Shown: in pieces, positions 1 to 28,555 of the stretch
How the letters are laid out: every line of letters starts with the position of its first letter
Position numbering within the stretch: the stretch's first letter is position 1
Source of the DNA: Acidobacteriota bacterium
Lineage (GTDB): Bacteria > Acidobacteriota > Thermoanaerobaculia > Multivoradales > UBA5704
DNA length: 28,555 nucleotides
Direction: 5' to 3'
Assembly (NCBI GenBank): GCA_040005235.1
Contig: JBDTZG010000063.1
Coordinates: 1-28,555, forward strand
Translations under genes and position numbers: made by a program
Notes under the pieces: generated by a model
What the model was told of the DNA's origin: nothing
Databases searched by the model: none
What the model saw: only the letters and a program-made list of their open reading frames with translations

Positions 1-107
1 AGGCTGCGCTCGAAGATCCGGTTGGCTTTCCACTCCTCCAGAACCTCCAATTCGAGGGTGGGGAAGGGGTAGCCGCCGGGCAGATCGGGAAATCGGGAGT
101 CGCTCAT
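1..107 (-). CDS. ileS: Isoleucyl-tRNA synthetase (type 2), N-terminal fragment running off the window edge
   Basis: Manual translation from ATG at 107: MSDSRFPDLPGGYPFPTLELEVLEEWKANRIFERS, matching the FP..E..VL..W...IFE.S N-terminus of IleRS2. Not in the ORF track. Confidence 0.75.
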   Translation of the reverse strand, partial: MSDSRFPDLPGGYPFPTLELEVLEEWKANRIFERS

Positions 108-169
108 GGGTCTCGGGGGTGCCTGTCTATAGGTTGAAAGTCCGGGTCGTTTCCGGAAGGGAGCCCCAC

Positions 170-239
170 ATTGTACCCGGGGTGAGAGGAAGGAATCCCG
201 TCCCAATCCCCGATGTTCGAAGAAGGGGGCGCGTATAAT
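170..239. promoter_or_regulatory. Divergent -10 elements for ileS and def
   Basis: TACAAT on - strand (175-170) facing ileS; TATAAT on + strand (234-239) just before def. Confidence 0.5.
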
Positions 240-243
240 CCCT

Positions 244-837
244 GTGAGCACAACCGCTATGGCCGTCCGACCGATCCTCCGCCTGGGGCACCCGGCACTT
301 CGCGTGCCGGCGAAAGCCGTGGAGGTCGCCCAGGTCGGCCGAGGGGAGGTTCAGGACCTGATCGACGACATGATCGAGACCATGCGCTCCGAGTCGGGGG
401 TGGGTTTGGCGGCGCCGCAGGTGGGCGCGGACCTCCAGTTGTTCGTCTATGAGCGCCATGTGGACGAAGAGGGGTCCGATCCGGCCTATCCGGACATTCC
501 GCTTCGGGTGGTGATCAACCCGATGGTCGCCCCGACCTCCCACGAGATGGTGTACGACTGGGAGGGGTGCCTGTCGATTCCCGACCTGCGCGGCCTGGTG
601 CCGCGGCATCACAGCGTCAGAGTGCGCGGCCTCGACCGGGCGGGCCGTCCGACCGATTTCATCGCCGCGGGCTTCGAGGCGCGGATCATCCAGCACGAGT
701 TCGACCATCTGAACGGCGTCGTCTTCCTCGACCGGATGGGGGATCTGCGTTCACTCAGTTTCACCGACGAGTGGAGCCGCTTCCTGGTGAATTCGCGGCA
801 AGAGGGCGAGCGGGAAGAGGTCGCCGCCCTCGGCTGA
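244..837 (+). CDS. def: Peptide deformylase
   Basis: All three motifs present: GVGLAAPQVG, EGCLS, QHEFDHLNG. Start is GTG 244 or ATG 259. Confidence 0.97.
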   Translation: MSTTAMAVRPILRLGHPALRVPAKAVEVAQVGRGEVQDLIDDMIETMRSESGVGLAAPQVGADLQLFVYERHVDEEGSDPAYPDIPLRVVINPMVAPTSHEMVYDWEGCLSIPDLRGLVPRHHSVRVRGLDRAGRPTDFIAAGFEARIIQHEFDHLNGVVFLDRMGDLRSLSFTDEWSRFLVNSRQEGEREEVAALG

Positions 838-891
838 CCGGCCTTCCCCGGCCGTCAGGACAGACCCGTCAGGGTCCTTCGTTTCAATACT

Positions 892-1374
892 TTGGCGCGC
901 GAGATCGTCATCGCCTGGGCCGGCCGGCACCAGCGTTCGGCCTGGGAGGATCTGTGCGCCGACTACCGCAAGCGGATCGAGCGGTCCTTGCCGGTGCGCG
1001 ATCTGGCGATCCGCGCCCGGGTGAGCGCCGAGGACCCGCAACGCCGCCGGGCGGAAGGGCAGGCGCTGCTCGCGGCGCTGCCGGATCCCTGTTGGGTCGT
1101 GGCGCTCGATTCGCGCGGCACAGTGGTCTCCTCCGAGACGCTGGCGGAGGAATTGGCGCGTTTGAAAAGGGAGTGGCCGCACCCGGTGGCGTTCCTCCTG
1201 GGCTCCGATTTGGGCCTCGACCGGGAGGTGCTCGACGCCGCCCGGAAGGTGATCGCGTTCGGGCCGATGACCCTGTCGCACGAGCTGGCTCGGCTGGTGC
1301 TTTACGAGCAGCTTTACCGAGGCCTCTCGATCGCGGCCGGAATCGGTTATCATCGCGCGCCTTCAAACGGCTGA
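892..1374 (+). CDS. rlmH: 23S rRNA (pseudouridine1915-N3)-methyltransferase RlmH
   Basis: 160 aa SPOUT-type protein with ALDSRG, FLLGSDLGL, MTLSHELARLVLYEQLYR and GYHR. Confidence 0.93.
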   Translation: MAREIVIAWAGRHQRSAWEDLCADYRKRIERSLPVRDLAIRARVSAEDPQRRRAEGQALLAALPDPCWVVALDSRGTVVSSETLAEELARLKREWPHPVAFLLGSDLGLDREVLDAARKVIAFGPMTLSHELARLVLYEQLYRGLSIAAGIGYHRAPSNG

Positions 1375-1398
1375 AGTGGAGCTGGAAAGGAGAGGGTA

Positions 1399-1800
1399 GT
1401 GCCTAAGACTCAGAAGACCCAGGCGGTTGCGCAGGCGCCGAGCGACGAGTTCGGCCCCATGCGGGATCGGCTTCTCCATCAAAAGAACGAGATGACCAAG
1501 CTGTATCGGGCGGACCTTCAGGCGGGGCAGGAAGCCGCCGACGACGGAACCGACGACATCGTGGACCGGGCGAACAACGCCTATAACCGCGAGCTCAACT
1601 TTTCCCTGTCGGACTCCGAGCGCCTCCTGCTGCTCCAGATCGAAGAGGCCCTGCGCCGCGTCGACGATGGCAGTTACGGCCGCTGCGCGAGTTGCGGCAA
1701 CCCGATCGCCCTGCCGCGGCTCGAAGCGGTTCCTTGGGCTCGGTACTGCATCGACTGCCAAGAGCTGGCGGAAAAAGGCCTGCTCGGCGACTCGGATTAA
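1399..1800 (+). CDS. DksA/TraR family C4 zinc-finger protein
   Basis: Coiled coil with DIVDRA tip, then YGRCASCG...RLEAVPWARYCIDCQ. Confidence 0.92.
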   Translation: MPKTQKTQAVAQAPSDEFGPMRDRLLHQKNEMTKLYRADLQAGQEAADDGTDDIVDRANNAYNRELNFSLSDSERLLLLQIEEALRRVDDGSYGRCASCGNPIALPRLEAVPWARYCIDCQELAEKGLLGDSD

Positions 1801-1867
1801 AGCTTTGACGTCTGGGACTCTTCCCGAGGGTTCCAGACACCCGTCCCGCCTGTAGAGTCCCAGGAAC

Positions 1868-3340
1868 ATGCCCATCACGGTCGATCGATTGCTCGCGAAC
1901 CTCGAAGCGGGGCCTCCCCCCGGCGTGGTTCTGGTGATCGGCGACCTTACGCTCGCCGAGGCCGGTGCGCAGCGGATCGCCGACCGGCTCGCCGAGGCTG
2001 TCGGCTGCACGGTCGAAACGCACCGCCACCCCCCCTCGCTCGAACCGATCCTGGCCGATCTGCGCACCTTTTCCCTGTTCGCTGCGGGAAAAGTCGCGCT
2101 GGTGATCGATACGGCGGTGCTCGCCGACCGGAGCTTGGCGGCCGCTTTGATCGACGACGTGCGGGACGTTCTGCCGTTTGCGGGCGGCGACCGGAACCTC
2201 TCCGGCAAAGAGCGTCAAGCGGCGGCCCGGCTGCTTCAGGCGCTACGGCTGTTCGATGTCGATCCGTATGCGGGTGCCGCCGCGGATCGGATCTCCGATC
2301 TGCCGGATTGGGCGCTCGAGGGGGCGAGTGGCAGGCGGAAGGCGAAAAAGGGGAACGACGAGCTGCAAGCCGGGCTCGCGGCACTGCTCGAAGCCGCCCG
2401 CCGCGAGGATCTTCAAGGGTGGGCCGAAGGGAGCGCCGCGGCGCTCGCGGAGGTGATTCGCGCGGGGCTGCCGCCGGGCCACGCGCTGGTGCTCGCCGAG
2501 CGCGCGGTGGCCGAAGGGCACCCGATTCTCGATTCGCTCGAAGAGCGGAAAGCCGTCGTCCGGCTGGCCGAGATCGAATCCGAGCGCGGCGGCTGGCAGG
2601 GGCTCGACACTCTCGCCGCCGAGCTGGCGCGCCAGACGGGGGTGGGAATCGCGAGCGACGCGATGGCCGAGCTGGCGCGCCGGACGTTGCGGCAAGGGGA
2701 GAAGAGGAAAGAGGGGGGAGCTGCGGAGGCCGAGTCGTCGTCGCGCCTTGCTGGCGAGTACCGGAAGCTCGCGAACCTCGCCGGAGTCGGTGGGCGGATC
2801 GACCGGCGGATGGTCGAGGCGAACATCGAGGACCGCGGGGAAGAGGACGTCTGGCAGATCCTCGACGCGATCGGCGGCGGCCGGGCGGGAGAGGCTCTCG
2901 ACCGCTTGTCGCGACTGCTCGCCTCGGCGGAAGAACCGATCGCGGCGCGGCTGTCGTTTTTCGGGCTGCTCGCCGCCTATTGCCGCCAGTTGACCGCGGT
3001 GGCGGGGTTGATCCGGATCTCGGGCCTTCCAGCCGGCGAGACGAGCTATCCCCGCTTCAAAGACAAATTGGCCCCGGCGCTCCAGAAGGAGCTGCCCGGC
3101 GGCGGCAAGAACCCACTTGCGGGTCTCCACCCCTTCCGGTTGCACAAGGCGTATCTCGCCGCCTCCCGCCTGCCGTTGGCGCTCGCCTCGCGGCTGCCGG
3201 CCGAGGTGCTCGACACCGAAACCCAGATCAAGGGCGAAAGCCGCGACCCGGACGTGGCGCTCGGACGGCTGGTGGCGCTGCTCGCGGGGACCTCTTCTTC
3301 GTCGTCCTCCCCGAGGCGCGCCAGCCGAACGGGCTCCTAG
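1868..3340 (+). CDS. DNA polymerase III delta (HolA)-like protein, enlarged
   Basis: LRTFSLF..KVALV, EYRKLA.L, EDVWQILDAI, HPFRLHKA and ETQIKGE resemble the HolA layout; 490 aa is longer than usual. Confidence 0.65.
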   Translation: MPITVDRLLANLEAGPPPGVVLVIGDLTLAEAGAQRIADRLAEAVGCTVETHRHPPSLEPILADLRTFSLFAAGKVALVIDTAVLADRSLAAALIDDVRDVLPFAGGDRNLSGKERQAAARLLQALRLFDVDPYAGAAADRISDLPDWALEGASGRRKAKKGNDELQAGLAALLEAARREDLQGWAEGSAAALAEVIRAGLPPGHALVLAERAVAEGHPILDSLEERKAVVRLAEIESERGGWQGLDTLAAELARQTGVGIASDAMAELARRTLRQGEKRKEGGAAEAESSSRLAGEYRKLANLAGVGGRIDRRMVEANIEDRGEEDVWQILDAIGGGRAGEALDRLSRLLASAEEPIAARLSFFGLLAAYCRQLTAVAGLIRISGLPAGETSYPRFKDKLAPALQKELPGGGKNPLAGLHPFRLHKAYLAASRLPLALASRLPAEVLDTETQIKGESRDPDVALGRLVALLAGTSSSSSSPRRASRTGS

Positions 3341-3376
3341 AAAGAAACTCGTCCGAAAATTCAGGCTCGGTCTTCC

Positions 3377-3446
3377 CGTAGGGGCGGAGCTTGCCTCCGC
3401 CCGAGATCTGCGGCAACCGCGGGCGGAGGCAAGCTCCGCCCCTACG
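3377..3446. repeat. GTAG-family REP doublet (REPIN) between convergent genes
   Basis: CGTAGGGGCGGAGCTTGCCTCCGCCCG (3377-3403) and its exact reverse complement (3420-3446); each arm is GTAG plus a hairpin. Confidence 0.9.
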
Positions 3447-3470
3447 CCGTCCCGTGCCGGGAGGCGCGCC

Positions 3471-4424
3471 TCAGCCGCGTCCGGGTACGCCGGTCGGAAA
3501 GCCTAGCTCCAGCTTCAGCCGCCGGAACGTCGAGAGCAGCCGGTCGCGCTCGGCGTCGCCCAGGTAGTCGCGCCGTCCGAACAGCTGGCGGTAGCGGGCG
3601 GCGAGATGGGGAAACTCCTGCTCGATCCATGGAATGAAACGCGCGCGGGCCGCGGGCTTCAAATAGACCGCGCCGCCGTGGACGTTGCTCGCCCCCGCGT
3701 CTTTCGCCGCTTCGAGCAGCGGGCGCAGCTGGTCCTCGCCGTCGTTCAAGCCGGGCATGATCGGCATGCAGAAGACGTCGGTCTGGATGCCCGCCGCGGC
3801 GAGCCGCCGCACGGTGCGCAGGCGCGCCCTGGGATCGGGGGCGTAGGGCTCCATTCTCCGGGCGAGCTGGGGATCGAGCGTGGTGATCGTGCAGTGGACC
3901 GAGATCGAGTGCCGCGCGTCCAGCTCGGTCAAAAGGTCTAGATCGCGCAGGATGAGCGGCGACTTGGTGGTGATCGACAGTTGGAGACCTTCGACCCGGG
4001 TGAAGATCTCAAGCAGCGAGCGGGTTACCCGATGGTGGCGCTCGGCCGGCTGGTAGGGATCGGTGGCGGTGCCGATCGCGATCGGCTGCCCCTGGAGAGC
4101 CGCCTTGCGCAGCTTCTTGAGCAGCGACTCGGCCGCGCCTTCCTTGATGAAGATCTTCCGCTCGAAGTCTTCCCACTTGCCCAAATCGAAGAAATCGTGG
4201 GTGTAGCGGGCGTAGCAATAGGTGCAGCCGAACTCGCAGCCCCGATAGGGATTCACCGTCCAGGTGAACGGCATCCGTTCGGTGGTGCAGCGGTTCAGGA
4301 TCTCGCGGATCGGGATGCCGAAATACTCTACTCCGGCGCGGCTGCGAAAGGCTTCGGCGTCCGGATCGGGACGGCCGACTTGCCGGTAGGCGGGGAAGAG
4401 CGGAAGGAGCGCTTGTGCCGACAT
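3471..4424 (-). CDS. Radical SAM protein, PA0069/Rv2578c (spore photoproduct lyase-like) family
   Basis: NPYRGCEFGCTYCYAR (CxxxCxxC), GTATDPYQPAE, ITTKS..ILRDLDLL. Confidence 0.9.
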   Translation of the reverse strand: MSAQALLPLFPAYRQVGRPDPDAEAFRSRAGVEYFGIPIREILNRCTTERMPFTWTVNPYRGCEFGCTYCYARYTHDFFDLGKWEDFERKIFIKEGAAESLLKKLRKAALQGQPIAIGTATDPYQPAERHHRVTRSLLEIFTRVEGLQLSITTKSPLILRDLDLLTELDARHSISVHCTITTLDPQLARRMEPYAPDPRARLRTVRRLAAAGIQTDVFCMPIMPGLNDGEDQLRPLLEAAKDAGASNVHGGAVYLKPAARARFIPWIEQEFPHLAARYRQLFGRRDYLGDAERDRLLSTFRRLKLELGFPTGVPGRG

Positions 4425-4459
4425 ACGCTCTGTTTACGCTCATTTTTCCGCCCTGTCAA
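4424..4459 (-). promoter_or_regulatory. Sigma70-type promoter of the radical SAM gene, likely leaderless, overlapped by direct repeats
   Basis: TTGACA (4459-4454), 17 nt, TAAACA (4436-4431), 6 nt, ATG; GAGCGTA repeated at 11-bp spacing. Confidence 0.7.
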
Positions 4460-4513
4460 GTGTTTTTTGCGCCGGACTTACGCCTTCGAGTCGATAGCGG
4501 CACCGCCATCCCG

Positions 4514-4534
4514 ACCCAGGCTGGAGGCCTGGGT
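4514..4534. repeat. Single palindromic unit of the CCCAGG repeat family
   Basis: ACCCAGGCTGGAGGCCTGGGT hairpin; the 20-nt core recurs at 15596-15615. Confidence 0.75.
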
Positions 4535-4552
4535 GGGAAAAAACTTACGCCT

Positions 4553-5734
4553 CTACTCTCCCAGATCGAACAGCGATCGTGCTTCGGGGGTCTTGGCTTC
4601 GGCCGGTTCCGACTTCGCCTCGGCGAGGCGCGGTCCGAGGATCGCCCCGAGGCTCGCGAGCATCTTCGGAGGATCGCGTCGGGCGCTCGGCGGCGGGGGC
4701 GGCCCGTCCCGTCTTGACTCCGAAGCCGGGGCGCTGGGTTCGGTCGACGGTGGCGCAGGCGCTTCGGAAGGCTCGACGGGTTCCGGTCCGGGCAGATACA
4801 TGTAGCGGCCGAGCCCGCGCAGGAACGGCAGGCCGGGCTGGCTTTCGCGGGCGTTTCGGAGCTGGTTGAGCTTCGAGTCGAGATCGTCGATGAAATGGAG
4901 GGCGACGGCTTCGACCGTCATCGGCTCGACCGGCGAGGCGTATTCCTTCTTCCCCTGGTGCGAGAGGATCAGGTGCTCCAGGTGAAGCTGCAGATCGGCG
5001 GGGAAGTCGGGGATCGCGGCGCAGCGTTCGCGCAGCAGATCGCGGCCGATCACCACGTGACCGATCAGGCGGCCGACCAGCGTGTAGTCGTTCGCCGGCA
5101 TGGCCCCCAGCTCGTAGAGCTTACCCAGGTCGTGGAACAGGACGCCGATCAGCAGCAGATCGCGGTCCAGCTCTTTCCAGTGCCCGGCGACTGCCACGGC
5201 GAACTCGGCCATCGAGACCACGTGCTCCAGCAAACCGCCGCGGTAGGCGTGGTGCATCCCTTTGGCCGCCGGGTGCTCGCGCAACGCGGCGCCGTAGATC
5301 TCCATCGTTTCGCTCGCGAGGCGGCGCAGGACCGGCCGCTCCACCTGCTCGGTCATCAGGAAGGTCAGACGCCGCCAGAGGTCGCCGATGTCCTCGCGGG
5401 TGGACGGCACGAGCAGCGACTCGTCGAAACCGTGCTTGTGATCCTCGTCCGTCGTCTCGCGGCATTCGTCGATCGAGAGCTGGAGCTGCTCCTTGTACAA
5501 CTTGACCAAACCGCGGAACGCGATGAAGCGATGGACCTCGAACTGTCCCTGCATGGCCGGGCTGTCGGCCCAGATCTTCGCCGCCATCGAACCCGAGGAA
5601 TCCGCCACCTCCAGGTCCATGAACGACTTGCCGTTCTTGTCCTGGCGCAGCTCTTTCTTGGTCAGGAGGGCAAACCCCTGGACGGTGTCGCCCGACTGCC
5701 AGGAGCGCACGGGAAGATTCTTCTTGGCTGCCAC
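4553..5734 (-). CDS. YhaM/Cbf1-like 3'-5' exoribonuclease (OB fold + HD domain) with Pro-rich tail
   Basis: OB fold (DSSGSMAAKIW), PAAKGMHHAYRGGLLEH, HDLGK, SHQG, DDLDSK. Start GTG 5734 (or ATG 5752); the track start at 5857 looks overextended. Confidence 0.9.
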   Translation of the reverse strand: MAAKKNLPVRSWQSGDTVQGFALLTKKELRQDKNGKSFMDLEVADSSGSMAAKIWADSPAMQGQFEVHRFIAFRGLVKLYKEQLQLSIDECRETTDEDHKHGFDESLLVPSTREDIGDLWRRLTFLMTEQVERPVLRRLASETMEIYGAALREHPAAKGMHHAYRGGLLEHVVSMAEFAVAVAGHWKELDRDLLLIGVLFHDLGKLYELGAMPANDYTLVGRLIGHVVIGRDLLRERCAAIPDFPADLQLHLEHLILSHQGKKEYASPVEPMTVEAVALHFIDDLDSKLNQLRNARESQPGLPFLRGLGRYMYLPGPEPVEPSEAPAPPSTEPSAPASESRRDGPPPPPSARRDPPKMLASLGAILGPRLAEAKSEPAEAKTPEARSLFDLGE

Positions 5735-5869
5735 GGCGGAGAAACATACCATGCCGAATCGGCCGGTTCGGTCACAGCCTGCGCCCGGGCTGACGCGGTC
5801 CGTCGTTGCCGAAATCTGAGCGGGAGTGAACGCATGAAGCTGGCACCGACAGTGCATTCCGAAAGAGCA

Positions 5870-8563
5870 ATGCGTCTCCTAGCGCGTTGGGCGTTTTTAG
5901 GGGTCGTCGCCGGTTCCTCCCTTCCGGCGGCGGCCCAACCCTCTTTCGATCCCCTGACCCTCCCCGAAGATCAACGAGAGTTCCTCCAGGACGGCCCGGC
6001 GCTGCTGATGCCGCGCGCCGACCGCGATCGGTTTGCCGATCTCGATGCTGCCGCGCGCGCGGATCTGATCCGCGAATTCCTGGCGGATCCCGATCCGGCG
6101 ACGCCGACCAACGAGCTGACCGACGCGATCGAGCGGCGCCGGCGGCTCGCCGCGACGGAATTTTCCAGTCCTCTCGACGTGCGCGCGCAGCTCGTGTTCC
6201 TGAACGGAAAACCCGATCGGCGGACGATCATCGATTGCGCGTTCGCCTTTCGCCCGATCGAGATCTGGGCCTACGGCAGCGTCGGGACCGCTACGGACCC
6301 GAAGGCGAAAGAGGGCAAAGGCAAAGAGATCGAAGAAGACGCCGAGAGTGCGGAGGTCAAGGCGGAGCTGAAAAGGAAAGACGAGCCGAAGGGGCGCATC
6401 CTGGTCTATCAACCGGGCGTCGGCGAGCCCTGGCGCGCCTGGCGGCCGATCGACGGCAAGCGGGCGCTCTACTCCGAGGAGATGGAATTCTGGCTCGGCG
6501 AATGGGAAGCCTTCGGCGGGCGTGCCTCGGTCAAGCGATTCGATCTCCAGGCGTGCAAGCAGGCGCCGCTGGTCGATCGGGCGACCGGCATCTCCGGCCT
6601 GACCGGTCACGGCGAGGCGAAGGGAAAAGTGAAGAACCCGGACGGCTCGACCGTCCGTTACTACCGTGGCTACGCCGAGCGGCCGTGGCCCTGGGGGCGC
6701 GCGACGAAGCCGGAAGGCCTCCTCGATCCGCCCTCCGAGCTGCTGGCTTGGAGCCGCGCGGTCGCGGCGACCGAAACCGCGCCCGCTCCGGCACAGCTCG
6801 CGATTGGGACGTTCGATCTCGACTTTCCACGCGCCGTGAGCCAGCGGATGGTGACGCGCGCTGTCGTCCGTTTGCCTGTCGGACCGCCGCTCGCGCCGAT
6901 CGAAGACGGCAACCGGACGGTCTACAAGCTGCTCGCGTCGGGCGTGGTCGAGCTTTCGGGGCGGGTGTTTTCGGAATTCCGGGTGCGCTTCCGCGTGCCG
7001 GCCGGCGGCGTCGGAAAAGAGAAACAGGACGATCTCTCCATCTCGGTCGAGACGCCTCTCCGGTCGTCGCAGACCTATCTCCTGCGCCTGCGCCTGGTGG
7101 ACGAGGTGAGCGGCGCCGAGCAACAGCTTACCCGGGTGCTCACGGTGCCGGGCGAGCCGGTCGACCGGCTTGGGGCGCTCGTGCCGGCGACGGGCGAGGC
7201 GGTCGGCGTGCCGCTGTTCGCCAAAGACGCCATCCTGCTCGTGCCGCCGGCTGACGAGGTGGCGCTCGGACTCTGGCGCGCCGAGGCGCTGGTCGCGGGC
7301 TCGCGTATCGTCAAGGTCGTGTTCAAGGTGGACGGCGAGCAGCAGTTGATCCGCACCCGCCCGCCGTACGAGGCCGAGGTCCGGCTCTCTTCGACCCCCA
7401 AGGAACAGACGATCCGGGCCGAAGGGTACGACGCCGAGGGCAAGTTTCTCGCCGCCGACCAGTTCGTGATCAACCGGGCGCGCGGCGCATTCGTGATCTC
7501 GATCCTGGAACCCGCCGAGAGCGCGGTAGTGCCCCCCGGACCGTTCGCGGCCTCGGCCGAGGTGGTGCCGCCCGAAGGCCGGCGGATCGAATCGGTCGAA
7601 TTCAAGCTCGACGATCAATCCATTACGACGCTCGCCAAGCCCCCCTGGCAGACGAAAGTCGTGCTGCCAAAGGGGGGCGATCTCGCCTATCTCACGGTGG
7701 TCGCCACACTCGACGACGGCACCCACTCCGAAGCGGTTCGGCTGCTCAACGCGCCGGAGAACTTCACCGAGGTGAACGTCGATCTGATCGAGGTGTTCGC
7801 CGCGGTGACCGACGGCAGCAATCAAATCGTCGAAGGGCTCACGGAAGGCGATTTCGCCCTGACCGAAAACGGCCGGCCGCAAACGATCCAGAAGTTCGAA
7901 CCGGTGGGCAACCTGCCGCTGATCCTCGGCCTCACGCTCGACACCTCAGGCTCGATGGAAAGTTCGCTCTCCGAAGCGGAAAGCGCCGCCGCCGGCTTTC
8001 TCGACCGGCTGGTCAAACCGAAGGATCGCGTTTTCGCGGTCGCGTTCTCCGGCCGGCCCAACCTGCTGATCTCGCCCACCGACGATCTGGGAGCCGTCCG
8101 CGCCGCGCTCGAAGGGCAGCGCGCGCTCGGCAACACGGCGCTCCACGATGCGCTGGTCTCGTCGCTGTTCTATTTCCGCGGTCAACGCGGCCAGAAGGCG
8201 CTGGTCCTCTTGAGCGACGGCGACGACACGGACTCGAAGCTAAGCTGGAAAGACACTCTGGAGTACGCCAAGAGAAGCGGCGTCGCGGTCTACGCGATCG
8301 GCCTCAAAGTCGGCCGGCTCGACATTTCGATCCGCGGCAAACTCAACCAGCTCGCGGAAGAAACCGGCGGCCGGGCCTTTTACATCGACAAAGCCTCCGA
8401 GCTGGGCAACGCCTACGCCGAGATCGAAAAAGAGCTGCGCAGCCGCTACCTCCTAGCCTACCCGTCTGACCAAGACGTCGGCCGCGAAGGCTTCCGGAAG
8501 ATCGAGGTCGAGGTGAAGAAGCGCGGATTGAAGGCGCGTGTGGCTCGGGGGTATTACCCGTAG
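5870..8563 (+). CDS. Secreted protein with GWxTD-like N-domain, Ig-like domains and C-terminal VWA domain
   Basis: Signal peptide MRLLARWAFLGVVAGSSLPAAAQ; DVRAQLVFLNGKPD; MIDAS DTSGSM, TALHDAL, LSDGDD, LAEETGG. Confidence 0.85.
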   Translation: MRLLARWAFLGVVAGSSLPAAAQPSFDPLTLPEDQREFLQDGPALLMPRADRDRFADLDAAARADLIREFLADPDPATPTNELTDAIERRRRLAATEFSSPLDVRAQLVFLNGKPDRRTIIDCAFAFRPIEIWAYGSVGTATDPKAKEGKGKEIEEDAESAEVKAELKRKDEPKGRILVYQPGVGEPWRAWRPIDGKRALYSEEMEFWLGEWEAFGGRASVKRFDLQACKQAPLVDRATGISGLTGHGEAKGKVKNPDGSTVRYYRGYAERPWPWGRATKPEGLLDPPSELLAWSRAVAATETAPAPAQLAIGTFDLDFPRAVSQRMVTRAVVRLPVGPPLAPIEDGNRTVYKLLASGVVELSGRVFSEFRVRFRVPAGGVGKEKQDDLSISVETPLRSSQTYLLRLRLVDEVSGAEQQLTRVLTVPGEPVDRLGALVPATGEAVGVPLFAKDAILLVPPADEVALGLWRAEALVAGSRIVKVVFKVDGEQQLIRTRPPYEAEVRLSSTPKEQTIRAEGYDAEGKFLAADQFVINRARGAFVISILEPAESAVVPPGPFAASAEVVPPEGRRIESVEFKLDDQSITTLAKPPWQTKVVLPKGGDLAYLTVVATLDDGTHSEAVRLLNAPENFTEVNVDLIEVFAAVTDGSNQIVEGLTEGDFALTENGRPQTIQKFEPVGNLPLILGLTLDTSGSMESSLSEAESAAAGFLDRLVKPKDRVFAVAFSGRPNLLISPTDDLGAVRAALEGQRALGNTALHDALVSSLFYFRGQRGQKALVLLSDGDDTDSKLSWKDTLEYAKRSGVAVYAIGLKVGRLDISIRGKLNQLAEETGGRAFYIDKASELGNAYAEIEKELRSRYLLAYPSDQDVGREGFRKIEVEVKKRGLKARVARGYYP

Positions 8564-8725
8564 GGAAAACTCGAGCGGGCCGCTCCGGATCGCTTTTCGG
8601 CCTTCGGCTGGTAGAATAGCCTGCCAGGGCGGTCTCCGCCCTGCCCCCTTTCAGCCGCTACGACCCGGCCGGAGGCCTCGGACTTGAGGCTTTCTTACCC
8701 GATCCGGCCCGAGGAACCCCTGAAC

Positions 8726-9274
8726 ATGGCACGACGGATCAACAACCGGTTGTTCTACTTCACCATCGAGGACGAGGGCATTCTGGCCGAGGCCTTTGCC
8801 CAGTTCCAGCACGAAATCTATGCGATCACCTACAAGGTGATGGGCAGCGAGGACGTGTTCGTCGCGACCAGCGAAACGCGGGACGCGATGGATCGCCACG
8901 ACATTCCGTACAACCTGCTCGCGGAGGAGGACGGCGGCAAGCTCGGCGTGTTCCATTCGCCGCTGTCGCGCGAGGAGCTGTCCGACTACGAGGACGCGCT
9001 ACGCGCCTTGACGCTCGCCACCCGCTCGATCGGGATGGCCTGCGTTGGGATCAACGGCGAGTCGAACCTCGGTTTCGACCTCACGCCGGATGGGGCGAAG
9101 AGCTATACCTACTTCACGGCGCCGGCCGGCCATACCTTCATCTGGCGGACCTTCAAGGAGCGCCAGGAGGCGATCGATTTCCTGTCGCAGCTGACGATCG
9201 GCGAGAAGAAGGCGGTCGAGTGGGCGGAATCGCTGCCGCTCGCGTCGGTCAAAGAGCTCAAGTCCTACCATTGA
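8726..9274 (+). CDS. Hypothetical soluble protein (182 aa) upstream of xseA
   Basis: GC3-rich codon bias, globular composition, GAGGA before ATG 8726, TAGAAT -10 at 8612-8617. Confidence 0.8.
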   Translation: MARRINNRLFYFTIEDEGILAEAFAQFQHEIYAITYKVMGSEDVFVATSETRDAMDRHDIPYNLLAEEDGGKLGVFHSPLSREELSDYEDALRALTLATRSIGMACVGINGESNLGFDLTPDGAKSYTYFTAPAGHTFIWRTFKERQEAIDFLSQLTIGEKKAVEWAESLPLASVKELKSYH

Positions 9275-9302
9275 GCTCGCCGGTTTCCGGACCGACCGCT
9301 CG

Positions 9303-10679
9303 ATGAATCTTCCCCTGTTCGACAGCCCCGAGCCGACCTATAGCGTCTCGCTGCTCTGCGGCGAGATCCGCGACATGCTGAACCAGGCGTTCGGCGCGGT
9401 CTGGGTCGCGGGCGAGGCGCAGCGGGTCAAGCTCTCGACCCGCGGCCATCTCTATTTCGAGCTGATCGAAAAAGGGAAGAACGACGACATCGTCGGCCGG
9501 CTGGAGGCGGTGATCTGGAAGACCGACCTCCTGCGCCTGCGCCGCGTGCTCGGGGCGACCGGACAGGAGATCGCCGACGGCGTCATGCTCCGCTGCCGCG
9601 CGGCGATCGACTTCTACGCCCCGGGCGGGCGGCTCCAACTGAGCGTCAAAGACGTCGATCCGGTCTTTTCGCTCGGCCATCTGGAACGGCGGCGCCGCGA
9701 GACGCTCGCGGGGCTCGAAGCCGCGGGCCTGCTCGAACGGAACCGCGGGCTGCCGTTGTCCGACCTGCCGCTTCGGCTCGCTCTGATTACCTCGGACGGC
9801 AGCGCCGCGTACCATGACTTCGTCTCAGGGCTCACCGAGAGCGGCTACGGCTTTCAGGTCCTGTTCTTCCACGCGGCGGTCCAGGGCAAAGAGGCGGAGC
9901 GCGAGATCGTCTCCGCCCTCGGTGCATTGGCCGGGCTCGACCTGGACGCCATCGTGCTGATCCGCGGTGGGGGCTCGCGCTCGGACCTCGCCGTGTTCGA
10001 CGGCCGGGCGGTGGCCGAAGCGGTGGCCCGTTCGCCCTTTCCCGTGCTCTCCGGCCTCGGCCACGAGATCGACCAATCGATCGCCGATCTTGTGGCGCAT
10101 ACGGCGCTTAAGACGCCCACCAAAGTCGCGGAGTTCCTGATCGAGCGGATCGCCCGCCAGGAACAGCGTCTGATCGATGCGGAACGCCGGTTGATCCGCG
10201 AAGCCGAAGAGCCGCTTCGCCGCGCGCGTGAGAGCCTCGGCCGGGCGGAGCGGGGGATCGCGCTCGGTAAAATGCGCCTCGCCGCCGCCTCTCGCCGTTT
10301 GGATGAGATCGCGCGGACTCTCGCCGGCTTTGCCCGCGGTGTGCTTCGCGTGGCCGGCCGGCGTCGCCGCGCTGCGGAAACCGCGCTCGTCCAGGCCGTC
10401 CCGGTCCGGTTGGCCCGCGCCGAAGCGCGCCGCGCGGGAATCGCCGAACGCACCGTGTCGGGCGCCAAAGGCCGACTGCGCGAGGTGACCGCGCGGCTTG
10501 TCGGGCTCGAACGCCTCTGCGCAAGCCTAGGTCCCGAGCGGACGCTCGAACGAGGCTTCGGCATCACCCGAGACGCCGCGGGCCGCTTGGTGCGCGATCC
10601 GGCGCAAGTTTCTCCCGGAACCATCCTTTCCACCCGACTCGCCCGCGGTACGCTGGTCAGCCGCGCGGAGGAACCATGA
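9303..10679 (+). CDS. xseA: Exodeoxyribonuclease VII large subunit
   Basis: VWVAGE, GHLYFEL, IRGGGS, GLGHEID, KTPTKVAE, TLERGF. Confidence 0.97.
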   Translation: MNLPLFDSPEPTYSVSLLCGEIRDMLNQAFGAVWVAGEAQRVKLSTRGHLYFELIEKGKNDDIVGRLEAVIWKTDLLRLRRVLGATGQEIADGVMLRCRAAIDFYAPGGRLQLSVKDVDPVFSLGHLERRRRETLAGLEAAGLLERNRGLPLSDLPLRLALITSDGSAAYHDFVSGLTESGYGFQVLFFHAAVQGKEAEREIVSALGALAGLDLDAIVLIRGGGSRSDLAVFDGRAVAEAVARSPFPVLSGLGHEIDQSIADLVAHTALKTPTKVAEFLIERIARQEQRLIDAERRLIREAEEPLRRARESLGRAERGIALGKMRLAAASRRLDEIARTLAGFARGVLRVAGRRRRAAETALVQAVPVRLARAEARRAGIAERTVSGAKGRLREVTARLVGLERLCASLGPERTLERGFGITRDAAGRLVRDPAQVSPGTILSTRLARGTLVSRAEEP

Positions 10680-10933
10680 GCCAGCCCCAAGAGAAAACCC
10701 CAGATGCTCCGACCTCGGAGGCCGGCGAGCCCTTGAGCTTCCGCGTCGCGATGGAAGAGCTGGAAGCCATCCTCGAACGGATCGAAGGAGAAGAGATCGA
10801 CGTCGACGAGCTGGCCGCAGAGCTCCGCCGCGCGACCCAGCTCTTGGAGCTCTGCCGCGGCAAGATCCGCAAGGCGGAGGTTGAGGTCACTCAGATTGTG
10901 CAGAGTTTGGAGGGGGAGGGGGAGGGGGAGTAG
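10676..10933 (+). CDS. xseB: Exodeoxyribonuclease VII small subunit
   Basis: SFRVAMEELEAILERIE...LCRGKIRKAEVEV; ATGA overlap with xseA. Confidence 0.95.
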   Translation: MSQPQEKTPDAPTSEAGEPLSFRVAMEELEAILERIEGEEIDVDELAAELRRATQLLELCRGKIRKAEVEVTQIVQSLEGEGEGE

Positions 10934-10984
10934 GCGTAGCGCCACCCGGAGAAACTGAATCTTTCCCCTGCGCGGCAATCCGAT

Positions 10985-11233
10985 CCGCAGGGGGTAGAGA
11001 CGCCCCAGTACCCAACCACAACAGAACCGGGTCCACCGCCGTCGGGGCGTCTCCGATAGCGGCGCGAATGACCGGTAGGTGGAACCACCGCCCGGAACGC
11101 ACTTGGCTGCCACCGCCCGCGTGTCGTCCGCCGGTCTTCGCGGTTGGTGTGTTCGCCCGCGAGGAGACGCCCCGACGGCCAGCACCCGGATAGGATTGTG
11201 GTTGGGTACTGGGGCGTCTCTACCCGCCTGCGG
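10985..11233. repeat. Second GTAG-type REPIN-like element with about 70-bp inverted arms
   Basis: Left arm GTAGAGACGCCCCAGTACCCAACCACAA...GCCGTCGGGGCGTCTCC (10985-11054); inverted copy at 11163-11233. Confidence 0.85.
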
Positions 11234-11300
11234 GCGTTTTCGTGTTGGGCCTCAGCGCATCGATTGCTGAGCAGCTCGCTTTTTGCACCGTCCTCCCCCG

Positions 11301-11336
11301 TCGATCGACACACCGCTGCATAGATCCTGCGATCTG
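11301..11336 (+). repeat. Decayed duplicate of the fadJ promoter
   Basis: 32/36 identical to 12459-12494; -35 TTGACA changed to TCGACA and -10 TACGAT to TGCGAT. Confidence 0.85.
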
Positions 11337-11461
11337 TAAATAAGCCGAGCTCCTTGCGTGGCCCCCCAGCCCATCAAACAGGCTGCACGTGCCCGCAAAG
11401 TCGAATTGCGCCGTACGTACGCCTCAAATACTCTGTGCGTACTGATGACTTCGAATCCTGC

Positions 11462-11583
11462 GACAAGACTCTGGCGTTTCTGCGCCCTGGGATGGAGTTG
11501 CCGGACTTCTGCTGCTGCAAGTCAGACGGGCGGAGGTCGAGGTCACTCAGATCGTTCAGAGTTTGGAGGGGGAGGGGGAGTAG
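11462..11583 (+). pseudogene. Duplicated 3' fragment of xseB
   Basis: 11529-11583 matches xseB 10873-10933 with three substitutions and one fewer GGGGAG unit; weaker in-register similarity extends upstream (LRPGMELPDFCCCK vs LRRATQLLELCRGK) across a 1-nt deletion. Confidence 0.8.
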
Positions 11584-12142
11584 CGGCTTCGAAGTCGCCC
11601 AGGATGCGCTGCCAGATCTCCTCGGTTCCTAGAGCCTCTGACCAACGGGAGAGGTAGTCGCGATCGAGATTCGTCGTCACGCGAAGGACGCCGGCGATGT
11701 CGCGAAGATGCTTTTCAGAGCCCCCCTCCCGGTAGAACTCCATTTTCTTGAGGATGACGTCTTCGGGCGAGGCAAATCGAACTTTGGTGCCGGGTGAGGT
11801 CGAGATCAGTCGGACGCGCGCCATACGTGCGCGATTGAACGGCGTGTCGGACCAAATCATGATGTCGACTTTCAAGCCGGAAGCCGGGTGGATGACGTTG
11901 AATTGACTCCGCTTACGGAGTGCCTGCTCGACGGCCTCGTCGCTCCAGTAAAACTCCGGCGAGGGGAAGGCCCCATGAAGCTCTCTCGCCGTGGCTGCGG
12001 TTAAAGCCGCGACGACATCAACATCGTTGGTGAGGCGAGGTTCCCCATAGACCACAGTCGCCATCGAGCCGGTGACGAGATAGGGAACTCCGAGTCTCTC
12101 GAACTGACCCGTGACATGGAGCAGGAGCTCATCCTGATCCAA
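11543..12142 (-). CDS. Nucleotidyltransferase-fold toxin, MenT1/AbiEii-like
   Basis: YLVTGSMA...EPRLTNDVDVV (GS...DxD), KVDIM, ASPEDVILKK, KHLRDI. Confidence 0.75.
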   Translation of the reverse strand: MDQDELLLHVTGQFERLGVPYLVTGSMATVVYGEPRLTNDVDVVAALTAATARELHGAFPSPEFYWSDEAVEQALRKRSQFNVIHPASGLKVDIMIWSDTPFNRARMARVRLISTSPGTKVRFASPEDVILKKMEFYREGGSEKHLRDIAGVLRVTTNLDRDYLSRWSEALGTEEIWQRILGDFEAATPPPPPNSERSE

Positions 12143-12347
12143 GAGCGATTCTCCGCGAGACCTCGGCTTGAATCTGCTCGGTGGACCAGTCCGGATGCTC
12201 GGCGGTCAGATGGCTCGTCAGTATCCGGCGCGCGGACAGAAACATCCGGTTCGCGACCTGAAGCCGTTCGGCTCCAGACATTGCCCGGAGGAACGGAAGC
12301 ATCTCGTCGTCGATCGTCTCGATCTTCTTGGGAAACGGTCTGAGCAT
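12129..12347 (-). CDS. Small helical antitoxin-like partner (MenA1-like)
   Basis: 72 aa, RAMSGAERL...HPDWSTEQI; overlaps the toxin start; TAGAAT 7 nt before ATG 12347. Confidence 0.65.
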   Translation of the reverse strand: MLRPFPKKIETIDDEMLPFLRAMSGAERLQVANRMFLSARRILTSHLTAEHPDWSTEQIQAEVSRRIALGSG

Positions 12348-12462
12348 GGGCCTGATTCTACGTCCCTTGGCGGTAGCCGGCAAAACCCCTCTCGACGGGG
12401 CACGAAGACCTCGTCAAAGTCGATGGTTCTGTAGAGGCGCCCACGGTGGCACCCTCACTCGA

Positions 12463-12491
12463 TTGACACACCGCGGCATCGATCCTACGAT
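12463..12491 (+). promoter_or_regulatory. Sigma70-type promoter of fadJ
   Basis: TTGACA-17 nt-TACGAT, then GGAGG SD ahead of GTG 12545. Confidence 0.8.
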
Positions 12492-12544
12492 CTGATTCGA
12501 TTTATGCCGCGGAGCGGCATTTCGAGACTTCCGGAGGATCGCTC

Positions 12545-14722
12545 GTGTCTATTCCACTCGCTTCCAACGACGTTCCTGAGGAAAAAGGCGCACCGGGCCG
12601 ATTGATCGTCGAAGACGGTCTCGCCTGGCTGGTGTTGGACGAGCCGGGCAAGAAGGTCAACGTCCTGTCGTCGCGCGCGATGACATGGCTGGGCGAGCAG
12701 ATCGGCCGGCTGCACGACGATCCTCCTTCCGGGCTGGTGATCCTTTCGGGCAAGGCGGATTCGTTCGTGGTCGGTGCCGATCTCGAAGAGCTGGCAACGC
12801 TGGAAGACTCGGAATCGGTGGTCGCGCTGCTGCAAAAGGGGCACGAGCTGATCGGCCGCCTGGTCGATCTGCCGTTTCCGACCGTCGCCGCGATCCATGG
12901 CGCCTGCCTGGGGGGAGGATTGGAGCTTGCGCTCGCGTGCAAATTCCGGGTGGCGACCCTACATGCGAAGACCAAGCTCGGCTTGCCCGAGGTGCAGCTT
13001 GGATTGATCCCGGGGCTCGGCGGCACGCAGCGTTTGCCGCGGCTGATCGGCGTGCCCTCCGCCCTCGATCTGATTCTCACCGGCCGCCAGCTCGATGCGC
13101 GGCGGGCGCAGAAGCTCGGGCTGGTGGACGAGATCTGCCACCCGACGGATCTGCGAACGGCGGCCGAAAAGCTCGCACGCACCTCCGGAATGCTGCGGCT
13201 CGGAATCGAAAAGCGGCGCGGCCGGGGCCAGGGCTTCGCCGCGCGGGCCGCCGGCCTGTTGGCGAAAATCCCCTTCACGGCCGATTCGCTGGTCTACGGC
13301 AAGGCGCGCGCCGGGGTGCTCAAAAAGACCGGCGGCCACTACCCTGCGCCGCTCGTGGCGATCGACATCGTGCGCGAAGGAATGCGGCGGCCGTTGCCCC
13401 GGGCGCTCGATCTCGAAGCCGGGGCGTTCGCCGAGCTGGTGGTCTCCGAGGTGGCGAAAAGCCTCATCGGCCTGTTCTTTTTAAAGACCCGCGGCGAGGC
13501 GCGCGCCGCCGCCATCGCGAAAGGCGCTCTGCCGGTCGAGACGATCGGCGTGCTGGGTGCCGGGTTCATGGGCTCCGGTGTCGCGCAGCTCGCGGCCGAG
13601 AAGGGGTACCGGGTGGTGCTCAAGGACCAGAACCCCGCGGCGGTCGGCCGGGGCTTGGGTTTCTGCCGCGAGCGTTTCCGTGAGCGGGTTACCCGGCGGC
13701 GGATGACCGAGCCCGAGATGCGCCAGGCGATGGGCCGGATTCAAGGGACGGTGGACGATCGGCCTTTCGCACGGGTCGATCTGGTGATCGAAGCCGTGTT
13801 CGAGGATCTGGAGGTCAAGCGCAAGGTCGTCCAGGCGGTCGAGGCGGTGGCGCCGGAACGGCTGATCTTTGCGTCCAACACGTCGACCCTGCCGATCGCG
13901 AAGATCGCCGCCACCAGCTCGCGCCCGGAACGCGTGGTGGGAATGCATTTCTTCAGCCCCGTACACAAGATGCCGCTGCTCGAAGTGATCCGCCATCCGG
14001 GTACGTCAGACGCGGCGCTCGCGACCGCGGTCGCGGTCGGCCGAAAGCTGGGCAAGACCCTGATCGTGGTTGCCGACGGTCCGGGGTTCTACACCAGCCG
14101 CATCCTCGCAACGTTTTTGAACGAGGCGGCCTGGCTGCTGGTCGAGGGGGCGTCGATCGAACAGGTGGATGCGGCGCTCTCCGACTGGGGCTTTCCCGTG
14201 GGGCCGTTCGCCCTTCTCGACGAGGTGGGCTTGGACGTCGCGGCGCACGCGGGGCAGACGATGGCCGAGGCGTTCTCCGACCGGATCGAGACGCCGGAGG
14301 TGTTCGCCAAAATGCTCGCCGACGGCCGGCTTGGCCGCAAGGCGGGTAAGGGTTTCTATACCTACGGCAAGGGGCCGAAGAAGATCGACCCGGCCGTCTA
14401 CGACCTGCTCGGCTGGCGGCGGAAGGAGATTTCGACCGCGGAGATCACCGAGCGCTGCGTGCTACAGATGCTCAACGAGGCGGTCCGCTGCCTGGAGGAG
14501 GGCATTCTCGCGAGCCCGGAGGACGGCGACATCGGTGCGATTTTCGGCCTCGGCTTCCCGCCGTTCCGCGGCGGCCTGTTTCGCACCGCCGACCGGTGGG
14601 GCGCGGGGGTCACGGTCGGCCTGCTGGAAGGGCTCGCTGCGCGCCATGGACGCCGGTTCGCCCCGGCCGCGCGTCTGGTCGAGATGGCCGAGCGAGGGGA
14701 GCGTTTCTACCCGGCCGGATAG
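12545..14722 (+). CDS. fadJ: Fatty acid oxidation complex alpha subunit (enoyl-CoA hydratase/3-hydroxyacyl-CoA dehydrogenase)
   Basis: GACLGGGLELALAC, GLPEVQLGLIPG.GGTQRLPRLIG, GAGFMG, EAVFE, SNTS, GMHFFSPV, FGLGFPPFRGG. Confidence 0.92.
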   Translation: MSIPLASNDVPEEKGAPGRLIVEDGLAWLVLDEPGKKVNVLSSRAMTWLGEQIGRLHDDPPSGLVILSGKADSFVVGADLEELATLEDSESVVALLQKGHELIGRLVDLPFPTVAAIHGACLGGGLELALACKFRVATLHAKTKLGLPEVQLGLIPGLGGTQRLPRLIGVPSALDLILTGRQLDARRAQKLGLVDEICHPTDLRTAAEKLARTSGMLRLGIEKRRGRGQGFAARAAGLLAKIPFTADSLVYGKARAGVLKKTGGHYPAPLVAIDIVREGMRRPLPRALDLEAGAFAELVVSEVAKSLIGLFFLKTRGEARAAAIAKGALPVETIGVLGAGFMGSGVAQLAAEKGYRVVLKDQNPAAVGRGLGFCRERFRERVTRRRMTEPEMRQAMGRIQGTVDDRPFARVDLVIEAVFEDLEVKRKVVQAVEAVAPERLIFASNTSTLPIAKIAATSSRPERVVGMHFFSPVHKMPLLEVIRHPGTSDAALATAVAVGRKLGKTLIVVADGPGFYTSRILATFLNEAAWLLVEGASIEQVDAALSDWGFPVGPFALLDEVGLDVAAHAGQTMAEAFSDRIETPEVFAKMLADGRLGRKAGKGFYTYGKGPKKIDPAVYDLLGWRRKEISTAEITERCVLQMLNEAVRCLEEGILASPEDGDIGAIFGLGFPPFRGGLFRTADRWGAGVTVGLLEGLAARHGRRFAPAARLVEMAERGERFYPAG

Positions 14723-14756
14723 CGTACGGCCGGCGATGTAGACTTGATTCCGGCTC

Positions 14757-14936
14757 ATGTGGCTGCCTATCACCCTCTTCGTCGTCTTCTCCCTGCTCTC
14801 GGTGGTGGGGGCGTATCTCATCGGCCGGCCGAAGAGCTTGAGGCTGGCTCTGGTCCTCGCGTTATTCACCCTGCTGTTCTTCGCCGGTCTCGCCGTGGGC
14901 CTGATCGCGCTGTTCCGGACGGCTCCGAATGTCTGA
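14757..14936 (+). CDS. Small two-TM membrane protein (59 aa), absent from the ORF track
   Basis: MWLPITLFVVFSLLSVVGAYLIGRPKSLRLALVLALFTLLFFAGLAVGLIALFRTAPNV; stop overlaps the next ATG; host-like codons. Confidence 0.7.
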   Translation: MWLPITLFVVFSLLSVVGAYLIGRPKSLRLALVLALFTLLFFAGLAVGLIALFRTAPNV

Positions 14937-15477
14937 GCCGGGCGATTTTTCGGAGGGGCCGGAGGGGCCGGATTGGGAGGTCCAGCACCTCCAGATCGTC
15001 GAAACCTTCGCCAATCCGTGGGAGGCCGAGCTGGCGCGCGCGCGCCTGGAGGGCGAGGGGCTCCACGCGGTGGTCGCCGATCTGCACCTGATCGGGATGG
15101 ATTGGATGTTGTCGAGCGCGATCGGCGGCGTGAAACTCAAGGTGCCGATCGAGGAGGTCGAGCGGGCCAAGGAGCTGCTCGGCAAACAATCTCCGATTTC
15201 CGAGCTGCGCCTGGTCACGGCCGAAGATGAAACTCAAGCCCGTTGCCCGTCGTGCCGGAGCGAGGATCTCTACCGCCAGAGCTGGTCGCGCGAAGGGTTC
15301 TTCCTCGGCGCGATTTTCCTCGGTTTCCCGTTCCCCGTCCTGCGCCGGCGCTGGGTCTGCCGCAACTGTGGCGCGGTCTGGAAGCGCGCCCAATTGACCC
15401 CCGCGCTCCGGACGGTCTCGACCGCCGACGAGGACGCCGAGGCCGACGCCCAAGCGGCGGGAATCAAGCCGCCATGA
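14929..15477 (+). CDS. DUF2007-like protein with CxxC...CxxC zinc ribbon around a hydrophobic segment
   Basis: FANPWEAELARARLEGEGL, GGVKLKV, CPSCRS, CRNCG. Confidence 0.8.
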   Translation: MSEPGDFSEGPEGPDWEVQHLQIVETFANPWEAELARARLEGEGLHAVVADLHLIGMDWMLSSAIGGVKLKVPIEEVERAKELLGKQSPISELRLVTAEDETQARCPSCRSEDLYRQSWSREGFFLGAIFLGFPFPVLRRRWVCRNCGAVWKRAQLTPALRTVSTADEDAEADAQAAGIKPP

Positions 15478-15493
15478 GGAAAGCGATTGCTCC

Positions 15494-15617
15494 CGACCCA
15501 GGCCTCCAGCCTGGGCTAACGTGAGACGGCCCTTCAGGCCGTAAAATCAAAAACCGTGGGATGGAGTGGCGGCCTGAAGGGCCGCGTTACGTTAGCCCAG
15601 GCTGGAGGCCTGGGTCG
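15494..15617. repeat. Inverted-repeat element (CCCAGG family, 48-bp arms) between convergent genes
   Basis: 15494-15541 and 15570-15617 are near-perfect reverse complements, with mismatches in one short internal patch. Confidence 0.9.
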
Positions 15618-15618
15618 C

Positions 15619-16386
15619 CTACCCGGGCAACACGCGGCGCTCGTGACGGGCGCCGAAGAAGGGCCGGCCGGCGGCGAGGCGGAAGAGCGTGCGCGAAGCG
15701 AGGTAGATCTCCTTGCGGCTCATCTTGCTCTTTTCGTGGACCCGGTTGTCGAAGCGGATCGGCACTTCGTGGAGGCGATAGCCGAGCCGTTGGGCGTAGT
15801 AGGACATTTCGAGCAGATAGGAATAACCGTTCGAGCGGATGTCGCGCCGGTCGAGGTCGGCGAGCAGGTCGCGGCGGTAGCAGCGGAACCCGGCGGTGGC
15901 GTCCTTGAGGGTGAGGCCGAGCAGAAGGCGGGCTCCGGCATTGGCGGTCTTCGAGAGCGCACGGCGCGCGGCCGAGCAGTGTTGGGTGCCGCCTCCCGCC
16001 ACGTAGCGGCTGCCGACCACCAGATCGGCCTCCTCGCTCGCCGCGAGCAGCGCGGGGATCGATTCGGGCGCGTGGGAGAGGTCGGCGTCCATCGACAGCA
16101 GCCGGTCGTACCCTTCCGCGAGCAGCTGGCGAAACGCGGTCCGATACGCGGTGCCGAGGCCGAGCTTGCCCGGGCGGTGCAGAACGCGTAGGTTCCTGAC
16201 CTCTGCCCGCATCGATTCGAGCAGTTGCCCGGTGCCGTCCGGGGAGTTGTCGTCGACGAAGAAAAGATCGAGCGGCATCGAGAGACCGGCCGCGCCCCCC
16301 GGGCCCCCGAGCGCGGCAAGGCGGCCGATCAGAGGAGCGATGTTGTCTCGCTCGTTATAGGTCGGAATGACGACGACGGCACGCAT
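15619..16386 (-). CDS. Polyprenol monophosphomannose synthase-like GT2
   Basis: IPTYNERDNI, VDDNSPDGTG, KLGLGTAY, MDADLSH, GSRY, DATAGFR. Confidence 0.93.
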   Translation of the reverse strand: MRAVVVIPTYNERDNIAPLIGRLAALGGPGGAAGLSMPLDLFFVDDNSPDGTGQLLESMRAEVRNLRVLHRPGKLGLGTAYRTAFRQLLAEGYDRLLSMDADLSHAPESIPALLAASEEADLVVGSRYVAGGGTQHCSAARRALSKTANAGARLLLGLTLKDATAGFRCYRRDLLADLDRRDIRSNGYSYLLEMSYYAQRLGYRLHEVPIRFDNRVHEKSKMSRKEIYLASRTLFRLAAGRPFFGARHERRVLPG

Positions 16387-16512
16387 GGCGATGGTCGAAA
16401 CGGGTGGCCTCGGCAGAAGGGTTCGGGGAAGGCTTGGGCGACTTTTCCGAGCCCTAGGATCATACCATTGAGGAGAAAACGCTTGAACGAGTCACCGGGG
16501 AGCGACGGAGCC

Positions 16513-18822
16513 ATGGAGAGGGAGGGCGCGGAAGAGGCGCACGGAGGCCCGGGATGGCGCACGGTGCTCGCCGCGGCCGGCCTCTATCTCGGGGTCCTGG
16601 TCGCGATCGGGTTTCGGGTGTTCGCCCGCTTCGGCAGCGTCCTGCCCGCCACCCTGGCCGATCCGCTCCAGCACCTGTGGATTCTCCGTTGGTACGAGAG
16701 CTGCCTCAAGGCCGGGCGGCTGCCATTCCTCGCACCCGACGTGATGTTTCCGGTCGGCGCGCCGCTCGGGTTGTTCTCGCCGCTTCATCTTCAGGCGCTG
16801 ATCTGGAACCTCGTCGGCTGGGCGCTCCCCTCCGACTTCGCCCGCTACAACCTGCTTTGGGCGCTTGGCTTTCTGATCACCGCGGCAGGCGGTTTCTACC
16901 TTTCGTGGCGGCTGCTGCGCGACCGCACCGCCGCGGTGTTCGGAGGTCTGCTCTGCCTGCTCGCGACCCCTGTGACGCTTCACGCCCTCGGCCACCTGGA
17001 GCTGATCTACGTCGGCGTGCTCGGGTTTTTCCTGCTCGGCTGGACCGAATTCGTCGAGCGGCCGCGCGGCCGCTCGCTGGCTGTAGCGGTCGGCACCTAT
17101 GTGCTGGTCTCGGCGAGCGCGGCGTATTTTGCGGTCATGGCAACCATTCCCGCCGCCCTGTTCGTGATCTGGAGCGGGGTGCGCGCCCTACGCACCGGGT
17201 TCTGGGCCTGGCTGCGCGCCCGCATGGTCTGGTTGCTCGCGTTCGCCGGAATCGCGGCCGTGGCGCTCGCAATCCTCTTTTCAAGCCAGCTCTGGGCGAA
17301 GAGCCACGGCTTCCAGGGCCAGCGGGGGCGGATCGAATTCACCCGCTATTGGGCTCCTTTGTGGGGCTACTTCATGCCCACCCCCCAACAAGCGCTGGAG
17401 CCGCTCCTCCCCTGGCATCCGTATCAGGACGCCGAATTCGGCCAGACCGGCACGGAGCGTTCGTCCTATCTCGGGATCGTGCCGCTGCTCCTGATGGGGT
17501 ACGCCGCGTCGCGCAAGGCGAAGTTCGCCAACTCGGGTTTCTTCTGGGCGGCGTTTGCCCTGTCGGTCGTACTCTCGCTCGGGGCGTTTCGTCCCTACCA
17601 TCTGGAACCGGTCTGGCTACCCGCCGACTGGCTCTGGCGGATCTTCCCCCCGATGCGCGACCTGCGCGTTCCCGCGCGATTCAACCTGTTCGCCGCGGTG
17701 CTCGGCTCCCTGCTTGCGGCGGCCGGCCTTTCGCGTCTGCTGCGAAAAATCGAGCGGCCGCGGCTGCGGCAGTTCGTGATCGTCGGAGCTTTCGCGGCGA
17801 CCCTCCTCGACTTGGCGCCGTCGGCCTATCCGGGAGTCGTGCCGCCGCCGATGCCCGATCTCTATCGCCGGATCGTCGCGCGCGACCCCAAGGCGACGTT
17901 TCACGAGGCGCCGTTTTTCGGCACCCGCGGACTGTTCCTGCCGTCCGCGACCGCCTATTGGCAGCTCGATCACCGGGGCCGGACCAGCGGCGGCTACAGC
18001 GGGATGATCAACGCGGCGCTCGAAGAGAAGGTGGGATTCCCTTCGCCGTTCTTTGCCCGCAACCTGTCGTTTCCCAGCTATCTCGCCGAGCCGGAGCATC
18101 AGTTCTTCGACGTTGTGCGGGCCGATGCGCACGATTACGTTTGGGCGTTTCTCCACTACAACGGCTTCCGCTACGCGGTGGTCTACACCGATCCGGCCTA
18201 TTTCTCGGATTTGCGCGGCAGCGTCGAGGCTCTTCCCCCGCTGCTCGCGCCGGCCGAGATCGACCGCAATTCCGCGGCGATCGCCTACGCGGCGGATCGC
18301 CTGCCGCAGCCGAATCGGGCGGTTCTGGTGCCCGCCGAGGGGCTGCGCAACCGCCAACCCTGGAGGGGGCGGTGGGCCGCGCGAATGGGCCGGCACGCGA
18401 CGTTTGCCCTCTACAACCCGACGCCCGAGGTACCGATCGTCTTTCGCCTGGGGGCGACCAGCTTCATCGCGTCGCACTCGGCGCGGGTGACCCTCTATCG
18501 GTCCGAAGCGCGGGGCGTCGGCGGCGCCCCGGTCGCCGCCTCGCCGTCCGGCGGAGAGGTGGTGATCCAACTGCGCGCGAACCCGGTCTTCTATCGCTGG
18601 TTCACGAGCGACGCGTTCCTCGCCCCCAAAGGCTGGAGCGAGATTCGGATCGACGCCATGGACGAGACTCCGCAGGATCCGGAGCGCGCCCAGTGGGGGA
18701 CCGACCGTCTGCCGATCAGCCTGCTGATCGCGGCGGTCGAAATCGTCGGCCCCGACGAGGCGCCCAGCCCGGACCGGCCGGCTGAGCGCCTCTTGGCGCC
18801 GGAAGAGTCGATAAAGCGCTGA
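16513..18822 (+). CDS. Multi-pass membrane protein, GT-C/YfhO-like glycosyltransferase
   Basis: DPLQHLWIL, many TM segments, YLG, LRVPARF, GGYSG, soluble C-terminal region. GGAG SD before ATG 16513. Confidence 0.7.
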   Translation: MEREGAEEAHGGPGWRTVLAAAGLYLGVLVAIGFRVFARFGSVLPATLADPLQHLWILRWYESCLKAGRLPFLAPDVMFPVGAPLGLFSPLHLQALIWNLVGWALPSDFARYNLLWALGFLITAAGGFYLSWRLLRDRTAAVFGGLLCLLATPVTLHALGHLELIYVGVLGFFLLGWTEFVERPRGRSLAVAVGTYVLVSASAAYFAVMATIPAALFVIWSGVRALRTGFWAWLRARMVWLLAFAGIAAVALAILFSSQLWAKSHGFQGQRGRIEFTRYWAPLWGYFMPTPQQALEPLLPWHPYQDAEFGQTGTERSSYLGIVPLLLMGYAASRKAKFANSGFFWAAFALSVVLSLGAFRPYHLEPVWLPADWLWRIFPPMRDLRVPARFNLFAAVLGSLLAAAGLSRLLRKIERPRLRQFVIVGAFAATLLDLAPSAYPGVVPPPMPDLYRRIVARDPKATFHEAPFFGTRGLFLPSATAYWQLDHRGRTSGGYSGMINAALEEKVGFPSPFFARNLSFPSYLAEPEHQFFDVVRADAHDYVWAFLHYNGFRYAVVYTDPAYFSDLRGSVEALPPLLAPAEIDRNSAAIAYAADRLPQPNRAVLVPAEGLRNRQPWRGRWAARMGRHATFALYNPTPEVPIVFRLGATSFIASHSARVTLYRSEARGVGGAPVAASPSGGEVVIQLRANPVFYRWFTSDAFLAPKGWSEIRIDAMDETPQDPERAQWGTDRLPISLLIAAVEIVGPDEAPSPDRPAERLLAPEESIKR

Positions 18823-18831
18823 CCCGAAGCC

Positions 18832-20601
18832 TCAGACCGCGGCCAGCAGCTCGGTATTTTCCGGGGTCCGCGGGGTCCCCGGGGTTTGCGCGGGCGGCTC
18901 GACCCGCTTCCTGCCGAGCTGCGCCGCGAGGTCGGCAAAGCCTTCGAACGTGAGGCTCTGGGCGCCGTCCGAAAGCGCGTGATCGGGATCGGGGTGGACT
19001 TCGACGATCACCCCTTGGGCGCCCGCCGCGAGACCGGCATGAGTGAGGGCCGGGACGATCGACCGCAGGCCGGCGGCGTGGCTCGGATCGACGATGACCG
19101 GCAGGTGGGTTCGCTCGCGCACGATCGCCACGGCGTTCAGGTCGAGGGTGTGGCGGGTCGCCCGCTCGAATGTCCGGATGCCCCGTTCGCACAGGACGAC
19201 CTGGTTGTTGCCGTGGGCCAGGATGTACTCCGCCGCGTGCAGCCACTCGTCGATCGTGGCGCCCGCGCCGCGCTTCAGCATCACGGGCTTGCCGCTCCGG
19301 CCGGCCGCGCGCAGCAGCGCGAAGTTCTGCATGTTGCGCGCGCCGATCTGGAGCATGTCGGCATAGCGGGAGACGAGCGGCACCTCTTCCCAGCTCATCA
19401 CTTCGGTCACCACCGGCAGGCCGGAGATCCGGCGCGCCTCGGCGAGGATTTTCAAGCCCCGCACGCCGAGCCCTTGGAAATCGTAGGGCGACGTGCGCGG
19501 CTTGAACGCGCCCCCTCGGAGCATGTCGGCCCCGGCCGCCGCGACCGCGCGGGCGGTGTCGAGCAGCATCTCCTCGCTTTCGACCGAGCAGGGACCGGCG
19601 ATCAGGATCGGCGTGCCGCCGCCGATTTCGAGCGAGCCGATGCGGACGATCGAGTCCTCCGCCTGGTAGCGCCGATCGAACAGCGGAAATGCGGGTTTCG
19701 GCCGGTGGTTCGGTCCCGAGCCGGTCGCTCCGTGCGCGGGGGCATCTAGGTTGGAGGAGGCCGGTCCCTGCCAGGCGAGATAGCTGCCGAGCACGACGAG
19801 CTGGTTGGCCAGCGCCTCGATCGCCTCGATCGCCTCGGCCACCAGCGGCTCGCGCGCCGCGCCTTGGATGTCGATATAGAAGCGATAGGTCCAGGGTGCG
19901 GAGCGCTCCGGCCGCGATTGGAGCGCGGTCAGGTTGATGCCGCGGGTCGCGAACGCCTGGAGCACGGCGGCGAGCATGCCCGGCCGATGGTCGGTCCAGA
20001 CCACCAGCGAGGTCTTTCGCGGCCGGTCGTCGAGCACCTCGGGCTGGGGATCGCGGGTGAAGGTGAGGAAACGGGTCTGGTTGGTCGGGTCGTCCTCGAT
20101 CCGGTCTTCGAGCACCTTCAAGCCATACAGCTCCGCGGCTAGAAGCGAGCCGATCGCCGCTTCGGAAGGATCGGCGTCGCGCGCCACGATCTCAGCTCCC
20201 CCCGCCGTGTCCCATTCGCTCACCCGCTGCACTCCGGGCAGATTCTTGCTCAGCCAGATGCGGCACTGATCGAGGGCGACGGGATGCGAAAGGACGCGGC
20301 GAATCTGCGTCACCGTGGCCCCTGGAACGCCGAGCAGCGCGTGCTGGACCGGCAGCAAAATCTCCCGATCGAGGTGGAGCGCATGATCGCGGAACGCCTG
20401 CTGCAAAATGTCTTCGGTGGTTTCGACCAAGCCGACCAGGGAGTTTTCAAACGGCAGGCAACCGGCGTCCGCCTTGCCGTCGCGCACCGCTTCGACCACG
20501 TCCGCGACGGTGCGGAGGGGGAGCAGCTCCAAGTCGGGCCACTGTTTGCGGGCCGCGGCTTCGCTGAATGATCCGCGCGTACCCTGAATCGCTACTCGCA
20601 T
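18832..20601 (-). CDS. Fusion of prephenate dehydratase, ACT domain and type I-beta DAHP synthase
   Basis: PDT: [19 protein letters not shown]; ACT: RPGML...[10 protein letters not shown]; DAHPS: [44 protein letters not shown]. Confidence 0.93.
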
Positions 20602-20637
20602 CCGATCTCTCCTCGGCTGGCCTGATGAATCAGCGCC

Positions 20638-20676
20638 AAAAACAAAAGCGCCCCGCCGTTTCCGGCGGGGCGCTTT
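20638..20676 (-). terminator. Intrinsic terminator (attenuator) in the leader of the PDT-DAHPS gene
   Basis: mRNA AAAGCGCCCCGCCG-GAAA-CGGCGGGGCGCUUUUGUUUUU, 36 nt upstream of the start codon. Confidence 0.88.
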
Positions 20677-20704
20677 CAGGTTCGGTCTCGCGGGAACTAG
20701 TCCT

Positions 20705-20770
20705 TTAGCCGAACGCGGAAGCCCCCGCGCAACGATACGTAAAGGAGTAGTGCCAACGGAACGTGATCAT
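20705..20770 (-). CDS. Attenuator leader peptide [21 protein letters not shown]
   Basis: 21-aa ORF with F4, W6, Y8, F10, Y12, F20, ending 28 nt before the terminator stem. Confidence 0.8.
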
Positions 20771-20779
20771 GGGACGGGG

Positions 20780-20809
20780 AGTATTGGGGCGGTCTGCGGG
20801 AAAAGTCAA
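20780..20809 (-). promoter_or_regulatory. Candidate promoter for the leader/PDT-DAHPS transcript
   Basis: TTGACT (20809-20804), 18 nt, AATACT (20785-20780); leader ATG follows 9 nt later with no SD. Confidence 0.5.
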
Positions 20810-20929
20810 GCGAAAAGCTTTCCTGCAAAACCTTGATCTTTTCAGCCGCCCTCGCCCGGCGCTGGCCCGCTATTCGCAAACAGACTCTTCCAGGCTGGGC
20901 CTTGGTAAGGCGAGCCAGGAGCGATCAAG

Positions 20930-21628
20930 ATGACCGAAAATCCCCTACGTCCCTTTCGACCGGATCCCTTGAGGAGTGCCGGGCCCGCCGTGGTGATGAT
21001 GCAGAACGACTCGCGGCGTCTGGTCGTCATTCTGTTCTCGATCGCCTTGGTGCTCGGTGCGGGCATCGGCATTGTGGGGTTTCTCGCCGGGCGGCGCTCG
21101 GAGGTCGGAAAGATTCATCCGACGGACATCGCGCCATTTCCTCGGGCCCAGGCGGTCCAGGCGGCAAATCCTCCGCCTCCGGCTCTGCAGATTGTGCCGC
21201 TGCCGGAAGGATCGCTCGTTCGGGAAGAGGCCCCCCTCGCGCCGGGTTCGCCGGTGGTGATCGGATACGACGGAGGGCAACCCATTTCGATCGAGGGCGA
21301 CGGCGCTACGGGCGCTGTTCTGGAAGAAAAGCCCGCGATCGTGATTCGCCGCCACGAGCCGAGCCGTGCTCGGACTCGCTCGGCGGGCAGTCCTCTCGTG
21401 ACGCCGGTTGCGCCGGTTCCGGCCAACGTGCCGATTCCGGCCGCTCCAGAGCCGGCTGCTGAGCCGGTTCCGGTCGCCCCCGAGATTCCGGCCGCCGCTT
21501 CGCCCGAGCCTCCTTCCGCCGCGGCGGCCTCGCCTGCCGCGCCGACCGCAGCTCCCGAATTTCCGGCCGGTTCTCCCTCCGATTCGGCGCCCGACTCCTC
21601 GCTCGAACCGTCGCCTCCTCCTCCTTGA
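20930..21628 (+). CDS. Hypothetical single-pass membrane protein with Pro/Ala-rich tail
   Basis: AGGAG SD, one TM ([24 protein letters not shown]), low-complexity C-terminus. Confidence 0.6.
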
Positions 21629-21762
21629 CAGGAGACATGACCGGCGAGGAAGATCCCCGCCGGGCGGATCGGCTTGCGCAATCTGTGTAGCAGCGGCAAA
21701 TAGCGTTCCTCGGCGACCGCCATTCTTACGTTTTTCTTCACCGCGGCGCGAAAGGAACCCTG

Positions 21763-22722
21763 ATGCGCAAGGTGGTCGTTCTCTTGCTCGTGGTCGGTGC
21801 GGCCGCAGCGGGCTGGTTCTATTGGCAGCGAAGGCCCGCGCCTACCGAGCTGGTGCTCGCCGGATCGCTCGAAGCGCGCACGGTCGAAGTGGGCTCCCTG
21901 GTCGGCGGCCGGGTATCGCGGGTGCTGGTGGACGAAGGCGCCAAGGTCGCCGCCGGTCAGGTGTTGATCGAGCTCGAAGGCGATCTGCTGGAGCTCCAGA
22001 TCGGCGAGCAGCAGGCGGCGATCGCCGAGGCGCAGGCGAACCTCGCGAAGGCGACCAAGGGACCGAGGAGCGAAGAGGTCCGTCGCGCCGAAATCGATTG
22101 GCAGGCGGCGAAGACCGACCGCGAACGTTTCGAATCGTTGTGGAAATCCGGCGTTACGCCCAAACGCGATTTCGACACCGCGGCGGTGCGCGAAGCGAAC
22201 TCCCTGGAAACCCTGCGCCAGGCGCAGCGCGGTGGCCGAACCGAGGACCGCTCGGCCGGGCGCGCCGTGGTCGAGCGGCTGGAAAAGCAGCTCGGTTACC
22301 TGGAAAGGCAGAAGCAGGAGCTGAGGATCGTGGCGCCCGCGGCCGGCGTGGTCGAGGCGCTCGATCTGCGCCCGGGCGATCTGATCAACCCCAACCAGGC
22401 CGCGTTGACCCTGCTCGAAGACGGCCAGCTCTGGGTGCGGGTCTACGTCCCCGAGCCCGACTTGGGGCTGGTGCGCGTCGGCCAAGAGATCGGAGTGTCG
22501 ATCGACAGCTTTCCCGATCGGACCTTCCGCGGCAAGGTGGTCGAGATCCGCGATCAGGGCGAATACACGCCGAGGAACCTGCAGACGCTCGACCAGCGGA
22601 GCGACCTGGTCTTCGGCGCCAAGATCGAAGTGGAGCCAGCGCCCGAGCTGAAAGCCGGGATGACCGCGATCGCGAAGCTTCCGCTCCCCCCGAACGCGGC
22701 CAAGACGAAAGCCAAGAAATGA
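21763..22722 (+). CDS. HlyD family efflux periplasmic adaptor (YbhG-like)
   Basis: N-terminal anchor, [28 protein letters not shown]...R..LVF. Confidence 0.92.
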
Positions 22723-23783
22723 CCTCCGCGATGCCCGCGGCGAAGACTGCGCCGAGCGAGGAAGCGCCGGTCTCGGAATTCGGCATCGAGGCCGATCACG
22801 TGACCCGCGATTTCGGCGCGGTCCGCGCGCTCGACGACGTCTCTCTGCGGGTGAAGCGGGGGGAGATCTACGGGCTGCTCGGCCCGAACGGCTCGGGCAA
22901 ATCGACGCTGATCCGCATCCTCTGCGGCCTGCTCGCCCCGTCTCAAGGCAAGGCCGCGGTCGACGGTCTCGACGTGGTGCAGCACGGCGAGGAGATCCGC
23001 CGCCGGATCGGTTACGTGCCCCAGAAGTTTTCGCTCTACACCGATCTGTCGGTCGCCGAGAACCTCGATTTCTTCGGTTCGGTCTACGGTCTGCTCGGAG
23101 CCGAGAAGCGCGAACGGCGCGACTGGGCGGTGGGATTGACCGGCATTGGCCCCTATCTCGACCGCCTCGCCGGCCAGCTCTCGGGCGGCTGGAAGCAGCG
23201 GTTGTCGCTCGCCGCCGCGGTGATGCACGGGCCGCGGGTTCTCTTTCTCGACGAGCCGACCGCAGGCATCGATCCGGTTGCCCGGCGCGAGCTGTGGAAC
23301 CTGCTGTTCGACCTCGCCGCTTCGGGCGTCACGCTGCTGGTCACCACCCATTACATGGACGAGGCCGAACGTTGCGGCACGGTCGGCTATCTCTACCTGT
23401 CGCACATGCTGGTCGAGGGCAAGCCCGACGATCTGGTCGATCTGCCCGAGGTGACGCCCCAGGGGATGCGCCGGGTCGAGGTCGAATGCGCCCACGGGGC
23501 GGCGGCGGTGATGGGGCTCGCCCGCGAGCGGCCGTACGTGGATGAAGTCACGATCTTCGGCAACGCCCTTCACCTTCTGGTCAAAGGCGACGTGACCGAC
23601 GAGGAGATCGCCGCGGACCTCTCGGAAAGGGCGGGAGCCGGAGTGCGCATCCGGCCGATCGCGGCGTCGCTCGAAGACGTGTTCGTCCGCCTGACGCGGC
23701 TCCAGGTGGGGCTGGGAGAGAAGAAACTGGCGGAGCAGGAGGCGGAGAAAGCCAAGGCGGGCAAGCGGAGGACAGGGCGGTGA
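22719..23783 (+). CDS. ABC transporter ATP-binding protein
   Basis: [27 protein letters not shown]; ATGA overlap with the adaptor gene. Confidence 0.95.
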
Positions 23784-24886
23784 GGGGCTTCGGCGCGATT
23801 CTCAAGAAGGAGTTCCTGCAGATGGTGCGCGACGTGGGGACGCTCCGCTTCGCGATCATGGTGCCGGTCTTTCAGCTCGTCCTGTTCGGTCTGATCGACA
23901 CCAACGTCCGCCGCGTGCCGACGGTGGTATTCGATCAGAGCCGCACCCAGGAGAGCCGTGCGCTGCTCGACGAGTTCACCAACACCAGCTACTTCCTGGT
24001 CACCCGCTTCGTCGAGTCGCGCGCCGACCTGCGCGAGGAGATCGTCGCCGCGCATGCTCAGGTGGGGATCGAAATCCCCCCCGATTACGCCCGTCGCAGG
24101 CTCAGCGGCAAACCTGCGGACGTGTTGGTGCTGATCGACGGTTCGGATTCGAGCATCTCGGCTCAGGCGCTCGGCGCGGCGAACGGTGTGGCCCTCTCGC
24201 GTTCGCTCGAAGAGATCCGCAAACGGGCGGGAGGCACGGGGCTGCCGGTCGAGGTGCGGCCGACGCTTCTGTTCAATCCGGATTCGCGGAGCGCGAACCT
24301 GCTGATTCCCGGCCTGGTGGCGATCCTTCTGACCTTCTCGGGCACCCTCCTCGCGTCGTTCGCGATCGTCCGCGAGCGCGAGCGCGGCACGCTCGAACAG
24401 CTGATGGTGACCCCCGCCACTCCGGTCGCCGTGGTGCTCGGCAAGCTTCTGCCCTACCTGCTGCTCGCGTTCGTCCAACTGCTCCTGATCCTGGTGCTGA
24501 TGACCACGGTGTTCGGCGTGCCGATCCACGGCAGCATCCCGCTTCTGCTGGGGCTCGCGACGATCTACCTGTTCGCCCTCCTGTCGCTCGGCCTGCTCGT
24601 CTCGTCGCGCGCCAAGACCCAAATGGAAGCCGTGCAGCTCGCCCAGATGCTGCTGCTTCCTTCGATCATGCTTTCGGGATACATCTTTCCCCTCTCTTCG
24701 CTCCCGACCGTTCTGCGCTACGTCGCGCAGATCCTCCCCGCCACCCACTTCATCGCCATCTCGCGCGGCATCATCATCCGCGGGGCCTCGTTCTCCGACC
24801 TCTGGGAGCATGTCGCCGCCCTGATCGCGATCGCGGTCGTCCTGGTCGCGGCGAGCGCCCGGGCGTTCCGGAAGACGGTGGAGTGA
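23780..24886 (+). CDS. ABC-2 type permease (YbhS/YbhR-like)
   Basis: [38 protein letters not shown]. Confidence 0.94.
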
Positions 24887-24958
24887 AGAGCGATATGCTT
24901 CGGGTCCGCAGTGCGGCTTGCCGCGCAGGAAAATCACCGACCGAGGAGAGTTACTCGC

Positions 24959-26341
24959 ATGGCGTATGGACAGTCGAAAGCGGCGCGTTGGCCCCGCCGA
25001 ATCTTGGTGCTGCTGGTGGTGGCGATCGCGTTCTTCGGCGGGTTGTCGTTCTGGTCGGGCAGCGCGCCCGGGGTGGAGCTGATTCCGAAGCTCAAGGGGA
25101 TCGGCAAGCGCACGCCGATCGAGGTGAAGATCGACGACGTCTCCCACGTCCAGAGGGTGCGGATTGAAGTGATCCAAGGGGCAGACAAGATCGCGGTCAC
25201 CGAGAAGGAGTACATCCCCTCGCCGAACTGGGCGTTCTGGCGCGGCCGGCGGCCCGAGACGTTTACCGTCGACATAGGTCGCGACACCGTAAAGGGGCTG
25301 AGGGCGGGCGATGCGATCGTCCGCGCCACGGCGGAACGGGCGGGCAACCTGATCCGCACCGCGGATCCGACGATCGCCGAGGTGAAGCTGCCGGTCCGGC
25401 TCTCGCCCCCTGTCCTCTCGCTCCTTTCGACCCAGCACTACACGGCCCAAGGAGGCTGCGAGGTCGTGGTCTACCAGGTGAGCCAGAGCGAGCGTGACGG
25501 AGTGAGCGTCGGCTCCTGGTGGTTCCCGGGCTTTCCGCTTCCCGGGGCGCCCGACGCCCGCACTCACTTCGCCCTGTTTGCCGTTCCCTACGACCATACG
25601 ACCGCCGACGAGGTCCACCTGGTCGCGACCGACGAAGTGGGCAACGAATCGAGCCAATCCTTCGTCGATCAGTTCAAGGCCAAGCCCATCCACACCGACA
25701 CGATTCCCTTGGATGACGCGTTCCTCGGTCGCGTGGTTCCTGCGATCCTCGCGGAGTCGCCCGAGGTGAGCGATCAGGGCGACCTGCTCAAGAGCTACCT
25801 GGAGATCAACCGCAACCTGCGGAAGAAGAACGCGGCGACGCTCAAAGAGCTGGCGGCGAAGAGCGAGCGGAAATTCCTCTGGAGCGAGCCGTTCGTCCCG
25901 ATGAAGAACGCCAAGATCACCGCCGCCTTCGCCGACCGCCGCACTTACATGTACCAGACCAAGCCGGTTGACCAACAAGACCACCTAGGCTTCGACATGG
26001 CCTCCGTCGAGCACGACTCGATCCTCGCCTCGAACCGCGGCAAAGTCGCCCTCGCCCGCTTCTTCGGGATCTACGGCAACGCGATAGTCATCGACCACGG
26101 CTATGGCCTGATGAGCCTCTACGGTCACCTCTCCTCGATCGAGGTGAAAGAAGGCCAGATGGTCGAGCGCAACCAAGAAATCGGCCGCTCCGGTAAAACC
26201 GGCCTCGCCGGAGGCGACCACCTCCACTTCACCCTCCTCCTCCAAGGACTCCCCGTCAACCCGGTCGAGTGGTGGGACCCCCACTGGATTCGCGACCGCA
26301 TCGTGCGGAAACTGGGGGCGGCGCTGCCGTTTACGGGGTAA
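24959..26341 (+). CDS. Membrane-anchored M23 family metallopeptidase
   Basis: N-terminal TM, HLGFD (HxxxD), YGN..IDHG.GL.SLYGHL, GDHLHF. Confidence 0.92.
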   Translation: MAYGQSKAARWPRRILVLLVVAIAFFGGLSFWSGSAPGVELIPKLKGIGKRTPIEVKIDDVSHVQRVRIEVIQGADKIAVTEKEYIPSPNWAFWRGRRPETFTVDIGRDTVKGLRAGDAIVRATAERAGNLIRTADPTIAEVKLPVRLSPPVLSLLSTQHYTAQGGCEVVVYQVSQSERDGVSVGSWWFPGFPLPGAPDARTHFALFAVPYDHTTADEVHLVATDEVGNESSQSFVDQFKAKPIHTDTIPLDDAFLGRVVPAILAESPEVSDQGDLLKSYLEINRNLRKKNAATLKELAAKSERKFLWSEPFVPMKNAKITAAFADRRTYMYQTKPVDQQDHLGFDMASVEHDSILASNRGKVALARFFGIYGNAIVIDHGYGLMSLYGHLSSIEVKEGQMVERNQEIGRSGKTGLAGGDHLHFTLLLQGLPVNPVEWWDPHWIRDRIVRKLGAALPFTG

Positions 26342-26417
26342 ATGCGGCAATCGAGCTCGGGATAGGATCTTCCGAGACCGCAAGCCGCAAGCGGGCCGAG
26401 GAAAAGGCTCCTGACTG

Positions 26418-26492
26418 CCAGATAGCGGCTATCCAGCCCCGATACCGGCTATCCGCCGCCGATAGCGGGTATCCACCACCGATAGCGGTTCG
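26418..26492. repeat. Tandem array of four 20-bp units with palindromic core GATAGC-G-GCTATC
   Basis: GATA(G/C)CGG starts at 26421, 26441, 26461 and 26481. Confidence 0.9.
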
Positions 26493-26568
26493 AGAGCGAA
26501 CTTGAGGCGAACTTGAGCGGCTGAAATGACCGTATTCGAGGGTCAACGTTTCTGGAGTACTTTTCGTT

Positions 26569-26635
26569 ATGCAACTCGCAACAGGTAAAGTCGTGGTCGG
26601 CAAGGTTCTCGTCGACGGGCTCGACCTCCGAGGGA
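26569..26635 (+). pseudogene. Truncated N-terminus of a small antitoxin-like gene
   Basis: MQLATGKVVVGKVLVDGLDL resembles small GkV.gGki..e...LpeG proteins; similarity ends at a probable frameshift next to the PIN gene stop. Confidence 0.4.
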
Positions 26636-26642
26636 TGCGACC

Positions 26643-27128
26643 TCATTCCCCAACCATCTTGAGGGCGCGATTCATCACCGAGTCGGAAAGGTACATCCCG
26701 GTGTTTCGAAGTGCTTCGAGGACCGCCCGGGCCGAAGTGAGCTGACCGCGCTGCTTGCCCAGCAACACCAACCCCAATGTACCTCGCACGTGAACGGCGA
26801 TTGCCTGTGCGCAACGCCGGGCTCCAAGATCGTCAATGATCGCCTCAACGCCTGGCCGTGCGACGCACCAGGAGAGGACAGCTGATTCTCCGGGTCCGAG
26901 GTCCCAGGCCTGGATCGCTGGTGGGACCTCCGGGGTTTCCACGACCCGTAGCCAGGAAACCGAGGTAAGTGCCCGAGCCGCCGGATCGCTTGGCCCGCGA
27001 CGAAGGATCTCGTTGGCCACGGCAGACGGAACCACGATTTCGAGAGCGACCAGTTGCAGGAGGTCGAGGAGGCCTCCGCGAGTCAAGAAAATCAGCGGCG
27101 AGGAGTTGACTACGGCGTGCTCAGCCAC
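26643..27128 (-). CDS. DUF3368 family PIN-domain toxin-like protein
   Basis: VVNSSPLI.L, VPSAVANE, DLGPGESAVL, IIDDLGAR, GTLGLV; GTG 27128 overlaps the antitoxin stop. Confidence 0.88.
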   Translation of the reverse strand: MAEHAVVNSSPLIFLTRGGLLDLLQLVALEIVVPSAVANEILRRGPSDPAARALTSVSWLRVVETPEVPPAIQAWDLGPGESAVLSWCVARPGVEAIIDDLGARRCAQAIAVHVRGTLGLVLLGKQRGQLTSARAVLEALRNTGMYLSDSVMNRALKMVGE

Positions 27129-27372
27129 GCTCCATCTCACACTGAAGGTCGTCGAAGTCCACGACGAAGGCATCAACCCCTTCGCGGGCCAGAGCCATCA
27201 GAAAGTCGGTTCGATCCAGATCAGCGACCTGAGCGGCCTTCTCCTGCGAGATCTGGCCGCGCTGATACCAGTGGATCGCCGCAGCGAGACGCAGTTCGCG
27301 GCCGAATTCATTCGGAGACCGGCGAAGCGTCGAGAACACTTCCTCCGGTAACTCCAGGGTCAAAGTGGTCAT
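27121..27372 (-). CDS. UPF0175 family antitoxin-like protein
   Basis: ELRLAAAIHWYQRGQISQEKAAQVADLDRTDF; GAGGAG SD. Confidence 0.88.
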   Translation of the reverse strand: MTTLTLELPEEVFSTLRRSPNEFGRELRLAAAIHWYQRGQISQEKAAQVADLDRTDFLMALAREGVDAFVVDFDDLQCEMERG

Positions 27373-27539
27373 GCACAGACTCCTCGGTCGCTTTGGCGAA
27401 CAGGCTCGCGACGACTCTAGATTACACCCAGGGCTGACGGTCCATGTGCGTTAATAGGAGATAGTACTCGATCGGTTGATGACGCTCCCCGTGACGATCG
27501 AAGGTCCACCGCAGGCCGCTAGCGGTCGAGGAGTTGCCC

Positions 27540-27781
27540 GCGTAGGTGTAGAGATCGGCTGCTTTCACGCGCAGATCGGGCGAACAGACCGTGCAGGGCC
27601 GCTCCCGAAGCGCCGCCCGCAGCTCGGCCCCAAGGTTCAAACTGATCACGCTATGGGCGAACGTTCCCCCCGAAAAGTCCACGATCTCGCCATCGATGAG
27701 CTCATGGCGCTGCTCAGCTTCGCGCTCGAAGGCCAGATAGTCGGGGACGGAGATCCGCGGTTTGGCAAGGGCTTCGGCCAT
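27540..27781 (-). pseudogene. Truncated Uma2 family endonuclease
   Basis: DYLAFER...RHELIDGEI...GGTFAHSVI...DLRVK...YTY; similarity stops where the catalytic PD is expected, and the frame runs on in unrelated sequence to 27422. Confidence 0.85.
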
Positions 27782-27863
27782 AGGAACATTCTACGCTTAC
27801 GGGACTCATGGGCGCCTTCTCAGCTGATGCGTGTACGATCCTGGTTCGCGGAGGTTCTTCTCC

Positions 27864-28172
27864 ATGCCGAATTCCTGGATTGACGGCTCCCTTTACCCCG
27901 ACACAGAGGTCCCGGAGGATCTCCCCACCCTGTCCGACCGGGTCGATTTCCTGGTGCGGCTTTGCGGCGCGTGGGATTTTGGAATTCTGCCGGATTGGGA
28001 GACGGTCGAAGAGGTCCGGCGGTTTGACTGGCGGGAGGCTGTGGAGGAGACGAATCTCCTGACCTCCCCGGTCTACCACCTCCTGCGCTCCTGGCACCGG
28101 CTGGAAGATCGTCCTTACCTGGGACAGCGGCTCGCCTACATCGACGGCGATCCCGAGCTTCAGCACGTATAG
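27864..28172 (+). CDS. Hypothetical acidic protein (about 102 aa)
   Basis: GGAGG SD before ATG 27864; GC3-rich codons; no family recognised. Confidence 0.65.
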   Translation: MPNSWIDGSLYPDTEVPEDLPTLSDRVDFLVRLCGAWDFGILPDWETVEEVRRFDWREAVEETNLLTSPVYHLLRSWHRLEDRPYLGQRLAYIDGDPELQHV

Positions 28173-28224
28173 GGCAGCGGCAAACCGGCCCCGGGGTACG
28201 CGTAACCCGAGGCCGGAGAGAGTC

Positions 28225-28413
28225 CTATTGGGTGCAGTGGGCCGTTTCGGTGCAGGTGGCGGCTGCGGTCAGGCAGTTGCAGCAGGTGCCCGAGCAGTTC
28301 ACCGTGAGGGAGCAGTTCACGGCGGTTTGGGACGAGAAGCCGCCCGCGACTTCGCGCAGCTCCAGCGGGGACAGGGTCTCTCGGGAAAGCTTCAGCCTCT
28401 TGGACTTCTTCAC
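28225..28413 (-). CDS. RiPP precursor peptide (lanthipeptide-like; double-glycine leader, Cys/Ser/Thr-rich core)
   Basis: Leader MKKSKRLKLSRETLSPLELREVAGG; core FSSQTAVNCSLTVNCSGTCCNCLTAAATCTETAHCTQ; AAGGAG SD. Confidence 0.85.
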   Translation of the reverse strand: MKKSKRLKLSRETLSPLELREVAGGFSSQTAVNCSLTVNCSGTCCNCLTAAATCTETAHCTQ

Positions 28414-28469
28414 GAGTTTCTCCTTGATGTCGACCGGATCTGGGGCGACCCGGGCCCAAGTTTGGGAAT

Positions 28470-28555
28470 TTACCGGGCGCTCCGGCGTGGGCTGCGGGAA
28501 ATCAGGAACTCCGGCAGTTTCTGGGCGATCCAGCGTTCGGCGCGGCGGTGTTCGG
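28470..28555 (-). CDS. 3' end of an unidentified gene upstream of the RiPP precursor
   Basis: Open frame EHRRAERWIAQKLPEFLISRSPRRSAR-stop entering from the window edge. Confidence 0.5.
   Translation of the reverse strand, partial: EHRRAERWIAQKLPEFLISRSPRRSAR

Follow-up and report, generated by a model that had tools for sequence, protein, structure and literature searches.

Upstream of a gene for a prephenate dehydratase (PDT)–ACT–DAHP synthase fusion, the DNA carries a real, conserved and uncatalogued leaderless attenuator, a classical control device whose mechanism is textbook. We place it, almost certainly correctly, among the ribosome-mediated transcription attenuators; this assignment draws on its parts, their conservation, their pairing potential and the position of the switch, and from these we infer the transcription start, translation, termination, stalling and the amino acid responses. 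The original prediction for the window (the whole stretch of 28,555 nucleotides that was analyzed) had recognized a trpL/pheL-type geometry, and the leader, the terminator, the mutually exclusive antiterminator and their conservation bear this out. The features are as follows.

20780 to 20809, minus strand: sigma70-type promoter; −35 TTGACT at 20809–20804, 18-nt spacer, −10 AATACT at 20785–20780
20705 to 20770, minus strand: leader ORF of 21 amino acids; ATG at 20770, 9 nt past the −10 box, and TAA at 20705; no Shine-Dalgarno sequence; apparently leaderless or nearly so
20735 to 20761, minus strand: regulatory codon block F4, W6, Y8, F10, Y12; F10 is TTT at 20743–20741, the invariant anchor codon
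20697 to 20750, minus strand: predicted protector (anti-antiterminator); codons 7 to 11 would pair with the stop codon region (20707–20697), closing a hairpin over segment 2
20709 to 20728, minus strand: antiterminator 5' side (segment 2); GCGGGGGCTT at 20728–20719 and GTTCGG at 20714–20709
20665 to 20685, minus strand: antiterminator 3' side; CCGAAC at 20685–20680 and AAGCGCCCCGC at 20675–20665, the latter shared with the terminator 5' arm
20638 to 20676, minus strand: intrinsic terminator; 14-bp stem, GAAA loop and U tract, with the stem-loop at 20676–20645
20609 to 20614, minus strand: Shine-Dalgarno sequence GAGGAG of the enzyme gene, identified from sequence
18832 to 20601, minus strand: regulated gene, 589 amino acids; prephenate dehydratase (residues 3–184), ACT (198–262) and type I-beta DAHP synthase (about 304–562)

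A conserved aromatic-rich leader ORF close behind its promoter

The predicted 21-residue ORF, with F4, W6, Y8, F10 and Y12 at every second position, is present between 20770 and 20705. TTGACT/AATACT is the sole promoter-like match within 1 kb (shuffle mean 0.1), and an ORF of this composition is rare: genome-wide, 23 of 17,980 short ATG ORFs (15–35 amino acids) have at least five aromatic residues in nine codons, and among the 112 short ORFs lying 33 to 41 nt behind a TTGAC in the same genome the leader is the only aromatic-rich case.

We looked for the leader upstream of related enzymes, keeping the best 80 of 552 stretches, among which the closest named relatives are Thermoanaerobaculia (85–98%) and many are Gemmatimonadota (∼60–74%). 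Once three duplicates, one fragment and one locus of the genus whose contig ends inside the gene had been dropped, 81 loci were examined: the window, five loci of the same genus that include upstream DNA, and 75 of those best 80. The leader recurs in 78 of them as a TTGAC followed 35 to 39 nt on by an ATG or GTG that opens an aromatic-rich ORF of 21 to 29 codons. By eye, L059 and L069, which are among the three exceptions, carry the leader behind a variant −35; in the third (L108) the stretch examined is coding sequence. Alignment upstream of orthologous fusions had been proposed as a check, and here the start codon, the frame and the aromatic block are kept in 78/78, Phe is universal, and indels before the anchor codon come in multiples of three. 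Because these loci are kin and not independent, counts over the 78 leaders represent conservation and not 78 separate tests.

The promoters of all 78 leaders have a 17- to 18-nt spacer and an xAnnnT −10 box, and the start codon follows the −10 box by 5 to 9 nt (6 nt in 53). No SD-like word was found on inspection of the sequence upstream of the ATG at 20770; among the homologues such a word precedes 2/78 leaders versus 77/78 enzyme genes. Since a start codon 5 to 9 nt past the −10 box falls where established sigma70 geometry would begin the transcript, and since SD-like words are so unevenly distributed, the leaders of most homologues, as read from sequence, are leaderless and that of the studied genome almost so, in keeping with the near-leaderless translation originally proposed.

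Terminator, antiterminator, and predicted protector

The perfect GAAA-loop terminator was found as described: AAAGCGCCCCGCCG-GAAA-CGGCGGGGCGCTTT forms 14 perfect pairs (20676–20645) and is followed by a U tract reaching 20638. The leader fold has z = −4.0, with 0/200 shuffles equally good. When the terminator 3' arm was withheld in the fold, codons 15 to 21 paired with CCGAAC and the terminator 5' arm, reproducing the proposed exclusive antiterminator. The early-transcript fold, at −30.0 kcal/mol, gives the predicted protector a pairing probability of 0.89 in the studied leader; this probability exceeds 0.5 in 23/78 homologues. In attenuators of this class, a protector or pause hairpin keeps polymerase and ribosome in step.

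The stem covariation named as a check in the original prediction was found in part. Terminator columns are paired in 94.3% of cells and contain nine double-sided changes (0/500 shuffles; covariation score 34/500). The inner antiterminator helix was scored by motif, because the MAFFT alignment loses register near its partner, and it contains the swaps C-G/U-A (64/6) and C-G/G-C (56/9), with the partner chosen as the best match. The outer antiterminator helix is paired in 93% versus 40 to 64% in slid controls, but no compensatory change was found in it across the homologues.

At equilibrium, the naked nascent RNA (no ribosome) favors the antiterminator (0.88). We therefore rejected equilibrium folding as a full model of the switch: with the antiterminator favored even without a ribosome, the off state depends on ribosome passage or on folding kinetics. 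The same preference, together with the lack of an SD sequence before the ORF, could be taken to mean that the ORF is untranslated and that the element is a constitutively leaky terminator or an RNA switch controlled by a protein or ligand. We consider this very improbable: the retention of start codon, frame and aromatic block in 78/78, the multiple-of-three indels, and an ORF start placed where the transcript would begin all argue for translation, and Rfam gave no riboswitch or T-box hit at threshold (14 matches with E values up to 10, none at its gathering score and none a T-box).

The aromatic codons end where the switch is predicted to flip

We modeled stalled ribosomes by blocking the RNA for 12 nt from the A-site codon and folding the remainder at equilibrium. 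Over the 78 leaders, antiterminator pairing averages 0.85 when the stall is at the anchor Phe, 0.60 one codon later, 0.30 at +2, and 0.11 at +3, so that in these models stalls up to the anchor keep the antiterminator, which collapses three codons later. The both-state folding suggested as a check thus gave the expected pair of outcomes, and, going by the fall in pairing between the anchor and +3, the aromatic block ends at the modeled flip point of the switch. Pairing falls by 0.5 or more in 70/78 real leaders versus 12/348 spacer shuffles, and the studied leader's own drop of 0.84 is matched by 0/40 of its shuffles. F4, W6, Y8, and F10 lie within the predicted sensing interval for footprints of 9, 12, and 15 nt; Tyr12 sits at its edge, with stall values of 0.86, 0.62, and 0.00, respectively.

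The anchor Phe codon is present, in frame, without exception (78/78). It is TTT in 76/78 leaders and is followed by A, mostly in a Thr codon, while TTT makes up 19/180 of the earlier leader Phe codons and ∼18% of Phe codons in the genome. The TTT preference could reflect wobble-slowed decoding or pairing. It could also be read, with the protein-level conservation of F-T and of a G-A-A stretch, as the mark of a TnaC-kind arrest peptide whose ligand in the ribosome tunnel would be a free aromatic amino acid or some other compound, tRNA charging then not being the signal. Several observations make this reading hardly credible. The G-rich antiterminator strand dictates the residues past the anchor; single-base deletions past the anchor Phe in L089 and L090 alter the C-terminal leader peptide with the RNA helices retained; the residues before the anchor vary freely except for being aromatic; and a biosynthetic gene with a stall that predicts read-through fits starvation sensing.

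Probable amino acid inputs

We scored amino acid classes over the first 16 codons. Among the 78 leaders, 38 contain Phe, Trp, and Tyr, 28 contain Phe only, 11 Phe and Tyr, and 1 Phe and Trp; in the studied genus, Phe and Tyr are present in 6/6 and Trp in 5/6. On the tree, Trp changes 13 times versus 4 for Tyr, and the Phe-only/mixed label changes just three times over 74 rows. The original prediction had one leader integrating Phe, Tyr, and Trp charging. Its Phe component is supported, with Phe invariant in 78/78, but sensing of all three was not established, given the 28/78 Phe-only leaders, the 13 changes in Trp, and the position of Tyr12 on the edge of the predicted sensing interval. As judged from codon content, a response to Phe is highly probable. 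A response to Phe and to one or more of the other aromatic amino acids is reasonably probable; a Tyr response on its own is somewhat favored, a Trp response has an even chance, and a response to each of the three falls slightly short of even.

The Tyr and Trp codons might instead give no measurable response, being kept for pairing with the protector strand or as tolerated passengers, such that the leader would in practice be an attenuator for Phe alone. In 28/78 homologues, Phe-only leaders do stand before this enzyme with the gene background unchanged, the Trp codon is labile on the tree, codons 7 to 11 are predicted to pair with the stop region in the studied leader, C. glutamicum aroR offers a precedent, and theory, in the portion of PMC1183508 drawn on here, links sensitivity to many regulatory codons. 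The distribution of the codons themselves argues otherwise. At positions −5 to −1 before the anchor, Trp fills 39/390 and Tyr 60/390 codons versus 1/1273 each outside the sensing interval; TGG lies two changes from TTC and yet occurs at three offsets. This placement speaks for selection, as do the mere three changes of the Phe-only/mixed label and the three-residue leaders with different downstream RNA (L008 and L010, below). TCC and CTC, one-transition neighbors of TTC, would pair equally well, yet both are rare (8 and 5), protector pairing is not general (23/78), and in the separate his leader described below the presence of Trp codons goes with that of trp genes. We therefore regard an effectively Phe-only leader as unlikely and favor Phe with additional aromatic input.

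Three accounts of how the classes arose were examined and dropped. Joint change of Trp and Tyr on the tree offered too few independent pairs (p 0.5). Gene content did not differ in 50 genomes (24 Phe-only, 26 with all three residues; 50/74 candidate loci): trpC was present in 22/24 Phe-only versus 24/26 three-residue genomes, tyrA in 23/24 versus 26/26, and a second DAHP synthase in 22/24 versus 23/26. A quick tree nests the studied genus among Phe-only Gemmatimonadota; for an independent gain of Trp and Tyr after transfer from the Phe-only clade, monophyly of the Phe-only rows excluding the genus was not rejected by an AU test (p 0.368, 42-row subset), so that this nesting and any direction of change are tentative.

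The regulated gene

The enzyme downstream is a PDT–ACT–DAHP synthase fusion, in keeping with the proposed target, one that both opens the shikimate pathway and commits to Phe. Its domains were assigned from Pfam, with NCBIfam PRK11898 and TIGR01361 above their cut-offs; Pfam showed no chorismate mutase (CM) domain in the 589 residues. The fusion is the sole PDT match in the genome and is probably monocistronic, because the ORF map places a convergent gene next. By eye, the DNA upstream of the stand-alone second DAHP synthase (C21) and of the CM-prephenate dehydrogenase (C130) has no leader or terminator. The fusion lacks an N-terminal extension that is present in the stand-alone DAHP synthase, and the ACT domain of PDT could regulate both activities of the fusion. 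Our literature search found no publication on a PDT–ACT–DAHP synthase fusion.

Within its family, the fusion is restricted to the studied genus (36 genomes). Because of this confinement and because the enzyme groups with those of Gemmatimonadota, the sequences suggest that gene and leader were transferred together. In many Phe-only Gemmatimonadota loci (L031–L047), an ORF of ∼190 amino acids overlaps or abuts the fusion stop and is probably co-transcribed. L006 (G004) and L104 have the fusion broken in two by what looks like a frameshift, close to where PDT meets ACT or ACT meets DAHP synthase; this may be an assembly error.

Other leaders in relatives and in the same genome

Phe, Trp, and Tyr also occur together in leaders with different downstream RNA sequence in other Thermoanaerobaculia, one (L008) before a CM–PDT–DAHP synthase fusion and another (L010) before a stand-alone DAHP synthase. 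Other CM–PDT–DAHP synthase fusions have Phe-only leaders (L009 and L144), or no leader was found (L145–L150). In the 27 loci where PDT was matched and DAHP synthase was not, the sole promoter-anchored aromatic block with a terminator is Phe-only (L151). Elsewhere, an F/Y leader with terminator precedes a DAHP synthase gene followed by a PDT gene (L018/L153, G056:C46), and the leader with terminator before the stand-alone DAHP synthase (L010/L154, G016:C38) reads F/Y/W. In another family of the order, a leaderless Trp leader (…GAWWWPN*) with terminator lies before a DAHP synthase (L015/L155, G060:C2, upstream of 782407); a direct repeat of ∼130 nt occurs twice upstream of it, ∼780 to 560 nt before the DAHP synthase match.

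The studied genome also contains a his leader (L164; G000:C96 ∼13073–12855, minus strand) that ends in WRWHHHHQTSS and has a terminator-like hairpin with a U tract; the genes after it run hisZ-hisG-hisD...hisF-hisIE-trpE-trpG...trpC-trpF-trpB. It scored 26 bits against Rfam His_leader (threshold 49). Trp and His codons are present in 7/7 genomes of the genus with the hisZ locus, and a His leader was found at 13/30 hisZ loci. In the resolvable cases, the Trp codons are present in 5/5 with attached trp genes (four of the five from one genus) and absent in 2/2 without, 4/10 regions having ended too early to follow the gene run. Small as it is, the set points to a possible use of one or two Trp codons as sensors in the studied lineage.

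Relation to known attenuators

The leader is best described as a pheL/aroR-like attenuator that scores below the Phe_leader threshold; Phe is its core input, and Tyr and Trp are probable additional ones. Against Rfam RF01859 (Phe_leader), it scored 22 bits versus a gathering score of 55 (E 0.38) over the full-length alignment (1–125 of 125), which includes the UUU-AC that closes the Phe run. It works like pheL but is not a member of RF01859. With the gammaproteobacterial pheL/pheA system, as far as the passages used here describe it (RF01859; PMC3082878), it shares a short Phe-rich leader ORF, an alternative antiterminator with an intrinsic terminator, and a prephenate dehydratase target; in the same passages pheL has a Shine-Dalgarno sequence and Phe runs, whereas our leader is leaderless and mixes in Trp and Tyr. 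The target of pheL is a gammaproteobacterial CM-PDT, unlike the PDT–ACT–DAHP synthase of other phyla studied here.

The C. glutamicum aroR–aroF attenuator was reportedly described by Neshat et al. in 2014. In the excerpts drawn on, the aroR leader reads Phe-Tyr-Phe before the DAHP synthase gene aroF (PMC11802643, PMC4046766, PMC7356990); a review states that it responded to Phe with Tyr availability having no effect (PMC11802643), and another excerpt gives control by phenylalanine and tyrosine (PMC7356990). Set beside our leader by these descriptions, aroR is the nearest functional precedent, with mixed aromatic codons in a leader peptide before a DAHP synthase, and differs in the phylum, in the enzyme architecture and, as described there, in having no Trp codon. 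The novelty first implied is accordingly reduced by a published Phe-Tyr-Phe leader before a DAHP synthase.

The thrL and ilvGMEDA leaders sense several amino acids. Like ours, each is a single leader whose codons cover more than one end product of a branched pathway, but they serve other amino acids and have several codons for each, whereas the studied leader has one Trp codon. Both E. coli leaders are named as attenuators in the part of PMC1183508 used. In title-level descriptions, the SD-less actinobacterial leaders (C. glutamicum ilvB and the mycobacterial leaderless poly-Cys sORFs) share a regulatory sORF at the transcript 5' end without a ribosome-binding site, and differ in amino acids and phylum. 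Table 7 of PMC1173090, in the portion drawn on, lists putative attenuators of the terminator/antiterminator kind ahead of pheA-aroA(I-beta) operons in Bacteroides thetaiotaomicron, Thermoanaerobacter, and Thermus; these resemble ours in predicted attenuation before pheA with a type I-beta DAHP synthase and belong to other phyla, the comparison being of operons and not of leader peptide or codon content. Our literature search, which covered papers outside subscription, found no report of a Phe/Tyr/Trp leader or of leaderless ribosome-mediated attenuation in Gemmatimonadota or Thermoanaerobaculia. The comparative attenuator surveys of Vitreschak (2004), Panina (2001), and Lopatovskaya (2010) may list such leaders.

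Proposed mechanism and implications

By the geometry of the promoter and ORF, RNA polymerase would start at or a few bases upstream of the leader ATG, and a ribosome would load onto the leaderless 5' end. With ample charged tRNAs, the ribosome would clear codon 12 or 13 and cover segment 2, and the terminator would form ∼40 nt upstream of the enzyme gene. A stall at an aromatic codon would leave segment 2 free to pair with the terminator 5' arm, and the PDT–ACT–DAHP synthase gene would be transcribed. Phe-tRNA would be the core input, through the invariant TTT at the switch boundary, and in the studied lineage further, probably weaker, inputs would come from Tyr and Trp codons that share its sensing interval. 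The enzyme is most likely switched on when aromatic amino acids are scarce. Two public RNA runs gave word shares of 0.09 and 0.07, from contigs only at 85% likeness, and did not cover the leader ORF or promoter.

More tentatively, codon content alone may tune one cross-phylum leaderless scaffold between Phe-only and Phe/Tyr/Trp states, with the studied genome responding to each charged tRNA and a single Trp codon sufficing; alongside the Trp and His leader of the his-trp genes, short multivalent leaders may thus replace repressors in the control of aromatic synthesis in uncultured phyla. If true, one leader would read all three aromatic tRNAs, extending the Phe-Tyr-Phe design of aroR, and leaderless ribosome-mediated attenuation would be placed in Gemmatimonadota and Thermoanaerobaculia. 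The leader family is in any case a ready natural experiment, in which the same RNA switch and enzyme come with Phe-only, Phe and Tyr, or Phe, Tyr, and Trp leaders, so that the smallest number of codons for an amino acid that still allows sensing becomes directly testable.
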